This document shows positions 1-64,000 of a stretch of 64,000 nt of DNA, piece after piece. Under the pieces are notes generated by a model that saw only the letters and a list, made by a program, of their open reading frames with translations, made no database searches and was not told where the DNA came from. Position 1 is the first letter of the stretch. Every line of letters begins with the position of its first letter. This DNA is from an uncultured Actinomycetes bacterium (GTDB taxonomy: Bacteria > Actinomycetota > UBA4738 > HRBIN12), in assembly GCA_963704725.1 (NCBI GenBank), contig OY969934.1, positions 416,001-480,000 on the forward strand, in the 5' to 3' direction. The translations under genes and the position numbers were made by a program.

Positions 1-1250
1 TCGAGCGCGTCCTGCGGCGCCCGATCCTGCGCGCGCGTGCGCCGGAGCAGGCTCCGGGCGGCCGCGGGGGAGAGCCCACCGAGCTCGGACACCAGCACCG
101 GCTCCACGAGCACGTCGCGCTCGAGGGGCCGGGCCACCCATCGGAGCGCGAGGGCGTAGGGCACGGTCGCCGGCTCGGCGGAGAGCGCCAGCCCGCTCTC
201 GGGCACGTGTCGCGGCACGCGGGCGTCGTCGAGCGCGCGCAGGAGCCCGCCGAGGTGCGCGCTCTGCCGCCGGACGACCACGGCCAGGTCGCGCCAGGCC
301 ACCCCTTCCTCCACGTGGACCCTCCGAAGCTCCCGGGCGACGCCGGCGTGCTCCTCGGAGGTGTGGGGCGCGAACCACGCGCGGATCGACACGTCCTCGC
401 CGCGATGGTCCGCCGTGAGGTCGACGCGGCGCGCATCCGGGAACCGCTCCTCGAACCGCAGCAGCGGCACCACCGTGGTCCCCTGGAACGAGTAGACGTG
501 CGCGCCGGGGTTCCCGGCCACCACGAGGCTCGCCGGGCGAAGGGCGGCGAGGAGCCGCTCGGCGCCGAACGTCGCATCCTGATAGTCGTCGACGAGCAGG
601 TGGTCGAAGAGCGGCTCGCCGCGCTCGGCCGCGACCGCGGCCTGCTCGACGAGACCGGCGAAGTCCACGGCGCCCTCGGCGTCGAGCACCTCGAGGTACC
701 GGCGGAGGAACCCGGCCAGCTCCCTCCACCCGCCGAGCCCGCGCCGCTCGCCCCACTCCTCGATGTCCTCCGGGCGCACGAGCGACTCCTGCGCGCGCAG
801 GACGAGCTGGCGGATCTCGTCGGCGAAGCCTCGGAGCCGCAGGAGCCCGCCGTACGCGGGCCACCTCTGGGGGTCCTCGCCCGCGAGCAGCTCTTGGACC
901 TTGGCGAACTGCTCGGCCGCCGCGAGGATCGTGGGCGGCGCCTCGTAGCGCAGCTCGTGGTACCGAGCGCTCACCACCTGGTAGGCGAGGCCCTGGACGG
1001 TCGAGACGCGCAGGCTCGGCACGGAGCTCCGCAGTCGCGCGAGCAGCTCGCGCCGGGCCTCGTCCCTCGCCCGACGGGAGCCGACGACGAGCGCGACGCG
1101 ATCGGGGTCGGCGCCGCCGGCCAGGAGGGCGAGGAACCGCTCCCGCAGGGCCGTCGTCTTGCCGGTGCCGAACCCGCCGCCGACGAGCAGCGGTCCGGCC
1201 TCGTGGTCGAGGACGAGTCGTTGGCGGGGATCGGGTTCGAACGGGGCCAT
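1..1250 (-). CDS. UvrD/REP-family (AdnA-like) ATP-dependent helicase, N-terminal part; runs off window edge
   Basis: Manual translation from ATG 1250: MAPFEPDPRQRLVLDHEAGPLLVGGGFGTGKTT (Q-motif + Walker A) and HLLVDDYQDAT (motif II). Not in the ORF track because its stop lies outside the window. Confidence 0.8.
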   Translation of the reverse strand, partial: MAPFEPDPRQRLVLDHEAGPLLVGGGFGTGKTTALRERFLALLAGGADPDRVALVVGSRRARDEARRELLARLRSSVPSLRVSTVQGLAYQVVSARYHELRYEAPPTILAAAEQFAKVQELLAGEDPQRWPAYGGLLRLRGFADEIRQLVLRAQESLVRPEDIEEWGERRGLGGWRELAGFLRRYLEVLDAEGAVDFAGLVEQAAVAAERGEPLFDHLLVDDYQDATFGAERLLAALRPASLVVAGNPGAHVYSFQGTTVVPLLRFEERFPDARRVDLTADHRGEDVSIRAWFAPHTSEEHAGVARELRRVHVEEGVAWRDLAVVVRRQSAHLGGLLRALDDARVPRHVPESGLALSAEPATVPYALALRWVARPLERDVLVEPVLVSELGGLSPAAARSLLRRTRAQDRAPQDAL

Positions 1251-1293
1251 GCGTCGCGATGCTACCCCCGGGGGCCGACAGGTTCGGCTCGAG

Positions 1294-2397
1294 CTACCTG
1301 GCGCGCGACGTGGCCCAGCGGCGAACGCCGCCGCCGGTGATCGCGCCGACGAGGTGGCCCTCGCGAAGGACGAGCGCGGCCCGCCCCGTTCCGAGCCGGG
1401 CCGAGACCTCCTCGAGGGTCTCCTCGGGATGGGCCACGAGCACGTGCTCGAGCGGGATCAGGGCATCGCGCGCCGGCCGGAGCGGATCGCGCCCCCCCAG
1501 GTCCCTGGACGAGTTGAACGAGATCATCCCGACCACCGTCCCGTCGCCCTCGACGACGGGGAAGGCCTCGGCTTCGTGGCCGCGCAGGAAGCGGTCGAGC
1601 GTCTCGGAGAGCGTGAGGTCGGCCGGGACGGCTGCGGGAGGTGGGTCCATGACGTCGGCCACGGTCGCGCCGGCGAGCCGCGCTGCGACGCCGATCTGCT
1701 GCTCGGACGCTCGCGCGCCCTGGAAGATGAAGAGCCCGATGATGCCGAACCAGAGCGCGTCGTTGAGACGGTCGTACGCCATCGCCAGGACGGCGCCGGC
1801 GAGCAGGAGCACGCCGACGCCCATGCCGGTCCAGGCGGCGATCCTCGTTCCCCGGACGCGGTTCCCGGTGACCCGCCACACGGCCGCTTGGAGCATCCGG
1901 CCCCCGTCCAGGGGCAGCCCCGGCAGGACGTTGAACACACCCATGACCGCGTTGAGGAGTCCCACGTACCGGAGCAGCGCCGACGCCGGATGGTCCCACC
2001 CACCCGTGAGCGAGGAGATCACCCACAGGACCCCGCCGAGAACCAGGCTCGTGCCGGGTCCGAGGGCCGCGATGGCGAACGCCGGGCCCGGTCCCTTCTC
2101 CTCCGAGCGCGCGGCCGTGAAGCCGCCGAAGAACACGAGCGTGATGCCGTCGACGTGGATGTTGGAGAGCCGGGCGGTGACCGCATGCGCCAGCTCGTGC
2201 AGAAGGACCGAGCCGAAGAACAGCACCGCGCCGAACACCGCGTACAGGAGGGCCTGGGTGCCGTCGAGTGCCGGGAACGCATCCTCCAGCCGCCCCGTTC
2301 CGAAGTACAGGGCGATCACCGCGATCCAGATCCAGGACACGTCGACGTTGACCGGGATCCCGCGGATCGTGAAGATGCGGAAACCGCGCCCGAACAC
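1294..2397 (-). CDS. Site-2 protease (peptidase M50) with C-terminal CBS pair
   Basis: HELAH zinc motif, NVLPGLPLDGG motif, TM helices, CBS-like C-terminus. Start taken at GTG 2397, 6 nt after TACGCT. Confidence 0.9.
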   Translation of the reverse strand: MFGRGFRIFTIRGIPVNVDVSWIWIAVIALYFGTGRLEDAFPALDGTQALLYAVFGAVLFFGSVLLHELAHAVTARLSNIHVDGITLVFFGGFTAARSEEKGPGPAFAIAALGPGTSLVLGGVLWVISSLTGGWDHPASALLRYVGLLNAVMGVFNVLPGLPLDGGRMLQAAVWRVTGNRVRGTRIAAWTGMGVGVLLLAGAVLAMAYDRLNDALWFGIIGLFIFQGARASEQQIGVAARLAGATVADVMDPPPAAVPADLTLSETLDRFLRGHEAEAFPVVEGDGTVVGMISFNSSRDLGGRDPLRPARDALIPLEHVLVAHPEETLEEVSARLGTGRAALVLREGHLVGAITGGGVRRWATSRAR

Positions 2398-2435
2398 GTC
2401 CCGAGCGTACCCCAGCACGCTGTGAAGGCCGTCTC

Positions 2436-3998
2436 GTGCGGGGCCGTGGATCGAACGCGCACCCGGTCTGCGACAGTGGGTGGGTGCAGGAGCGGCACGT
2501 TCGCCGGTCCCGGCGCGTCGGCATCGCGCTCGGGGTCTTCGTCGTCGGGCTGGCCGGCGCGTGGCTCGGCATGTCCCTGCTCGCCCCCGCCGTCGTCACC
2601 ATGGGGCCGTTCCACGTCGAGCTCGGCGCGCAGTTCGGCAAGGGCGAGACGCGGGTGGGGCTCCCGCCGTTCGGCTCGCTGAGCGCCGACACGCACCTCG
2701 CGCCGCTCACGGTCACGGCCACGCTCGAGGACGTCGGCGTCCAGCGGCTGACGGACGTGGTGCAGGCTCGAGGCGTCGACGGCCTCGTGTCCGACGTCGA
2801 GCGGGACGCGAGGGGCTCGATCGTCGGGGCGGCGTGGCGGGCGCTGCTCTCGGCCGGGATCGGGGGCGCCGTCCTCGGCGTGCTCGTCTACCGGAGCCGG
2901 TGGCGCCTGGTCGCCGGCGGCGCCGGGACCTCCGTCCTGTGCGTCCTGCTCTCCGAGTCGCTCCTGCTCGCGACGTTCCAGGTCTCCGCGTTCGCCCAAC
3001 CGACGTACTCAGGGTCGCTCGGGCTCGCCCCCGACCTGATCGGGCCGGTCCGCCGGACGACGGGACAGTTCAACGACCTGAAGGCCGGCCTGGAGCAGGT
3101 GGTCGACGGAGCGGTCGAGGCGTACACGACGCTGCGGACGACGACGCCGTTCGCGGACGACGCGATCCGCGTGCTGCACATCTCGGACATGCACGCGTCG
3201 CCGCTGGGGATGGACTTCGCCCGCGAGGTGGCGCGGGGCTTCGACGTCGACCTGGTGATCGACACCGGTGACCTCACCTCGTTCGCGACGCCCGTGGAGA
3301 ACCTGATCGTCTCGAGGATCCCGTCGTTCGGGCGTCCCTACGTGTTCGTGCGTGGGAATCACGACTCGATCACCCTGCAGGCCGAGGTGGCGCACGTGCC
3401 GAACGCGATCGTCCTCGACGGTCACGCCAGGACGGTGGCCGGCCTTCGGATCTTCGGCCTGGGCGACCCGGCGTTCACCCCGGCGCGCGGGGTCCCGGTC
3501 GACGACGAGGCGTTCAACGCGATCGTCCAGGGCGCCGACCCCGTCGTCGCCGAAGACGTCGACGCCCTCGAGGACCCCCCCGACGTCGTCGCCGTCCACG
3601 ACGACCGGATGGCCGAGTCCGTCGCGGGCCGGGTTCCACTGGTGATCTCCGGGCACTTCCACGCCACCAACTCCCGCGTCGAGAACGGCACCCTGTTCCT
3701 GCGGATCGGCACGACGGGAGGCTCGGGCGCGGGCATCTTCCGGGGGTTCGACATCCCGTTCTCGGCGGAGGTCCTCTACTTCTCCCGGGAGGAGCAGCCG
3801 AAGCTGCTCGCCTACGACGTGATCGAGCAGCAACCCGACTCGGGGAGCCTCACCGTGACCCGCGTGAACGTCCAGGACACGTTCGGCGAGCTGGTCCTCA
3901 CGCCGACGCCCTCGATCACAACGTCGGAAGTGACCGGATCGATCTCGGCGACTCCGAGCACGGGAACCCCCTCCCCGTCCCCCACGTCGTCCCCGTGA
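2436..3998 (+). CDS. Membrane-anchored calcineurin-like metallophosphoesterase
   Basis: HISDMH, DTGD, RGNHD and SGHFH motifs after N-terminal TM segments; S/T/P-rich tail. Start uncertain (2436 or 2484). Confidence 0.85.
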   Translation: MRGRGSNAHPVCDSGWVQERHVRRSRRVGIALGVFVVGLAGAWLGMSLLAPAVVTMGPFHVELGAQFGKGETRVGLPPFGSLSADTHLAPLTVTATLEDVGVQRLTDVVQARGVDGLVSDVERDARGSIVGAAWRALLSAGIGGAVLGVLVYRSRWRLVAGGAGTSVLCVLLSESLLLATFQVSAFAQPTYSGSLGLAPDLIGPVRRTTGQFNDLKAGLEQVVDGAVEAYTTLRTTTPFADDAIRVLHISDMHASPLGMDFAREVARGFDVDLVIDTGDLTSFATPVENLIVSRIPSFGRPYVFVRGNHDSITLQAEVAHVPNAIVLDGHARTVAGLRIFGLGDPAFTPARGVPVDDEAFNAIVQGADPVVAEDVDALEDPPDVVAVHDDRMAESVAGRVPLVISGHFHATNSRVENGTLFLRIGTTGGSGAGIFRGFDIPFSAEVLYFSREEQPKLLAYDVIEQQPDSGSLTVTRVNVQDTFGELVLTPTPSITTSEVTGSISATPSTGTPSPSPTSSP

Positions 3999-4152
3999 CC
4001 GACTCGACGAACCGTCGCCCCGCCGGTCCCTCGGCGACCCGCTGCTAAGGTGGGCCGGGCTCCCGGGACCGACGCCCGGTTCCGGTGGACGGGCGTCCGG
4101 CCCGGCCTACCCTCCCTTCCACGCGGGCGTGCCCGCGGGGCCGGGCCGGACC

Positions 4153-5058
4153 CTACTCCTCGAGTCCGAGCAGGGCGCCGAGGTCCCGGGCGTTGTTCAC
4201 GGCGAAGTCCCGGTAGCAGTTGTTCATCAGGACGTGGGTCTCGCGCACCTGGTGGGCGAGCCCCTCGATCCTCGGGACCCACTCCTTCAGCTCCTTCGCC
4301 GAGTACTCGTAGCGGAAGCGCTCGGACGCACCGACGTTCTTCTTGGCCCACACGTCGCGGTCGCGTCCGTGGAAGCGCACCACCGCGAGGTCCTTCGCGG
4401 TCGCCGCGGCCACCGGGGGGATCGAGGAGTCGAAGCCCTGGGGCATGTCGACGCAGACGAACGGCAGGTCGTGCTCCTCGAGGAACGAGAGCGTCTCCTC
4501 GGCGTTGCGCTCCTGCATCCACGTCTTGTGGCGGAACTCGACGACCACGCGGAAGTCCCTCAGGCGGTCGGCGCACTCGAGGATGTAGTCCCTGTTCTTG
4601 CGTCCGATCACGAACCATTGCGGGAACTGGAACAGGACGGCCCCCAGCTTGCCGGCCGAGTGCAGCGGCATCAGCGCGTCGTGGAAGCGCTGCCAGACCT
4701 CGTCGACGAGCGACTCGGGAAGCTGCTCGCGGTAGAGGTTCTTCTTGTCTTCGAGGTCCTTGGGGATGTCGGCCTGGAGGTCCTTGTAGACCGATTCGCG
4801 CTTCGTCGGGTGATTGGTCAGCAACGAGTACGCCTTGATGTTGAACGTGAAGTCCTTCGGTGTGCGCTCGATCCACAGGACCGAGTTCTTCTCGCTCGGC
4901 GGGAAGTAGTAGGTGGAGTCGACCTCGACGATGGGGAACTGCTCGGCGTAGTAGCGCAGGCGAGCCTCGGCCGACGTGGTCCCGGCAGGGTAGAAGTGGC
5001 CCTCCTTGACGAGCGTCGGATCGGTCCAGCTCGCCGTACCGATCAGGATCCGGGGCAC
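4153..5058 (-). CDS. DUF72 (YecE-like) protein
   Basis: IGTASW, VEVDSTYY, LFQFP, VEFRH, RFHGR and YEYS motifs. Confidence 0.9.
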   Translation of the reverse strand: MPRILIGTASWTDPTLVKEGHFYPAGTTSAEARLRYYAEQFPIVEVDSTYYFPPSEKNSVLWIERTPKDFTFNIKAYSLLTNHPTKRESVYKDLQADIPKDLEDKKNLYREQLPESLVDEVWQRFHDALMPLHSAGKLGAVLFQFPQWFVIGRKNRDYILECADRLRDFRVVVEFRHKTWMQERNAEETLSFLEEHDLPFVCVDMPQGFDSSIPPVAAATAKDLAVVRFHGRDRDVWAKKNVGASERFRYEYSAKELKEWVPRIEGLAHQVRETHVLMNNCYRDFAVNNARDLGALLGLEE

Positions 5059-5067
5059 CCTCGCAGC

Positions 5068-5361
5068 CTAGCGGCCTCCGCCGGCGTCCGGCCGGGGCCG
5101 CCTCAGTGCCCGGTCCTTGGCCCGCGACGCCGATCGGCGCGCGTAGTTCAGCGCTCGCTGAGCCCAGACGTACTCCGTCGCGAGCGTCGCCAGCCCGGCG
5201 AAGACCAGCAGGAGCCCGGGACCCGGAAGCACGAGCAGCGCCGCGCCGGCGACGACGAGCACGAACCCGACGACCGTGATCGCGATGCGGCGACCGTTCC
5301 GACCGAGGAACCGCGCGATCGCGCCGAGGGGGAACCAGATCCAGCGGGAGACGTTCGCCAT
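5068..5361 (-). CDS. PGPGW-domain small membrane protein
   Basis: LLVLPGPGLLLVFAGLATLATEYVWA signature. Confidence 0.85.
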   Translation of the reverse strand: MANVSRWIWFPLGAIARFLGRNGRRIAITVVGFVLVVAGAALLVLPGPGLLLVFAGLATLATEYVWAQRALNYARRSASRAKDRALRRPRPDAGGGR

Positions 5362-5430
5362 CCTCGGCCCATCGTACGCAAGGAAGCCGCGCGTCGGGCG
5401 CGCGGCTTCCGCGAGGCGAGGGGCGGTGGG

Positions 5431-5883
5431 CTACGCGGCGATCAGGTCGTCGTCGCCGCCTCCCGAGCCCGAGTGGTCCTCGTTGCCGTCATCTGGGCCG
5501 GACTGGTCGTCGCTCTGGTCGTCGCCCTGGTCGTCGTCCATGTTCCCGGGCCCCTCGTTCTCGCTCGGCCCGGAGCTGTCGTCGCCGATCTCGTCGGCGT
5601 CGTCGTCGCCGGGACCGGAGTTGTCGTCCATGCCGGCCATGGAGCCGCCCTGGCAGGCGGGGTCGTTCGCGTGCTCGGCCTCGTCGCAGTTCCCCCGGAC
5701 CTCCTGGACTGCGTCGTGACGCGCCGGGGCCCCGGGCGACATCGTCCTCGAGTCCACCCCGGCCGAAGGCGTCCTCGGTGAGCGCGACGGATCGCCGGTT
5801 CCCGCGGCGAACGCGCTCACACCCAGCGCGGCCACCACGATCAGCGCGCCGATGATCGCGCCGATACGGATCGTGTTCTTCAT
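5431..5883 (-). CDS. Secreted Asp/Gly/Ser-rich protein with CDEAEHANDPAC motif
   Basis: SD GGAGGT before ATG 5883; signal peptide MKNTIRIG...SAFA; DDxSGP/S repeats. Confidence 0.7.
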   Translation of the reverse strand: MKNTIRIGAIIGALIVVAALGVSAFAAGTGDPSRSPRTPSAGVDSRTMSPGAPARHDAVQEVRGNCDEAEHANDPACQGGSMAGMDDNSGPGDDDADEIGDDSSGPSENEGPGNMDDDQGDDQSDDQSGPDDGNEDHSGSGGGDDDLIAA

Positions 5884-5953
5884 GCTGCACCTCCCACGTC
5901 GGTTCCCGCATCCCAAGGTAGGGAGGCGGCGGTTACGGACGGTGCAGACGTGA

Positions 5954-5970
5954 GCTAAGGACGGGCAAAG
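5954..5970. promoter_or_regulatory. Candidate OmpR-type direct-repeat site GCTAAG-N4-GGCAAAG upstream of the 5431-5883 gene
   Basis: Matches GGTAAG-N4-GGTAAAG at 6456-6472 upstream of the neighbouring gene. Confidence 0.4.
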
Positions 5971-5979
5971 ACCCGGCGG

Positions 5980-6432
5980 TCAGTCGTCGTCGCCGCCGCT
6001 GGAGCCGTCGTCCGAGCCGGAGCCACCCGAGTCATCGGACCCCGACCCCGAGTGATCCTCGGAGTCACCGGTGCCCGATCCCGAATCCGACCCGGAGTCG
6101 ACGCTCGTGCCCGAGCTGGAGTTGTCGCCCGATCCATCGCCGGAGCCCGATCCCGAGTCGGGAGAGCTCGTGCCCGAGTGGTCGTCGGATCCGGAGCCCG
6201 ACCCGCCGTGATCGTCGGGTGAGGGCGAGGCCTCGTGGGTGCGTCGAGGCCGCGGCGACTCCGATGCGTGCTCGGGGCTGTGCGACGGTTCCTGAGAGAC
6301 GTGCGGGATCGAGGGCGAGGCGGGCTCGCCGATGTCCTGCCCTGCCAGCGCGAATGCCCCTGCCGTGAGCGCGAGGGCGATCACGAGACCGACCACTCCC
6401 CACATGACCGCGCCGAGGATGCGCTTCGACAT
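5980..6432 (-). CDS. Secreted or anchored Ser/Gly/Asp-rich low-complexity protein
   Basis: Hydrophobic N-terminus ending AFALA, then DDHSG/SGSG repeats; TACCGT 6 nt before ATG. Confidence 0.7.
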   Translation of the reverse strand: MSKRILGAVMWGVVGLVIALALTAGAFALAGQDIGEPASPSIPHVSQEPSHSPEHASESPRPRRTHEASPSPDDHGGSGSGSDDHSGTSSPDSGSGSGDGSGDNSSSGTSVDSGSDSGSGTGDSEDHSGSGSDDSGGSGSDDGSSGGDDD

Positions 6433-6455
6433 GGCACCACGGTAGCGAGGGGCAG

Positions 6456-6472
6456 GGTAAGAGCTGGTAAAG
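6456..6472. promoter_or_regulatory. Candidate OmpR-type direct repeat GGTAAG-N4-GGTAAAG
   Basis: 10-bp-period GGTAA repeat 11 nt upstream of the putative -10 (TACCGT on - strand) of the 5980-6432 gene. Confidence 0.4.
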
Positions 6473-6474
6473 CG

Positions 6475-7869
6475 TCAACCGGCAGACCGCAGGCGGACCT
6501 CGACCCTCGTGCCCTGGCCGACGGCGCTGGTCACGGCGAGCGAACCGCCCCACTTCTCGGCGAGGTCGCGCGCGATCGCCAGGCCGAGGCCGGACCCGCC
6601 GCTCGGCGCCGCCCGGCCACGGTAGAAGCGCTCGGTCACACGCGCGAGCTCCTCGTGAGGGATCCCGGGCCCGTGGTCCTGCACGGCGACGAACGCGTGG
6701 CCGTCGAGCAGGCCCGACTCCACCGTGATCTCCCCCGGCGCGTACGCGATCGCGTTGTCGAGGAGGTTGTCGAGGATCTGGTCGAGGTCCGAGGGGTTGC
6801 CCTGCGCGGTGACCGCCTGCCCGTTCGAGCGCAGGGTCGTCTCGAGTCGATTCGCGCGTTCCTCCCACCGGGCGAGGGCCCGCGCCACGGCGTCGGCCAG
6901 GTCGACATGCGTGGGCTCGCCCTCCTCGATCTCGCGCGACATGTCGAGGAGCCGGTCGACGATCTCGGACAGCCGGTCGACCTCCCGCTCCGCCGCCTCG
7001 AGGTGCCGGCGGACGTCCTCGTCGGTCGCCTCCGCCGTCGCCGACTCGAGCCGGAGCTTCATCCCCGTCAGCGGCGTCCGGAGCTGGTGCGACGCGTTCG
7101 CCACGAACTCGCGCTGCGCCCGCACGGTGCGCTCCAGGCGGTCGGCCATCTCGTCGAACGAGCGTCCGAGCACCTCGATCTCGCGCGCGCCTCGGACGTC
7201 TTCCGCGCGAGCGGACAGATCGCCCTCGCCGAGGCGCCTCGCGGCTCCCGCGAGCCGTGTGAGGGGCCGGGAGAGCGAGCCGGCCAGGCCGAAGGCGATC
7301 AGGAGCCCGGCGAGCAGGCCCGCCAAGCCGATCGCGGCCAGGCCCAACGTCGTTCGCCGAACGCTGTCGGCGACCTGTTGGGCGCTTTCCGTCAGGCGGA
7401 CCGCGCCGATGATCGCGCCGCCCTCGTCGAAGACGGGCACGGCCGTCGCCAGGAGATCGTAGCCGAGCTCATCGCTGTGCCGAACCTCCGAGTAGGTGTC
7501 GCCGGCGAGGGCCGTCACGATCTCGGGCCGCTGGTCGTTCGCGTAGTTCTGACCCAGGCTCGCCGGCCCTTCCGAGTCGGCGAGCAGGATCCCGTTGCCG
7601 TCGACGAGGATGACCCGGGTCCCCTCGGTCTCCGACGCGACCTCCCGGACGACGCGCTGGAGGTTGCGCGCCTCGGCGTTCGGCGCATCGGTGTCGAGTC
7701 CCTGGGGAGCGATCGCCGCCGCGACCGCCTCCGCCTGCACGAGCGCTTCGCTCTTGAGCTCCGCCGTGGCACGGCGTTGGAGCTGGATCGTGAGGGGCAC
7801 GCCGAGCGCGACGATCACGACGATGAGGATGTAGGCGAACGCGATGACGAGGCGGGTGCGGACCTTCGT
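6475..7869 (-). CDS. HAMP-HisKA-HATPase sensor histidine kinase (OmpR-partner type)
   Basis: FVANASHQLRTPLT H-box, NLLDNA, DHGPGI and GSGLGL boxes. The frame extends to ACG 7869 (KVRTRLVIAFAYILIVV), which has SD AGGAGG 5 nt upstream. Confidence 0.9.
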   Translation of the reverse strand, partial: TKVRTRLVIAFAYILIVVIVALGVPLTIQLQRRATAELKSEALVQAEAVAAAIAPQGLDTDAPNAEARNLQRVVREVASETEGTRVILVDGNGILLADSEGPASLGQNYANDQRPEIVTALAGDTYSEVRHSDELGYDLLATAVPVFDEGGAIIGAVRLTESAQQVADSVRRTTLGLAAIGLAGLLAGLLIAFGLAGSLSRPLTRLAGAARRLGEGDLSARAEDVRGAREIEVLGRSFDEMADRLERTVRAQREFVANASHQLRTPLTGMKLRLESATAEATDEDVRRHLEAAEREVDRLSEIVDRLLDMSREIEEGEPTHVDLADAVARALARWEERANRLETTLRSNGQAVTAQGNPSDLDQILDNLLDNAIAYAPGEITVESGLLDGHAFVAVQDHGPGIPHEELARVTERFYRGRAAPSGGSGLGLAIARDLAEKWGGSLAVTSAVGQGTRVEVRLRSAG

Positions 7870-7878
7870 GAGAGCCTC

Positions 7879-8568
7879 CTACGCCTCCTCGGGCGCGAGG
7901 AACCGGAACCCGACGCCTCGGATCGTCGTGATGTAGCGGGGGTTCGAGGGGTCGTCCTCGATCTTCTTGCGCAGCCACGAGACGTGGACGTCGAGCGTCT
8001 TGGTCGGCCCGAACCAGTGGGGGTCCCAGACCTCGTCCATGATCTCCTCCCGCCGCAGGACCTGGCCGGCGCTCGCCATCAGCATGTTGAGCAGGTCGAA
8101 CTCCTTCGCGGCGAGCTCGAGAGACTCGCCGTCCTTGGTCACGGTGCGGGAGGCGGGGTCGAGGCGGAGGGCGCCCACCTCGATGGGACCGCGTCGCTCC
8201 GAGGCTCGGCCGCGCCGCAGGATCGCCCGGATCCGCGCCGTGAGCTCGCGCATCGAGAACGGCTTCACCACGTAGTCGTCGGCACCCAGCTCGAGGCCGA
8301 CCACGCGATCGATCTCCTCGCCTCGGGCGGTGAGCATGACGATGGGCACGTCCGAGCTCCGGCGGATCTCGCGGGCCAGGTCTCGCCCGTCGCCGTCGGG
8401 GAGCATCACGTCGAGCAGGATCAGGTCGGGCGGGCGGCCCTCGTACGCGTCCCTGGCCGAGGCGATCGTGTCGGCGACCTCGGCGTCGAAGCCCTCCCGC
8501 TCGAGGCTCTCGGCGAGAGGCTCGGAGATCGCGCGCTCGTCCTCCACCACCAGGATCCGAGGCTTCAC
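7879..8568 (-). CDS. OmpR/PhoB-family response regulator
   Basis: ILVVEDE, LLDVMLPD, GADDYVVKPF and wHTH ITTIRGVGFRF; start GTG 8568. Confidence 0.95.
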   Translation of the reverse strand: MKPRILVVEDERAISEPLAESLEREGFDAEVADTIASARDAYEGRPPDLILLDVMLPDGDGRDLAREIRRSSDVPIVMLTARGEEIDRVVGLELGADDYVVKPFSMRELTARIRAILRRGRASERRGPIEVGALRLDPASRTVTKDGESLELAAKEFDLLNMLMASAGQVLRREEIMDEVWDPHWFGPTKTLDVHVSWLRKKIEDDPSNPRYITTIRGVGFRFLAPEEA

Positions 8569-8612
8569 GATCGGATGGTACTCGTCGGTACGCGGGCGGG
8601 CGGCGGGTTTGT

Positions 8613-11600
8613 CTACCGCCCGGCGCCCAGATGCAGGGACGAGCGCGTGGCCTCCGCTCGAGCAAGCGAAGCGAGGTTGCCCTTGCGGCGGTACAGCTCC
8701 GCCGCGGTCTCGAACTCGCCGGTCGCCTGATCCGCCCGGCCGGCGGCCACGAGGACGATGCCGAGGTCGAGGTGGGCGTCGCCCGCCATGTTCAGCAGGT
8801 CGGACCGGTCGGCGAACGCGGTTCCCTCCGCGGCGACCCGCTCCGCCTCTTCGAGCTCGCCCCGGGCCGCGAGCACCTTGGCGCGCACGCCGCGCCACGC
8901 CATCTGCGACGCCACGTCGTCCTCCGCGGTCGCCTCTTCGCTCTCGATCGAGGTGCGCATCGCCTCGTCCAGCTCGCCCTTGCGGTAGAGCGCCTCGGCG
9001 AGCAGGGCCACGGCGGTGGAGAACATGCTCTGCTCACCCATGCGCTGCAGGGTCTCGACGGCCGGTCGAAGGACGGCCTCGGCAGCATCGGCGTCGTCCG
9101 CGAGGAGCATCGCCGCGCCGTAGTGCATGTGGATCGAGGCGAGCCGCCACTCGGTGCCGAGCTCCTCGGCCCGGGCCACGGCGTCGTCGAACGGCCCTCG
9201 GGCCTCCTCGAACCGGCCCGCCATCGCCAGGAGGAACCCCAGTCCGGCCATGGTCTCGGGGTTGGGGCGGCGCGCGTTCGCCAGGCTGCGCTCGGTGATC
9301 TCGAGGCACCGCTCGACGGAGAGCGGACCGTGAGCCACCCCGAGCGTGGCGCGCTGGGCCGCCTCCCGCTCGTCTCCGGCCTCGCGCGCGATGCGCTGGC
9401 CGATCTCGTACGCCTCGACCGATTCGCCGACCCTGCCTCGGCGCCCCAGCGCGTCGCCCAGCAGCCGGTGAGCCGCGGCCACCCCCGGGAGGTCGCCAAG
9501 ACGCTCCAGCGCCCCGACGGCGTCGATGGCGAACCGCTCCATCTCCTGCGTGTTCGTGGCCTCGGGGTTCCGCCAGAATCGGATGTCCGTCTGCTGGAGC
9601 CGGATGCGCCACTCGGCGATCTCGTTGCCCGCCCGGCGGGCGTCCTCCAGCCCCACCTCCAGGACGGCCTCCGCCCGATCCGGCTCGCCCTTCTCGAAGA
9701 GCGCGGCCGCGAGCTGCCACGTGAGCTCGCACCGCGTGGGGTCGTCCTCGCCGAGGAGCGCGAGAGCTCGTCCGAGGAGGCCGGCCGCCGCAGGCATGTC
9801 GTCGCGGGCGAAGGCGCGAGCCCCTGCCGATCGCAGCCGCGCCGCAGCCCGGGCGGCGAGCGAGGACGACCAGGAATCCGAGCGCCCCAACTCCGAGCGG
9901 TAGGCGTGGGCCGCCTCGAAGTGATAGCCGATGATCTCCTCCAGCTCCGGCAGGCGCCCGCCCGCGCCGCTCTCCAGGAGATCGCCGAACGCCTCGTGCG
10001 CCTCGGCGCGAGCCGACTTCGACATCGCGCGATAGGCGACGTCCCGGATCAGGTGGTGGCGGAACCGGAACGTGCGGCCCGAGATGGGCGACTCGCGCTC
10101 CAACGAGATCATGTCCTTGGTCTCGAGCGCATCGAGCAGCGGGGCGAGCCGCTCGCCGTCGGGGGTGAACCCGGCCAGATTCTGTTCGGTGAACTCGGTC
10201 CCCACGACCGACGCGTCCTCCAGGAGCAGGCGCTCCGCGACGCCGAGCCGATCCAGACGGGCACCGATCAGCGCCTGGATCGTGGCGGGGATCGGCACCT
10301 CCGCGAAGTCCGGCGATGCCACCCATCGGTCCTGTTGCCACTGCAGGAGCCCATCCTCGACGAGGATCGCGACGAGCTCCTCGAGGAACAGGGGATGGCC
10401 CTCGGCGGCTTCGAGGATCCGCTCCCGCACCGCCGGGTCGATGTCCGCCGGGCCGAGGAGGTTGTTCACGAGCTGCGCGCTCTCGTCGTGATCGAGCGGG
10501 GCGAGGGACAGGTTCGCCGCGTTCAGCCGTCCCCCGCCCCAGCCCGGCCGATCCTCGGCGAGCTCGGGCCGCGCCAGGGACGCCACGAGCAGCGGGATGT
10601 TCCGAGCGGTGACGACCAGGTACTCGATGAGGTCGAGGAGCGTCGTCTCCGCCCAATGGATGTCGTCGAACACGAGCACGAGCGGGCGGCCGCCGGCCGC
10701 CGCCTCCAGATACCGGCGGATGGCCCAGAAGATCTCGTCCGGCACGGGTGACTTCCCGCTGAGGCCGAGCACCGAGGCGATCTGCTCCTCGATGAACGCG
10801 GCGTCCTCGATGCCCCCGATGACCCTGGCCACCTTCTCTCTCGCGCGCGCCGGTTGGTCCCCGTCGCCGATCCCCGCCGCCTGGCGGACCATCTCGGCGA
10901 TGGGGAACAGCGTGATGTCGCGCCCGTACGAGAGGCATCGACCGGTGAACGCGGTCGCCTCCTGGCCGAGCCGATCCAGGAACTCGACCGCGAGCCGCGT
11001 CTTTCCCACACCCGTGGCGCCGAGCAGCGTGACGAGCGAGGCGGTCCGTTCCCGGGACGCTCGCGCGAACGCCTGCTGCAGCACCGCGAGCTCGTTCTCC
11101 CGGCCGACGAGCGGAGAGGCGAAGCGACGGCCGGCGGGGACCAGGAGGGGACTCTCGACCAGACGGAACGCCGCGAACGAGGACCCGTCCGCGTCGAGCA
11201 GGAGGATCTCCGCGGGCTCGATGCCGGCGGAGCGCCGCACGAGCCTGGCCGCGGCGTCGTTCATGAGCACCTCGCCGGGCTTGGCCGACCTCGCGAGGTG
11301 GTCCGCCTCCTCGAGGGGCGTGACGGACAGGAGTCGCTCCTGTCCGTGGGAGGACTCGACCAGGACCTCTCCGAGTGAGATGCCGACCCGGAGCGTGGGG
11401 CCCGTGCCTTCGTCCCCGGCGCCGATGCCGGCGGCGTACCAGGCGCACAGCTCCGACGCCGCGCGGACCGCGCGGACCGTGTCGTCCTCGTGCACCCGGG
11501 GCGTGCCGAAGACCGCGCTGATCTTGCCGAGCACGGACTCGTGCACCCACCCCCCGTGCGTCTCGACGATCGCGCGCGCCTGATGCATCGCCTGCTCGAG

Positions 11601-12476
11601 CTCGGCGCTCATCGTCTCGGGATCGTCGGACGCGGCGTGCTCGAAGAGGCGGCACACCAGCGCGGCGACGGTCTTACGGAGCGTGCGGGGCGCGACTCGA
11701 TCCGCGGGAACGGGACTGTCGAGGGCGGGATCCTGCGCCAAGATCTGCTCCTCGAGCCTGCGGATCGCCGGTCCCGGCTCGATCCCGAGCTCCTGCGACA
11801 GGGCGTGTCGCAGGCCCGCGATCGAGTCGAGCGCCTCCGCCTGCCGGCCGGATCGGTACAGCGCGACCGCGGCCAAGGCGACGATGCGCTCGTGGAGGGG
11901 ATGCCCGGTTCGCAGGCCCTCCAGCTCCGGCACGACCTCGAGGTGCCGGCCGAGCGCGAGGTCCGCCTCCAGCCGATCGGCCACCGCCGTCAGATGCAGC
12001 TCCTGGATCTCCGCGAGCTCCGGCTCCGGGAGCCCGGGGATGCGGACGTTCGCGAGCGGCGCACCCCGGTAGAGCGCCAGGGCTCGTTCCAGGCTCTCCC
12101 GGGCTGCCCAGTGCTCTCCCGCCGCCGTCTCAGATCGCGCCTCGGCCACCAGCTTCCGGAACAGGTCGAGATCGAGCCGATCGGGACCCAGGTGCAGGAC
12201 GTACCCCCCCTCCGTCGTCTCGAGCCGGACCGAGGCGTCACCGTCCAGCAGCTTGCGGAGCTTGGAGACGTGCATCTGGAGCGCGGTCCGGGCCGTCGGG
12301 GGCGGCGAGTCCCCCCACAGCGCATCGATCAGCGTCTCGGGCGAGACCACCTGGTCGATCCGGAAGAGCAAGAAGGCGAGGAGCCCGGGAAGCTTCGAGC
12401 CACGCACCGGCAGGGGAACGCCATCGCGCTCGACCCCGAGGGGACCGAGCACGCGAAAGACCAGGTGAAACGGCAT
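8613..12476 (-). CDS. SARP/AfsR-like regulator: wHTH + BTAD + degenerate class III cyclase-like domain + AAA (STAND) ATPase + TPR
   Basis: FRVLGPL...LWGDSPP...HVSKLRK; ALYRSGRQAEAL (BTAD); LVGRENEL, GATGVGKTRL, VFDDIHWA, GHPLFLEE; SD AGGAG before ATG 12476. Confidence 0.9.
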   Translation of the reverse strand: MPFHLVFRVLGPLGVERDGVPLPVRGSKLPGLLAFLLFRIDQVVSPETLIDALWGDSPPPTARTALQMHVSKLRKLLDGDASVRLETTEGGYVLHLGPDRLDLDLFRKLVAEARSETAAGEHWAARESLERALALYRGAPLANVRIPGLPEPELAEIQELHLTAVADRLEADLALGRHLEVVPELEGLRTGHPLHERIVALAAVALYRSGRQAEALDSIAGLRHALSQELGIEPGPAIRRLEEQILAQDPALDSPVPADRVAPRTLRKTVAALVCRLFEHAASDDPETMSAELEQAMHQARAIVETHGGWVHESVLGKISAVFGTPRVHEDDTVRAVRAASELCAWYAAGIGAGDEGTGPTLRVGISLGEVLVESSHGQERLLSVTPLEEADHLARSAKPGEVLMNDAAARLVRRSAGIEPAEILLLDADGSSFAAFRLVESPLLVPAGRRFASPLVGRENELAVLQQAFARASRERTASLVTLLGATGVGKTRLAVEFLDRLGQEATAFTGRCLSYGRDITLFPIAEMVRQAAGIGDGDQPARAREKVARVIGGIEDAAFIEEQIASVLGLSGKSPVPDEIFWAIRRYLEAAAGGRPLVLVFDDIHWAETTLLDLIEYLVVTARNIPLLVASLARPELAEDRPGWGGGRLNAANLSLAPLDHDESAQLVNNLLGPADIDPAVRERILEAAEGHPLFLEELVAILVEDGLLQWQQDRWVASPDFAEVPIPATIQALIGARLDRLGVAERLLLEDASVVGTEFTEQNLAGFTPDGERLAPLLDALETKDMISLERESPISGRTFRFRHHLIRDVAYRAMSKSARAEAHEAFGDLLESGAGGRLPELEEIIGYHFEAAHAYRSELGRSDSWSSSLAARAAARLRSAGARAFARDDMPAAAGLLGRALALLGEDDPTRCELTWQLAAALFEKGEPDRAEAVLEVGLEDARRAGNEIAEWRIRLQQTDIRFWRNPEATNTQEMERFAIDAVGALERLGDLPGVAAAHRLLGDALGRRGRVGESVEAYEIGQRIAREAGDEREAAQRATLGVAHGPLSVERCLEITERSLANARRPNPETMAGLGFLLAMAGRFEEARGPFDDAVARAEELGTEWRLASIHMHYGAAMLLADDADAAEAVLRPAVETLQRMGEQSMFSTAVALLAEALYRKGELDEAMRTSIESEEATAEDDVASQMAWRGVRAKVLAARGELEEAERVAAEGTAFADRSDLLNMAGDAHLDLGIVLVAAGRADQATGEFETAAELYRRKGNLASLARAEATRSSLHLGAGR

Positions 12477-12551
12477 ATCGCTCCTAAGAAACGGCCGCTC
12501 CTCGAGCCTAGCCCACCATCGGGGGACCCCGCTACCACCGAACGACGGAAG

Positions 12552-12580
12552 ACGTTAGTGACACGTTAGCCCCCCATTAG
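12552..12580 (+). promoter_or_regulatory. Three heptamer direct repeats with 11-bp period (ACGTTAG, ACGTTAG, CCATTAG); candidate SARP-binding site
   Basis: TTAG at 12555, 12566 and 12577, between the divergent SARP-like gene and small peptide gene 1. Confidence 0.55.
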
Positions 12581-12632
12581 GGGTCCCCCGCATCCTTGCC
12601 CCAAGGTCCCCTAGCGGGGAAGGAGACAGGTC

Positions 12633-12715
12633 ATGAGGACACTCAAGCGCTTCGCAATCGCATCGGCGCGCTCCTGACGCTCGCCTTCGCAGGCGGCGCG
12701 CACATCCGGTTCTAG
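12633..12715 (+). CDS. Small signal-peptide-like precursor 1, MRTLKRFAIA(I)GALLTLAFAGGAHIRF (27 aa), apparently carrying a 1-nt deletion near 12660-12662
   Basis: SD AAGGAG at 12620-12625 and ATG 12633. The direct frame stops at 12677, but the shifted frame reads IGALLTLAFAGGAHIRF-TAG. Length is 83 nt versus 84 nt for the paralog at 14664-14747. Confidence 0.7.
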
Positions 12716-12814
12716 GCGCGGAGCTGGCAAGCAGGGCCCTCCGCCAGTCGGTGTATCGGCCTTGATCTGCTGGAGGGCACGGGAGCTTCCCGGATTGGAG
12801 CCCTCGGAGCCCAG

Positions 12815-12850
12815 CGCCCCCGACGCTTCGGTCGGGGGCGTGTGTTGTGC
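12815..12850 (+). terminator. Hairpin terminator downstream of peptide gene 1
   Basis: CGCCCCCGAC-GCTTCG-GTCGGGGGCG followed by TGTGTTGTGC. Confidence 0.6.
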
Positions 12851-13037
12851 TTCGGGCCGAGTATCCGGATGGCTCTCAAGATCGGGAGCCGGTGCAATCT
12901 GCAGAGCTGTCTGCATTCTTGCTTCATGAGCGCACGCGAGCTCGGTCGCCGCCGCGTCATAACTCGTGCAACAGCCGGAGCAGACGAGTCTCGTCTCTAG
13001 TGCGAGACCAGCAACGGGCTCTTTTGAACCCGGCCTA

Positions 13038-13067
13038 TTGACCCCGGCGCCCCCCTTTCTCCATGAT
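13038..13067 (+). promoter_or_regulatory. Putative sigma70-type promoter of kinase 1
   Basis: TTGACC (13038-13043), 18-nt spacer, CATGAT (13062-13067). Confidence 0.45.
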
Positions 13068-13145
13068 TCCCGTCTGCACGTCTTGTCTGGCACGGTCTTG
13101 CACGGCGCTTCCCCGTTCCCGCCGTGTCACGAAGGGGGAGGGGTT

Positions 13146-14603
13146 GTGTCTTCGAGCATTGGTGCAGCGTCAAGCGCCGGGAAGCATGTGCCGCCGGCGC
13201 CAGCCCGCTCTCGGTCAGTTAGACCCGCGAGAGTAGCTATCTGGGGCGTGATTGCTCTAGACACAGGGATACTGATCGCTGGCTGCGTCCTCACGGCGAC
13301 CCAGCTCATGAGGGTCGGGCCAGAATTGCTTACTTGGTCGCTTGCCGTAGCTGTAGTCGGAGTCGCCGCCATACAAACGCCCCGCGGACCAGCGCTTGGG
13401 TTGGACATGCCAGTCTTGCTGGCTGCGGGCTACCTGCTAGGTCCCATTCCCGCCGGGATTGTGGCGTTAGCTGGCTATGTCGATACCCGCGAGTTCAGGG
13501 GCGAGATTAGCGGGGAACGAGCGCTCTTCAACAGGGCGCAGACTTCCTTGAGCGTAATGGCTGCGACAGCTGCGTTCTCTTTACTCGGCGGCACGTCGCG
13601 CCTGTCTTTGACCTCATTGTCAGCAGGATTAGTGGCCGTGGCGGTGGACAGCGCGATCAACTACAGCCTCATTGCGGGTGTCATGTCACTCCACGACGGC
13701 GTCTCAGCCCTTGCCACTCTAGGTCGGCTGCGCTTTGGATCCGTCGCGACCTTCTCGGCAACCTACTCTTGTTACGGCCTACTGAGCGTGCTCCTCGCTG
13801 AGGTCGACGTTGAGGTTGGTCCGCTTGGTCTGTTGCTCTTCGCGATCCCGCTCCTTCTGGCAAGACAAGCACTCGCGAGCGCACAGAGACTCGAGGGCGC
13901 CGAGCGACGTGTGCAGATCCAACGTGCCGCGCTCGGTCAGGAGTCCATTCGGCTCTCCGATGAACGCCGCGATGAGCGCCTTTCTGTTGCGGCTGGTCTT
14001 CATGATGACCTGCTGCCTCGCCTGTTTAGAGTGCACCTGCTCGGCCAGGTGTTGCGCCAGCAGTTGGCGACTGGCCAACTGCTGGCGATGGAGGACGACC
14101 TGCCAACCCTAATTCGGGCAACAGAAGAGGCGAGCGAAACCGCGCAAAGCCAGATTCGCCAGCTCCGTTCCTCGAGTCTCGGGATGCAAGGATTGTCGGA
14201 GAATCTCCGTGGTCTGGTGAATCAGCTTGAGATGGAGACGCAGATCACATTCCAGACCGAGATCGACGACTTGGCGGCTGCGCCCCTAATTGAGCTGCTG
14301 GCGTATCAAGTCGCTCGCGAGGCGATACGGAACGTCATCAAGCATGCGGAGGCAACTGTAGTTCGTGTGACGCTGTCCCACGAGTCGCCGGGGATACTGC
14401 TGGTGATTGAAGACGATGGTCGTGGCTTTCATCCGCAGCTTGTCGACGAAACGAGTCACTTCGGCATTGCGTTGATGCGGGAGCGTGTCGAACTTGCTAG
14501 AGGCGTCGCCGACATCGATAGCTCCCCGGAAGGCGGAACGCGGCTGACTGTGCGGCTGCCCCTAGAAGGGCCCGGTCTGGTCGCCTCAGTAGAGACAGCG
14601 TAG
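13146..14603 (+). CDS. Membrane-sensor histidine kinase 1 (multi-TM domain + HisKA_3 + HATPase_c)
   Basis: About 7-8 TM segments with RALFNRAQ; ERLSVAAGLHDD H-box, EAIRNVIKHA, EDDGRGF, HFGIALMRERV, GGTRL. Start GTG 13146 after GGGGAGG (ORF open from 12966). Confidence 0.9.
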   Translation: MSSSIGAASSAGKHVPPAPARSRSVRPARVAIWGVIALDTGILIAGCVLTATQLMRVGPELLTWSLAVAVVGVAAIQTPRGPALGLDMPVLLAAGYLLGPIPAGIVALAGYVDTREFRGEISGERALFNRAQTSLSVMAATAAFSLLGGTSRLSLTSLSAGLVAVAVDSAINYSLIAGVMSLHDGVSALATLGRLRFGSVATFSATYSCYGLLSVLLAEVDVEVGPLGLLLFAIPLLLARQALASAQRLEGAERRVQIQRAALGQESIRLSDERRDERLSVAAGLHDDLLPRLFRVHLLGQVLRQQLATGQLLAMEDDLPTLIRATEEASETAQSQIRQLRSSSLGMQGLSENLRGLVNQLEMETQITFQTEIDDLAAAPLIELLAYQVAREAIRNVIKHAEATVVRVTLSHESPGILLVIEDDGRGFHPQLVDETSHFGIALMRERVELARGVADIDSSPEGGTRLTVRLPLEGPGLVASVETA

Positions 14604-14632
14604 GCCCCGGGATGATTACCCGGAGCCTACGC
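14598..14632. terminator. Hairpin between convergent kinase 1 and peptide gene 2
   Basis: GCGTAGGC-C-CCGGG ATGATTA CCCGG-A-GCCTACGC inverted repeat. Confidence 0.55.
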
Positions 14633-14663
14633 CTTCAGTTCACATTGGTCGGCCGGCTTGCGA

Positions 14664-14747
14664 CTAGAAGCGAATGTGGGCTCCACCGGCGAGAACCAGC
14701 GCCGCAAGAGATCCGACCGCAATGGCGGCACGCCTGATCAGGTTCAC
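14664..14747 (-). CDS. Small signal-peptide-like precursor 2, MNLIRRAAIAVGSLAALVLAGGAHIRF (27 aa)
   Basis: Strong SD AGGAGGT 5 nt before GTG 14747; intact 84-nt ORF; 16/27 identical to repaired peptide 1, including the last 8 residues. Confidence 0.8.
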   Translation of the reverse strand: MNLIRRAAIAVGSLAALVLAGGAHIRF

Positions 14748-15001
14748 CTGCCACCTCCTCGTTGGGTCTGAGGACGATGCCCCCCTTGGCTCGGCCATCC
14801 CCCACGTTCGGCGGCTCCCACCGCGACGGGGGAGGGCGGTGCCACTATCGGAGGACCCCCCAACGCCCGACAAGAGGGGCCACACTCCTACAGAATCGAA
14901 CGTAGGTGCCGCCATCCTGAAGGTGGTTCTGGCCTGCTCCCCCTGAACGAATCCACCTGATATGAGAGTCACGACCGCCCCGCAGGGGCAGGAGGTGACT
15001 C

Positions 15002-15280
15002 TTGAAGGGACGACGTCACACCCCCGAGCAGATCGTGCGCAAGCTGCACGAGGCCGATCGCCTAGTGGCCGAGGGCAAGAGCCTGGCGGTCGTGCTGAAG
15101 GCCCTCGGCGTCTCCGAGCAGACCTACTACCGCTGGCGCAAGGCGTACGGGCAGCTCTCGCCCGATGAGGCCCGACGTCTTCGTGAGCTCGAGTCCGAGA
15201 ACCGCCGCCTGAAGAAGCTGGTCGCCGACAAGGAGCTGGAGCTCGACGTGCTCAGGGAGATCGCCCGGGGAAACTTCTGA
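15002..15280 (+). CDS. IS3-family transposase OrfA (HTH + coiled coil)
   Basis: RHTPEQIVRKL...GVSEQTYYRWRK...LRELESENRRLKKLVAD; ends over the slippery GGGAAAC (15268-15274). Confidence 0.95.
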   Translation: MKGRRHTPEQIVRKLHEADRLVAEGKSLAVVLKALGVSEQTYYRWRKAYGQLSPDEARRLRELESENRRLKKLVADKELELDVLREIARGNF

Positions 15281-15309
15281 GCCCGGAGCGACGACGCCGG
15301 GCCGCCGAC

Positions 15310-16125
15310 ATGGCCCAGGACCGCTTCGGGCTGTCCGAGCGACGAGCGTGCACGATCGTCGGCCAGTCCCGCTCGACCCAGCGCCGGCCACCTCGGCGAG
15401 CTGGGGACCGGCCGCTGCGGCGGCGGCTGCACCACATCGCCAGGCGCCACCCGCGCTTCGGCTACCGACGGGCTCACGTCCTGCTGCTCCGAGAGGGATG
15501 GATGATCAACCGCAAGAAGGTGCTGCGCCTCTGGCGTGAGGAGGGCCTGAAGGTGCAGTCCAGACATCACAAGCGCCGCCGGCCGCCGGGCGGCGAGCAG
15601 GCCCGGCGAGCGGAGCGGCCCAACGAGGTCTGGGCGATCGACTTCCAGTTCGACGCCACCTCCGACGGACGGATGCTGAAGCTCGCCAACGTCGTTGACG
15701 AGTTCACCCGGGAGGCCCTTGCGACCCGCACCGGCAGGACGTGCACCGCCGACAAGCTGGTCGAGATCCTCGACGCGCTCCTCGCAGAGCGCGGCGCGCC
15801 GGAGCACCTACGGTGCGACAACGGACCCGAGCTCATCGCGTGGGCCCTTCGGGACTGGTGCCACCGACACGGATCGACCACGAGCTACATCGAGCCGGGC
15901 TCGCCGTGGGAGAACCCCTACGTCGAGTCGTTCAACGCCAGGATTCGAGACGAGCTGCTCGCCATCACCGAGTTCTGCGACCTGACGGAGGCTCAGGTCC
16001 TGATCGAAGACTGGAGGACCGAGTACAACACCGAGCGGCCGCACTCTTCGCTTCGCTATCTCACCCCGGTAGAGTTCCACCGGGCCTGGACCCAGCACCA
16101 TCAACCGGAGCCGGCACTCTCATAA
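15310..16125 (+). CDS. IS3-family transposase OrfB (rve DDE domain), probably fused to OrfA by -1 frameshift
   Basis: HPRFGYRR, WAIDF, VVDEFTRE, CDNGPE, SPWENPYVESFN, YNTERPHSSL. Confidence 0.95.
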   Translation: MAQDRFGLSERRACTIVGQSRSTQRRPPRRAGDRPLRRRLHHIARRHPRFGYRRAHVLLLREGWMINRKKVLRLWREEGLKVQSRHHKRRRPPGGEQARRAERPNEVWAIDFQFDATSDGRMLKLANVVDEFTREALATRTGRTCTADKLVEILDALLAERGAPEHLRCDNGPELIAWALRDWCHRHGSTTSYIEPGSPWENPYVESFNARIRDELLAITEFCDLTEAQVLIEDWRTEYNTERPHSSLRYLTPVEFHRAWTQHHQPEPALS

Positions 16126-16210
16126 CGGGTGGATCCGGAAACGGGGGCCGACCAGTTCCAACTGTTCCTCGGAAAGGTCAAGATAGCGTGGCCGCCTCGA
16201 ACGGAGACCC

Positions 16211-17635
16211 GTGGCAAAGACAAGCGCTGAGGCTTCTCCTCATGGCAAGTGGGGCCTAGCCCTGTTCGAGGCAGCCGTGGTTGTGCCGACACTGACTCTG
16301 CTTGCCTTCGGCCTCGCGAGAGACGGAGCCGCCCCTGTCGCCGATGACTGGTTGGATCTTGTGACCTGGGTGGCGATCATCGGTCTGATTGAGCTGATTC
16401 CAGTTCCGTTGTGGCGGGGCACGGCCATCGGCATGGGGTTCCCCCTCTTGATGGTGGTCGCGTTCCTCTACAACCCGGTGGCATCGGCAGCAGCCGCCTT
16501 CCTGGCTGCGTCGGACCCGCGCGAGCTCAGAGGGGAAGTCGGAGTCCTCCGGGCTCTCTTCAACAGGTGCCAAGTAGCTCTTGCGGTGTGGGCGGCGAGC
16601 GCAATATTCCACTCACTCGCCGACGTTCGCACCTCGTCAGCTCTAAGACTCCTGTTCGCAGCAGGTCTAGCTGCTCTTGCCGACTACCTGGTCAACACCC
16701 CGCTCGTAGCACTCGCCGCGAGTATTGCCTATCGGATGCGTCCCCTCCGAGTCATTCGTGAACTCCGGGTCGGACGACTGTCTGAATTCGTAATCAGTTA
16801 CTTGGCGTTAGCGGTCTTTGGCGTGATTCTCGCCAAGGTCTTCAACGTCGAGGGGATCGGTTTCTGGGGTGTGCCCGCGTTCGTGATCCCCTTGCTCTTG
16901 GCGCGACAGATGTTCTTCCGGAGCAAGGCGTTGGAAGAGGCTCATAAGGAGCTCCAAGATCGCGAACACGTTCTTCGAGCTTTGTCGAACCGGATGGCGG
17001 AGGAACGGCAGGATGAGCGGCAGCAGATCGCAGCCTTCCTTCATGACGACTTGGCTCAGCTGCTGTTCCGGCTCTCGATCCAGGTTGATGTGGCCAGGCG
17101 CCACCTAGAGTCCGGGAAGCTCGCGGAGACCGAGCATCAGCTCGCAGAGATCAAGGAAACGAAGAACCGGACGTCCGATCGAATCCGAGCGCTGATCCGT
17201 GACCTGCATCGATCGCCACTCGGTCGAGCAGGGCTGGCCGAAGCGTTGCACAGTTTCATCGCCGAGGCTGGGCGCGACGCCGATGTTCAGTTCCATGTGG
17301 ACTTCGAGGAGGTTGAGCTCCCGCCTCCGATCGCCCTGTTGCTGTACCACATCGCCCGAGAGGGTGTGATGAACGCGCTCAAGCATGCGAGGGCTCGGAA
17401 CATGTGGCTCAGTGTTAGGCAGGACGGCGACGAGGTGGAGTTCGTTCTTCGCGACGACGGGGTGGGGTTCGACGTCTCCGCCCCGGAGCCGGAAGGTCAC
17501 TTCGGGCTGACGATGATGCGAGAGCGAGCAACCGTCGGAAGTGGCACCTTCGCCATGCTTAGCGAGCCGGGCGAAGGCTCCTCGATCATGGTCCGGTTCC
17601 CGACCTCCTGGTTGCAGGAGGGGGGCCAGGTGTGA
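16211..17635 (+). CDS. Membrane-sensor histidine kinase 2 (multi-TM domain + HisKA_3 + HATPase_c), paralog of kinase 1
   Basis: DPRELRGEVGVLRALFNRCQ; ERQQIAAFLHDD, EGVMNALKHA, RDDGVGF, HFGLTMMRERA. Confidence 0.9.
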   Translation: MAKTSAEASPHGKWGLALFEAAVVVPTLTLLAFGLARDGAAPVADDWLDLVTWVAIIGLIELIPVPLWRGTAIGMGFPLLMVVAFLYNPVASAAAAFLAASDPRELRGEVGVLRALFNRCQVALAVWAASAIFHSLADVRTSSALRLLFAAGLAALADYLVNTPLVALAASIAYRMRPLRVIRELRVGRLSEFVISYLALAVFGVILAKVFNVEGIGFWGVPAFVIPLLLARQMFFRSKALEEAHKELQDREHVLRALSNRMAEERQDERQQIAAFLHDDLAQLLFRLSIQVDVARRHLESGKLAETEHQLAEIKETKNRTSDRIRALIRDLHRSPLGRAGLAEALHSFIAEAGRDADVQFHVDFEEVELPPPIALLLYHIAREGVMNALKHARARNMWLSVRQDGDEVEFVLRDDGVGFDVSAPEPEGHFGLTMMRERATVGSGTFAMLSEPGEGSSIMVRFPTSWLQEGGQV

Positions 17636-18254
17636 GGGGGCGGTTGGCAGCACCATCGCCGCTCCCGCGACGGTGTCTCCCGGGGGCCGGCGCCGACGCC
17701 GTCGGGCTCCACGTCGGAGTCCGTTCGCGCATAGCCGCGACGACCACCCAGATGAGCCCGAGGTAGACCAGGATGTCTCCCAGGCTCACGACCTGGGCGA
17801 TCGGCGGTGGGACCGGGATCACGTCGGCGAGGAACGTCAAGTCATCGTCGTCCGTCAGTCGGTGATGCTTGTCGGCCCCTTCGTCGATCAGGATCTGGAT
17901 GACGTCTGACTGCCCGGAGCGCTCGAGTGCGTCCACGCTGACGGGCATGCCGCCGTTCGCGACGATCACGAGCGCGTTGCACGCGAGGCCCAGGCCGACC
18001 AGCGGCATCCCTACTTGCCGCACGTTCACGATCGCGAAGACGAGCAGCAACGCGTAGGAGAGCGCGAGCACGCCCGTTCGGACCAGTACGTCGGTGCCGC
18101 CGTGGCCCTCGGGCAGCGGGAGGAACTGGATGACGAAGCCGGCGATCGCCAAGCCCCACCAGCGCAGGCGTATGCGCCCGAGGTGGGTCAGCCGGCCCCC
18201 GAACAGGTAGCCGAGGGCGACGGCGAGCACGATGACCGAGGCGAAGAGTCGCAT
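17586..18254 (-). CDS. DUF5317-family membrane protein
   Basis: GGRLTHLGRIRLRWW, GLACNALVIVANGGMPVS, KHH, LTFLADVIP, VVSLGDILV; pattern recognised by eye. Confidence 0.8.
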   Translation of the reverse strand: MRLFASVIVLAVALGYLFGGRLTHLGRIRLRWWGLAIAGFVIQFLPLPEGHGGTDVLVRTGVLALSYALLLVFAIVNVRQVGMPLVGLGLACNALVIVANGGMPVSVDALERSGQSDVIQILIDEGADKHHRLTDDDDLTFLADVIPVPPPIAQVVSLGDILVYLGLIWVVVAAMRERTPTWSPTASAPAPGRHRRGSGDGAANRPLTPGPPPATRRSGTGP

Positions 18255-18330
18255 GCGTGTATCGGGATCCAGGAGGCCACCGGATTGTCACGCCCATTGC
18301 TTCACGTGTCCAGCGCACTAGCATCCGCTC

Positions 18331-19995
18331 ATGGCGCGGATGGTCCCCTTCCCGATGCTTCCGACCACGAGCACGGCGGAGCGACGGCTCTACGAGGGCT
18401 TCCTCGAGCAACTCGATGACGCCTACGTCGTGTACCACTCGGTGGACTGGGTGCTCGCGGGCGACGGGCGACCCGAGGAGGGGGAGGCCGACTTCGTCGT
18501 CGCCCATCCTGAGCTCGGCGTCCTCGTGCTCGAGGCAAAGGGCGGTGCCATCGCCTACGACCCCGCGACGCGCATGTGGACGCAGGCAGGACGGTCGGGC
18601 CGCCATCACCTGGACGAGGACCCGTTCCACCAGGCCAAGGCCGAGATGCACTCGCTCGTTCGGATCCTCCAGGCCCGGCCCGGGTGGGAGCGGTGGATGC
18701 CGAGTTATGGGTTCGGCGTCGCGTTCCCCGATGGCCGGTACGAGGACGCGGCCCATCCCGGGGCGCCGGCCGAGGTCGCCATCGATCACGACGATCTGAC
18801 CCGCCTGGCCGAACGGGTCCCCGAGGTGATGCGGCACTGGACCCATGCCGGGCGGCGATTCGGGAGCGAGGGGATGGATGCGCTCGGGATGGCGCTCGGC
18901 TTCCGGGTCGAGATCCGCCTGCCGCTTCGCCTGCGCTTCGACGAGGAGGACAAGAAGATCGTCGAGCTGACGGACGATCAGGCATGGGTGCTGGCGTTCG
19001 TGGCGAACCGGAAGCGAGCCGCCGTCACGGGCCCGGCGGGATCGGGCAAGACGCTGCTGGCGCTGCAGATCGCCAAGCGCCTGGCCGCCCGCGGCGAGCG
19101 CACGCTGCTCACCTGCTTCAACCGGCGGCTCGGCGAGCACCTCGGCGATCTCGCGGACGGGACTCCACACCTCGACGTCATGCACTTCCACCACCTGTGC
19201 GTCGAGGCGGCGAAGGAGGCGGGTCTGTCCCCGCCCACACCCGACGTCGAGCCCGGCTCCGACTACTTCGAGCACGGGCTCCCCGAGCTGCTCGCCGAGG
19301 CCGCGGCCAAGCTCGGGCCCCGGTACGACGCGATCGTGGTCGACGAGGGACAGGACTTCCGCGAGTGGTGGTGGCCGGCCCTGCTGTCGCTCCATCGCGA
19401 TCCCGACGAGGGGATGCTGTACGTCTTCGCCGACGACAACCAGAACCTGTACGGCGGCACGTTGCCGCTCGGCGACGACCTGAAGGTCGGGCCCATCGCC
19501 CATAACCTGCGGAACACGAAGGAGATCGGCGAGTTCGTCTCGGTCTTCTACGAGGGGATCGAGAAGCCGGCGGTCCAGGGGCCGTCAGGGCGGCCCGTCG
19601 AGATCCTCGGGTACGACGACGACGAGGGGCTGCTCCGACTGCTCGCCACGGTGCTCCGCAACCTGATCGAGGAGGAGCACCTGCCGATGGAGGACCTGGC
19701 GGTGCTCACGCCGTCGGGCGCGGAGAAGAGCCGACTGCGAGCTCACGGCGAGGTGGGCGGCTATCGCCTGTCCGAGCGCGTCGAACCCGGGACGGTCCTC
19801 GCGACCAGCATCCACGCCTTCAAGGGGCTCGAGCGGCCCGTCGTGATCCTGGCCGAGCTCGGCGACAAGCACGTGGAGGATCTCGGCCGGTACCTGTACG
19901 TCGGCGCCTCGCGGGCACGGAACCACCTGATCGTGCTCGCCACGGAGCCCGTGGCGCGGGAGCTGCGCCGACTGGCCGATGTGACGGGGCCGTGA
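18331..19995 (+). CDS. NERD nuclease + SF1 helicase-like protein
   Basis: GEADFVVAHPELGVLVLEAKGG (NERD), GPAGSGKT, VVDEGQDF, SIHAFKGLE, YVGASRA. Confidence 0.85.
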   Translation: MARMVPFPMLPTTSTAERRLYEGFLEQLDDAYVVYHSVDWVLAGDGRPEEGEADFVVAHPELGVLVLEAKGGAIAYDPATRMWTQAGRSGRHHLDEDPFHQAKAEMHSLVRILQARPGWERWMPSYGFGVAFPDGRYEDAAHPGAPAEVAIDHDDLTRLAERVPEVMRHWTHAGRRFGSEGMDALGMALGFRVEIRLPLRLRFDEEDKKIVELTDDQAWVLAFVANRKRAAVTGPAGSGKTLLALQIAKRLAARGERTLLTCFNRRLGEHLGDLADGTPHLDVMHFHHLCVEAAKEAGLSPPTPDVEPGSDYFEHGLPELLAEAAAKLGPRYDAIVVDEGQDFREWWWPALLSLHRDPDEGMLYVFADDNQNLYGGTLPLGDDLKVGPIAHNLRNTKEIGEFVSVFYEGIEKPAVQGPSGRPVEILGYDDDEGLLRLLATVLRNLIEEEHLPMEDLAVLTPSGAEKSRLRAHGEVGGYRLSERVEPGTVLATSIHAFKGLERPVVILAELGDKHVEDLGRYLYVGASRARNHLIVLATEPVARELRRLADVTGP

Positions 19996-20879
19996 GCACC
20001 CAACGCGACCTCGGCTACTTCGGCCCGGAGTCCGTTTCGTGGCGAGTGCACCGCGAGGTGACCGTGCTCTTCGGCGGGGCTCGTGCGGTGCTGATGCAGG
20101 CGGCACATCCGCTCGTGATCGCCGGGGCGCGCGAGACCGGGTTCTACGAGCGGAACCCGTGGCGCCGCCTCCAGCGAACGCTCGCGCTGACGTACACGAT
20201 CACGTTCGGCACGACGGCGGAGGCGGACGCCGCGGCGGAGCGCATCAACGACGTGCACGAGCGGATCCACGGGATCGATGCCGTGACCGGGCTGCCGTAC
20301 GACGCGCTGGATCCGGACCTCCTCCTGTACGTGCATGCCTGCCTGATCGAGAGCGCCCTGCTGTTCGAGCGGCTGACGGTCGGCGGGCTCGACGACCGGG
20401 GGCGGCAACGGTTCCACGACGAGCAGCTGCTCGCGGCCGAGATGATGCGCCTGCCGAGGGACCGGGTCCCGGCCACGGTGCCGGCGCTCCGAGCGCACCT
20501 CCGCGAGGTCGAGGCCTCCGGGATCCTGCGGGGCACGGAGTCGGCGCGGCGGGTCGCCGCCCTGTTCCTCGATCCGCCGAGAGAGGCCGAGTGGCGGCCC
20601 GTCCTGACCGGCGTGTCGCGGCTCGCCTTCTGGACGCTTCCTCCCGCGGTCCGAGACCTTTACGGCGTCGAGGTCACCCCGAGGCGCCGCGCGGCGATGC
20701 GAGCCGCGTTCGCCTCGATGCGCAGGATCCGGCCGCTGTTGCCGCCTCGGTACCGGTTCATCGCGCCGTACCAGGAGTGGAGGCTTCGCCGGCGCGGCCG
20801 CGTCGTGCGCACCGGATGGGACGCGACGAGGCGCTCGGTCGGCATCCGCCTCGACCGGGCCAAGAGCCTGCACGGATAG
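19992..20879 (+). CDS. Oxygenase MpaB / DUF2236 family protein
   Basis: FGPESVSWRVH, LMQAAHPLV, INDVHERIHG, YDALDPDLLLYVH. Confidence 0.85.
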   Translation: MSTQRDLGYFGPESVSWRVHREVTVLFGGARAVLMQAAHPLVIAGARETGFYERNPWRRLQRTLALTYTITFGTTAEADAAAERINDVHERIHGIDAVTGLPYDALDPDLLLYVHACLIESALLFERLTVGGLDDRGRQRFHDEQLLAAEMMRLPRDRVPATVPALRAHLREVEASGILRGTESARRVAALFLDPPREAEWRPVLTGVSRLAFWTLPPAVRDLYGVEVTPRRRAAMRAAFASMRRIRPLLPPRYRFIAPYQEWRLRRRGRVVRTGWDATRRSVGIRLDRAKSLHG

Positions 20880-20889
20880 ACTCGAGCCG

Positions 20890-21666
20890 ATGCCCGGCTT
20901 CGACGGCGTCCTCCTCGACATCGACGGCGTCCTGTCCGTCTCCTGGGAGCCGCTGCCGGGCGCGATCGAGACGATCGCGTGGCTCCGGGAGCGGTCGGTG
21001 CCGTTCCGACTCATCACCAACACGACCACACATACGCGCGCTCGGCTTGCGGCCACGCTGTCTGGAGCCGGGATCGCGGTCGACGCTCACGAGGTGGTCA
21101 CGGCCGTGGTCGCGACGGCCGCCTATCTGCGAACGGAGGCGCCGGGCGCTCGGGTGTTCGTGCTGTCCGACGGCGACGCTCGCGCCGACCTCGAGGGGAT
21201 CCAGCTCGTGGACGAGGGCGCCGACGTCGTCGTGCTCGGCGGTGCCTACGAAGGGTTCGACTACCCGACGATGAACCGCGTCTTCCGGGCGCTGATGGAC
21301 GGAGCCCGGCTGGTGGCGATGCATCGCAACCTGTACTGGCGGACCGCGGAGGGGTGGCAGCTCGACGGTGGCGCCTACGTGGCGGGGCTCGAGGAGGCGA
21401 CGGGCCGGCGGGCGATCGTGTGCGGCAAGCCGTCCGAGGCGTACTTCTCCTCGGCGCTCGCCGAGATCGGCGTGCCCGCGGCGCGAGCGGCCATGGTCGG
21501 TGACGACGTGGTCAACGACGTTCTGGCCGCGCAGTCCCTGGGCCTCACCGGGGTGCTCGTGCGGACGGGGAAGTTCCGGCCCGAGGACCTCGAGCGGGCG
21601 GAGGGCACACCGGACGTGATCCTCGATTCCGTCGGCGACCTCCCCGAGCTGCTCGGCTCCGCGTAG
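20890..21666 (+). CDS. HAD-IIA hydrolase (LHPP/NagD-like)
   Basis: DIDGVL, ITNTT, GKPS, MVGDDVVND, VRTGKF. Confidence 0.9.
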   Translation: MPGFDGVLLDIDGVLSVSWEPLPGAIETIAWLRERSVPFRLITNTTTHTRARLAATLSGAGIAVDAHEVVTAVVATAAYLRTEAPGARVFVLSDGDARADLEGIQLVDEGADVVVLGGAYEGFDYPTMNRVFRALMDGARLVAMHRNLYWRTAEGWQLDGGAYVAGLEEATGRRAIVCGKPSEAYFSSALAEIGVPAARAAMVGDDVVNDVLAAQSLGLTGVLVRTGKFRPEDLERAEGTPDVILDSVGDLPELLGSA

Positions 21667-21677
21667 GCTCGGGCGTC

Positions 21678-22406
21678 ATGGATCCCGAACAGACCGGATT
21701 CGCCCGCAGGCTCTTCGCCGGCATCGCCCCCGAGTACGACCGGATGGGCGCCGTGCTCTCGTTCGGCCAGGACCCTCGGTGGCGGCGCTTCCTCGTCTCG
21801 AAGGTGACCGCGATCCCCGGATCCTGGGTGCTCGACGTGGCGAGCGGCACCGCCCTGGTCTCCCGTGAGCTGGGCCGCAAGAACCTCCGCGTCGTCGGCC
21901 TCGATCAGAGCCCCGCGATGCTGCGCCGCGGCGCGGCCGCGGTCCGCGAGGCCGGTCTTGACGATCGCATCCGCTTCGTCCTCGGACAGGCCCAGGCGTT
22001 GCCGTTCGGCGACGAGACCTTCGACGCGCTCACGTTCACGTACCTGCTCCGATACGTCGAGGATCCGGCCGCGACGCTGCGCGAGCTGGCGCGGGTCCTG
22101 CGGCCGGGCGGCGTGATGGCGGCGCTCGAGTTCCACGAGCCCCAGGATCCGTGGCTCCACGCCGGGTGGTACGCCTACACGCGTGGGGTGATGCCGGTCG
22201 TCGGCCTGGCGGCTTCCAACGCGTGGTACCGGACCGGGCGGTTCCTCGGGCCGAACATCACGGAGTTCTACCGGCGCTACCCGCTGCCGGTGCAGGTGCG
22301 GATGTGGCAGGAGGCGGGGATCCGCCGGATCCGGACGAAGCAGCTCTCACTCGGCTCGGCGATCGTGACGTGGGGCGTGAAGGCCAACCCGCTGACCGAT
22401 GGCTGA
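21678..22406 (+). CDS. UbiE/MenG-like class I SAM methyltransferase
   Basis: FAGIAPEYDRM...SFGQDPRWRR, VLDVASGT, YLLRYV, RVLRPGG. Confidence 0.8.
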   Translation: MDPEQTGFARRLFAGIAPEYDRMGAVLSFGQDPRWRRFLVSKVTAIPGSWVLDVASGTALVSRELGRKNLRVVGLDQSPAMLRRGAAAVREAGLDDRIRFVLGQAQALPFGDETFDALTFTYLLRYVEDPAATLRELARVLRPGGVMAALEFHEPQDPWLHAGWYAYTRGVMPVVGLAASNAWYRTGRFLGPNITEFYRRYPLPVQVRMWQEAGIRRIRTKQLSLGSAIVTWGVKANPLTDG

Positions 22407-23139
22407 GGCGCGCGAGGGGGACCGCCCGGCCTTCTACGCGCTCGAGTCCGGCGGGTGGCGCGACTACTGGACGCTGCTCCACCCTCCGTACACGCTCTGG
22501 CACCTGTCGTACGTGGTGATCGGGGCCGCGATCGCGCCGCGGGTCCGCGTGGCATGGCTCGTGGAGACCCTGCTCGCGTTCCTCCTGGCGATGGGCGTCG
22601 CCGCGCACGCGCTCGACGAGCTGCACGGCCGGCCCCTTCGAACGCGGATCCCCGACGCCGTGCTGTGGGCGCTCGCCGCCGCCGGGCTGGCCGGGGCGAT
22701 CGCGCTGGGGATCCACGGCACGATCGAGGTCTCGCCGTGGATCTGGGCGTTCATCGCCGTCGGCGCCGCGCTGGTGGTCGGCTACAACCTCGAGCTCCTG
22801 GGCGGGGTCGTGCACTCCGACCTGTGGTTCGCGCTTGCCTGGGGCGCGTTCCCCGTGCTGACGGCGTACTTCGCCCAGGCCGAGACGCTCCGGGTCGAGG
22901 CGTTCCTGGCCGCCGCCGCGTGCGCGGCCGTCTCCGCGGCCCAGCGCATCCTGTCGACCCCGGTGCGACGGCTCCGGCGGGGCGTTCGGACGGTGGGGGG
23001 CGAGATCGTGTTCGCGGACGGGCGGGTCGAGCCACTGGATGCGGGCTCGCTCCGAGCGGCACCGGAGGGCGCGCTCCGATGGTTCTCGCTGGCGATCCCG
23101 CTCCTCGCGGCGGCGCTCGTGGTGGCGCGTCTCGCCTAA
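22399..23139 (+). CDS. Uncharacterised polytopic membrane protein (UbiA-like)
   Basis: LHPPYT, AHALDELHGRP, YNLEL..HSD, AWGAFPVL; overlaps the methyltransferase stop. Confidence 0.6.
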   Translation: MAEAREGDRPAFYALESGGWRDYWTLLHPPYTLWHLSYVVIGAAIAPRVRVAWLVETLLAFLLAMGVAAHALDELHGRPLRTRIPDAVLWALAAAGLAGAIALGIHGTIEVSPWIWAFIAVGAALVVGYNLELLGGVVHSDLWFALAWGAFPVLTAYFAQAETLRVEAFLAAAACAAVSAAQRILSTPVRRLRRGVRTVGGEIVFADGRVEPLDAGSLRAAPEGALRWFSLAIPLLAAALVVARLA

Positions 23140-25067
23140 CCGGCCGCGGCGACGATGGCCAGCACCTCGTCCGCGTAGCGCTCGAGCTTGGTCGGTCCCA
23201 CGCCCGAGACGGACGCGAGCGCGCTCCGGTCCGGAGGACGCTCGTCGGCAATCGCCGCGAGCGTGGCGTCGTGGAACACGACGTAGGCGGGGACCCCGTC
23301 GACCCTGGCCCGCTCGCGCCGCCAGTCGCGGAGGCGGTCGAACAGCGGACCATGGGCAGGGGCGGTCACGGCGGGGCGATCACGTCGGGCCTCGGCTCTC
23401 GGTGCAGGCGCGGACGAAACGCCGATCTCGGCCAGGAAGGGGCTCGGAGCGGACCGGGGCTCGAGCGGCCACGACAGGTACAGGTGCCGGCGGGCTCGCG
23501 TGATGCCGACGTAGAGCAGCCTCCGTTCCTCGTCCGGGTCCGCCGCCGCTCGGCCGGAGCGGAAGGGCAGCTCCTTGTCGAGCAGCCGGGGGAGGAACAC
23601 GGCGTCGAACTCGAGGCCCTTGGCGCGATGCAGCGTGAGGAGGTTCACGCCGCGACCGGACTGCTCCGTCGAGAACCGGCGGCCGAGCTCCGTCACGAAC
23701 GCCGCGAGGTCGCCGTCCGGATGGGTGACCGCGAACTCCGACGCCAGGGCCCGGAGCCGCGCCAGGTCGGCCTGCCGGGTCACCTCCTCCGCGTCGTCGG
23801 GCTCGGTGAGCGGGTCGAAGCCGACGGCCTCGGTCGCCGCCTCGACCGCCGACACCGGCTCGGATCCGGCTGCCCGGCGGAGCCGCGCGAGCACCGACCG
23901 GGGGCCCGGGCGCCGGAGGAACGCGCCGTCGCGCACCTGGTACGCGATGCCCGCCGCGGCGAACGCCTCCTCGAACGGCTCCGACCGGGCGTTGATCCGG
24001 TAGAGCACCGCCATCTCGTCGAACTCCACGCCGACCTCGCGGAGTCGGCGGACCTCCTCCAGCACGAACGCGATCTCGGACGCGGCGTCGGGGAGGGCGC
24101 GGGCGGTCGGGCTGGGGCCGTCGCCGATCGTGGCCCGGAGCGTCTTTCGGAACCCGCCGAGGTGCGCGCCGAGCGCGTTGGCCACGGTGAGCACCTGCGG
24201 GGTCGACCGGTAGCTCTCCTCGAGGCGGAGGATCGTCGCGTTCGGGTACCGCTCCGGGAACGTCAGCAGGTACTCGGGCGACGCGCCGGTGAAGGTGTAG
24301 ATCGTCTGGTGGTCGTCGCCCACGACGCACAGCTCGTCCCGGCCGCCGAGCCAGCGTTCGAGCAACGCCTGCTGCAGCGGGTTCACGTCCTGGTACTCGT
24401 CCACGGTGAAGGCTCGGAAGCGCTCGCGCACGCGCTCGGCGGCCGCGGGATGCTCGTCGAACAGGCGCACGGCCAGGCCGAGCATGTCCTCGAAGTCGAT
24501 CCGGTCGGTCCGGCGCTTGCGTCGCTCGTAACCCTCGTAGACGCGGTGCATCAGCTCAGCGGGTATTGGTGGCTCGTGGCCGCTCCGCCCGATCTCGGCC
24601 AGGTACCGCTCCGGCGGCACCATCCGGTTCTTGGCCCACTCGATCTCGCCCGCGAGCTCTCCGCGCGGGAGGTAGCGGTGCGGAGGGGGCAGGGCATTGG
24701 CCAGGGACGCGATCAACGGGCCCTTCGCGCCCAGGACCTCGGGGATCGGCTCACCCGTCAGCTCGGGCCCGAGCCGGGAGAGCTGGGACAGGCCCGCCGA
24801 GTGGAACGTGCGCGCCTCGACGTCCTCGACACCCAAGCGGGCCAGCCGGTCCTTCAGCTCCCGCGCGGCCTTCTCCGTGAACGTGACGGCCAGGATCTGC
24901 CGCGCGGCGAACGTCCCGGTCGCCACCTGCGCCGCGATCCGGTGGGTGATCGTGGTGGTCTTGCCGGTCCCAGCCCCGGCCAGGATCGCCACCGGCCCCC
25001 GCATGGACTCCGCGGCCTCGCGCTGCGCGCGGTTCAGCCCCGCGAGGATCTCCTCCAGCCTCGGCAC
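23136..25067 (-). CDS. uvrD2: ATP-dependent DNA helicase UvrD2 with C-terminal HRDC domain
   Basis: LNRAQ, AGAGTGKT, VDEYQD, VGDDHQTIY, TLHRAKGLE, EERRLLYVGITRA, HRDC (VPAYVVFHDATL...GVGPTKLERY). Start GTG 25067. Confidence 0.9.
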   Translation of the reverse strand: MPRLEEILAGLNRAQREAAESMRGPVAILAGAGTGKTTTITHRIAAQVATGTFAARQILAVTFTEKAARELKDRLARLGVEDVEARTFHSAGLSQLSRLGPELTGEPIPEVLGAKGPLIASLANALPPPHRYLPRGELAGEIEWAKNRMVPPERYLAEIGRSGHEPPIPAELMHRVYEGYERRKRRTDRIDFEDMLGLAVRLFDEHPAAAERVRERFRAFTVDEYQDVNPLQQALLERWLGGRDELCVVGDDHQTIYTFTGASPEYLLTFPERYPNATILRLEESYRSTPQVLTVANALGAHLGGFRKTLRATIGDGPSPTARALPDAASEIAFVLEEVRRLREVGVEFDEMAVLYRINARSEPFEEAFAAAGIAYQVRDGAFLRRPGPRSVLARLRRAAGSEPVSAVEAATEAVGFDPLTEPDDAEEVTRQADLARLRALASEFAVTHPDGDLAAFVTELGRRFSTEQSGRGVNLLTLHRAKGLEFDAVFLPRLLDKELPFRSGRAAADPDEERRLLYVGITRARRHLYLSWPLEPRSAPSPFLAEIGVSSAPAPRAEARRDRPAVTAPAHGPLFDRLRDWRRERARVDGVPAYVVFHDATLAAIADERPPDRSALASVSGVGPTKLERYADEVLAIVAAAG

Positions 25068-25166
25068 CGCCCGAACCCTACCCGCTCGCTCCGACACCAT
25101 CGATCCTCGCGGCATCGCGGGAGGCCGGCCCCGCCGGATCCGCGAACCCTCGGTAAGGTGGTCGGG

Positions 25167-26573
25167 ATGTCTCGACCCGCAACGATCCGGGAGCTCCGGG
25201 CCTCCGGCTACCCCGACCGCACGGTCAAGGAGGAGCTCCGGGCCAACCTGCTCGACCGGCTGGGGCGCGGCGAGCCGCTCTTCCCGGCGATCGTCGGGTT
25301 CGACGACTCGGTGCTGCCGACGCTCGAGCGCGGGATCCTCGCCGGGCACGACCTGATCATGCTCGGCGAGCGGGGCCAGGCGAAGACCCGGCTGATCCGC
25401 CGGATCGTGGACCTGCTCGACGAGGAGACGCCGGCGATCGCCGGCTGCGAGGTGAGCGACCATCCGTTCCGGCCGATCTGCGCCCGGTGCCGGGCGCTGG
25501 TGCAGGACGACGCCGACGCCGTCCCCATCCGATGGGTGGCGCGCGAGGACCGGTACGCCGAGAAGCTGGCCACGCCGGACACGAGCGTGGCCGATCTGAT
25601 CGGCGACGTCGACCCGATCCGCGTGGCCGAGGGCCGGTACCTCGGCGACGAGCTCACCATCCACTACGGTCTGATCCCCCGGACCAACCGCGGCATCGTC
25701 GCGGTGAACGAGCTCCCCGACCTTCCCGAGCGGATCCAGGTCGCGCTGTTCAACATCCTCGAGGAGCGCGACGTCCAGATCCGCGGGTACCGGATCCGGC
25801 TGCCGCTCGACCTGCTGCTGGTCGCGACGGCCAACCCCGACGACTACACGCATCGAGGTCGCATCGTGAGCCCCCTGAAGGACCGCTTCGGCACACAGGT
25901 CCGGACGCACTATCCGCAGACCCTGGCCGACGAGATCCGGATCATGGAGCAGGAGGCACGCCCGCCCGCGGGCGACGTCCCGCTGCGAGTGCCGCTGTAC
26001 ATGAAGGAGGTGCTCGCGGCGCTCACGGCCGAGCTCCGGCGCTCCCCGCACGTGAACCACCGCAGCGGCGTGAGCGTTCGCTACTCGATCGGGAACCTCG
26101 AGACGCTCGCCGCGGCGGCGGTGCGGCGCGCGGCGCGGACGGCCGAGCCCGAGGCCGTGCCGCGCGTGTGCGATCTGCCCGCGGTGCTCGACGCGAGCCT
26201 CGGCCGGATCGAGTTCGACACGATCGAGGAGGGCCGGGAGGAGGAGATCCTGTCGCGCGCGCTCAAGACCGCCGAGCTCGAGATCTTCCGCCGCCGTCTC
26301 TCGGGCTTCGACTTCCAGCCGATCCTGACCAAGTTCGAGCAGGGGTTCGCGGCGGAGACCTCCGACCTCACGCCTGCCGATGCCATGCTCGCCCAGTTCG
26401 GCGAGCTCCCGGGCCTGTCGCGGCTCCTGGAGCGGCTGGGCGTCGAGGAGGAGAGCCCGGGCGTGGCGGCATCCGCGCTCGAGTTCGCGCTCGACGGGCT
26501 GCACCTGTCGCGGCGCCTCAACAAGGACGGCACCGGCCGCATCGGCGGGTACCGCTACCTCTCGCCCGGATAG
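25167..26573 (+). CDS. ChlI/MoxR-like AAA+ ATPase (magnesium-chelatase-like)
   Basis: MSRPATIRELRASGY, GERGQAKT, PRTNRGIVAVNELPDL, ATANPDDYTHRGRI. Confidence 0.85.
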   Translation: MSRPATIRELRASGYPDRTVKEELRANLLDRLGRGEPLFPAIVGFDDSVLPTLERGILAGHDLIMLGERGQAKTRLIRRIVDLLDEETPAIAGCEVSDHPFRPICARCRALVQDDADAVPIRWVAREDRYAEKLATPDTSVADLIGDVDPIRVAEGRYLGDELTIHYGLIPRTNRGIVAVNELPDLPERIQVALFNILEERDVQIRGYRIRLPLDLLLVATANPDDYTHRGRIVSPLKDRFGTQVRTHYPQTLADEIRIMEQEARPPAGDVPLRVPLYMKEVLAALTAELRRSPHVNHRSGVSVRYSIGNLETLAAAAVRRAARTAEPEAVPRVCDLPAVLDASLGRIEFDTIEEGREEEILSRALKTAELEIFRRRLSGFDFQPILTKFEQGFAAETSDLTPADAMLAQFGELPGLSRLLERLGVEEESPGVAASALEFALDGLHLSRRLNKDGTGRIGGYRYLSPG

Positions 26574-26620
26574 CCGGGCGCAACGGTTCGAGCCCCGCGA
26601 ACCCGTAGGATGCCGCCGCC

Positions 26621-26992
26621 GTGACCGAGCTCCACCACTACGTCGGCTATTCCGTGGTCGGGGTCTTCTCGATCGGATGGCTGTTCGGCCTGGTGCTGTG
26701 GCTCTCCAAGCGCGGGGCCGGGGATTGGTTCTGGCGCTGGCTGGTCGCGGCGCAGGTCATCGCGATCGGGCAGGCCCTGGTGGGCGTCGTGCTGCTGCTC
26801 CTCGGCGAGCGCCCGCCGACCGCGCTGCACTACGTCTACGGGTTCGGGCCGATCGTGATCCTCGCCATCGCCCACGGGCTCGCCCGGGACGCGAACTTCC
26901 GCCGGAACCCCTGGGTGCCGTTCGCGATGGCGTCGTTCATCTGCTTCGGCCTCACGCTCCGGGCATTGATGACCGGCCTCGGCACCGGCTGA
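26621..26992 (+). CDS. Small four-TM membrane protein
   Basis: Four hydrophobic helices, LHYVYG motif, GC3-rich codons. Confidence 0.7.
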   Translation: MTELHHYVGYSVVGVFSIGWLFGLVLWLSKRGAGDWFWRWLVAAQVIAIGQALVGVVLLLLGERPPTALHYVYGFGPIVILAIAHGLARDANFRRNPWVPFAMASFICFGLTLRALMTGLGTG

Positions 26993-27028
26993 GCTCGCGA
27001 CGGCCGCGGCGAGGGCTACCCTCTCGGG

Positions 27029-27511
27029 ATGGACGAGGACGCCGAGATCCTCGGGCGGGTCCTGCTCAGGCTCGACCCGTGGGCGTTCTGGACCGTCGAG
27101 CTCGAGCCGGGAGCGGGTGCGTCCTTCGCGGTGCTTGGCGTGACCGGGTCATTCGTCGTCGCAGCCTGCCCCCTCGAGGGCTATCTCGTATCCGAGGGAC
27201 GGAAGCTGCTCGTCGACGGCCGGGCGGTGGGCGGCATCCGGGAGGTGAAGCGCGCCGCGAGAAGGCTGAAGGGCAAGCTGCTCGGGTCGGGCGCGGGAAC
27301 GGCCGAGGTCACGCCACTCATCGTGCTCACGCGTGCCGTCGCGGGAGCGCCGAAGGAACGCGGGGGCGTTCGGGTCCTTCGCCCCGAGGACGTGGTGCCC
27401 ACGATCACGTCGCGAGAGCGAGTCATCGACCCGAGCACGGCCGAGCGCCTGGCGCGCCGGCTCGGGCGAGTGCTCGTCGGCCCCGTGTGGCGCCCCGCCG
27501 AGGACGAGTAG
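27029..27511 (+). CDS. Hypothetical protein (possibly degenerate NERD-like)
   Basis: Fills the gap in the operon; TACCCT 6 nt before ATG. Confidence 0.55.
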   Translation: MDEDAEILGRVLLRLDPWAFWTVELEPGAGASFAVLGVTGSFVVAACPLEGYLVSEGRKLLVDGRAVGGIREVKRAARRLKGKLLGSGAGTAEVTPLIVLTRAVAGAPKERGGVRVLRPEDVVPTITSRERVIDPSTAERLARRLGRVLVGPVWRPAEDE

Positions 27512-27547
27512 CCGGCCTTCCGCCGGGTCCGGCGTAGGCTGGTCGCC

Positions 27548-29476
27548 GTGCGGTTCCGGTACTCGCGATGGGACGACTCCCAGGACCCGTTCGGCCCGGA
27601 CGTGCCGGCCGCGGAGGTCCTCGAGGAGCTCTCGGACGACATCTTGTCGGGCGGTGGGGCCGAGGGCGCGCTCTCGCGGCTGATGCGTCGGGGCATGCAG
27701 GGGCGGTTCAACGGCCTCGACGCGCTCCGGGCGCGCCTGGGCGAGCGGCGGGCTCGCGAGCAGGCCGAGCTCAACCTGCAGGGCCCGCTCGAGGAGATCC
27801 GCGAGGCGCTGGAGGAGGTCGTCGAGAAGGAGCGGACGACCCTGTCGTTCGAGCCCGACGAGGACGCGAGGATGCGGGAGGCGCTGCTCGACACGCTCCC
27901 CCCCGACGTCCCCGGTCAGATCAACGAGCTCACCGGGTATCGGTTCCGCGACTCGGACGCCCAGCAGATGTTCGACGAGCTGGTGGAGCGGCTCCGCGAG
28001 CAGGTGATGGGCGCGTACTTCCGCACCATGGCCCAGGGCATGCAAGGCCTCTCCGCCGAGCAGCTCCAGCGCTTCCGCGACATGCTCGCCGAGCTGAACG
28101 ACATGATCGAGCGGCGTGAGCGCGGCGAGCCCTACGACTTCGACGGGTTCATGGAGCGCTTCGGCGGCCTCTTCCCGGAGAACCCCCGGACGCTCGACGA
28201 GCTGCTCGAGCAGATGGCCAGGCGCATGGCGGCGATGTCGCGACTGCTCGCGTCGATGTCGCCGGAGCAGCGGGCCGAGCTCCAGGCGCTCGCCGAGCAG
28301 GTGATGCAGGACATGGACCTGGCGTTCGAGGTCGACCGGCTCGGAGCCAACCTCGCCTCGGCGTTCCCCGAGATGCCGTGGAACGAGCCCACCCTCGCGG
28401 CCGGGGACGAGGCGATGCCGCTGTCGGCCACGGTCGACGCGATGGAGCGGCTCCACGACTACGAGGACCTCGACCGGTCGCTCCGCGGCGAGTACGCGGG
28501 GGCCTCGGTCGACGACGTGGACGAGGAGGCGCTCCGCCGAACGCTCGGCGAGGAGTCGGTGCGCGACCTCCGTCGGCTGAAGCAGATCGAGCGCGCGTTG
28601 GAGGAGGCCGGGCTCGTGTCGCGGCGGGAGGGGCGGCTTGAGGTGACCCCGAAGGGCGCGCGCAAGCTCGGGGAGCGGGCGCTCGTCCGCGTGTTCGAGC
28701 AGCTCCGCCGGGACCGCGAGGGGACGCACGAGACGCACGACGTCGGCGGCCTGGCCGAGCCCACCGGCGCCACCCGCCCCTGGCACTTCGGCGACTCGGG
28801 ACAGATCGCGGTGCAGCGTACGGTCTTCAACGCGGTGCTCCGCGGCGGGCCCGGGGAGCCCGTCCGGCTCGTGCCAGACGACTTCGAGCTCGTCGAGGCC
28901 GAACAGCGCACCGAGGCCGCCACGGCACTGCTCCTGGACCTGTCGTTCTCGATGCCGCTGCGCGGGCACTTCGTCCACGCCAAGAAGATGGCGCTCGCGC
29001 TCCACGCGCTCATCGAGGGGCGGTATCCCCACGACAAGCTCTACATGATCGGGTTCAGCGACTACGCCCGGCTGATGCAGCCCCAGGACCTCACGGCCGC
29101 CGGGTGGGAGCGCGTCTACGGCACGAACATGCAGCACGCCTTCAACCTTGCGGGCCGGCTGCTGTCGCAGCATCCGAGGGCGACGCGCCAGGTCATCATG
29201 GTGACCGACGGTGAGCCCACGGCGCATCTCGAGGGCGAGGAGGCCTTCTTCTCGTGGCCGCCGGTCCCGAAGACGATCCGTCTCACGCTCGCCGAGGCCA
29301 TGCGCCTGGCCAAATCCGGCGTGACCCTGAACGTGTTCATGCTCGAGGACTCGCCCGGCCTCATCCGGTTCATGGAACGCCTGGCCGAGCTCACCGCGGG
29401 CCGGATCTTCTTGATGGACGACCGCCAGATCGGCGAGTTCATCGTGCGCGACTACGTCGCCCGCCGCGAGCGGTAG
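27548..29476 (+). CDS. VWA-domain protein (partner of the ChlI-like ATPase)
   Basis: MRFRYSRWD N-terminus, MIDAS DLSFSM, GTNMQH, VTDGEPTAH. Confidence 0.85.
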   Translation: MRFRYSRWDDSQDPFGPDVPAAEVLEELSDDILSGGGAEGALSRLMRRGMQGRFNGLDALRARLGERRAREQAELNLQGPLEEIREALEEVVEKERTTLSFEPDEDARMREALLDTLPPDVPGQINELTGYRFRDSDAQQMFDELVERLREQVMGAYFRTMAQGMQGLSAEQLQRFRDMLAELNDMIERRERGEPYDFDGFMERFGGLFPENPRTLDELLEQMARRMAAMSRLLASMSPEQRAELQALAEQVMQDMDLAFEVDRLGANLASAFPEMPWNEPTLAAGDEAMPLSATVDAMERLHDYEDLDRSLRGEYAGASVDDVDEEALRRTLGEESVRDLRRLKQIERALEEAGLVSRREGRLEVTPKGARKLGERALVRVFEQLRRDREGTHETHDVGGLAEPTGATRPWHFGDSGQIAVQRTVFNAVLRGGPGEPVRLVPDDFELVEAEQRTEAATALLLDLSFSMPLRGHFVHAKKMALALHALIEGRYPHDKLYMIGFSDYARLMQPQDLTAAGWERVYGTNMQHAFNLAGRLLSQHPRATRQVIMVTDGEPTAHLEGEEAFFSWPPVPKTIRLTLAEAMRLAKSGVTLNVFMLEDSPGLIRFMERLAELTAGRIFLMDDRQIGEFIVRDYVARRER

Positions 29477-29542
29477 GCCGCTGTGGGAGGATCGCCCTTC
29501 GAAGGAGGGTACGCTCGCGCAGGCGAACGACCCCTGCTCGAT

Positions 29543-29923
29543 CTACGCCTCGCGCAGCTTCCAGAAGCTGTCCTTGCGGACGATCTTGCCGTCATCTCCG
29601 ATCGTCCAGAGGTCGCACCCTCGAACTTCGATCCGATTCCCGCCGAGGTCGGTGCCAGTAATGGTCCACTCGGAGACGCCGCGGGGGCCGCACGCGAAGT
29701 GATCGGCTTCGCCGTAGTGGACGTCGGGAATGCCCTCGAAGCGGGCTAGGAGTCCACTGCGGACCTCCGCCTTCCCAACGAACCGACGCCCCCAGGGGTC
29801 GGGGCCTCGGGGAGAATCGAACACGCAATTGTCGGCGAAGTTCGTCATGATCGCATCGACGTCGTGCTTGTTGAACTCATCCAGGACTCGGTGAAGCATC
29901 TGGATGGTGCGCTCGGTTGACAC
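29543..29923 (-). CDS. SnoaL/NTF2-like protein
   Basis: FNKHDVDAIM, FEGIPDVHY, VRGCDLW..DGKIVRKDSFWK; SD AGGAGG before GTG 29923. Confidence 0.85.
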   Translation of the reverse strand: MSTERTIQMLHRVLDEFNKHDVDAIMTNFADNCVFDSPRGPDPWGRRFVGKAEVRSGLLARFEGIPDVHYGEADHFACGPRGVSEWTITGTDLGGNRIEVRGCDLWTIGDDGKIVRKDSFWKLREA

Positions 29924-30112
29924 GACTGACCTCCTCACAGGGCGGCTCAACTCGGTGGACGATCGTTATCCCAAGTCGTGGCGAGACTCAAGCGCAATCC
30001 CGGCTCCGGGACCACGAGCCAATCGTGGCACAACCATGGACGTGATCCATGCTTCTGGGCGGCGGAACGACGGCGCCCGATGAGCGTCTTCGAGCTGAGC
30101 TAGATTCCCTCT

Positions 30113-30210
30113 GTGCATGACGACGGACTTTTCGACGAGCATGCCGCGGCGAGGTACGACGAGTCGTCTGCGGGGATGTTCGAAGCGTCGGTCGTCGACC
30201 CGGCGGTCTT
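30113..30210 (+). pseudogene. N-terminal remnant of a class I SAM methyltransferase
   Basis: HDDGLFDEHAAARYDESSAGMFEASVVDPAV resembles a common actinobacterial methyltransferase N-terminus; the resemblance then stops. Confidence 0.4.
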
Positions 30211-30274
30211 GCGGCATCCGTTTCGACCGGTCCACGTGGTCGGAGCGGCGCCTCAGGGCGGTACGATCGGGTTC

Positions 30275-30720
30275 GTGGCAGATCGACCCGGGCCCGACGA
30301 CCGAACAGCGCTCAACGTCGTCGACGAGAGCCGGGACTACGTGCTCGCGCTCAGGGACGACGGTTGGGGGGTGTGGGGGAAACGCGAGCCCTCCGCCAAG
30401 CCGCTGGTGCTCTTCTCACCGGACGACGAGGGATTCGATCTCGGGGCCGACTCTTCAAGCGGGCGAAGCGATCGGCGCGACGGATCCCCTGGTTCGACGT
30501 CCTCAAGTGGTCCGCAGTCGTCTCGGGCTGCGTGTAGATCCTCGCCACGATCCTCCTGCATCTGCGTCAGTACATCCTGGAGAACCCGTTCGGGGGCTTC
30601 GACGGCAGCCAGCTGCTCTATCGGTGGAGCGCGGCCCTGAGCCAGATCGCTTCTCCAGTCTTCCTCGTCTCCGTCGGCATGTACCTGCTCCTGTGGATCG
30701 GTGAACGCCGAACCACATAG
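30275..30720 (+). pseudogene. Disrupted membrane protein gene
   Basis: GTG 30275 (TACGAT upstream); frameshift near 30450 into LFKRAKRS...; in-frame TAG at 30535; continues into a TM segment to TAG 30720. Confidence 0.45.
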
Positions 30721-30769
30721 AAAGGCAGCTCGCGTTCCTCTGAAAGAACCACGTTCTCGCGGCCGACGT

Positions 30770-31147
30770 TCAGGCGCCGGCCGGGAGCGGCTTGAGCACG
30801 CAGAACTCGTTGCCCTCGGGGTCGGCCATGACGACCCAGCTCACGTCGGCGGGCTGACCGATGTCGACCCGGGTGGCTCCGAGCTCGGTCAGCCTGCGGA
30901 CCTGCGCGTCCTGGTCCGCCGGCCGGAGATCGAAGTGGAGTCGGTTCTTCGCGATCTTCCGGTCGGGGACCTTCACGAACAGGATGTCGGGCGCCACGTC
31001 GACGGCGGGGCTCCCCTCGGGAGGCTCGATGACCCACTCCGACTCGCTCTCGTATGTGATCCGCCAGCCGAGCGCCTGCGACCAGAAGCGCGCGAGGCGC
31101 TCGCAATCGTCGGCGTCGACCACGACGCACTGGATCCGGATGTCCAC
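30770..31147 (-). CDS. VOC/glyoxalase-like family protein
   Basis: LARFWSQALGW, KNRLHFDL, WVVMADPEGNEFC. Confidence 0.9.
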   Translation of the reverse strand: MDIRIQCVVVDADDCERLARFWSQALGWRITYESESEWVIEPPEGSPAVDVAPDILFVKVPDRKIAKNRLHFDLRPADQDAQVRRLTELGATRVDIGQPADVSWVVMADPEGNEFCVLKPLPAGA

Positions 31148-31175
31148 CGGGCGACGGTACCAAGGGCTCGCCGGC

Positions 31176-31997
31176 TCAGGCCGAGCCCGGCCACCGCATC
31201 GTGACGATGCGCTGGCTCGTCGGCCCGGCGGACCATAGGCCTCGGCGCTCCGCCAGGCGGTCGCCGAGGGCCTGCGCGATCTCCTCGTCCCGGTCGGGCG
31301 GCAGGCACAGCCGGCGACGGACCAGGGCGATCGCGTCCCTGCGGCTCTCGAAGCCGCCCGAGCGGGGCTCGGCGTCACGGTCCTCGCGCTCGACGGCCAG
31401 GCCGATCTCGCGAAGCGCGGTCTCCGCGTCGTCGGCGGTGGGGCCCGTGGGCCGTTCGAGCTCGTGGAACTCCCGCCACAGGTCGGCCATCCACGCGAGG
31501 GGATGCGATGCCGTGATCTCGACGACGACCCGGCTCCCGGCGTGGTCGGTCAACGCCATCGCGAACGGTTCCAGCGCCTGCACGTTGTAGAGCACGTGGC
31601 CACAGACGACGACGTCGGCGGGCGGCACTCCGGGCGCGACGTCGGGCCAGGTCCCGGCCACGGCGACGCCGTCGATGCCCGCGTTCGCCGCCGCGGTCCG
31701 GAACGACGCGAGCATGCCGTCCGATCCGTCCACACCCGTGATGCGTGAGGCTCGCGTCGCCAGCGGGAGCGACGTGGCACCGCCGCCGGCGCCGACGTCG
31801 AGCACCGTGCCACCCTTCGGCAGGGCCTCGAGGGCGCGCTCGACGAGGACCGAGGGTCCACGCTCGATCGCTGCCTCGGCGCGGCGCCGGAAGAGCTCGG
31901 GCGGAAGGCCCCACGGCGACTCGGGGGCGGCCGCGAGGATCTCGTCGGGGATCGCCCACGCCTCGAGCGCCTCGCGCCACCGATCCGTCGCGGTCAC
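31176..31997 (-). CDS. Class I SAM-dependent methyltransferase
   Basis: VLDVGAGGGA, ADVVVCGHVLYNV; GTG 31997 overlaps the upstream stop. Confidence 0.8.
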   Translation of the reverse strand: MTATDRWREALEAWAIPDEILAAAPESPWGLPPELFRRRAEAAIERGPSVLVERALEALPKGGTVLDVGAGGGATSLPLATRASRITGVDGSDGMLASFRTAAANAGIDGVAVAGTWPDVAPGVPPADVVVCGHVLYNVQALEPFAMALTDHAGSRVVVEITASHPLAWMADLWREFHELERPTGPTADDAETALREIGLAVEREDRDAEPRSGGFESRRDAIALVRRRLCLPPDRDEEIAQALGDRLAERRGLWSAGPTSQRIVTMRWPGSA

Positions 31998-33154
31998 GGG
32001 TCGAGCCCCGAGAGGATCTCGGCCGTGTGCTCGCCGAGCCGCGGCGGGGGCAGCCGGGCGGGCAGTCGCTCGCCGTCGATGCGGATCGGATCGGCCACCA
32101 GGCGCAGCGGTCCGCGCTCTGGATCCTCGACCTCCTGCACGGCGGCCGCACCTTCCGGTGACGCGAACACCTCGTCGATCGTCCGCACCGGCGAGCACGG
32201 CACGGCGGCGTCCTCGAGCGCCGAGAGCCACTCGCCGGCCGGTCGCTCGGCGAACGCTTCCTCCAGGAGCGGGACGAGCGCGTCGCGGTGGCGAACGCGA
32301 GCCTCGTTCGTCGCGAACCGCTCGTCCCGCGCCAGCGCCGGCCGGCCGATGACCTCGCAGGTGCGGGCGAAGTGGCGGTCGTTCCCGGCGGCGAGGATGA
32401 ACGGACGGTCGGCGGCCCGGAACAGCTGGTAGGGCACGATGTTCGGGTGGGCGTTGCCCATCCGCCCCGGGACGAGCCCGCCCAGCAGGTGGTTCGCGCC
32501 CTGGTTCACGAGCGCCGCCACGGCCGTCTCGAACAGCGAGACCGTCACACGCCGTCCCCGGCCGGTCTCGCGCCGTCCCACGAGCGCCGCCTGGATCGCG
32601 TTCGCCGCGTACAGCCCGCAGATCACGTCGAGCAGCGCGACGCCGACCTTCGTCGGCTCGCCGTCCGGTTGGCCCGTGATGCTCATCAGGCCCGAGAGCG
32701 CCTGGGCGATGATGTCGTAGCCGGGGCGGGCAGCAGTCTCCCCCTCGTCGCCGAACGCCCGCAGCGAGCACGTGACGAGCCCGGGGCGCTCCGCCGAGAG
32801 CGAGGTGTGGTCGAGCCCGAACCGCTCCATGAGCCCCGGGCGGAAGTTCTCCACCACCACGTCGCTGGCGAGCGCGAGCCGTCGTGCGTCCCGGCGGCCC
32901 TCCTCGGTCGAGAGGTCGATCACGACGGACCGCTTGTTCCGGTTGAGCGCCAGGTAGTAGGCGGCGTCCGTTCCGACGAACGGCGGTCCCCACCCGCGCG
33001 TGTCGTCCCCGGTCTCCGGGCGTTCCACCTTCACCACGTCGGCACCGAGGTCCCCGAGCAGCATCGTGGCGAGCGGGCCGGCGAGGACCCGGGAGAAGTC
33101 GGCGACCCGGATCCCGGACAGGGGAAGCCCCTGGGGATCGGTGGCGTCGGGCAC
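31994..33154 (-). CDS. CaiB/BaiF family III CoA-transferase
   Basis: ADFSRVLAGP, GADVVKVE, NRNKRS, ENFRPG, PGYD, PPPRLGEHT. Confidence 0.92.
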   Translation of the reverse strand: MPDATDPQGLPLSGIRVADFSRVLAGPLATMLLGDLGADVVKVERPETGDDTRGWGPPFVGTDAAYYLALNRNKRSVVIDLSTEEGRRDARRLALASDVVVENFRPGLMERFGLDHTSLSAERPGLVTCSLRAFGDEGETAARPGYDIIAQALSGLMSITGQPDGEPTKVGVALLDVICGLYAANAIQAALVGRRETGRGRRVTVSLFETAVAALVNQGANHLLGGLVPGRMGNAHPNIVPYQLFRAADRPFILAAGNDRHFARTCEVIGRPALARDERFATNEARVRHRDALVPLLEEAFAERPAGEWLSALEDAAVPCSPVRTIDEVFASPEGAAAVQEVEDPERGPLRLVADPIRIDGERLPARLPPPRLGEHTAEILSGLDP

Positions 33155-33363
33155 GGACCAACTCCTCGGAATGGTCGCGAAAAGCGGCACCGCCGGAACC
33201 CGAGGGTCCCAGCGGCGCCAACGACATCCAACACCACCGCCGCCGCTGCGGTCAAATCCGGGTCGACGGTTTTGTCACTCTTTCTCCTATCAGGCACGCG
33301 GTTGAGCTTCCGCGCATCGGGAGGGAGTGGCACGACCCGCTCGGTTGTCGCACCATTACGGCT

Positions 33364-34002
33364 GTGAATCAGGAGAGCCTCGACCGGGCGAACGCGTTCC
33401 TTGCCGCCGTCGCCGCCCGAGCCGCTGCCGGGGACCTTGTTGATCTCTCACCGGCGGAGTTGGGGCGGGAGATCGGCGTGGAGGAACCGCTTGCCGCGGC
33501 GCGCGCCATCCGCGCGCTGCTCGCCCGCCGGCGACTTGAGGCGGTCGACGGCCGGTACCGCCTCCTGGACTCGCGGCCGATCGAGGCGGGTGAGCGGGAG
33601 CAGATCCCCAGGCCGAGACGGGCGAAGGCCTCCGCCAAGAGCGGCAGGCCCGCCGACGCCGAACCGGCGGCGGGCCGTCGCACCAGCTACTCGGACATCG
33701 GACGCGAGGCCGTCGAGCGTCTCGTCGAGCTGGGGCGGGAGGTCGGGTCCCTCCGCGGCGCGCTCCGAACCGCCCGAGAGGAGGCGCGCGAGGCTCAGTC
33801 CGCCCGCGACGACGCGGAGCGTCGTGCCGGGGCCCTGTCCGCTCGGACCAAGGAGCTCGAGGCCCGCGCCGAGATGGCGGAGTCGAACCTCCGCACGCTG
33901 TTGGCCGCCGCGAAGGGGGCGGGCCGGGATACCCCCGTGGGCGACACCGAGATGGAGGCGATCCTCGGCGTCCTCAAGGGCGGGGGCAACGGGCCCGAGT
34001 AA
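33364..34002 (+). CDS. Hypothetical protein with wHTH-like N-terminus and coiled coil
   Basis: LSPAELGREIG...ARAIRALL...LEAVDGRYRL followed by a heptad-rich segment. Confidence 0.6.
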   Translation: MNQESLDRANAFLAAVAARAAAGDLVDLSPAELGREIGVEEPLAAARAIRALLARRRLEAVDGRYRLLDSRPIEAGEREQIPRPRRAKASAKSGRPADAEPAAGRRTSYSDIGREAVERLVELGREVGSLRGALRTAREEAREAQSARDDAERRAGALSARTKELEARAEMAESNLRTLLAAAKGAGRDTPVGDTEMEAILGVLKGGGNGPE

Positions 34003-34005
34003 CGC

Positions 34006-35100
34006 TCACCGCGCCCCGGGCAGCGCGGACCCCGTCTCGCCGAAGCCGTCCCTTCGTCCGATGTTGGCGAGGTGGCACGCCGCGAAGTGGCCGCGGTGGA
34101 ACTCGTCGAGGCCGAGGTCCCGGCTGCGGCATGCGTCCTCGACCCCGGCGCGTTCGGCGGCTCCCGAGGCCAGCGCCGGACATCGCGGATGGAACCGGCA
34201 GCCCTGCGGGATCCGCGTCGGGTCGGGGGGTTCACCCACCAGGATCGGCCGCTCGATCCCTTCGGCCTCCGGAACGACGTCCAGCAGCGCCTTCGTGTAC
34301 GGGTGCAGCGGGCGCGTGAGGACGTTCTCGGCGGGGCCGATCTCGACGATCCGACCGAGGTACATGACCGCCACGCGGTCGGCCACGGTCCAGGCCAGCC
34401 CGAGATCGTGGGTCACGATGATGATCGAGATCTGGTCCTCCTCGCGCAGCTTCATCAGGAGTCGGAGGATCTCGCCCCGCACCGAGGCGTCGAGGTTGGA
34501 CACCGGTTCGTCCGCCACGATGACCTCGGGCTCGAGCACCAGAGCGCCCGCGATGACCACGCGCTGGCGCTGCCCGCCCGAGAGCTCGTGCGGGTAGAGA
34601 AGGTAGAAACGCTCGGGCGGCCGCATCCCGGCGCGCGAGAGCGCCTTCGCCACGAGCTCCTCCTCGGACTCCCCGTTCTCGCCGCGGGTGATCCGGTGGA
34701 TGCGGAGGGCCTCGGCGACGATCTCGTAGACGGTCTGGCGCGGGTTGAGGGAGCCCATCGGATCCTGGAAGACCATCTGCACGCGACGGCGGAACCGGCG
34801 CAGGTGCTTGACCGGCTCGCCCTCGAACAGGATCTGGCCCTGCTGCGGCTTGATCAGGCCCATGATCGCTCGCGCCGTCGTGGTCTTGCCGCACCCCGAC
34901 TCGCCGGCCAGCGCAAGGACCTCACCGCGCCCGAGCTCGAAGCTCACCCCGTCGACCGCCCGGGCGTCGTCGCCCTTGCGGCCCATGACGCCGGCGATCA
35001 GGCCGACGTGCCCATGGAACGTCACGCCGAGGTCGCGCACCTCCAGGACCGTGTCCCCGAAGGTGCGCTCCCCGGGCTCCGCGCGCTCTTCGATGCTCAT
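34006..35100 (-). CDS. Oligopeptide/dipeptide ABC transporter ATPase (OppF/DppF-like)
   Basis: GESGCGKTT, LSGGQRQR, ADEP, HPYT, GCRFHPRC. Confidence 0.92.
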   Translation of the reverse strand: MSIEERAEPGERTFGDTVLEVRDLGVTFHGHVGLIAGVMGRKGDDARAVDGVSFELGRGEVLALAGESGCGKTTTARAIMGLIKPQQGQILFEGEPVKHLRRFRRRVQMVFQDPMGSLNPRQTVYEIVAEALRIHRITRGENGESEEELVAKALSRAGMRPPERFYLLYPHELSGGQRQRVVIAGALVLEPEVIVADEPVSNLDASVRGEILRLLMKLREEDQISIIIVTHDLGLAWTVADRVAVMYLGRIVEIGPAENVLTRPLHPYTKALLDVVPEAEGIERPILVGEPPDPTRIPQGCRFHPRCPALASGAAERAGVEDACRSRDLGLDEFHRGHFAACHLANIGRRDGFGETGSALPGAR

Positions 35101-36086
35101 CCGGACGCCTCCGGGGCCTGCGCAAGGGCGCCGTCGACGAGCAGGCAGGCCGCCCGGCGGCCGCCGCCGGCGGCGTAGAGCTCGGGCACGACGGTGGGAC
35201 AGCGATCGAACACCACCGGGCATCGGGGATGGAACGGACAGCCCGACGGGATCGACTGCGGGTCCGGAGGGTCGCCACCGAGCCCGGATGGCTTGTGGCG
35301 GAAGCGATCGTCCCCGATCGCCGGGAACGCCGCGGCCAGCGCCTTGGAGTAGGGGTGCTGGGGCGTGTCGAACACCTCCCGTGCGCCGCCCTCCTCGACG
35401 ATCCTGCCCGCGTACATGATCGACAGCCGGTCGGAGACCTCGACCAGCACCGAGAGGTCGTGGGTGATGAACAACATCGCCAGCCCCAGCTCTCGTTGGA
35501 GCGTCTTCAACAGCTTCAGGACCTGCGCCTGCACCATGACGTCGAGCGCCGTCGTCGGCTCGTCGGCGATGATGAGGCTCGGAGCGCACGCGAGCGCCAT
35601 GGCGATCATCACGCGCTGCTTCTGGCCCCCGGAGAGCTCGTGCGGGTAGTCTCGGATCCGCCTCGGCGGCAGGCCGACCTGCTCGAGCAGGCCGCCGACC
35701 CGCATGAGGGCCTCCCGCTCGCCGGCCTGCCCGTGCACCACGATCGCTTCGGCGATCTGGTCGCCCACCCGCTGCACGGGGTTGAGGGCGTGCATCGCTC
35801 CCTGGAACACGACCGAGGCCTCCGACCACCGCACGGCGCGCAGACGACCCGGCTTCATCGTCAGCACGTCCTCGTCGTTCAGCACGATCCGTCCGTCGAC
35901 CTTGGTTCCGGGGGGCAGGAGGCGCAGGATCGCGTTGACGATGGTCGACTTGCCGCACCCCGACTCGCCGGCGAGACCCAGGACCTCGCCCTTGTCGATG
36001 TCGAAGTCGACACCGCGGACGGCTGGCACGGGACCTCCCTGCGTCCGGTACGTGATCGACAGGTCGCGAACCAACAGGACGCTCAT
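35097..36086 (-). CDS. Oligopeptide/dipeptide ABC transporter ATPase (OppD/DppD-like)
   Basis: GESGCGKST, YPHELSGGQKQR, ADEPTTALD, GCPFHPRC. Confidence 0.92.
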   Translation of the reverse strand: MSVLLVRDLSITYRTQGGPVPAVRGVDFDIDKGEVLGLAGESGCGKSTIVNAILRLLPPGTKVDGRIVLNDEDVLTMKPGRLRAVRWSEASVVFQGAMHALNPVQRVGDQIAEAIVVHGQAGEREALMRVGGLLEQVGLPPRRIRDYPHELSGGQKQRVMIAMALACAPSLIIADEPTTALDVMVQAQVLKLLKTLQRELGLAMLFITHDLSVLVEVSDRLSIMYAGRIVEEGGAREVFDTPQHPYSKALAAAFPAIGDDRFRHKPSGLGGDPPDPQSIPSGCPFHPRCPVVFDRCPTVVPELYAAGGGRRAACLLVDGALAQAPEASG

Positions 36087-37105
36087 CGTTCCCGCAACTT
36101 CGGGTTGAGGATCTCGTCGAGCGCGAACCCGCACATCGTGAACGCCAGCACGACGAAGACGATCGCGAGGCCCGGCGGCACGAGCCACCACCAGTCGCCG
36201 GCGGTGGCGGCGCCCGAGTCCGAAGGCGAACTCGAGGATCGTTCCCCACGAGATCGACAACGGATCGCCGAGGCCGAGGAACGAGAGCGTGGTCTCGGAC
36301 AAGATCGCGATAGCGACCGTGAGGATCGTGTTGGCGAAGATCAGAGGGCCGACGTTGGGCAGGATGTGCCGAGTGACGAGGTGCCAGCTGCTGGCGCCGA
36401 GCGCTTGAGCCCGCTCCACATAGGCGCGCGTCTTGACCGACAGGACCTGTGCTCGGACGATCCGCGCGGTGCTCGGCCACGACGTGATGCCGATCACGAG
36501 GATGATGATGGCGAGCGAGCGGCCGAGCACCGACGCGAGGACGATCGCGAGCGGCAGGAACGGGATGACCAGGAACCAGTCGGTCAGGCGCATCAGGACC
36601 GTCTCGGTTGCCCGCCCGTAGTAGCCGGCGACGATCCCGATCATCGAGCCGATCCCCATCGAGATCAGCCGTGGCGAACAGCCCGACGGTGAGCGAGATC
36701 CGCGAACCCCATACTGTGAGCGCCAGGACCGACCGGCCGAGATTGTCGGTTCCGAACGGGAACTTCCAGCTCGGCGGGCTGAACGACCGGGCCGTTGCAG
36801 TCGCAGGTGGCGTTGAGCGCCTCGCCGGCTCGCGATCAGGGGTGCGAAGACCGCGATCAGGATGAAGAACACGAGGATGTCCAGCCCCCACATCCCCATC
36901 GCGCTCCGCCGATAGGTCGCCCAGACGCGCTTGAGCGGAACGGCGTCGTCTGGCCCAGACGATCGCTCGCGCGCTCTCGGGGGCGCCGGGGGGCGGTGGC
37001 TCCGAGCTCTGCGCCGGGCGGCGGGCATCGGGGGCCAGCGTCTTGCCCAGGTTCTCAGGCGGTCGCATCGTCGGCCTCACGCTGCGGAGCGGACGGCCAA
37101 ACCAT
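36083..37105 (-). pseudogene. OppC/DppC-like permease, frameshifted (probably sequence errors)
   Basis: Fragments in different frames: FPFGTDNLGRSVL; ARIVRAQVLSVK..YVERAQALGA...HILPNV; SWGTIL. Confidence 0.8.
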
Positions 37106-38113
37106 CAGGCCGCCCTCACTCGCGGGTCCAGGTACGAGTACAGGATGTCGGCCAGCAGGTTGGCGACGATGACCGCCGCCGAGAACAGGAGGAAGAGCCC
37201 CTGGAGGAGCGGGTAATCGAGCACGTTGATCGCCTGAACCGTCAGCCACCCGAGGCCCGGCCACGAGAAGACGTACTCGATGGTGATCGCGCCGGAGAAG
37301 ACGAACCCGAGCGACAGGATCGTGAGAGTCATCGTGGGGAGCATGGCGTTCGGAACCGCATGACGCCACAGGACGTGGTTCTCGCGGACACCCTTGGCGC
37401 GAGCAGTCTGGACGAAGTCGTCCCCCATCACGTCGATGAGCGAGTTTCGCATGATGATCGAGTACTCACCGAGATACGCGACCGTCAGCACGAGGAACGG
37501 CAGGACCATGTGGTTGAGCACGTCCACCCAGTGCCCGAGGCCCGGTGAGGCCGGATCCCGCGGTCTCGTAGCCGCCGGTCGGGAAGATCGCCGGGAACGG
37601 CCCCACGCCACCGGCGAAGGCCATCAGGATGAGGATGCCGAACCAGAACTCGGGCATCGAGTAGACGAACAGGGTGAACCCGAGCGAGCCCGACGTCGAA
37701 TGCGCTCCCGCGACTCCAGCCGCCATAGATTCCGATGATGAGCCCGATCACCGCCGATGCGATCGTGGAGCATCCCCACCAGCAGGATCGTGGGCCACAC
37801 CTTCTCGGCGATCACGCGGGCAGTACCGGCCTCCGCGCTGGAAGAACGAGTCGCCGAAGTTGAGCGTGAGGGTGTTGCTGATGTAGATCACGAACTGCCG
37901 GGCAGGGACGGCTGATCGAGCCCGAGATCGTGGCGGAGCGCGGTGACGTTCCGAGGATCGTGAAGTTGGCCGTCCCTCGAAGGAGGAGCTGACGCCGGGT
38001 CCCCGGGCATCATGCGGAACAGGAAGAAGTTGAACGCGAGCACGAAGCCAGCGTCAGCAAGGCCTGAAGGACCTTCCCGCAGGTACCCGGTGTGCGCACC
38101 GCGGTTCTCCGCA
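37105..38113 (-). pseudogene. OppB/DppB-like permease, frameshifted
   Basis: Intact C-terminus (DFVQTARAKG...HAVPNA...FSWPGLG...YSYLDPRV); N-terminal pieces (FLFRMMPGDP, YSMPEFWFG) lie in other frames. Confidence 0.8.
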
Positions 38114-38136
38114 TCCGGGTTCCGGACCGGCCGCCG

Positions 38137-40004
38137 CTACGCCTCGTCCTCGGCCGACACGCCGCCGCAGGAGCATGACGACGGCGCCGACCACGATGAC
38201 GAGGCCTGCGACGATCCCGAGCCAGACCCGCCGGACGCCCCGACGTCTCGCTCGAGCCGAGGCACCCTCACCACCCTGCGCCGCGCGAAACGGGCGAACC
38301 GCCAGGACGGGGTCGGCCGGCCGTACCCGGCCAGCAGCGTCGCCGGGCGGACCGGCTGCGGCGGTAGCCGGTGAACGGTCGGTGCGATACGCCTGGAGAG
38401 AGGGGGTGTACCACATCACGGCGTAGGCTGCGTCTTCGTAGAAGATCTTCTGCGCCTGGTGGATCAGCTCCCAGCGGCCAGCCGGGTCGAGCTCGAGCGC
38501 GCTGCTCGCCAGCAAGCGGTCGTACTCGGGGTTGCAGTAGTACGAGTCGTTGTTCCCGTACGTCGTGCCGTCCGGCGGCCGCTCGTCGCAGGTGAAGTCG
38601 GCGAGCACCGAGTCCGGGATCGGGGTCGGGCATCCATCCCCAGTAGAACAGGTCGTACGTCCCGTCGTTGATGATGTCGCCGAGTCGTTCCGCACGTGAT
38701 GGCCTGCACGTCCGCCTTGATGCCGATCTGGCCGAGCCATTCGGACACGAAGGGGCCGCGTCGACGAGGATTGGTCGCTCGTCCGGACGTAGTAGCGGAA
38801 TCGAGGGGAGTCGAGGGTCAGCGACCCAGCCGGCATCTCGCGGACGCCGTCGCCGTCGGTATCCAGGTAGCCGGCGTCTTCAAGGACTTGGTTGGCGGCG
38901 TGGATGTCCCAGGACACCAGTCGAGCCTCCGGTGGGTTCCCACTTCGCCCCCGGGACCGTGACCGGCGGGACGATCGGTGTCGCCCGGGCATCCCGTGGC
39001 CCTGAAGCACGCTGCTCGACGAGCTGGTCGCTGTCGATGGCCATGCGGATGGCTCGCCGGACCGTCACGTCGGCGAGCGCCGGGTGCCCGTCTCCGTGCG
39101 GGCGTAGTCGCCCGCGGCCGCTGGTAGGCGGAGCCGGTGTTCATCCCGATCTCCTCGAAGGAGGGGACGATGCCGGCAAGGGTCTCGATGTTGTTTGGCT
39201 CTCAGGGAGTTGAAGACGTTGGGGGCGGTGAAGTAGGCGAAGTCGACGTCCCCCTGACTTCAGCGCCTGGGCCAGAGCGTCGTCGTTCTTGAAGATCTTG
39301 TCAGACGATCTCGTCGATGGCGGCTCCGGGCCGGTCCACTAGGGGTTTCGGCTCCAACTGCAGGAACTCGCCCGTCTGGTACTCGGTGATGAGGAATGGC
39401 CCGCTCGAGACCGAAGGCACGTTCTCGAACTGCTTGGGCGACTCGATCCCCCGAAGACGTGCTTCGGCATGATGTAGTCGTACATGTACGGGAACTGCCC
39501 CGTGTACAGGCCCGTCGGCTCTTGCTCCTGAACTGACGTGTGTGGCATCGAGGGCCTGCGCCTCGCCGTCGATCGCCGTCAGGTAACCTGCGGCAGGTAG
39601 GCGTGGTGCTGCTTGTAGAGGTTGAGCGTGAACGCGACGTCGTCCGCCGTGAGCGGCTGCCCGTCCGACCACACGAGTCGCGACGGGTCGTGTACGTGAA
39701 CTCCATGTTGTCAGAGCTCGTCTGCACGTCGGTCGCAAGGCCGTCCGTGGCCCGAGGCTTCGGCGTAGTTGATCAGGAGGTGGTAGCTGGCGGCCCAGAA
39801 GTAGAAGTCGACCCCAGGTAGCCGCTTATGCGGGTTGAGCGAGCTGGGCTCGCCCGTGTTGCCCCACGTGAATCGGACCGGCTCGTTGCTCGCGTCCGGC
39901 GCCCGGACCGCTGCTCTGCGCGAGCGCAGACCCGGCGAGCGTTCCCGTGACGAGCGTGCCATGAGCACGAAGGCGACCGCGAACCTGCCCCTCGAGCCCT
40001 TCAT
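38137..40004 (-). pseudogene. OppA/DppA-like solute-binding protein with C-terminal TM anchor, many frameshifts
   Basis: Fragments WGNTGEPSSLNP, WSDGQPLTADDV, VSSGPF, VRRAIRMAID, LEDAGYLDTDGDGVRE, YCNPEYD, C-terminal WLGIVAGLVIVVGAVVMLLRRR. Confidence 0.75.
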
Positions 40005-40217
40005 TGCGCCCCCCTTCATCCAGCCCCCGAACATCCGCTCTCTCCAAGGCCTACGGTCGTGCCGCCCGGTTCGGCTTGTGCGCGACCGCCCGGCCGACGC
40101 GTCTCGCCCGGGGCTCGGCGGGTCTGTATAGCACGCTCGTCGCAGGCTCCGGTAGCTACGCTTCGGAGCGACCTGGGTCGATCGGTGCGCCTGAACTGAC
40201 CGCGGGTCAGCGCCGTT

Positions 40218-41321
40218 TCACAGGACGCCGTCGAGATCCACCTCTTCGTAGCCGGTCTCGCAGGGGTTGCCGGCCGCGACCCACATCCGGCCCTCCTCGA
40301 GCTCGGCCACCATCGAGAACACCACCGCCGAAGCCTCGTCGCCCTCGTCCGGGTCGGGATGGAGGCAGATCGCCTGCGGCGTCGAGCCGTGGTCGCGGAG
40401 GATGTCCATGACCTCCGGCACGGTCTGCGGCTTGCGATCGGTAAGGAGCTCCTCCAGCCTGATCCGGCGTGCCAGGCTGCCCTCGGAGGGCTGCGGGCCG
40501 AGCGCCGCGAGGTCGGGGTCGAGGTAGTGGTTGGTGTGGATGGGGTCGCCCTCGAGCACCGCGAGCCGGGTGGCCGTGGTCTCGACGGTCAGGGTGTCGC
40601 CGCCGGCGAACGCGAACGTGTGCCCGTACCCGCCGGCCCGCCTCCGCTGGCCGGCGCGGGCGATCGCGTCGGCCCGGTCCGCCGCCTCGAGGGAGTCCCT
40701 GGAGACCAGCACCCGGGGGACGCCGACGCCGTCGTCGGAGGCGGAGAGCGATCCGATGCCCTGCGCGGCCCGATGGCTGTTCACGCCCACCGCCGGCAGG
40801 CAGCACACGATCGTCGGCGAGGCGATCCTCGTCGTCCGATCGTCGGGCAGGTCGATGACGACGGCCACGTTGCCACGGTCTCCGGCGAGCCAATGCTCGT
40901 TGTGGGCCAGGATCGTGGCCTCGGGCGTGCAGACGGCGAAGCTGGAGCAGCGCTCGACGCTCGGCTTGGGCGGAGCAAGGTAGCCCTCCTTGCGCTGCAG
41001 GAACAGGAGCCCACCCTCCGGCGCCTCGAGCTTCGGCTCGAGCTCCTCGAACGCGTTGATCGCGAAGAGTTCCAGGACGGGGGCCATCGCCCCCACCGAC
41101 ATGCCCTTCAGCGTCGCCATCGACGCCGGGAACTGCGACTCCGCCGCGACGAGGTACGGGGTCAGGAGCTCCTGGAGTTGCTGGGAGCTCACTCCGCGCC
41201 TGGACAGGTACCGGTGGTAGAAGTCCACCGACTCGTTCACGCGGTCGCGAAGCTCCCTGCCGACCTGCTGGCCGCGCGCGCTCGGATCGCCCTCGGCCCG
41301 GACGATCCTCAGATCAGCCAT
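40218..41321 (-). CDS. Peptidase C45 family (acyl-CoA:6-APA acyltransferase-like) Ntn hydrolase
   Basis: ERCSSFAV nucleophile Cys, LAHNEH, VGVNS, HTNHY, ICLH, GNPC. Confidence 0.85.
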   Translation of the reverse strand: MADLRIVRAEGDPSARGQQVGRELRDRVNESVDFYHRYLSRRGVSSQQLQELLTPYLVAAESQFPASMATLKGMSVGAMAPVLELFAINAFEELEPKLEAPEGGLLFLQRKEGYLAPPKPSVERCSSFAVCTPEATILAHNEHWLAGDRGNVAVVIDLPDDRTTRIASPTIVCCLPAVGVNSHRAAQGIGSLSASDDGVGVPRVLVSRDSLEAADRADAIARAGQRRRAGGYGHTFAFAGGDTLTVETTATRLAVLEGDPIHTNHYLDPDLAALGPQPSEGSLARRIRLEELLTDRKPQTVPEVMDILRDHGSTPQAICLHPDPDEGDEASAVVFSMVAELEEGRMWVAAGNPCETGYEEVDLDGVL

Positions 41322-41358
41322 CGTTCGCCTTCACGGTACCCCCTACAGCCTAGCCTTC

Positions 41359-41604
41359 ATGGACATCGACTCGGGCGCTACCCTGGCGTTCGTGCCCCAC
41401 CACCTGGAGTCCGTCCCGTCCGGCCCCGCCGACGACCCTCTCGAGGCGTTCGAGCGGGAGTTCCTCGAGCCGGACGTCGACGAGGACCAGGAGCGCCGTC
41501 CGCTCTCCCGCCCGGCCTGGTGGCGATGGGTGGCGATCGCGGTGATCCTTGCCCTGATCGTGGCGGGCCCGTTCGCCTACGTCCTGTCGAAGCTCTTGAG
41601 CTGA
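41359..41604 (+). CDS. Small single-TM hypothetical protein
   Basis: Acidic N-terminus, RPAWWRW plus a TM helix. Confidence 0.55.
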   Translation: MDIDSGATLAFVPHHLESVPSGPADDPLEAFEREFLEPDVDEDQERRPLSRPAWWRWVAIAVILALIVAGPFAYVLSKLLS

Positions 41605-42407
41605 TCCACCTCGTCGTCCTGTCCGCTCGCCGCCCGGGTGCGTGACCCACGGAGACCGGCGAGGTTCGCCAGCGCCTCGAACAGCTGCTGCTGCGCGCGG
41701 TCGTCTTCGGCCGTGTCCTCGGGATGCCACTGGACGCCGAGCATCCAGCCGGATTCGTAGGGGCGGTCGTCCCGGGAGCCTTCGGGCTCGCGCTCGATGG
41801 CCTCGATCAAGCCGTCCTCACTCCATCCGGTGGCGCGGAGCCCGTCGCCGATGCGGTCGATGCCCTGGTGGTGGTGCGACGAGCAGGTCAGCGTCTCGAC
41901 GCCGGTGGTCGCGAGGAGACGGCTGCGCGGGTCGGGGCGGACCTCGTGCAGCGTCTGGGTGTCCTCGACCGGCACGCCGTGCTCGAGCAGCCCGGGCGTT
42001 CCCGGCAGATGCTGAAGGAGCGTGCCGCCGAAGGCCACGTTCATCACCTGCGCCCCGCGGCAGATGCACAGCGTCGGCACGCCGGTCGCGTCGGCCGCGC
42101 GGAGCAGATCGATCTCGAACCCGTCTCGATCGGGCTCGACGCCGTAGACGTGCTCGCCGGGTTCCTGCCCGTACCGTCGCGGGTCGACGTCACCGCCCCC
42201 CACCAGGACCAGCCCGTCGAAGGGCTCGAGGACCTCCTCCACCGAGCCGGGCTCGCCGGGGGACACGATCGCGGTCCGCGCGCCGGCGATCCTGAGGCGA
42301 TCCAGGTACGGCCCGGGCACGCCGTACCCGCCGTGCGGCCACCTCGGCACGCGGTCGTCGGCGAGGTGGTAGGCGACGACGGCGACGAGCGGCCGGTACG
42401 AGCTCAC
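41577..42407 (-). CDS. Gamma-glutamyl-gamma-aminobutyrate hydrolase family (PuuD-like, peptidase C26)
   Basis: DGLVLVGGGDVDP, ICRGAQVMNVAFGGTL, HHHQ, VQWHPE. Confidence 0.9.
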   Translation of the reverse strand: MSSYRPLVAVVAYHLADDRVPRWPHGGYGVPGPYLDRLRIAGARTAIVSPGEPGSVEEVLEPFDGLVLVGGGDVDPRRYGQEPGEHVYGVEPDRDGFEIDLLRAADATGVPTLCICRGAQVMNVAFGGTLLQHLPGTPGLLEHGVPVEDTQTLHEVRPDPRSRLLATTGVETLTCSSHHHQGIDRIGDGLRATGWSEDGLIEAIEREPEGSRDDRPYESGWMLGVQWHPEDTAEDDRAQQQLFEALANLAGLRGSRTRAASGQDDEVDQLKSFDRT

Positions 42408-43126
42408 CGGGCGGTGGCGCGGACCTGCTCGACGAAGCGGCGGAACGTCTCGCGGCCCTTGCGCTGGTGCTCGTCGAGGTGCCGGCGGGCCTCGTCCAGG
42501 ACCTGCTCGTTCGTCTTGCCCCACGTCGGCTCGAGGTCCGCCTCCTTCGCGAACGCCTCGAGCCAGGACCCCACCTCGGCCCGGTCGATCTCGAAGTGGT
42601 ACTGCACGCCCCACGTCCGATCGTTCACGCGGTAGGCCTGGTTGCGGACGCCGTCGCCGGTCGCCAGCAGCTCGGCCCCCGCCGGCAGCTCGAACGTGTC
42701 CATGTGCCACTGGAACACCATGTCGCCGTCCGCGTAGTGCGACAGGAGGGGATCGGTCGCGGCCGCCGCCGTGGGGTGGATGGCCTCGAAGCCGACCTCC
42801 CGGACCGGGGCCTTGCCCACCGCGGCGTCCAGGGCCCACGCGAGCACCTGCGCGCCGAAGCAGACGCCGAGGAACGGCGTTCCGGTGTCCAGGGACTCCC
42901 GGGTGAGCTCCCGGAGCTCCTTGATGAACGGCTGCTCGTCGGCGTGCTCGACGTTGTAGGAGCTGCCGAACAGCACGACGCCGTCGACCTCGCCCAGCTC
43001 GGGGCGGCCGGCGTCCGGGTCAATCGCGTCCCACACCCGGACGTCGGCGCCGGCCGCCTCGACGGCCCCGACGGCGACGCCGAAGGTCTCGAGCGGATCG
43101 CACCGGGCGAACAGGATCGGCCGCAT
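42404..43126 (-). CDS. Stand-alone type 1 glutamine amidotransferase
   Basis: PFLGVCFGAQ, FQWHMD, VQYHFE. Confidence 0.88.
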   Translation of the reverse strand: MRPILFARCDPLETFGVAVGAVEAAGADVRVWDAIDPDAGRPELGEVDGVVLFGSSYNVEHADEQPFIKELRELTRESLDTGTPFLGVCFGAQVLAWALDAAVGKAPVREVGFEAIHPTAAAATDPLLSHYADGDMVFQWHMDTFELPAGAELLATGDGVRNQAYRVNDRTWGVQYHFEIDRAEVGSWLEAFAKEADLEPTWGKTNEQVLDEARRHLDEHQRKGRETFRRFVEQVRATAR

Positions 43127-43155
43127 GGACCCCCGAGTCTACGGTCCCGCCGGGG

Positions 43156-44541
43156 TCAGCCGCGCTCGAAGTACCGGGCGAGCTCCCAGTCCGTGACCGT
43201 GGTGTTGTCGAAGATCGACTGTTCTTGGACCGCCGTGTTCAGCAGGTGCTCGAACACGAAGTCGCCGAACGCCTCCCGGGCGACCTTGCTGTCCCTGAAC
43301 GTCTCGATGGCCTCGTGCAGCGATGTGGGGACGCGCGGGACGTCGGTGGCCTCGTACGCGTTGCCGACGAACATCTCGGGCGGCTCGATCTTGTTGGTGA
43401 TGCCGTTCAGGCCGGCCGCGATCGTCGCCGCGTAGCCGAGGTACGGGTTCGCGTCGGCGCCGGGGATCCGCATCTCGACCCGGAACCCCTTGTGCTCGCC
43501 GACGGTTCGGAATCCGCACGTCCGGTTGTCGCGGCTCCACACGATCGCCGTCGGCGCCCACGAGCCGAGCTGGTAGCGCTTGTAGGAGTTCACGAACGGC
43601 GCGTACATCCACGCCATCTCCCGAGCGCTCGCCATCAGGCCGCCGAGGTAGTACCGGGCCGTCTCGGACAGGTGCTGGGTGGCCGAGCCGTCCCACATCA
43701 GCGGCTCGGAGCCGTCGGCGTTCCAGACGCTCGAGTGCATGTGGCAGGACGAGCCGGCCTCGGCCATCGTCCACTTGGCCATGAAGGTGGCGGCGACGTT
43801 GTTCGCCGCGCAGATCTCCTTCACGCCGTGCTTGTACAGGACGTGGTAGTCGGCGGTGGTCAGCGCGTCGGCGTACGTGATGTTGATCTCGTGTTGACCC
43901 TTGCCGAACTCGCCCTTGCTGAACTCGATGGGAATCCCGGCGCCGAGCATCCCGTTGCGGATCTGGCGGACCACCCACTCGTCCTTGGTGGTCTGGAGCA
44001 TGTGGTAGTCCATGATGTAGGTGGAGCTCGGCCGCAGCGTCCGGTAACCGGAGTCCGCGATCTCGTCGTACCCGTCGCGGAACAGGTAGAACTCGAGCTC
44101 CGAGCCGGTCTTGACGACGTACCCCATCTGCGCCGCGCGCTCGATCTGCCGCTTGAGGATCTGCCGGGGCGAGACCTCTACGGGCTCGCCCGTCTCCTCG
44201 TCGGCGATGTCGCAGATGACCATGACGGTCTTGTCCAGCCACGGGCACCACCGCAGCGTCGTCAGGTCGGGGACCATGCGGAAGTCCCCGTAGCCCGTAT
44301 CCCAACTCGCGTACCGGTAGCCCGGGAGCGGCTCCATCTCCATGTCGATGGCGAGCAGGTACAGGCACGCGTGGAGCCCCTCCTCGCCCAGGATCTCCTC
44401 GAGGAAGAAGTGGGGGACGACCCGCTTGCCCATGAACCGGCCCTGGAGGTCGGTGAACATGCACAGCACCGTGTCGATCTCACCCGAGCTCGCGAGCTCC
44501 TCGAGCTGCTTGGCGTCGAGCTTCCCCTGCGGGTGCATCAT
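43156..44541 (-). CDS. Glutamine synthetase-like gamma-glutamyl-amine ligase (GlnA4/PuuA-like)
   Basis: TDLQGRFMGKR, GSELEFYLF, GQHEIN, GSSCHMHSS, NSYKR, DNRT, EMRIPGADANPY. Confidence 0.9.
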   Translation of the reverse strand: MMHPQGKLDAKQLEELASSGEIDTVLCMFTDLQGRFMGKRVVPHFFLEEILGEEGLHACLYLLAIDMEMEPLPGYRYASWDTGYGDFRMVPDLTTLRWCPWLDKTVMVICDIADEETGEPVEVSPRQILKRQIERAAQMGYVVKTGSELEFYLFRDGYDEIADSGYRTLRPSSTYIMDYHMLQTTKDEWVVRQIRNGMLGAGIPIEFSKGEFGKGQHEINITYADALTTADYHVLYKHGVKEICAANNVAATFMAKWTMAEAGSSCHMHSSVWNADGSEPLMWDGSATQHLSETARYYLGGLMASAREMAWMYAPFVNSYKRYQLGSWAPTAIVWSRDNRTCGFRTVGEHKGFRVEMRIPGADANPYLGYAATIAAGLNGITNKIEPPEMFVGNAYEATDVPRVPTSLHEAIETFRDSKVAREAFGDFVFEHLLNTAVQEQSIFDNTTVTDWELARYFERG

Positions 44542-44612
44542 CGTCTCCCCCTCGTGAGCCCTTCCGCGTATCTCGTGCATCGTTGCGGCGGACTGTCAAA
44601 CGGCCTCGGACG

Positions 44613-44642
44613 GCGACGGCGGGCCCGAGGGCCCGCCGTCGC
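44613..44642. repeat. Perfect 14-bp inverted repeat (hairpin) between permease and GS-like gene
   Basis: GCGACGGCGGGCCC-GA-GGGCCCGCCGTCGC. Confidence 0.7.
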
Positions 44643-44665
44643 ATCCCGTCGTCTCGAGTCGGTCG

Positions 44666-46231
44666 CTAGGCCTTGACCTCCTCGACGTGCGTCGTGCCGT
44701 AGCCCTCGGACTCGGGGTGCCCGTGCTCGCCCTTCGTGAGCGCGAACTCCTCCTCCGGAGAGAGCACCAGCCGATGCCTGCCGGCGATCGCGAAGTACAG
44801 GACGCCGAGCACGTAGTAGATCGCGACCCCGTACACACCGGGCCGATATGCCTCGTTCAGGAAGATCGAGGCGAGGGAGACGATCGCGATGATGCCTGCG
44901 ATCCCGGCGCCCGCCTCTCCCCACGGGCTGCGGTACGGGCGATCGATGTTCGGCAGGTTTCGCCGCAGCAGGATGAACGAGATGCATTGCAGGGTGTAGG
45001 AGATCACCGCCGCGAACACCGCCATGTTGAGGACGGCGGCCACGACCTGGGCGGAACCGTTCCCGCCCCGACGACCGACGTACCACTGCAGCCACACGAC
45101 GATGAACCCGACGATCGCACCAGCGACCAGGGCGACGTGCGGGGTCTTCCGGGTGCCGTGCGTGATCGACAGGAACTTCGGGAAGTAACCGGCTCGCGAC
45201 AGAGAGAAGGTGTTCCGGCCGTACGCGAAGATGATCGTGAAGAAGCTGGCGATCAGGCCGAGCAGCCCGATCAGGCCGAGCAGCTCCGCGGCCGTCCCCT
45301 CGCCGAACACGCCCTTGAAACCGTCGAACAGGGGCGTTCCCGACGCGCCGATGCCCGAGGCCCCGCCGCCGACGGCGCTGTTGATCAGCAGCGTCAGGAT
45401 GCTCGCGATGAGCAGGGTGTGCATCCCCCAGATCGTGCCCTTCGGCACGTCCCGCCTGGGGTCGTGCGACTCCTCCGCAGCGAGCGGTACCTCCTCGATC
45501 GCGAGGTAGAACCAGATCGCGAAGGGGAGGGACTTGAAGATGCCGCTGATGCCGAAGGGGAGGAACGGACCTCCGCCGTCCGCGAGCGCGTTCCCGCCGT
45601 CCTTCGGGATGTTGAACCACAGACCGAAGTCGACCTTCCCGGACACGATCGCCGCCACGTAGAAGACGGCGAGGATCCCGAGCGCGACGATGGTGATCGC
45701 GACGGTGAACCGCATCGTGGCCTCGATGCCGATGATGTTGATGCCGACGAAGACCACGTAGAACACGGCCCACCAGAACGGCTCGCTGTTCCACCACGGT
45801 TCACCCGTGATGTCGAGCAGGCCGGCCATGATGTCGTGCATCAGGAGGCCCATGGCCGCGACGACGACCGCCGGCGTGATCACGTACTCCATGTTCTCGG
45901 CGAGGCCGGTCGTGAACCCGCCCCACGGTCCCATCGCGGACCGGGCGAACGAGTAGGCGCCCCCGGTGTGCGGGAGGGCAGGCGACATCTCGGCGATGCT
46001 GTAGCAGAGGCCGTAGTACATGACCGCGATCACCGCGGTGGCGATCAGCAGGCCCCCGAACCCACCCGTCCCGAGCCCGGCGTTCCATCCGTAGAAGTCG
46101 CCGGAGATGACGGCCCCCACGCCGAGCGCCCACAGCGACCAGACCCTGGCGTGCCGCCGGAGCCCTCGCTGCTCGAAGTAGTCCTGACCCACCTCCTGGT
46201 AGGTGACGGACCCGACCTTGCGTTCCGACAC
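44666..46231 (-). CDS. APC amino acid/amine permease (ethanolamine permease-like)
   Basis: LGVGAVISGDFYGWN, PHTGGAYSFAR, WFYLAIEEVPLAAEE, LSPEEEFA; SD GGAGGT before GTG 46231. Confidence 0.9.
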   Translation of the reverse strand: MSERKVGSVTYQEVGQDYFEQRGLRRHARVWSLWALGVGAVISGDFYGWNAGLGTGGFGGLLIATAVIAVMYYGLCYSIAEMSPALPHTGGAYSFARSAMGPWGGFTTGLAENMEYVITPAVVVAAMGLLMHDIMAGLLDITGEPWWNSEPFWWAVFYVVFVGINIIGIEATMRFTVAITIVALGILAVFYVAAIVSGKVDFGLWFNIPKDGGNALADGGGPFLPFGISGIFKSLPFAIWFYLAIEEVPLAAEESHDPRRDVPKGTIWGMHTLLIASILTLLINSAVGGGASGIGASGTPLFDGFKGVFGEGTAAELLGLIGLLGLIASFFTIIFAYGRNTFSLSRAGYFPKFLSITHGTRKTPHVALVAGAIVGFIVVWLQWYVGRRGGNGSAQVVAAVLNMAVFAAVISYTLQCISFILLRRNLPNIDRPYRSPWGEAGAGIAGIIAIVSLASIFLNEAYRPGVYGVAIYYVLGVLYFAIAGRHRLVLSPEEEFALTKGEHGHPESEGYGTTHVEEVKA

Positions 46232-46377
46232 GTGACCACCTCCCCCTGGTGCGGAACCCCCTAGGCCGTACGGGGCGTAATTCAGCCCGAACCGGCGCCG
46301 CATGTCAAACAGGGAGGGAGGTCCCCGCGCCCCTTCAGGCGTCGTTCGCGCAGGCAACCCCAGGTTGACGATGGGCG

Positions 46378-46390
46378 TTTGTCAGACAAA
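46378..46390. promoter_or_regulatory. Palindromic GntR-type operator TTTGTCAGACAAA
   Basis: Perfect palindrome just downstream of TTGACG (46365-46370) and upstream of the GntR gene. Confidence 0.65.
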
Positions 46391-46421
46391 TATGGCGGCC
46401 GTTCGGCGGCCGGGGGAGGCC

Positions 46422-47159
46422 ATGGGGAGGTCCAGATCCAAGACGGTCTCGGTGCGCAGGCACATCGCCACGCGGATCCTGGGCGTGCCGGCGGGGAGCC
46501 AGCTTCCCCCCGAGCCTGAGCTCGCCGCGGAGCTGGGGGTCTCCCGGGCCACGCTCCGCGAGGCGCTCCGCTCCCTCGAGGAGGAGGGCCTCGTCCGCCG
46601 GACGCGCGGCGCCGGCACCTTCGTCGCGGACCGGCCCAGGATGGCCAACAACCTCGATGCCAACTTCGGTGTGACCGACGCGATCCGGTTCTCCGGCATG
46701 GAGCCCGGCACCGAGCAGGGATCGCTTCGGATCGAGGCGGCATCCGCCGACGAGGCGGATCAGCTCGACCTCCAGCCGGGCGAGGACGTCGTCGTCGTCG
46801 ACCGCGTCCGCACGGCCGACGGGCGGCCCGTCGTCCTCTCGCGCGACATCCTGGCGCTCCGACTGATGGGGGAGGATCCCGCCGTGCTCGCCCGGCTCGA
46901 GACGAACTCCGTGTACGAGGTCCTGGAGCGCGATCTGGGGATCGTGATCCATCACGGGCTCGCCTCGTTCCGCCCCACGCGGGCCGACGGACACGTCGCG
47001 TCGCGGCTGCGCGTTCCTCGCGAGACGCTGTTGCTCTACATCCGGCAGGTCGACTTCGACGACACGGCACGCCCCGTCGTCTCCTCGCACGAGCATCACC
47101 TGGCCGACGCCTTCGACTTCACGGTCGTCCGGCGCGGTCCCGGAAGGAGGTACACGTGA
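46422..47159 (+). CDS. GntR (HutC/UTRA subfamily) transcriptional regulator
   Basis: LPPEPELAAELGVSRATLREAL...GAGTFV; UTRA domain RVRTADGRPV. Confidence 0.92.
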   Translation: MGRSRSKTVSVRRHIATRILGVPAGSQLPPEPELAAELGVSRATLREALRSLEEEGLVRRTRGAGTFVADRPRMANNLDANFGVTDAIRFSGMEPGTEQGSLRIEAASADEADQLDLQPGEDVVVVDRVRTADGRPVVLSRDILALRLMGEDPAVLARLETNSVYEVLERDLGIVIHHGLASFRPTRADGHVASRLRVPRETLLLYIRQVDFDDTARPVVSSHEHHLADAFDFTVVRRGPGRRYT

Positions 47160-47998
47160 CCACGCAGGTAGGCAAGGCGATGCGACTGAAGCGTGTGATC
47201 GATCCCGCGGGGGTGTCGATCATCTGCGCGCTCGATCACGGCATGACGTCGCCGACGTTCCTCGAGCCGCTCGCGGACATCGCGACACGCGCGGCCGAGA
47301 CCGTGGCCGGCGGCGCGAACGTGATCATGATGAGCAAGGGGATGATCCGCATCGCCGAGCCGGCGTTCTCGCCGACGACGTCGCTGGCGCTCCTGCTCTC
47401 GGCGTCGGGGAGCCCAGACGGCGACCGTCCGCAGATCGTGCAGATCGCGGAGGTCGAGGAGGCGCTCGTCCTCGGCGCGGACGCCGTTGTGCTCTTCACG
47501 GCGCTCGGCGGCGACACGGAGCCCGGGATGATCGAGATCCTGGCCTCGGTCGGGCGGGAGTGCGCCGCGCTCGGCATGCCGTTCATCGCCGAGGCGGAGT
47601 TCCCCACCACCTACGCGACCGTCGAGGTGCTCAAGCACCAGTACGGGTTCGAGTACCTGCGGCGCAACGTCCGCCTGTGCGCCGAGCTCGGCGCCGACAT
47701 CGTGAAGACCAACTGGCCGGGCGACCCGGAGTCGTTCGGCAAGCTCGTCGAGGCGGCCAACGGGATCCCCGTCGTGCTGGCGGGGGGCTCACGGCTCGAG
47801 GATGCGGAGCTTCTGGGGCGGATGCAGGCGGCGGTCGAGGCCGGCGCGATCGGCTGCTCGGTCGGCCGGAACATCTTCATGCACCGCTCGCCGGAGGCCA
47901 TCACGCGGGCGCTGGCCCGGGTGATCCGCGAACGGTGGAGCGCCGACAAGGCGCATGAAGCGCTCCGCTCCGAGGTCGGGGAGGGGGCGAGCGCATGA
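47156..47998 (+). CDS. Class I aldolase, DhnA/LsrF family
   Basis: ALDHG, GADAV, AELGADIVKT (Schiff-base Lys), VVLAGG, GRNIF. Confidence 0.88.
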   Translation: MTTQVGKAMRLKRVIDPAGVSIICALDHGMTSPTFLEPLADIATRAAETVAGGANVIMMSKGMIRIAEPAFSPTTSLALLLSASGSPDGDRPQIVQIAEVEEALVLGADAVVLFTALGGDTEPGMIEILASVGRECAALGMPFIAEAEFPTTYATVEVLKHQYGFEYLRRNVRLCAELGADIVKTNWPGDPESFGKLVEAANGIPVVLAGGSRLEDAELLGRMQAAVEAGAIGCSVGRNIFMHRSPEAITRALARVIRERWSADKAHEALRSEVGEGASA

Positions 47999-49047
47999 GG
48001 GCCGCCTTCATGACCGCCGTCGACGCGGTCGAGATCCGTGAGACCGAGGAGCCCAAGCTCGACGCCGCCGGTGCCATCTTGAAGGTCGAGGCCTGCGGCA
48101 TCTGCGGGACGGACGCCCGGACGTTCTTCAACGGCGACCCGCGCGCCCCCGTGCCATGGGTGCTCGGGCACGAGCCCGTGGGCGTGCTCGAGGAGGTCGG
48201 GCCCGACGCCGTGCTTCCGCCCGGCGTGAAGAAGGGGGCCCGCGTGTTCCTGGGCTCGATCCTCACGTGCGGCGAGTGCCGGTGGTGCGTCGACGGGTTC
48301 CAGAACCTGTGCGAGCACCACCTGCTGTACGGCTACGACCCGTTCCCCGGCGCGTACGCCGGTTGGGCCGGCGTCCCGCCGATCGCGACGAAGAACCTCA
48401 TCCCGCTGCCGGCCGACCTGCCCTCGGACCTCGCGACCGTGGCCGATCCGTTCGCCTGCGCGCTGAACGGCGTCGAGGTGCTCGACGTCCGTCTCGGCGA
48501 CACCGTCGTGATCCTGGGGACGGGGCCTATCGGGTGCTGGCAGGCGGTCATGTGCCGCGACCGCGGCGCCGGCCGGATCTACCTGAGCGACGTGAAGAAG
48601 GAGCGGCTGGACGTCGCCCTCGGCATCATCGGCGACTTCGTCGACGATGCCTGGGTGGCGGGTGCCGACAACGGGGTGGGCGAGGTCATGACCCGAACGG
48701 CGGGCCGCGGGGCGGATCGGATCAGCGTCGCGGCGCCGTCGAAGGAGGCCCAGCAGGCGGCCCTGGAGATGGCCGCCAAGCGCGCCCGGGTCGTCTACTT
48801 CGCCGGCCTGCCCAAGCACGACCCGGTCAGCCCGCTCGACATGAACCAGCTCCACTACAAGGAGCTCGCCATCCTCGGCGCGTACGGCGCGACGCACCGC
48901 CAGTACCGGATCACGATGGACTACCTCGACCGCCGGCAGGAGGATCTCGCGCGGGTGGTGACGCACAGGTTCTCGCTCGAGCGCATCGGGGACGCGTTCG
49001 AGACGATCCGCTCGGGCGCGGGGCTGAAGATGGTGATCCTGCCGTGA
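47995..49047 (+). CDS. Zn-dependent polyol/alcohol dehydrogenase (MDR family)
   Basis: CGICGTD, LGHE, CGECRWC..C, GTGPIG. Confidence 0.9.
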   Translation: MRAAFMTAVDAVEIRETEEPKLDAAGAILKVEACGICGTDARTFFNGDPRAPVPWVLGHEPVGVLEEVGPDAVLPPGVKKGARVFLGSILTCGECRWCVDGFQNLCEHHLLYGYDPFPGAYAGWAGVPPIATKNLIPLPADLPSDLATVADPFACALNGVEVLDVRLGDTVVILGTGPIGCWQAVMCRDRGAGRIYLSDVKKERLDVALGIIGDFVDDAWVAGADNGVGEVMTRTAGRGADRISVAAPSKEAQQAALEMAAKRARVVYFAGLPKHDPVSPLDMNQLHYKELAILGAYGATHRQYRITMDYLDRRQEDLARVVTHRFSLERIGDAFETIRSGAGLKMVILP

Positions 49048-50567
49048 CCGCTCCCTACGTGATCGGGTGCGACGTCGGAAGCCAGGGGACGAACTGCGCC
49101 CTGTACGCGGCCGACGGGACGCTCGTGGCGTCGTCGTACCAGGCGTACGACCTCTCGTACCCCTTCCCCGGAGCGGCGGAGCAGGACGCGGACCTGTGGG
49201 GGGTGGCGGTCGCCACCGGCGTCCGGGAGCTGCTGTCGAGCGTCCCGGAGGGCCCCTCGGCGGTGAAGGGGCTCTCGTTCGGCTCCCAGCTCGACGGGAT
49301 GGTCGTGTGCGACGGGGCGGGACAGGCGCTTCGCCCCGCGATGATCTGGATGGACCGGCGCGCCGAGGCGCAGGCCGCGACGGTGGCCGGGCGGATCGGC
49401 CGCGAGGACTTCTACCGCAGCGTGGGCGCGAACCTGGACTCCTCGCACGCCGTGTTCAAGGCCCTGTGGGTTCGCGACGAGGAGCCGGACGTCTGGGCCC
49501 GAACGGCGCTGCTCATGTCGCCGGGGACGTACGTCCTGCGCCAGGTCGCCGGCGCCGTGGCCGTCGACTACTCGAACGCGTCCTCGTTCGCGCTGCTCGA
49601 TCCGCGATCGCGGACGTGGTCGGCGGAGGCGTTGGCGGCCGTCGATCTGGGCGAGCACCTCCTGCCGGAGGTGGTGGCGGCGACCGAGCCGATCGCGACG
49701 ATCACGGCGTCGTTCGCGGAGTCCACGGGCCTGGACCCGGCAACGGTTGTCGGCGTCGGTTGCGGCGACGAGATGGCGGCGACGCTCGGCGCCGGCGTGT
49801 TCGCCCCCGGCGAGGTGTGCGACGTGGTCGGCACCGCGGAGCCCGTCTGCGCGGCTTCTGCCGAGCCCCGCGAGGACCCCACGATGCTCGTGGAGTGCCA
49901 CCCGCACGCCGACCCCGACGCGTGGCTGCTGGAGAACCCGGGGTTCGTCTCGGGCGGGAACCTCCGGTGGTGGCGCGACCACTTCGCGCCGCTCGAGCGC
50001 GCCGCCGAGGCCGAGGGAGGTGGCGACGCCTACGACCTCCTGTCGGCGGAGGCCGAGCGGATCCCGCCGGGCGCCGAGGGGCTCGTGTTCCTGCCGGCGA
50101 TGCAGGGCGCGATGGCGCCGGAGTGGAACGGGGCCGCGCGCGGCGTCTTCTCGGGCCTCACGCTCGCGCACACCCGAGCGCACATGACGCGGGCCATCCT
50201 GGAGGGCAGCGCGTTCGGCCTCCGGGACATCCTCGAGGCGATGGGGAACGCGGGCCTGGACGTCCGCCGGCTCACGATCGTGGGCGGCGGTGCCAAGGGG
50301 CCGTTGTGGCGACAGATCAAGGCCGATGTCACCGGGCTCCCCGTCCGCGTCCCGGCCAGCGTCGAGACGACCGCCACCGGCGCGGCGATCCTCGCGGCCG
50401 TCGCGTCGGGCGTCCAGGCGAGCATCGGGGACGCGGTCGAGGGCTTCGTCGCGTTCCGCCCCGACGTCCACGAGCCCGACCCCGAGCGTCACGAGGCCTA
50501 CGACGAGGCCTACCGCCGGTACCGAGACGTCTACTTCGCGCTGAAGCCCGTGTTCGAGCGGGCCTGA
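49044..50567 (+). CDS. FGGY-family carbohydrate kinase (xylulokinase-like)
   Basis: IGCDVGSQG, WMDRRA, GCGDE, VGTA, RAILEG, GGGAKG. Confidence 0.9.
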   Translation: MTAPYVIGCDVGSQGTNCALYAADGTLVASSYQAYDLSYPFPGAAEQDADLWGVAVATGVRELLSSVPEGPSAVKGLSFGSQLDGMVVCDGAGQALRPAMIWMDRRAEAQAATVAGRIGREDFYRSVGANLDSSHAVFKALWVRDEEPDVWARTALLMSPGTYVLRQVAGAVAVDYSNASSFALLDPRSRTWSAEALAAVDLGEHLLPEVVAATEPIATITASFAESTGLDPATVVGVGCGDEMAATLGAGVFAPGEVCDVVGTAEPVCAASAEPREDPTMLVECHPHADPDAWLLENPGFVSGGNLRWWRDHFAPLERAAEAEGGGDAYDLLSAEAERIPPGAEGLVFLPAMQGAMAPEWNGAARGVFSGLTLAHTRAHMTRAILEGSAFGLRDILEAMGNAGLDVRRLTIVGGGAKGPLWRQIKADVTGLPVRVPASVETTATGAAILAAVASGVQASIGDAVEGFVAFRPDVHEPDPERHEAYDEAYRRYRDVYFALKPVFERA

Positions 50568-50571
50568 TCGG

Positions 50572-50856
50572 TCAGCGTGGCCGGCCGAACGGCGTGAGCC
50601 TCGGCAGGACGGCGCCCGAGACCACGGCGACGAGCAGGGCGACCGCTCCGGCGGGCAGGACCCCGATCGCGTTGTCGAGCCACGACCACAGGGTCCCGCT
50701 CACCAGACAGGCCAGCCCGACCCAGGGCGTGACGCGCGCGCGAACGACCACCACCATCAGCACGAACGACAGCAGCATGTAGGCGGGGAGCCAGAAGTCC
50801 CAGTTCGTGGCCAGGTTCGGCCCCGGGCCGCCCACGCCCATCATCTCCAGCATCAC
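50572..50856 (-). CDS. Small membrane hypothetical protein
   Basis: Three hydrophobic segments; fits the gap after the SDR gene. Confidence 0.45.
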   Translation of the reverse strand: MMLEMMGVGGPGPNLATNWDFWLPAYMLLSFVLMVVVVRARVTPWVGLACLVSGTLWSWLDNAIGVLPAGAVALLVAVVSGAVLPRLTPFGRPR

Positions 50857-50886
50857 TCGATCGTACGCGCCCGCGGGCGCTTCGGA

Positions 50887-51666
50887 TCAGTCCTCGGGGG
50901 TGACGTACGCGGCGGTGATCCCGCCGTCCACGATGAGCGACGCCCCGGTCATGAACGACGAGTCGTCCGAGGCCAGGAACAGCGCGGCCTTGGCCAGCTC
51001 CTCGGCCTGCCCGAGCCGCCCCATGGGGATGTGGACGAACCTGCGTCGCCGCTTGGCCTCGTCGGACAGGAGCTGCATCAGGAGCGGCGTCTCGATGGGT
51101 CCGGGACACAGGGCGTTGCACCGGATCCCCTTGCGGGCGTACTCGACGGCGATCTCCCGGGTCATCGCGAGCACGGCGCCCTTGGAGGCCGTGTAGGCGG
51201 TCTGGGAGGTCGCGGCGCCCAGCCAGGCGACGAAGGAGGCGACGTTGACGATCGAGCCGCCGCCCGAGTCGAGCATCGCCGGGATGCCGTGCTTGCAGCC
51301 GAAGGCGACGCCCTTGACGTTGATCGCGAGCGTGGTGTCCCAGATCGACGCGTCGGTCGCGTGCACCGACCCGTCCTCGGGCAGCATGACGCCGGCGTTG
51401 TTGTACAGGACGTGGAGGCCGCCGAACCGCTCCACGGCGGCGACGACCATCCCCCGCGCGTCGTCCTCGGACGAGACGTCGGCGTGGACGTACGCGGCGT
51501 CGCCGCCGGCCGCCTGGATCTCCCCGGCCACTCGCTGGCCGGCCTCGTCGGCGACGTCGGTGAGGACGACCTTCGCCCCCTCCTCGGCGAAGAGCCGGGA
51601 GGCCACCATCCCCATCCCGCTCGCGCCGCCGGTGATCAGCGCCACCTTGCCGTCGAGCCGTCCCAT
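50887..51666 (-). CDS. Short-chain dehydrogenase/reductase
   Basis: TGGASGMG, NNAG, YTASKG, NALCPGP, VDGG. Confidence 0.92.
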   Translation of the reverse strand: MGRLDGKVALITGGASGMGMVASRLFAEEGAKVVLTDVADEAGQRVAGEIQAAGGDAAYVHADVSSEDDARGMVVAAVERFGGLHVLYNNAGVMLPEDGSVHATDASIWDTTLAINVKGVAFGCKHGIPAMLDSGGGSIVNVASFVAWLGAATSQTAYTASKGAVLAMTREIAVEYARKGIRCNALCPGPIETPLLMQLLSDEAKRRRRFVHIPMGRLGQAEELAKAALFLASDDSSFMTGASLIVDGGITAAYVTPED

Positions 51667-52157
51667 CACGCCTCCCCTCGCTCGTCGCGGACGCGCGGAG
51701 CATACGGGTCGCCCGGCAGGCGGGCGACGCGCCACACCGCCGCCAACCCCTCGGGCGTCCCGGGCCAGTGGCGCCTGACGGCGTCCCGACCGGCCCGGCG
51801 GACGACCGATCGGAGCGTGGCGGCGACGATGACGAGATCGTCCGCGTAGCCGACCACGGGGATGAAGTCGGGGACGAGGTCGAACGGCGTGGCCAGGTAC
51901 GCGAGCAGGAGCCAGAGGCGGACGCGGACGCCCCGTGGCAGCGTCGGATCGCCGGCGATGCGACGCAGGAGCCGGACCGCGTCCGGGAGCAGCCGGAGTC
52001 CCTCCGACGCCGCGGCCCGGCCCGGAGCCCGGGTCAACAGGAACACGAGCAGGGCGAGCCACGAGAGCAGGAGCGCGCCGCCCACGCCGATCAGCATCCT
52101 CACCGCCACGTCGCCGAGCCGAGGCGATCCCTGCCCCTCGGCCTCCCCGCCTATCAT
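51666..52157 (-). CDS. DUF1232/YkvA membrane protein
   Basis: YLATPFDLVPDFIPVVGYADD; start uncertain. Confidence 0.85.
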   Translation of the reverse strand: MIGGEAEGQGSPRLGDVAVRMLIGVGGALLLSWLALLVFLLTRAPGRAAASEGLRLLPDAVRLLRRIAGDPTLPRGVRVRLWLLLAYLATPFDLVPDFIPVVGYADDLVIVAATLRSVVRRAGRDAVRRHWPGTPEGLAAVWRVARLPGDPYAPRVRDERGEA

Positions 52158-52189
52158 CGTTCGTCGGACGTTGGGGGAGGAGACGGGGC

Positions 52190-53629
52190 ATGACGACGGA
52201 GCTGCTGGTGCTGGGGGGCGAGCGGAAGCCGGCGGCGGACGGCGCGACGTTCGAGGTGACCGAGCCCGGTACGGGCGCGCCGATGGCCACGGTCGCCGAG
52301 GCCGGGGCGGAGGACGCGAGGCGGGCGGTCGACGTCGCGGCCCGTGCCTTCGAAGAGGGGGCGTGGCGCCGGATGAGCGCCACCGAGCGCGGCCGCATCC
52401 TGCTGCGCGCCTCGGTCCTGGTCCATGAGCGGCTCGAGGCCTTCGCCGCCGTCGAGTCCCGCAACGCCGGCAAGCCGATCACGTCCGCGCGCGGCGAGAT
52501 GGGGACCGTCGCCGCCGTCCTCGAGTACTGGGGCGGCGCCGCGAACAAGATCTTCGGCGAGACGATCCCGGTGCAGGACGCCGGCCTCGACATCACCCTG
52601 CGCGAGCCCGTCGGCGTGTGCGCCCTCATCACGCCGTGGAACTTCCCGCTCGTGATCGCGTCGTGGAAGATCGGGCCGGCTCTGGCGTGCGGCAACGCGA
52701 TCGTGGTGAAGCCCGCGACCTACACGCCGCTGAGCGTGTTGATGCTCGCGGACCTGCTGGTCGAGGCGGGCGTGCCGGCGGAGACGATCAGCGTCCTGCC
52801 CGGTCCGGGTTCGACCGCGGGGACCGCGCTCGTGACCGACCCGCGCGTGGCGAAGGTCGGGTTCACCGGCTCGACGGCCGTCGGCGCGCAGATCATGCGT
52901 CAGTGCGCCGACTCGATCACCCGCGTCTCGCTCGAGCTCGGCGGCAAGTCGGCGAACGTGGTGTTCGCGGACGCCGACCTGGACGTGTGCGTCGAGCGCT
53001 CGATGTGGTCGATCTTCGACAACACCGGCCAGGACTGCACGTCCCGCTCACGGATGTTCGTCGAGCGGCCGGTGTACGACGAGTTCGTCGAACGCATCGC
53101 CAAGCGGACGGCCGAGCTTCGCGTCGGCCGCCCGGAGGACGAGGGGACCGATCTCGGCCCGATGATCTCGGCCAGTCAGCGCCAGACCTCGCTGGACTAC
53201 ATCGGGATCGGACTGGAGGAGGGGGCTCGTCTGGTCACGGGGGGCGACGTCCCTGCCGACCCGCCCGCGGGGTTCTACCTGCGGCCGGCCGTCCTCGCCG
53301 ACGTCGACAACGCGTGGCGCGTGGCGCAGGAGGAGATCTTCGGGCCGGTGGCGTGCGTCATGCCGTTCGACACCGAGGACGAGGCCGTCCGGCTCGCGAA
53401 CGACACTCCCTACGGATTGTCCGGCTCGATCTGGACGCGCGATCTCGGCCGGGCGATCCGGGTGGCCAAGGGCATCCGCACGGGCGTCCTGTCGGTCAAC
53501 AGCGCCCACAGCGTGCACACGGAGGCGCCGTTCGGCGGCTACAAGCAGAGCGGGATGGGTCGCGAGATGGGGATGCACGCCGTGAACCTGTACACCGAGG
53601 TCAAGAACGTGTTCTTCGCGCAGGGGTGA
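52190..53629 (+). CDS. NAD(P)-dependent aldehyde dehydrogenase
   Basis: PWNFP, FTGST, LELGGK, GQDC, EEIFGP, PFGGYKQSG. Confidence 0.95.
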   Translation: MTTELLVLGGERKPAADGATFEVTEPGTGAPMATVAEAGAEDARRAVDVAARAFEEGAWRRMSATERGRILLRASVLVHERLEAFAAVESRNAGKPITSARGEMGTVAAVLEYWGGAANKIFGETIPVQDAGLDITLREPVGVCALITPWNFPLVIASWKIGPALACGNAIVVKPATYTPLSVLMLADLLVEAGVPAETISVLPGPGSTAGTALVTDPRVAKVGFTGSTAVGAQIMRQCADSITRVSLELGGKSANVVFADADLDVCVERSMWSIFDNTGQDCTSRSRMFVERPVYDEFVERIAKRTAELRVGRPEDEGTDLGPMISASQRQTSLDYIGIGLEEGARLVTGGDVPADPPAGFYLRPAVLADVDNAWRVAQEEIFGPVACVMPFDTEDEAVRLANDTPYGLSGSIWTRDLGRAIRVAKGIRTGVLSVNSAHSVHTEAPFGGYKQSGMGREMGMHAVNLYTEVKNVFFAQG

Positions 53630-53633
53630 GTCG

Positions 53634-54641
53634 ATGGGTGACTGGCGTCGCGCGCTCCGCAGCGATCCGACGCCCTGGCTCCTCGAACGCGACACGCCGG
53701 CCGTCCGGCATCTCGCGCTTCGCGCCCTGCTCGACGAGCCGGTGGACGCGCCCGCCGTGCGGCGCGCCCGCGCCGCCGCGATGCGAGTCCCGCCGATCGC
53801 ACCGATCCTGGAACACCAGCACGACGCGGGCTTCTGGGACAAGCCCGGCGCCGGGTACGGCCGGAAGTACACCGGGACCGTGTGGTCGATCATCTTCCTG
53901 AATCAGATGGGGGCCGACGGCCGCGACCCGCGGATCGTCCGTGCCTGCGAGTACGTCTTCGACCACACGCAGACGGACAACGGTGGTTTCGGCATCTCGG
54001 GGGCCCTCTCGGAACGCCCCCCGCCTCCCTCCGCCGTGTACCACTGTCTCAACGGCAACCTGCTCCGCGCGATGATCGACTTCGGGTGGCTCGACGATCC
54101 GCGCGTCGGCCGGGCGATCGAGTGGCAGGCCCGGTCGATCACGGGCGAAGGGTTCGACGGCTTCTACCGATCCGGAACCACGTCGGCGGGCTTCGGCTGC
54201 GCGGTGAACGGGGCGAACCCGTGCCCGTGGGGCGCGATCAAGGCCCTGCGCGCGCTCGCGGTGATCCCGACACGGCGCCGTGCTCCGCACGTTCGGCGAG
54301 CCGTCGAGGTCGGCGTCGGGTTCCTCCTGTCCCGGGACCCGGCCATCGCCGACTATCCGACGGGGACGAGCGTGAGCTCCTCGTGGTTCAAGCTCGGGTT
54401 CCCCTCCGGATACGTGGCGGACGTCCTGCAGAACCTCGAGGTCCTGTCCGAGCTCGGCCGGGCGAGGGACCCGCGGCTCGAGCCCGCCACCGAGTGGCTC
54501 CTGTCGCAGCAGGACGCTTGCGGACGGTGGTCCAACCGGTATCCGTACTCGGGCAAGCTCTGGTCCGAGGTCGATCGGCCGGGCGCGCCGAGCAAGTGGG
54601 TCACCCTTCGGGCCTGCGCGTTCCTCAAACGAACCCTCTGA
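53634..54641 (+). CDS. Prenyltransferase/squalene-oxidase-repeat-like (alpha/alpha barrel) protein
   Basis: QW-like repeats ILEHQHDAGFW, VFDHTQTDNGGF, WLLSQQDACGRW; PSKWVT C-terminus. Confidence 0.6.
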   Translation: MGDWRRALRSDPTPWLLERDTPAVRHLALRALLDEPVDAPAVRRARAAAMRVPPIAPILEHQHDAGFWDKPGAGYGRKYTGTVWSIIFLNQMGADGRDPRIVRACEYVFDHTQTDNGGFGISGALSERPPPPSAVYHCLNGNLLRAMIDFGWLDDPRVGRAIEWQARSITGEGFDGFYRSGTTSAGFGCAVNGANPCPWGAIKALRALAVIPTRRRAPHVRRAVEVGVGFLLSRDPAIADYPTGTSVSSSWFKLGFPSGYVADVLQNLEVLSELGRARDPRLEPATEWLLSQQDACGRWSNRYPYSGKLWSEVDRPGAPSKWVTLRACAFLKRTL

Positions 54642-54688
54642 CGCGGGAGCCGCCCGACCGGCTCCCACGCCGAGAGCTTCCCGACTCC

Positions 54689-56137
54689 CTACGCGGCCTC
54701 CACCCGGTGCCCGCAGGCGGGGCAGAACCGGGCGTCGGCCTGGAGGTCGTGGCCGCAGTTGGAGCAGAAGTGCGCCGCAGCCGGCGAATCGACGGCGCGG
54801 AGCGACGGAGCCCCGGGCGAGACCGGCACCTGCGGTGCCGCGGGCATCGTCACCGCCACGGCTGGGGCGACGGGCGCTGGCCTCCGGCGCGCCAGCACGA
54901 ACACCAGGCCCAGCAGGACGACGGCTCCGATCGCGATGACGCCGATGGCCCAGACGGGGAAGCCGCCCTCACTCGTCTCGGGCTGCGCGACGACGTCACC
55001 GCCCGCGGGCTCGACGGCCGACGGGCTCGGGTTCGACGCGGCGAGCTGCGACGCCTTGACCCGGTACTCCTGGGCGAGCTGGTGCGTCGGCGAGAGCGAG
55101 AGCACCTCGTCGAATCGCTCGATCGCCCCCTGGGCGTCGCCGGCGAAGTAGGCGTCGAGGCCCGCTCGGTACGCCTCGTCGACCGGCCCCAGCTCGTTCG
55201 CGACGCCGTTCTGCGCGAGCATCTCCGTGACGAGCGAGACGGGGCTGATGAAGTTGAACGCCTCGGTCTCGCCGCTGATGTTGAAGCTGTTCACGCCCAC
55301 GATGTCGCCGTCGAGGTTCGCGGTCGGCCCGCCGCTCATCCCACCCGAGAGCGCGGCGCTCATCTCGTAGACGGGAAGCAGGCCACCCTCGCGGGTCTTC
55401 TCCGAGTTGATCTGGCCGTCCTTGTAGGTGGGCTCGAGGGTCTGATCGGTGACGGCGTCGCTGGATCCCGGATACCCGATCGACAGCACGTCGGTGCCGA
55501 TCGTCACCTCGGACTCCGGCGCGAGGAGCACGGTCGGGGTGTCGGCCTGCTCCACCTTGACGATCGCGATGTCGCCCTGGCTCCAGGGCTGGTAGTTCAC
55601 GACCCGGGCGGGAAGGGCCTCTCCGGTCCGCAGGCCGCCGGCCGCCACGCCCCGCTGGACCCACATCTCGAAGTCCGGCTGGGAGCCGCGCTCGGTGCCC
55701 TCGACGCCCCAGGTCAGGTGGGCCTCGTTCAGCCAGAAGTCGAAGTCGTCCTGGAAGATCCAGCCATCGTCGATCAACCACTGGACGGCGAGCTCCAGGG
55801 CCGTCGAGCGGGCCCCCTCCTCGCCGAGGTCCACGCAGTGACCGGCCGTCACGAGATACCCGTCGGGGTTGACGGCGAAGGCGCTGCACCGGGTGCCCCA
55901 TTCGAACGCGTTGCCGTCGTTGACGTATCCCTGGAAGTTGAGCTGGGAGCTCGCGGGGACGCGCACCCACGCCGTGAAGTACTGCTCGGTGTAGAACATC
56001 GCGGGCCGGGCGATCGCCGCCGCCCGCTCCTCGGGTGTGCCGACGGTCGTCGTCTGGGCGGCCGCGGTGGGCGCGAGAAACGCGAGCAGGACCGCTGCCG
56101 AGACGAACGCGAATGCCATCGGGACGCGCCGGCTCAT
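54689..56137 (-). CDS. Exported trypsin-like serine protease with TM anchor and cytoplasmic zinc ribbon
   Basis: Signal peptide, VTAGHC, GDIAIVKV, GMSGGP, TM helix, CSNCG...FCPACG. Confidence 0.85.
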   Translation of the reverse strand: MSRRVPMAFAFVSAAVLLAFLAPTAAAQTTTVGTPEERAAAIARPAMFYTEQYFTAWVRVPASSQLNFQGYVNDGNAFEWGTRCSAFAVNPDGYLVTAGHCVDLGEEGARSTALELAVQWLIDDGWIFQDDFDFWLNEAHLTWGVEGTERGSQPDFEMWVQRGVAAGGLRTGEALPARVVNYQPWSQGDIAIVKVEQADTPTVLLAPESEVTIGTDVLSIGYPGSSDAVTDQTLEPTYKDGQINSEKTREGGLLPVYEMSAALSGGMSGGPTANLDGDIVGVNSFNISGETEAFNFISPVSLVTEMLAQNGVANELGPVDEAYRAGLDAYFAGDAQGAIERFDEVLSLSPTHQLAQEYRVKASQLAASNPSPSAVEPAGGDVVAQPETSEGGFPVWAIGVIAIGAVVLLGLVFVLARRRPAPVAPAVAVTMPAAPQVPVSPGAPSLRAVDSPAAAHFCSNCGHDLQADARFCPACGHRVEAA

Positions 56138-56278
56138 TCGGGGACCCCCTTTTCGGTTCGGATGCTCAGGGCAGAGATATCGGCACATCCGCATCGGACC
56201 TAAGGAGTCAGGGCCGATGGGCACGCCGGCGCCCCAGCCTCCGACCGGGCGCACACGAGTTGGTAGGCTCGGCAGGCG

Positions 56279-56812
56279 ATGGAGCTGCCCGAAGAGCTGG
56301 CCGGCCGGCCGCCGCGCAAGCAGGGCCACGAGGCCACGGCGACGCTCACGCTCGACGCCTACCTACGGCTGAAGGGCGAGCTCGACGAGCTGAGGGGCGC
56401 CGGCCGCACCCACATCTCGGAGCGCCTCAAGGCCGCGCGCGAGCACGGCGACATCAGGGAGAACGCCGAGTACGACGCCGCGAAGAACGAGCAGGGCCTC
56501 ATGGAGTCGCGCATCCGGAACCTCGAGCGGATGCTCCGCGATCCGGACATCGTCGAGGCCCCGGCGGCCTCCGAGGTCGTGACGGCCGGGATGCTCGTCA
56601 CGCTCCGGCCGCTGGAGGAGGACGACCCGGAGGAGGAGGTCTACCTCCTGGCCGAGTCGGCCGAGGAGCGGGCTCCCGGGGTTCGGACGATCACGACCAC
56701 CTCGCCGCTCGGCAGCACCATCCTCGGCGCCCGCGTCGACGACGAGATCGATTACCAGGCCCCGGGTGGGACGTTCCGCTACGTCGTCGTCGCGCTCGAG
56801 CCCCGGAGCTGA
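56279..56812 (+). CDS. greA: Transcription elongation factor GreA
   Basis: AREHGDIRENAEYDAAK, SPLG, APGG. Confidence 0.9.
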   Translation: MELPEELAGRPPRKQGHEATATLTLDAYLRLKGELDELRGAGRTHISERLKAAREHGDIRENAEYDAAKNEQGLMESRIRNLERMLRDPDIVEAPAASEVVTAGMLVTLRPLEEDDPEEEVYLLAESAEERAPGVRTITTTSPLGSTILGARVDDEIDYQAPGGTFRYVVVALEPRS

Positions 56813-56855
56813 GGTGCGCCGGCGCGGCCGGCGCCGGAGCGCTAGCCTCGCGTCG

Positions 56856-57560
56856 ATGGACGAGCATCGGGCGACAGGAGCAGACCCGAAGGCCACCGAG
56901 GAGCGATCGCGCGTTCGCGACATGCCCGCGCCACGGCAGGCCACGGGGCTCGCCGCCAAGCCGATGCGGTGGGTCTTCACGTGGCCGTACCGGGTCGTCC
57001 TGGCCGGCGTCTACCGGGCCGGGTTCCTCCCGTGGCAGCTCACGCTGCTGGCCCTGGCGACGAACGCGTGGGTCGGGGTCCTGCTCCTGCGCGGCGACCG
57101 GCTCGTGCCCGGGCTGCTCCTCATCCCGGCCGGCCTCCTGGACGTCCTGGACGGCGCGGTGGCCCGCCTGCGAGGGCAGGAGAGCCGGCTGGGGGCGTTC
57201 CTGGACTCGGTCCTGGATCGCGTGGGCGATCTCATCCTGTTCGGGTGTCTCTACTGGTCGCTTGCGGGCCAGGGGCGGCGGCTGGAGGCCGGCCTGGCGC
57301 TCGCGACGATGGTGATCGCCTTGACGGTGAGCCATATCCGGGCCGAGGCCGAGGCCGCCGGGGTCACGCTGACCGAGGGGTTCTTCCAGCGCCTCGAGCG
57401 GTACGTGGCAATGATGATCGGCCTCCCCGTGCCGGGGGCCCTGCTCCCGGCGCTCGCCGTGCTGACGGTGCTCGGCGGCGCGACGGTCCTGCAGCGAGGG
57501 TGGACCGGCCTGGTGCGGGTTCCGTCCGCGTTCGCCCCTCGGCCGCCGCGTTCCACGTGA
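56856..57560 (+). CDS. CDP-alcohol phosphatidyltransferase family protein
   Basis: DVLDGAVAR...GAFLDSVLDRVGD signature. Confidence 0.9.
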   Translation: MDEHRATGADPKATEERSRVRDMPAPRQATGLAAKPMRWVFTWPYRVVLAGVYRAGFLPWQLTLLALATNAWVGVLLLRGDRLVPGLLLIPAGLLDVLDGAVARLRGQESRLGAFLDSVLDRVGDLILFGCLYWSLAGQGRRLEAGLALATMVIALTVSHIRAEAEAAGVTLTEGFFQRLERYVAMMIGLPVPGALLPALAVLTVLGGATVLQRGWTGLVRVPSAFAPRPPRST

Positions 57561-57602
57561 TACGGGAAGATGGATCGGAGATCGCCGAGCCGGGACGAGA
57601 CC

Positions 57603-57932
57603 ATGAAGGACGGCTTCCAACGGATCGCATCGCTCGCGGAGGTGCCGGAGGGCGAGGTCCGCGCGTACGACCTTCCGGGTGCGCGCGTCGCCGTGGTGCA
57701 CGTGGAGCAGGAGCTCTTCGCGATCGCGGACGAGTGCCCGCACGACCAGAGCTCGCTGGCCGAGGGTGAGCTCGGCCGCGACGAGGACTCCGTGATCTGC
57801 CCCGGCGACGGGAGCGAGTTCGACCTGCGCACCGGCGAACCGCTCGAGGGACCGGCCGTCGACCCCATCCCGCTCTTCGCCGTCCGCGAGCGGGACGGCT
57901 GGATCGAGATCGGCCCGGCGACGGAGGCGTGA
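57603..57932 (+). CDS. Rieske-type ferredoxin with atypical second box
   Basis: CPHDQSSL...CPGDGSEFDLRTGE..GPA. Confidence 0.8.
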   Translation: MKDGFQRIASLAEVPEGEVRAYDLPGARVAVVHVEQELFAIADECPHDQSSLAEGELGRDEDSVICPGDGSEFDLRTGEPLEGPAVDPIPLFAVRERDGWIEIGPATEA

Positions 57933-59404
57933 TGGCGGCCGAGCTCGAACCCCAGGCGATCGTGATCTTCGGCGCGACGGGCGACCTGACCAAGCGCAAG
58001 CTCCTGCCCGCCTTCTACCACCTGTTCCTGCGGGGGCGCCTTCCCCGCGAGTTCGCCATCGTCGGCTACGCGCGGAGCCAGCGGACCGACCAGGAGTTCA
58101 TCGAGGAGGCGCGAGACCACATCGCGCGGTTCTCGCCGCACGCGCCGGAGGGAGAGGCGTGGGCGGAGTTCTCGCGGCGCCTGTCCTACCTGGCCGGTGA
58201 GTTCGACGCGCCGAAGGCGATGAAGGGGCTCGTCGAGCATCTCGACCGCGTCGACGAACGGCACGGCACGCGAGGCGGACGGTTCTTCTACGCGGCCACG
58301 CCTCCCGCCGCGTACCCCGACATCGTGCACCAACTCGGCGAGGTGGGGCTGCACCGGGACGCGAAGGTCGTGTTCGAGAAGCCGTTCGGCCGGGATCTGG
58401 CCTCCGCCATGGAGCTGAACGCGACGATGCACGAGGTCTTCGAGGAGCGGCAGGTCTACCGGATCGACCACTACCTCGGCAAGGAGACCGTGCAGAACAT
58501 CCTGGCGTTCCGGTTCGCGAACGGCATGTTCGAGCCCGTGTGGAACCGCCGGTACATCGATCACGTACAGATCACCGTGGCCGAGTCGATCGGGATCGAG
58601 GGCAGGGGGGAGTTCTACGAACAGACCGGGAACATCCGCGACATGATCTCGACGCACCTGTTCCAGGTGATGACGTTCGTGGCCATGGAGCCCCCGGTCG
58701 CGTTCGAGCCGGATCTCCTTCGGGACGAGACCGTGAAGGCGCTGCGGGCCACGGAGGCATGCCGCCCCGACCGCGTGGTGCGTGGCCAGTACCGCGGGTA
58801 CCGACAGGAGGCGGGCGTCTCGGCCGAGTCCACCGTGGAGACGTTCTCGGCCATGGAGCTCCACGTCGACAACTGGCGATGGGCGGGCGTGCCGTTCTAC
58901 CTCCGCACGGGCAAGGGGCTGAAGGAGAAGATGAGCGAGATCACGCTCAAGTTCCGGCGGGTTCCCTTCAACGTCTTCAAGGAGACGGACTTCGCGAGCC
59001 GCAAGCGCGACCACCTGACGATCCGGGTCCAGCCGGACGAAGGCATCACGATCGCGTTCAACGCCAAGCGGCCGGGCCCGGGGATGCACCTCGACCGGGT
59101 GCGGATGGAGTTCGACTACGCCGAGGAGTACCCGAACCAGGAGATCGCCGACGCCTACGAGCTCCTGCTCCTCGAGGCTATGCGCGGCGACCATTCCCTG
59201 TTCATCCGTGAGGACGGCGTGGAGCGGGCGTGGCAGATCCTCCAGCCGGTGCTGGATCGGCCCTCGCCGGTCCGGCCGTACGACCAGGGGAGCTGGGGCC
59301 CCGCCGAGGCCGATGCCCTCATCGCGCCGCACCGGTGGCACGTATCCGGCGACGACGGATCGGCGGACGACGGTCTCTCCGCCGGCCACGACCTTCCTCC
59401 TTGA
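57929..59404 (+). CDS. zwf: Glucose-6-phosphate 1-dehydrogenase
   Basis: FGATGDL, EKPFG, RIDHYLGKE, RWAGVPFYLRTGK. Confidence 0.96.
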   Translation: MMAAELEPQAIVIFGATGDLTKRKLLPAFYHLFLRGRLPREFAIVGYARSQRTDQEFIEEARDHIARFSPHAPEGEAWAEFSRRLSYLAGEFDAPKAMKGLVEHLDRVDERHGTRGGRFFYAATPPAAYPDIVHQLGEVGLHRDAKVVFEKPFGRDLASAMELNATMHEVFEERQVYRIDHYLGKETVQNILAFRFANGMFEPVWNRRYIDHVQITVAESIGIEGRGEFYEQTGNIRDMISTHLFQVMTFVAMEPPVAFEPDLLRDETVKALRATEACRPDRVVRGQYRGYRQEAGVSAESTVETFSAMELHVDNWRWAGVPFYLRTGKGLKEKMSEITLKFRRVPFNVFKETDFASRKRDHLTIRVQPDEGITIAFNAKRPGPGMHLDRVRMEFDYAEEYPNQEIADAYELLLLEAMRGDHSLFIREDGVERAWQILQPVLDRPSPVRPYDQGSWGPAEADALIAPHRWHVSGDDGSADDGLSAGHDLPP

Positions 59405-59466
59405 GCCGGCCCCCAGGCGGGCGGAGCGGTTAGGCTTCGCGCTCACTGCCCGAGGAGGGCCGCCAC

Positions 59467-60846
59467 ATGTCCGAGCGAACGCGCTTCGATCTCCCCTCCG
59501 ACCGCATCCCCCAGGCGTGGCAGAACCTCCTGCCGGTCATGGCAGCAGCGGGGGTTCCGCCACTCCCGCCGCTGCATCCGGGGACGAAGGAGCCGGTGAC
59601 CCCCGACCTGCTGGCGCCGCTGTTTCCCGAGGCGCTGATCCTGCAGGAGGTCTCGACCGAGGAATGGATCGACATCCCGGGCGAGGTCCTGGACGTCTAC
59701 CGGCTGTGGAGGCCGTCGCCGCTGTTCCGCGCCACCCGGCTGGAGCGCGCGCTCGACACGCCGGCGCGGATCTACGTCAAGTACGAGGGCGTCTCGCCCG
59801 CGGGCTCGCACAAGCCGAACACGGCCGTGGCGCAGGCGTTCTACAACAAGCAGGCGGGCGCCCGCCGCCTGTCGACCGAGACGGGCGCGGGACAGTGGGG
59901 GTCGTCGCTCGCGATGGCGTGCACGTTCTTCGACCTCGAGTGCCTCGTGTTCATGGTCAAGGCCTCATACGAGCAGAAGCCCTACCGCCGCATCTTCATG
60001 GAGACGTTCGGCGCCGAGGTCCGACCCTCGCCGACCTCGACGACGCAGGCGGGCAAGCGCGTCCTCGAGGCGCATCCGGACTCGACGGGGTCGCTCGGCA
60101 TCGCGATCAGCGAGGCGATCGAGATCGCCGCCACGAGCGAGGACACCAACTACTCCATCGGCTCGTGCCTCAACCACGTCCTGCTCCATCAGAGCGTGGC
60201 GGGGCTCGAGGCGAAGGAGCAGATGGAGATGGCCGGCGAGGTGCCGGACGTCGTCGTCGGCTGCGTCGGCGGCGGCTCCAACTACGGGGGGCTCTCCTAT
60301 CCGTTCATGGCGGGTCGCCTCCGCGGGGAGACGCCCGACATGCGGTTCCTGGCCACCGAGCCGGCGGCGTGCCCCACGCTCACCAAAGGGCGGTTCGCGT
60401 ACGACTTCGGCGACACGGCGCAGCTCACGCCGCTGCTCCCGATGTACACGCTGGGCCACGACTTCGTCCCGGCGCCGGTCCACGCCGGCGGCCTGCGCTA
60501 CCACGGTGACTCCCCGTCGCTGTCGCTCCTGGTGAAGAGCGGGCACATGGAGGCCGTCGCGTACACGCAGAACGAGGTGTTCGAGGCCGCAGTGCTGTTC
60601 GCGAAGACCCAGGGGATCGTGCCGGCTCCGGAGTCCGCGCACGCCATCCGCGGCGCCGTGAACGAGGCCGTCGCGGCGCGGGAGGCCGGTCGGGAACGCG
60701 TGATCCTCCTCGGCCTCTCCGGGCACGGGCACTTCGACATGCAGGCGTACGACGACTACCTGAACGGCCGCCTCCCGGAGGTGGAGTTCGACCCTGCGGA
60801 TCAGGAGGCGGCGCTGGCCGGCCTCCCCGATGTCCCGATCGGCTGA
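59467..60846 (+). CDS. trpB2: TrpB-like PLP enzyme (tryptophan synthase beta 2)
   Basis: [39 protein letters not shown]. Confidence 0.92.
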
Positions 60847-61342
60847 GGTCTCCGTCCGGTCGCTCCGGCGCGACGATCTGGCGACGCTGAACCGCGAGCT
60901 CCCCACGTGGAGCTCGACCGAGTACGCGAGGCGGATGGCCGCGCAGGAGCGGGGCGAGCTGGTCCAGGCCATCGCGTGGGCCGGCGACGCACCCGTTGGG
61001 CGCGGCATGGTGCTCTTCCCCGCCCACGAGGAGTACTCGATCTCCTCGCTGCGCGAGCGCTGTGCCGAGGTCCGAGACGTCTTCGTGCCTGTGGAGCGGC
61101 GGCGGACGGGCGTTGGCCGGGCGGTGATGCGGGCGCTCGAGGACGCCGCCGCGGACCGGGGCGTTCGCCGCGTCGGCCTCACCGTCTCCGACTCTGAGGA
61201 CGCGGTGGCCGCCCGGGCGCTCTACGCCGGCCTCGGGTACACACGCGCGCACGGTCCCTTCATCACCAGCCGGTACCTCGAGGGTGACGATGGGCCGTTC
61301 CCGGTCTGCGCCGTCCTCGTCTACCTGACGAAGCAGGTGTAG
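60830..61342 (+). CDS. GNAT-family N-acetyltransferase
   Basis: [27 protein letters not shown]. Confidence 0.85.
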
Positions 61343-61350
61343 GCGGACGC

Positions 61351-62604
61351 TCAGGGCTCGTTCGACACCTCGCGGAGCCGCCGCCGCAGGTACGCCGTCT
61401 CGCTCGGGTTGGTGGCGAGCTCGATCGCTCGCCCGTACGCTGCCGAGGCCTCGTCCCGCCGTCCCAGCCGGCGCAGGAGGTCGGCGCGGGCGGCATGGAA
61501 CAGGTGGTACCCGTCGAGCTCGCCGGCCAGCGCATCCATCAGCGCCAGCCCCCGCGCCGGGCCGTCGGCCATGGCGATGGCGACCGCCCGGTTGAGATCG
61601 ACCACGGGGGAGGGCGCGGTCTCGGCCAGCCGCCCGTAGAGCGCGGCGATCTGCGGCCAGTCGGTGTCCTCGGGCCGTGGCGCGCGAGCGTGCAGGGCGG
61701 CGATCGCGGCCTGGAGCTGGTACGGCCCCGCCCGTCGCGCCGCGATGGCGCGTTCGAGGGTGGCCAGCCCCTCATCGATCATGTCGTGATCCCACCCCGA
61801 GCGGTTCTGGTCCTCGAGCAGGACGAGCTCCCCTTCGGCGTCGGATCTCGTCTCGCGCCGCGAGTGCTGGAGCAGCATGAGGGCCAGGAGGCCGGCGGGC
61901 TCCGGCTCCGCCGGCATCAGCGCGGCGAGGACCCGGGCCATCCGGATGGCCTCGTCGCACAGCTCGGTGCGAAGGAGCGGGCCCGCCATCGCCGCGTACC
62001 CCTCGTTGAACACGAGATAGAGCACGGCCAGGACCCCGGGGAGCCGCTCGGGAAGCAGCTCCGCCGGGGGCACGCGATACGGGATCGCGGCCGCCCGGAT
62101 CTTTCGCTTGGCGCGGACGATCCGCTGCGCCATCGCCGGTTCGGCCACGAGGAAGGCCCGGGCGATCTCGCCGGTGGACAGCCCGCCCAGCGTCTTCAGC
62201 GTGAGGGCCACGCGAGCGTCCATCGGCAGCGCGGGGTGGCAGCACGTGAAGATCAGCCGGAGCCGGTCGTCGGGGATGCCGCTCACGTCGGTCTCGTCAC
62301 CTCCGAGCGCCTCGAGCGCGGCCAGGCGCTTCAGGGTCTCCGTGCGCTCGCGGAGGGCGCGCTCGCGCCGGAGGCGGTCGACGGCCCGGTTGCGCGCCGT
62401 GGTGGTGATCCAGGCCGCCGGGTTGTCGGGGACGCCCCGGCCGGGCCAGGACCGCAGGGCCTCGGCGAACGCTTCCTGCACTGCCTCCTCGGCCAGGTCG
62501 AAGTCCCCGAGGACGCGGATGAGGGTCGCGACCGCCCGCCCCCGCTCCTGCCGGAACAGCCGGTCGACGACGACGCGCGGGTCGATCCCTACTCCTCGCC
62601 CCAC
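61351..62604 (-). CDS. ECF sigma factor with C-terminal DUF6596/TPR extension (ECF42-like)
   Basis: [58 protein letters not shown]; start uncertain. Confidence 0.9.
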
Positions 62605-62945
62605 TCCATGATCGGACGAACCTCGACCGATCCTCGGCCGACGCTTGGGATCCTCGAGGCGGCCTCGATGGCCTCGTCCAGGTTCGCGCAGCGGATCAGG
62701 TAGTACCCGCCGAGCTGCTCCTTGGTCTCCGCGAACGGTCCGTCCGTCGTGATGGTCTTGCCGTCCTGCTCGCGGACCGTGGTCGCGGACGACGTGGCCT
62801 CGAGGGCCTCGCCGCCGAGGTGCCACCCCTTCTCCTGGAGCCAGGCCGTGTAGTCGGTCCACTTCTGGTTCTCGGCGTCGATGTTCTCCGGCGGCGATTC
62901 GTTCCAGGCGTTCTCGTCGCCGTAGATCAAGATCAGGTATCGCAT
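62589..62945 (-). CDS. YCII (DGPF) domain protein
   Basis: [21 protein letters not shown]. Confidence 0.92.
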
Positions 62946-63036
62946 CCCGCCTCCTCCTCAGCCGAGCGGCAGCCGGCCGGCCGTCGGGCCGGCTCACCCT
63001 ACCGACGAATGCGGCCGGTCGCTTTCGACAGGGGCG

Positions 63037-64000
63037 TCAGATCTGCAGGGTGACGGCCCGCTGGGGCAGGCCGAACGCCCGGGCGGCGGTCCGGATGCTT
63101 TCGCGCGCGAGGTACGAGTACCCGGCCGGCGTGAGGTGGATCCCGTCGCCGGCGCGCATCTCCTGCAGGACGCCGCGCTCGTTGCGCAGGTACGCCGAGT
63201 AGTCCCCGCCCCGGTTGGAGAGCAGCCGCCAGGCGTCGACGTAGGTGGCCAGGGGGTCGGCCTCGGCCGTCTCGCGGTAGATCTGGTTCACGCGTCGGTA
63301 GAAGGCCCACCGACGGTGGTCGCGGACGATGGGGATGCCCACCCACACGACGCGGGTGCCGTTCGCGGTCGCTTCGTGCAGGAACTCGGCCGCGCGCTCC
63401 TGGTACGACTCGATCCAGGCGGTGCTCCCGACCGGGATGTCCTGTCCATCGGGCGTGACCTGGGCCTGGTTGTCGTTCGAGCCGAACATCACGAACAGCA
63501 CGTCCGGCCGGACCTCGTCCTCGATCCGTCGCAGCGCGACCTGCCAGTTGAAGTAGTCCTGTCGCGCCAGGCCCGTGGACTGCCTGCCGAGCGGCAGCAC
63601 CCGGCTCACGTCCGCGTCGAACCATTCGGCGATCCCCGGTCCCAGCCCCTGCGAGAGCGAGTCCCCGACCACCGCGACGCGCAGCTTGGCTTCCTGCGTG
63701 GGGACTCGGATGGCCGGCGGCGGCGCCTCGCGATCCCCGCCGGACGACTGGCCGGTCCCGCCGCTCTGTGGCTGGCTTGGGGGCGAGGGCGACTCGCGCC
63801 CGTCGGAGGGCGTCCCGCACGACGCGGGGCTCGGTGACAGGTGGCGGGAGCGGCGGCAGGTCGAGCTCGGGCAGGACGAGCTCGCCGCCGGGTTGCTCGT
63901 CGGGATCGCGCCCGAGCGCCCGGACGACCAGGTCGCCGGCGCCGCCGAGCCCGAGCGCGTCGGAGACCGCCGACAGGGGTCGGAGCACGGCGAGCGCGGC
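63037..64000 (-). CDS. SGNH/GDSL-like (DUF459) protein, 5' end outside window, with an apparent frameshift near 63826
   Basis: VVGDSL, STGLARQDYFNW, FGSND, DGIHLT; the upstream coding-like frame (ALGRDPDEQPGG...) differs from the catalytic frame. Confidence 0.8.
   Translation of the reverse strand, partial: PRSPCSDPCRRSPTRSGSAAPATWSSGRSGAIPTSNPAASSSCPSSTCRRSRHLSPSPASCGTPSDGRESPSPPSQPQSGGTGQSSGGDREAPPPAIRVPTQEAKLRVAVVGDSLSQGLGPGIAEWFDADVSRVLPLGRQSTGLARQDYFNWQVALRRIEDEVRPDVLFVMFGSNDNQAQVTPDGQDIPVGSTAWIESYQERAAEFLHEATANGTRVVWVGIPIVRDHRRWAFYRRVNQIYRETAEADPLATYVDAWRLLSNRGGDYSAYLRNERGVLQEMRAGDGIHLTPAGYSYLARESIRTAARAFGLPQRAVTLQI

What the first reader, a model, noticed from the sequence alone, without database searches (positions are those of the whole stretch)
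14664..14760. Unannotated 27-aa ORF whose last 8 residues are conserved in its paralog through synonymous changes
Peptide 2 (MNLIRRAAIAVGSLAALVLAGGAHIRF) and peptide 1 (MRTLKRFAIAIGALLTLAFAGGAHIRF) match at 16/27 residues. The AGGAHIRF codons are GCC GGT GGA GCC CAC ATT CGC TTC versus GCA GGC GGC GCG CAC ATC CGG TTC, so 6 of 8 codons differ synonymously. That pattern points to protein-level purifying selection on the C-terminus while the leader drifts, as expected of a mature signal. The ORF track shows it only as the tail of an over-extended 102-aa ORF.
Basis: seen in the sequence. Interest (0 to 1): 0.85.

Follow-up and report, generated by a model that had tools for sequence, protein, structure and literature searches.

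The report
Tiny membrane peptide partnered with MASE9 sensors
The 27-codon reading frame is a real, unannotated gene for a tiny membrane peptide that, across many actinobacteria, always sits next to genes for one type of membrane sensor (MASE9), so it probably works together with that sensor.

Summary
Six of the eight C-terminal codons differ synonymously from the copy at 12689-12712.

The gene is real. Relatives were found in 199 of 294 genomes of its class, each with a start codon and ribosome site at the same place. Codon-position entropy is 0.81/0.43/1.48 and median dN/dS is 0.24.

No Pfam or NCBIfam family matches it, and 10 of 10 exact sequences are missing from a 15-billion-protein collection.

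In this class it lies between two paralogous MASE9-HisKA_3 histidine kinases, in 56 of 56 loci with enough upstream sequence. In other classes of Actinomycetota a related 23-28-residue peptide gene lies directly upstream of MASE9-HD-GYP genes, on the same strand.

Best reading (about 0.5): a single-pass micro-protein that acts on the MASE9 domain inside the membrane. In this class its promoter carries a conserved TAC-N10-GTA site. A signal-peptide-like pheromone precursor remains possible.

The parts
14667..14747 (-). Coding sequence of the 27-residue micro-protein (peptide 2); stop codon TAG at 14664-14666
   Evidence: Orthologues have the same start position, length and stop in relatives. 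Coding signature.
14754..14759 (-). Shine-Dalgarno AGGAGG, 6 nt before the GTG start
   Evidence: A GGAGG-like box stands at the same distance before the proposed start in most homologues listed (by eye; a few lack one).
14602..14636 (.). 15-bp G+C-rich hairpin between the converging ends of HK1 and the peptide gene; likely two-way terminator (no T run)
   Evidence: MFE -37 kcal/mol for 14596-14668 (-), z = -4.47, 0 of 200 shuffles fold as well. The T-run terminator scan did not list it.
14844..14873 (-). Promoter-like pair TTGTCG (14868-14873) - 18 nt - GATAGT (14844-14849), about 100-125 nt before the start codon
   Evidence: The box TTGTSGG-N17-19-GATAGT is conserved in many class members. 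The composite pattern occurs once in the whole genome. The function is inferred.
14889..14904 (.). Inverted repeat TAC-N10-GTA, 15 nt upstream of the -35-like box (start to start about 31 nt); candidate operator of a dimeric regulator
   Evidence: present in 38 of 40 upstream regions of the class (200 shuffles: mean 0.9, max 4); 0 of 22 in other classes. One search gives the coordinates.
12633..12715 (+). Frameshifted paralogue ('peptide 1'): ATG with GGAAGGAG ribosome site, one base missing at codon 11
   Evidence: Intact orthologues are in L055 and L054.
12966..14603 (+). HK1: membrane histidine kinase with a MASE9-like N-terminal domain; its end converges on the peptide gene. The true start is probably downstream of 12966.
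   Evidence: HATPase_c; NarQ/LiaS-type kinase models. (orthologues align from residue about 60-90). (residues 136-312 align to the membrane part of the L135 MASE9-HD-GYP protein, E 1.3e-9; L135 MASE9 hit). H-box LHDD read.
14939..16146 (+). IS3-family insertion sequence (orfA 15002-15280, orfB 15310-16125) inserted into the peptide-HK2 intergenic region
   Evidence: HTH_Tnp_1, rve. (31-nt inverted repeats at 14939-14969 and 16116-16146). (homology to relatives stops at about 14907 and resumes inside HK2).
16211..17635 (+). HK2: MASE9-HisKA_3-HATPase_c histidine kinase; in relatives it is transcribed divergently from the peptide gene
   Evidence: 43 of 45 orthologues match Pfam MASE9 at E<=0.01.
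17586..18254 (-). DUF5317 membrane protein, convergent with HK2 and overlapping its end; the fourth conserved gene of the module
   Evidence: PF17248, E 2.7e-32; a DUF5317 match follows HK2 in 76 of 80 loci; in the other 4 the locus ends at or inside HK2. It is also found in L139, L141 and L137.

Best explanation
The 27-codon frame is a translated gene for a single-pass membrane micro-protein: a basic N-terminus, a 17-residue hydrophobic stretch ending in AGGA, and a tail of H, a hydrophobic residue, R/K and an aromatic or hydrophobic residue. It belongs to an undescribed family of 23-28-residue peptides of Actinomycetota whose genes are tied to genes for MASE9, an eight-helix membrane sensor domain whose describers proposed that it binds its ligand inside the membrane.

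I propose that the peptide inserts into the membrane and acts on the MASE9 domain there, as a co-sensor or modulator subunit. It would set the output of whatever enzyme MASE9 carries: HisKA_3 kinases in this class (HK1 and HK2 in the window), HD-GYP c-di-GMP phosphodiesterases elsewhere. In this class its own promoter carries a conserved TAC-N10-GTA inverted repeat. That geometry (recalled) is that of NarL-family regulators, the partners of HisKA_3 kinases. The peptide would then sit in a feedback loop like MgrB on PhoQ.

Shown: the gene, its selection, its distribution, its linkage to MASE9 and the conserved promoter elements. Inferred: translation, membrane insertion, binding to MASE9, the identity of the regulator and the direction of the effect.
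For: Coding gene. A start codon with a ribosome site stands at the same place in the homologues examined. Codon-position entropy is 0.81/0.43/1.48 and all four codons are used at invariant A20, G21 and A23. Median dN/dS is 0.24 over the 1346 of 1596 pairs for which it could be computed, among 57 distinct genes.

Distribution. A profile of the class hits 199 of 294 genomes, and 87 of 109 good-quality ones. A broader profile hits 91 of 301 sampled genomes of the phylum.

Linkage within the class. 56 of 56 loci with at least 600 nt upstream of HK2 carry the peptide gene, divergent from HK2. The order HK1, peptide, HK2, DUF5317 is kept down to 42% HK2 identity. 43 of 45 HK2 orthologues match MASE9.

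Linkage in the phylum. 69 of 113 peptide matches lie within 1.5 kb of one of 122 MASE9 matches in 301 genomes; my estimate of the chance expectation is about 0.05. All 56 such rows outside the class are upstream on the same strand, and 32 of them are in 27 genomes that gave no row to the profile. 8 of 10 checked 'unlinked' matches do sit next to a MASE9-like domain by tblastn.

Output domain. It is HD-GYP in other classes and a kinase here, so the peptide follows the sensor domain, not the output.

Feedback site. TAC-N10-GTA is found in 38 of 40 class promoters against 0 of 22 in other classes.

Membrane character. Mean Kyte-Doolittle hydropathy is 2.05 over residues 7-23.

Literature. MASE9 was proposed to bind its ligand within the membrane (10.1101/2021.11.05.467447, passages read).
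Against: There is no direct evidence of translation, membrane insertion or binding.

The conservation pattern along the hydrophobic stretch has a period of 180 degrees, not the 100 degrees expected for one protein-facing helix face (permutation p 0.33-0.37).

The peptide has the full layout of a Sec signal peptide: basic end, hydrophobic core, and small residues at -3 and -1 before the tail (alignment A3). This fits a processed peptide as well.

Several low-G+C lineages carry 2 or 3 tandem identical copies. That is more usual for signal precursors than for stoichiometric subunits.

54 of 122 MASE9 matches have no peptide within 1.5 kb. The hdgA-like pair of an 8.5-Mb genome has none upstream, so MASE9 does not always need it. 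One class member has lost it (L083).

No NarL-type regulator gene lies in the neighbourhood.
Confidence: 0.5

Rival explanations
1. The peptide is a signal-peptide-like precursor of a signalling peptide. It would be inserted, then cut after AGGA by signal peptidase, or inside the membrane by a site-2 protease. The short tail or the C-terminal hydrophobic fragment would be released and sensed by MASE9 of the same or neighbouring cells, as an autocrine or quorum signal.
For: The layout is that of a signal peptide: a basic end, a hydrophobic core of about 14 residues, then [AGST]-G-A before a 3-7-residue tail (A1 and A3). The tail varies between lineages while the putative cut site is invariant. 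Tandem identical gene copies occur: x2 in L150, L159 and G348, x3 in L152. The gene stands next to the receptor gene, as in peptide-kinase systems. From memory: 21-23-residue precursors of enterococcal inhibitor peptides and streptococcal SHPs are of this kind.
Against: No exporter, C39 peptidase or processing-protease gene is conserved in the neighbourhood. The hydrophobic core is conserved position by position across a whole class, which ordinary signal peptides are not. The tail keeps one physico-chemical pattern (hydrophobic, basic, aromatic) typical of a membrane-interface anchor. A 4-residue product would be unusually small. DUF5317 shows no likeness to signal peptidase II (hhalign probability 13%).
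Confidence: 0.2
2. The peptide is a membrane micro-protein whose partner is not MASE9. The partner could be DUF5317, the conserved 215-residue protein of the HD-GYP operons, or a general membrane machine. The linkage to MASE9 genes would then reflect co-regulation only.
For: DUF5317 travels with the module in the class and in some distant loci. A conserved protein of about 215 residues with no Pfam match precedes the peptide gene in four distant loci.
Against: Across the phylum the constant neighbour is the MASE9 gene itself, directly downstream on the same strand. DUF5317 was seen in only 3 of 8 distant loci. In the public relative L054, HK1 is missing but both peptide copies and HK2 remain.
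Confidence: 0.12
3. The peptide is a type I toxin-like, membrane-damaging small peptide, or the frame is not translated at all and the conserved element is DNA or RNA.
For: It is small and hydrophobic, like type I toxins. The gene has a long 5' leader containing a conserved CCCCC-N4-GGGGG box.
Against: It is inherited in a fixed position across a class, with no patchy, mobile distribution. Third codon positions vary freely while the amino acids stay the same, which an RNA or DNA element would not show. Rfam gives nothing (best E 0.62, both far below gathering scores). A ribosome site stands at a fixed distance in most homologues.
Confidence: 0.04

Closest known systems
MgrB, the 47-residue membrane peptide that inhibits the sensor kinase PhoQ (also SafA on PhoQ)
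   Same: A small single-pass membrane protein linked to a sensor kinase. Its promoter carries a candidate site for the kinase's regulator family, which would make a feedback loop (PMC2789325 and PMC8404706: title and abstract start seen in the listing).
   Different: There is no sequence likeness (no Pfam hit). It is half the size. The partner would be a polytopic MASE9 domain, not a periplasmic sensor. The gene is physically next to the sensor gene. The association also holds for HD-GYP phosphodiesterases. Binding has not been shown.
Short hydrophobic peptide pheromone precursors (streptococcal SHP with Rgg; enterococcal iCF10/iAD1 precursors) - recalled, not from a call
   Same: A gene of about 22-27 codons that is essentially a signal peptide: a basic N-terminus followed by a hydrophobic stretch. 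It is encoded beside its receptor gene, and the active part would be C-terminal.
   Different: Those receptors are cytoplasmic RRNPP regulators, reached after re-import. Here the neighbours are membrane sensors. No PptAB- or Eep-type genes are nearby. The phylum is different.
Induction-peptide three-component systems and AgrD/AgrC, ComX/ComP - recalled
   Same: A peptide gene lies directly upstream of a polytopic histidine kinase gene. ComP is also a HisKA_3-type kinase.
   Different: There is no double-glycine leader, no AgrB or ComQ-type maturation gene, no adjacent response regulator and no ABC exporter.
HdgA/HdgB of Streptomyces venezuelae (membrane HD-GYP plus degenerate HD-GYP in one operon; HdgA named as a MASE9 protein)
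   Same: The distant loci here have the same pair: a MASE9-HD-GYP gene followed by a second, more divergent paralogue. This compares with PMC6205966 and 10.1101/2021.11.05.467447 (passages read).
   Different: Neither paper mentions an upstream small gene ('small ORF': 0 occurrences). In the one large genome I tested (G316) the hdgA-like pair has no such peptide upstream.
KdpF, AcrZ, CydX-type micro-subunits of membrane complexes - recalled
   Same: A single helix of about 30 residues, encoded in the operon of its polytopic partner.
   Different: Those partners are transporters or oxidases, not signalling proteins. There is no sequence likeness.

Membership tests
Any described protein family (Pfam-A, NCBIfam) | Significant match to a curated profile | tested here: not met
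   0 families at E<=10 in Pfam and 0 at E<=1 in NCBIfam. 10 of 10 exact sequences are absent from the 15-billion-protein collection.
MgrB-like small membrane regulators of sensor kinases (functional class) | Small protein with one transmembrane helix | tested here: met
   27 residues; hydropathy 2.05 over residues 7-23; basic residues before the stretch and an H-x-R/K-aromatic tail after it.
MgrB-like small membrane regulators of sensor kinases (functional class) | Binds the sensor protein | not testable with these tools
   It needs a binding experiment. The one complex prediction gave no verdict and is not counted (see Tried and rejected).
MgrB-like small membrane regulators of sensor kinases (functional class) | Expression controlled by the kinase's own response regulator (feedback) | tested here: inconclusive
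   A conserved TAC-N10-GTA lies upstream of a promoter-like box in 38 of 40 class members and in 0 of 22 members of other classes. The regulator is unknown. The likeness to NarL 7-2-7 sites is recalled, not tested.
MgrB family proper (sequence family) | Homology to MgrB | tested here: not met
   No Pfam match of any kind.
Sec-type signal peptide / signal-peptide-like pheromone precursor | Basic n-region, hydrophobic h-region, small residues at -3 and -1 | tested here: met
   By inspection of A1 and A3: K/R-R, about 14 hydrophobic residues, then [AGST]-G-A. The low-G+C subgroup (…GICSTVRW) lacks the G-A. No signal-peptide predictor was available.
Sec-type signal peptide / signal-peptide-like pheromone precursor | Cleavage and release of a mature peptide; dedicated exporter or protease | not testable with these tools
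   No exporter or protease gene is conserved nearby. Cleavage itself needs mass spectrometry.
Lipoprotein signal peptide | Lipobox ending in Cys | tested here: not met
   There is no Cys after L-A-G in the class. DUF5317 is not like signal peptidase II.
Type I toxin | Patchy, often multi-copy distribution with an antisense RNA | tested here: inconclusive
   The position is fixed and syntenic across a class, which argues against it. Antisense RNA could not be tested (no RNA run).
MASE9 sensor domain (for the neighbouring kinases) | Match to PF20972 over the membrane part | tested here: met
   43 of 45 HK2 orthologues match at E<=0.01, best 4.7e-9. The window's own HK2 scores 21.0 bits, below the 24.3 cut-off. 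L135's HD-GYP protein scores 29.2 bits.

The most novel reading that the evidence does not exclude
The micro-protein is the missing input of MASE9. It would be a gene that encodes nothing but a signal peptide, whose membrane-retained or released fragment is the ligand that MASE9 reads inside the bilayer. Actinobacteria would then use a self-made peptide to set c-di-GMP hydrolysis or a phosphorelay, either as cell-to-cell signalling or as a read-out of the cell's own membrane insertion and signal-peptide clearance.
Probability: 0.2. Interest if true: 0.85.

Novelty: new variant of a known kind. Interest (0 to 1): 0.68.

Why it matters
MASE9 is a widespread membrane sensor domain: it matched in 93 of 301 sampled Actinomycetota genomes and also in Thermus and Thermotoga controls. 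Its signal is unknown.

A dedicated, co-inherited 23-28-residue peptide gives a concrete, testable candidate for its partner or ligand. It may also explain why the MASE9 protein HdgA was hard to assign a role.

The peptide follows the sensor domain through a change of output, from HD-GYP phosphodiesterase to histidine kinase. This is a clean example of a micro-protein tied to an input module rather than to a pathway.

The family is invisible to standard annotation. None of 10 exact sequences is in a 15-billion-protein collection, so similar partners of other membrane sensor domains may be waiting in intergenic DNA.

Tried and rejected
Complex prediction of the peptide (alignment A1) with HK2 residues 1-245 (alignment A2) gave no verdict: score 0.20 against a mark of 0.32, and the tool noted that a 27-residue chain lies outside its calibration. 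It is not counted either way.

Sequencing runs: one DNA run (wetland metagenome, small share 0.05) and no RNA holder listed. When laid, one 313-nt low-depth contig covers 14511-14831 with no listed difference inside the peptide frame. It does not reach the peptide 1 frameshift. Expression and the frameshift therefore remain untested.

Helical-face test: conservation along residues 7-24 peaks at 180 degrees, not 100 (p 0.33-0.37). I dropped the argument that one helix face is protein-facing.

DUF5317: the AlphaFold2 model is confident (pLDDT 87, pTM 0.77). Foldseek against the PDB gave nothing at E<=0.001. VIA-align wide gave a best Z of 6.4 to generic helical bundles. There is no PDB relative by sequence. 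Two signal peptidase II chains at Z about 5 suggested a protease. hhalign of A5 against the genome's own LspA gave probability 13%, so I rejected that idea.

5' leader: the CCCCC-N4-GGGGG box is conserved in sequence, but RNAalifold found 2 pairs and no covariation. It remains unexplained.

Simple promoter and terminator scans list nothing next to peptide 2. The promoter-like box and the hairpin come from comparison and folding.

Rfam: no credible match.

Fused forms: every family member examined ends in a stop right after the tail. I saw no peptide-MASE9 fusion in those loci, but I ran no dedicated search.

Literature searches: 'DUF5317' gave 0 papers. 'MASE9' gave 2 papers. HdgA/HD-GYP/Streptomyces gave 4. 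Small membrane protein/sensor kinase/MgrB/actinobacteria gave 59, of which 10 were listed. HD-GYP/small protein terms gave 44, of which 10 were listed, none holding HD-GYP. None describes this peptide. Text search cannot find a sequence, and supplements (for example Figure S5 of the MASE9 preprint) were closed.

Counts that lean on my own filters:
- The 57 genes were picked by a pattern that fixes positions 5-6 and 20-23, so invariance there is partly by construction. Positions 7-19 and 24-27 are free.
- The count of 22 of 30 is partly circular, because 17 of those loci gave rows to A3. The class-only profile found a correctly placed match at E<=1 in 16 of the 26 loci outside the class.

Unpublished genomes:
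- Alignment A1 holds rows from G011, G029 and G037 (L004, L015, L022), and A3 holds one from G542 (L167).
- The tallies include the genomes flagged there.
- 6 of the 69 linked rows are from G542, G455, G515 and G310.
- No conclusion depends on them alone, and I quote none of their sequences.
Full report
THE OBSERVATION

The minus strand of window 14747-14664 reads GTG, 26 codons and TAG, and gives MNLIRRAAIAVGSLAALVLAGGAHIRF. AGGAGG lies 6 nt before the start (14754-14759). The ORF list shows the frame only as the tail of a 102-residue ORF, 14664..14972.

A degenerate pattern for AGGAHIRF matches twice in the window, at 12689-12712 (+) and 14667-14690 (-), and never in 100 shuffles. These are the only two copies in the 3.45-Mb, one-contig genome. 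The two strings differ at 6 of 8 codons, always synonymously. That part of the finding is correct.

From the ATG at 12633, which has a good ribosome site, to the end of the stop at 12715 there are 83 bases. The ATG frame stops after 14 codons, and the conserved tail is in another frame. Aligned with the intact orthologues of two public relatives (L055, L054), the window lacks one base at codon 11. I could not tell a real pseudogene from an assembly error.

IS IT A GENE?

A search of 41 related genomes with the peptide found solid matches. In every locus I opened, a start codon at the same position opens a frame of 27-30 codons that ends in a stop right after the tail. A GGAGG-type box precedes the start in most of them.

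A profile of 21 such peptides (A1) hits 199 of 294 genomes of the class, and 87 of 109 good-quality ones. Outside the class it gives only weak hits (41 of 401 in the phylum sample, of which 28 including the window's own genome are in the class).

Among 57 distinct 27-codon genes, the mean entropy at codon positions 1, 2 and 3 is 0.81, 0.43 and 1.48 bits. Invariant A20, G21 and A23 each use all four codons. Median dN/dS is 0.24 over the 1346 of 1596 pairs for which it could be computed. The genes were picked with a pattern that fixes positions 5-6 and 20-23.

No Rfam family fits. No Pfam or NCBIfam family matches. None of 10 exact peptide sequences is in a 15-billion-protein collection. This is a real, selected and unannotated gene.

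WHERE IT SITS

To its left lies a 545-codon histidine kinase, HK1 (12966-14603, +), whose end faces the peptide's end across a 15-bp hairpin (z -4.47). To its right lies an IS3 element (inverted repeats at 14939-14969 and 16116-16146). Beyond it are a second kinase, HK2 (16211-17635, +; HisKA_3, HATPase_c), and a convergent DUF5317 membrane protein.

HK1 and HK2 are 32% identical. Both have a polytopic N-terminal half and a lower G+C than the genome (about 60% against 70.5%).

Using HK2 as bait I fetched 80 public loci, all from uncultured Actinomycetota MAGs. The gene order HisKA kinase, OmpR regulator, HK1, peptide, HK2, DUF5317, UvrD-like, MpaB, HAD, UbiE recurs. The core HK1-peptide-HK2-DUF5317 persists down to 42% HK2 identity.

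All 56 loci with at least 600 nt upstream of HK2 carry the peptide gene, divergent from HK2. The 23 loci without it comprise 22 in which the contig leaves less than 300 nt upstream of HK2, and L083, where HK1 ends 148 nt before HK2 and the gene is gone.

In the window the IS has landed in the divergent intergenic region, about 190 nt from the peptide start and 65 nt from the HK2 start. The SARP regulator (8613-12476) and the second peptide copy upstream of HK1 were seen only in the window and its two closest relatives, L054 and L055.

THE LINK TO MASE9

43 of 45 HK2 orthologues match Pfam MASE9 at E<=0.01. The window's own HK2 scores 21 bits, just under the cut-off.

The weak phylum hits were informative. 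In eight loci from other classes, a peptide of the same design stands with a ribosome site. One example is a 25-residue peptide ending ...LLLSGGAHWRW in L135. In seven of the eight it is immediately upstream, on the same strand, of a membrane HD-GYP gene. The L135 protein matches MASE9 at 29 bits, and HK1 and HK2 align to its membrane part. Several of these loci continue with a second, more divergent paralogue, and three of the eight also hold DUF5317.

I then searched MASE9 itself in 301 sampled genomes of the phylum: 93 genomes and 122 matches. A class-only profile already finds a correctly placed small frame at E<=1 in 16 of the 26 best MASE9 loci from other classes.

A broader alignment (A3, 31 rows) hits 91 of the same 301 genomes, with 113 matches. 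Of these, 69 lie within 1.5 kb of a MASE9 match, where I estimate about 0.05 by chance. All 56 such rows outside the class are 'upstream, same strand'. 32 of them are in 27 genomes that gave nothing to the profile. The 13 rows inside the class are on the opposite strand, 12 of them upstream of the MASE9 gene. Of 10 'unlinked' matches that I could inspect, 8 do have a MASE9-like domain beside them by tblastn.

The output domain next to the peptide is HD-GYP in 19 of the 30 best MASE9 loci and a kinase in 4. The peptide therefore follows the sensor domain, whatever enzyme it drives.

The rule is not absolute. 54 of 122 MASE9 matches have no peptide within 1.5 kb. An hdgA/hdgB-like pair in an 8.5-Mb genome sits behind sigR/rsrA-like genes with no peptide.

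WHAT IS KNOWN ABOUT THE NEIGHBOURS

MASE9 was defined as an eight-segment membrane domain with charged residues in the core, 'suggesting that ligand binding occurs within the membrane'. HdgA of Streptomyces venezuelae is the only studied member (10.1101/2021.11.05.467447, passages read). hdgA and the degenerate hdgB form one operon. No small upstream gene is mentioned (PMC6205966, passages read).

DUF5317 appears in no paper of the library. Its confident model has no clear structural relative.

THE PEPTIDE'S OWN CONTROL REGION

In the class, the 200 nt before the start codon hold three conserved elements:
- a TAC-N10-GTA inverted repeat, in 38 of 40 regions (shuffles: mean 0.9, max 4);
- a TTGTSGG-N17-19-GATAGT promoter-like pair, whose TTG starts about 31 nt after the start of the repeat;
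- a CCCCC-N4-GGGGG box in the leader, with no covariation.

In the window these are at 14889-14904 and 14844-14873. The composite pattern is unique in the genome. None of 22 peptide genes of other classes has the repeat; 21 of those 22 stand before HD-GYP-type genes.

From memory, TAC-N10-GTA is the geometry of the 7-2-7 sites of NarL-family regulators, the usual partners of HisKA_3 kinases. That would put the peptide gene under the kinases' own pathway. No such regulator gene is nearby, so this step is inferred.

HOW IT MOST LIKELY WORKS

The peptide has two or three basic residues, a 17-residue hydrophobic stretch (hydropathy 2.05) rich in small residues, an invariant AGGA and a short tail of H, a hydrophobic residue, R/K and an aromatic or hydrophobic residue. 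I read it as a single helix inserted with its N-terminus inside the cell, which acts on the MASE9 domain in the bilayer as a co-sensor or modulator. In this class it would be wired in feedback, as MgrB is on PhoQ. My confidence is about 0.95 for a real coding gene, 0.85 for a functional tie to MASE9 and 0.5 for direct action as an intact membrane helix.

The main rival (0.2) is that the gene encodes a bare signal peptide that is cut. The fragment or the tail would then be the signal. The small residues at -3 and -1, the variable tail and the tandem identical copies in low-G+C lineages (x2 and x3) fit this. The position-by-position conservation of the core and the lack of any exporter or protease gene speak against it.

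The conservation pattern did not show a helical face, and the one complex prediction gave no verdict. Nothing here decides between the two.

Selection on the protein is right. 'Leader drifts, C-terminal eight residues are the mature signal' is not. Across 53 distinct proteins the core is as conserved as AGGAH, and residues 25 and 27 are among the most variable.

NOVELTY

Small membrane proteins that tune sensor kinases are a known kind. This family, its size, its phylum-wide coupling to one sensor domain across two output types, and its signal-peptide-like build are new as far as five text searches show. Supplements could not be read.

Claims that include data from unpublished genomes are listed under Tried and rejected.

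Noticed in passing
window 14939-16146: A 1.2-kb IS3-family element with 31-nt imperfect inverted repeats sits in the divergent region between the peptide gene and HK2. It leaves the peptide's conserved promoter elements intact but separates HK2 (only about 65 nt of native upstream DNA remain) from them. HK2 may be mis-regulated or silent in this strain.
   Followed up: partly
window 12633-12715: The second peptide copy, upstream of HK1 on the same strand (the arrangement seen in other classes), carries a one-base deletion. Intact copies exist in public relatives L055 and L054. In L054, HK1 itself is missing while both peptide genes remain.
   Followed up: partly
window 8613-12476 (-): A 1287-residue SARP-type regulator (Trans_reg_C, BTAD, AAA_16, TPR) lies divergent from peptide 1. 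Among the 80 related loci, a full-length match in this position appears only in L054 and L055, so it looks like a recent insertion together with the peptide duplicate.
   Followed up: partly
window 12500-17700: The two MASE9 kinase genes have about 57-64% G+C in a genome of 70.5%, and lack the very high third-position G+C of their neighbours.
   Followed up: no
window 17586-18254 (-); alignment A5: DUF5317 gives a confident AlphaFold2 model (pLDDT 87) with no convincing relative in the PDB. Invariant residues include N100, M103-P104, H130, D144 and D160. Its 3' end overlaps that of HK2 by about 50 nt in the window and in many relatives.
   Followed up: partly
L150, L152, L159 (low-G+C Actinomycetota); G348, G310: Two or three tandem copies of the peptide gene with identical amino-acid sequences, each with its own ribosome site, stand before a single MASE9-HD-GYP gene. 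This subgroup lacks the L-x-A-G stretch and ends ...GICSTVRW.
   Followed up: partly
L134:3260-4027, L135:3132-3836, L139:4212-4868 (-), L140:3230-3874: A conserved protein of about 215 residues with no Pfam match (42-51% identity between classes) lies immediately upstream of the peptide gene in the HD-GYP-type loci.
   Followed up: no
window about 14808-14842 (-) and the same place in relatives: A CCCCC-N4-GGGGG box just downstream of the -10-like hexamer is conserved in sequence in the peptide's leader. There is no covariation, so it could be a DNA site or an RNA stem.
   Followed up: partly
L083:475-624: This is the one class member with enough upstream sequence that has lost the peptide gene: HK1 ends 148 nt before HK2 starts.
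   Followed up: yes
L170 (G392): Outside the window's class there is also a MASE9 protein with a kinase output that has the peptide gene upstream on the same strand. The kinase form is therefore not limited to one class.
   Followed up: no
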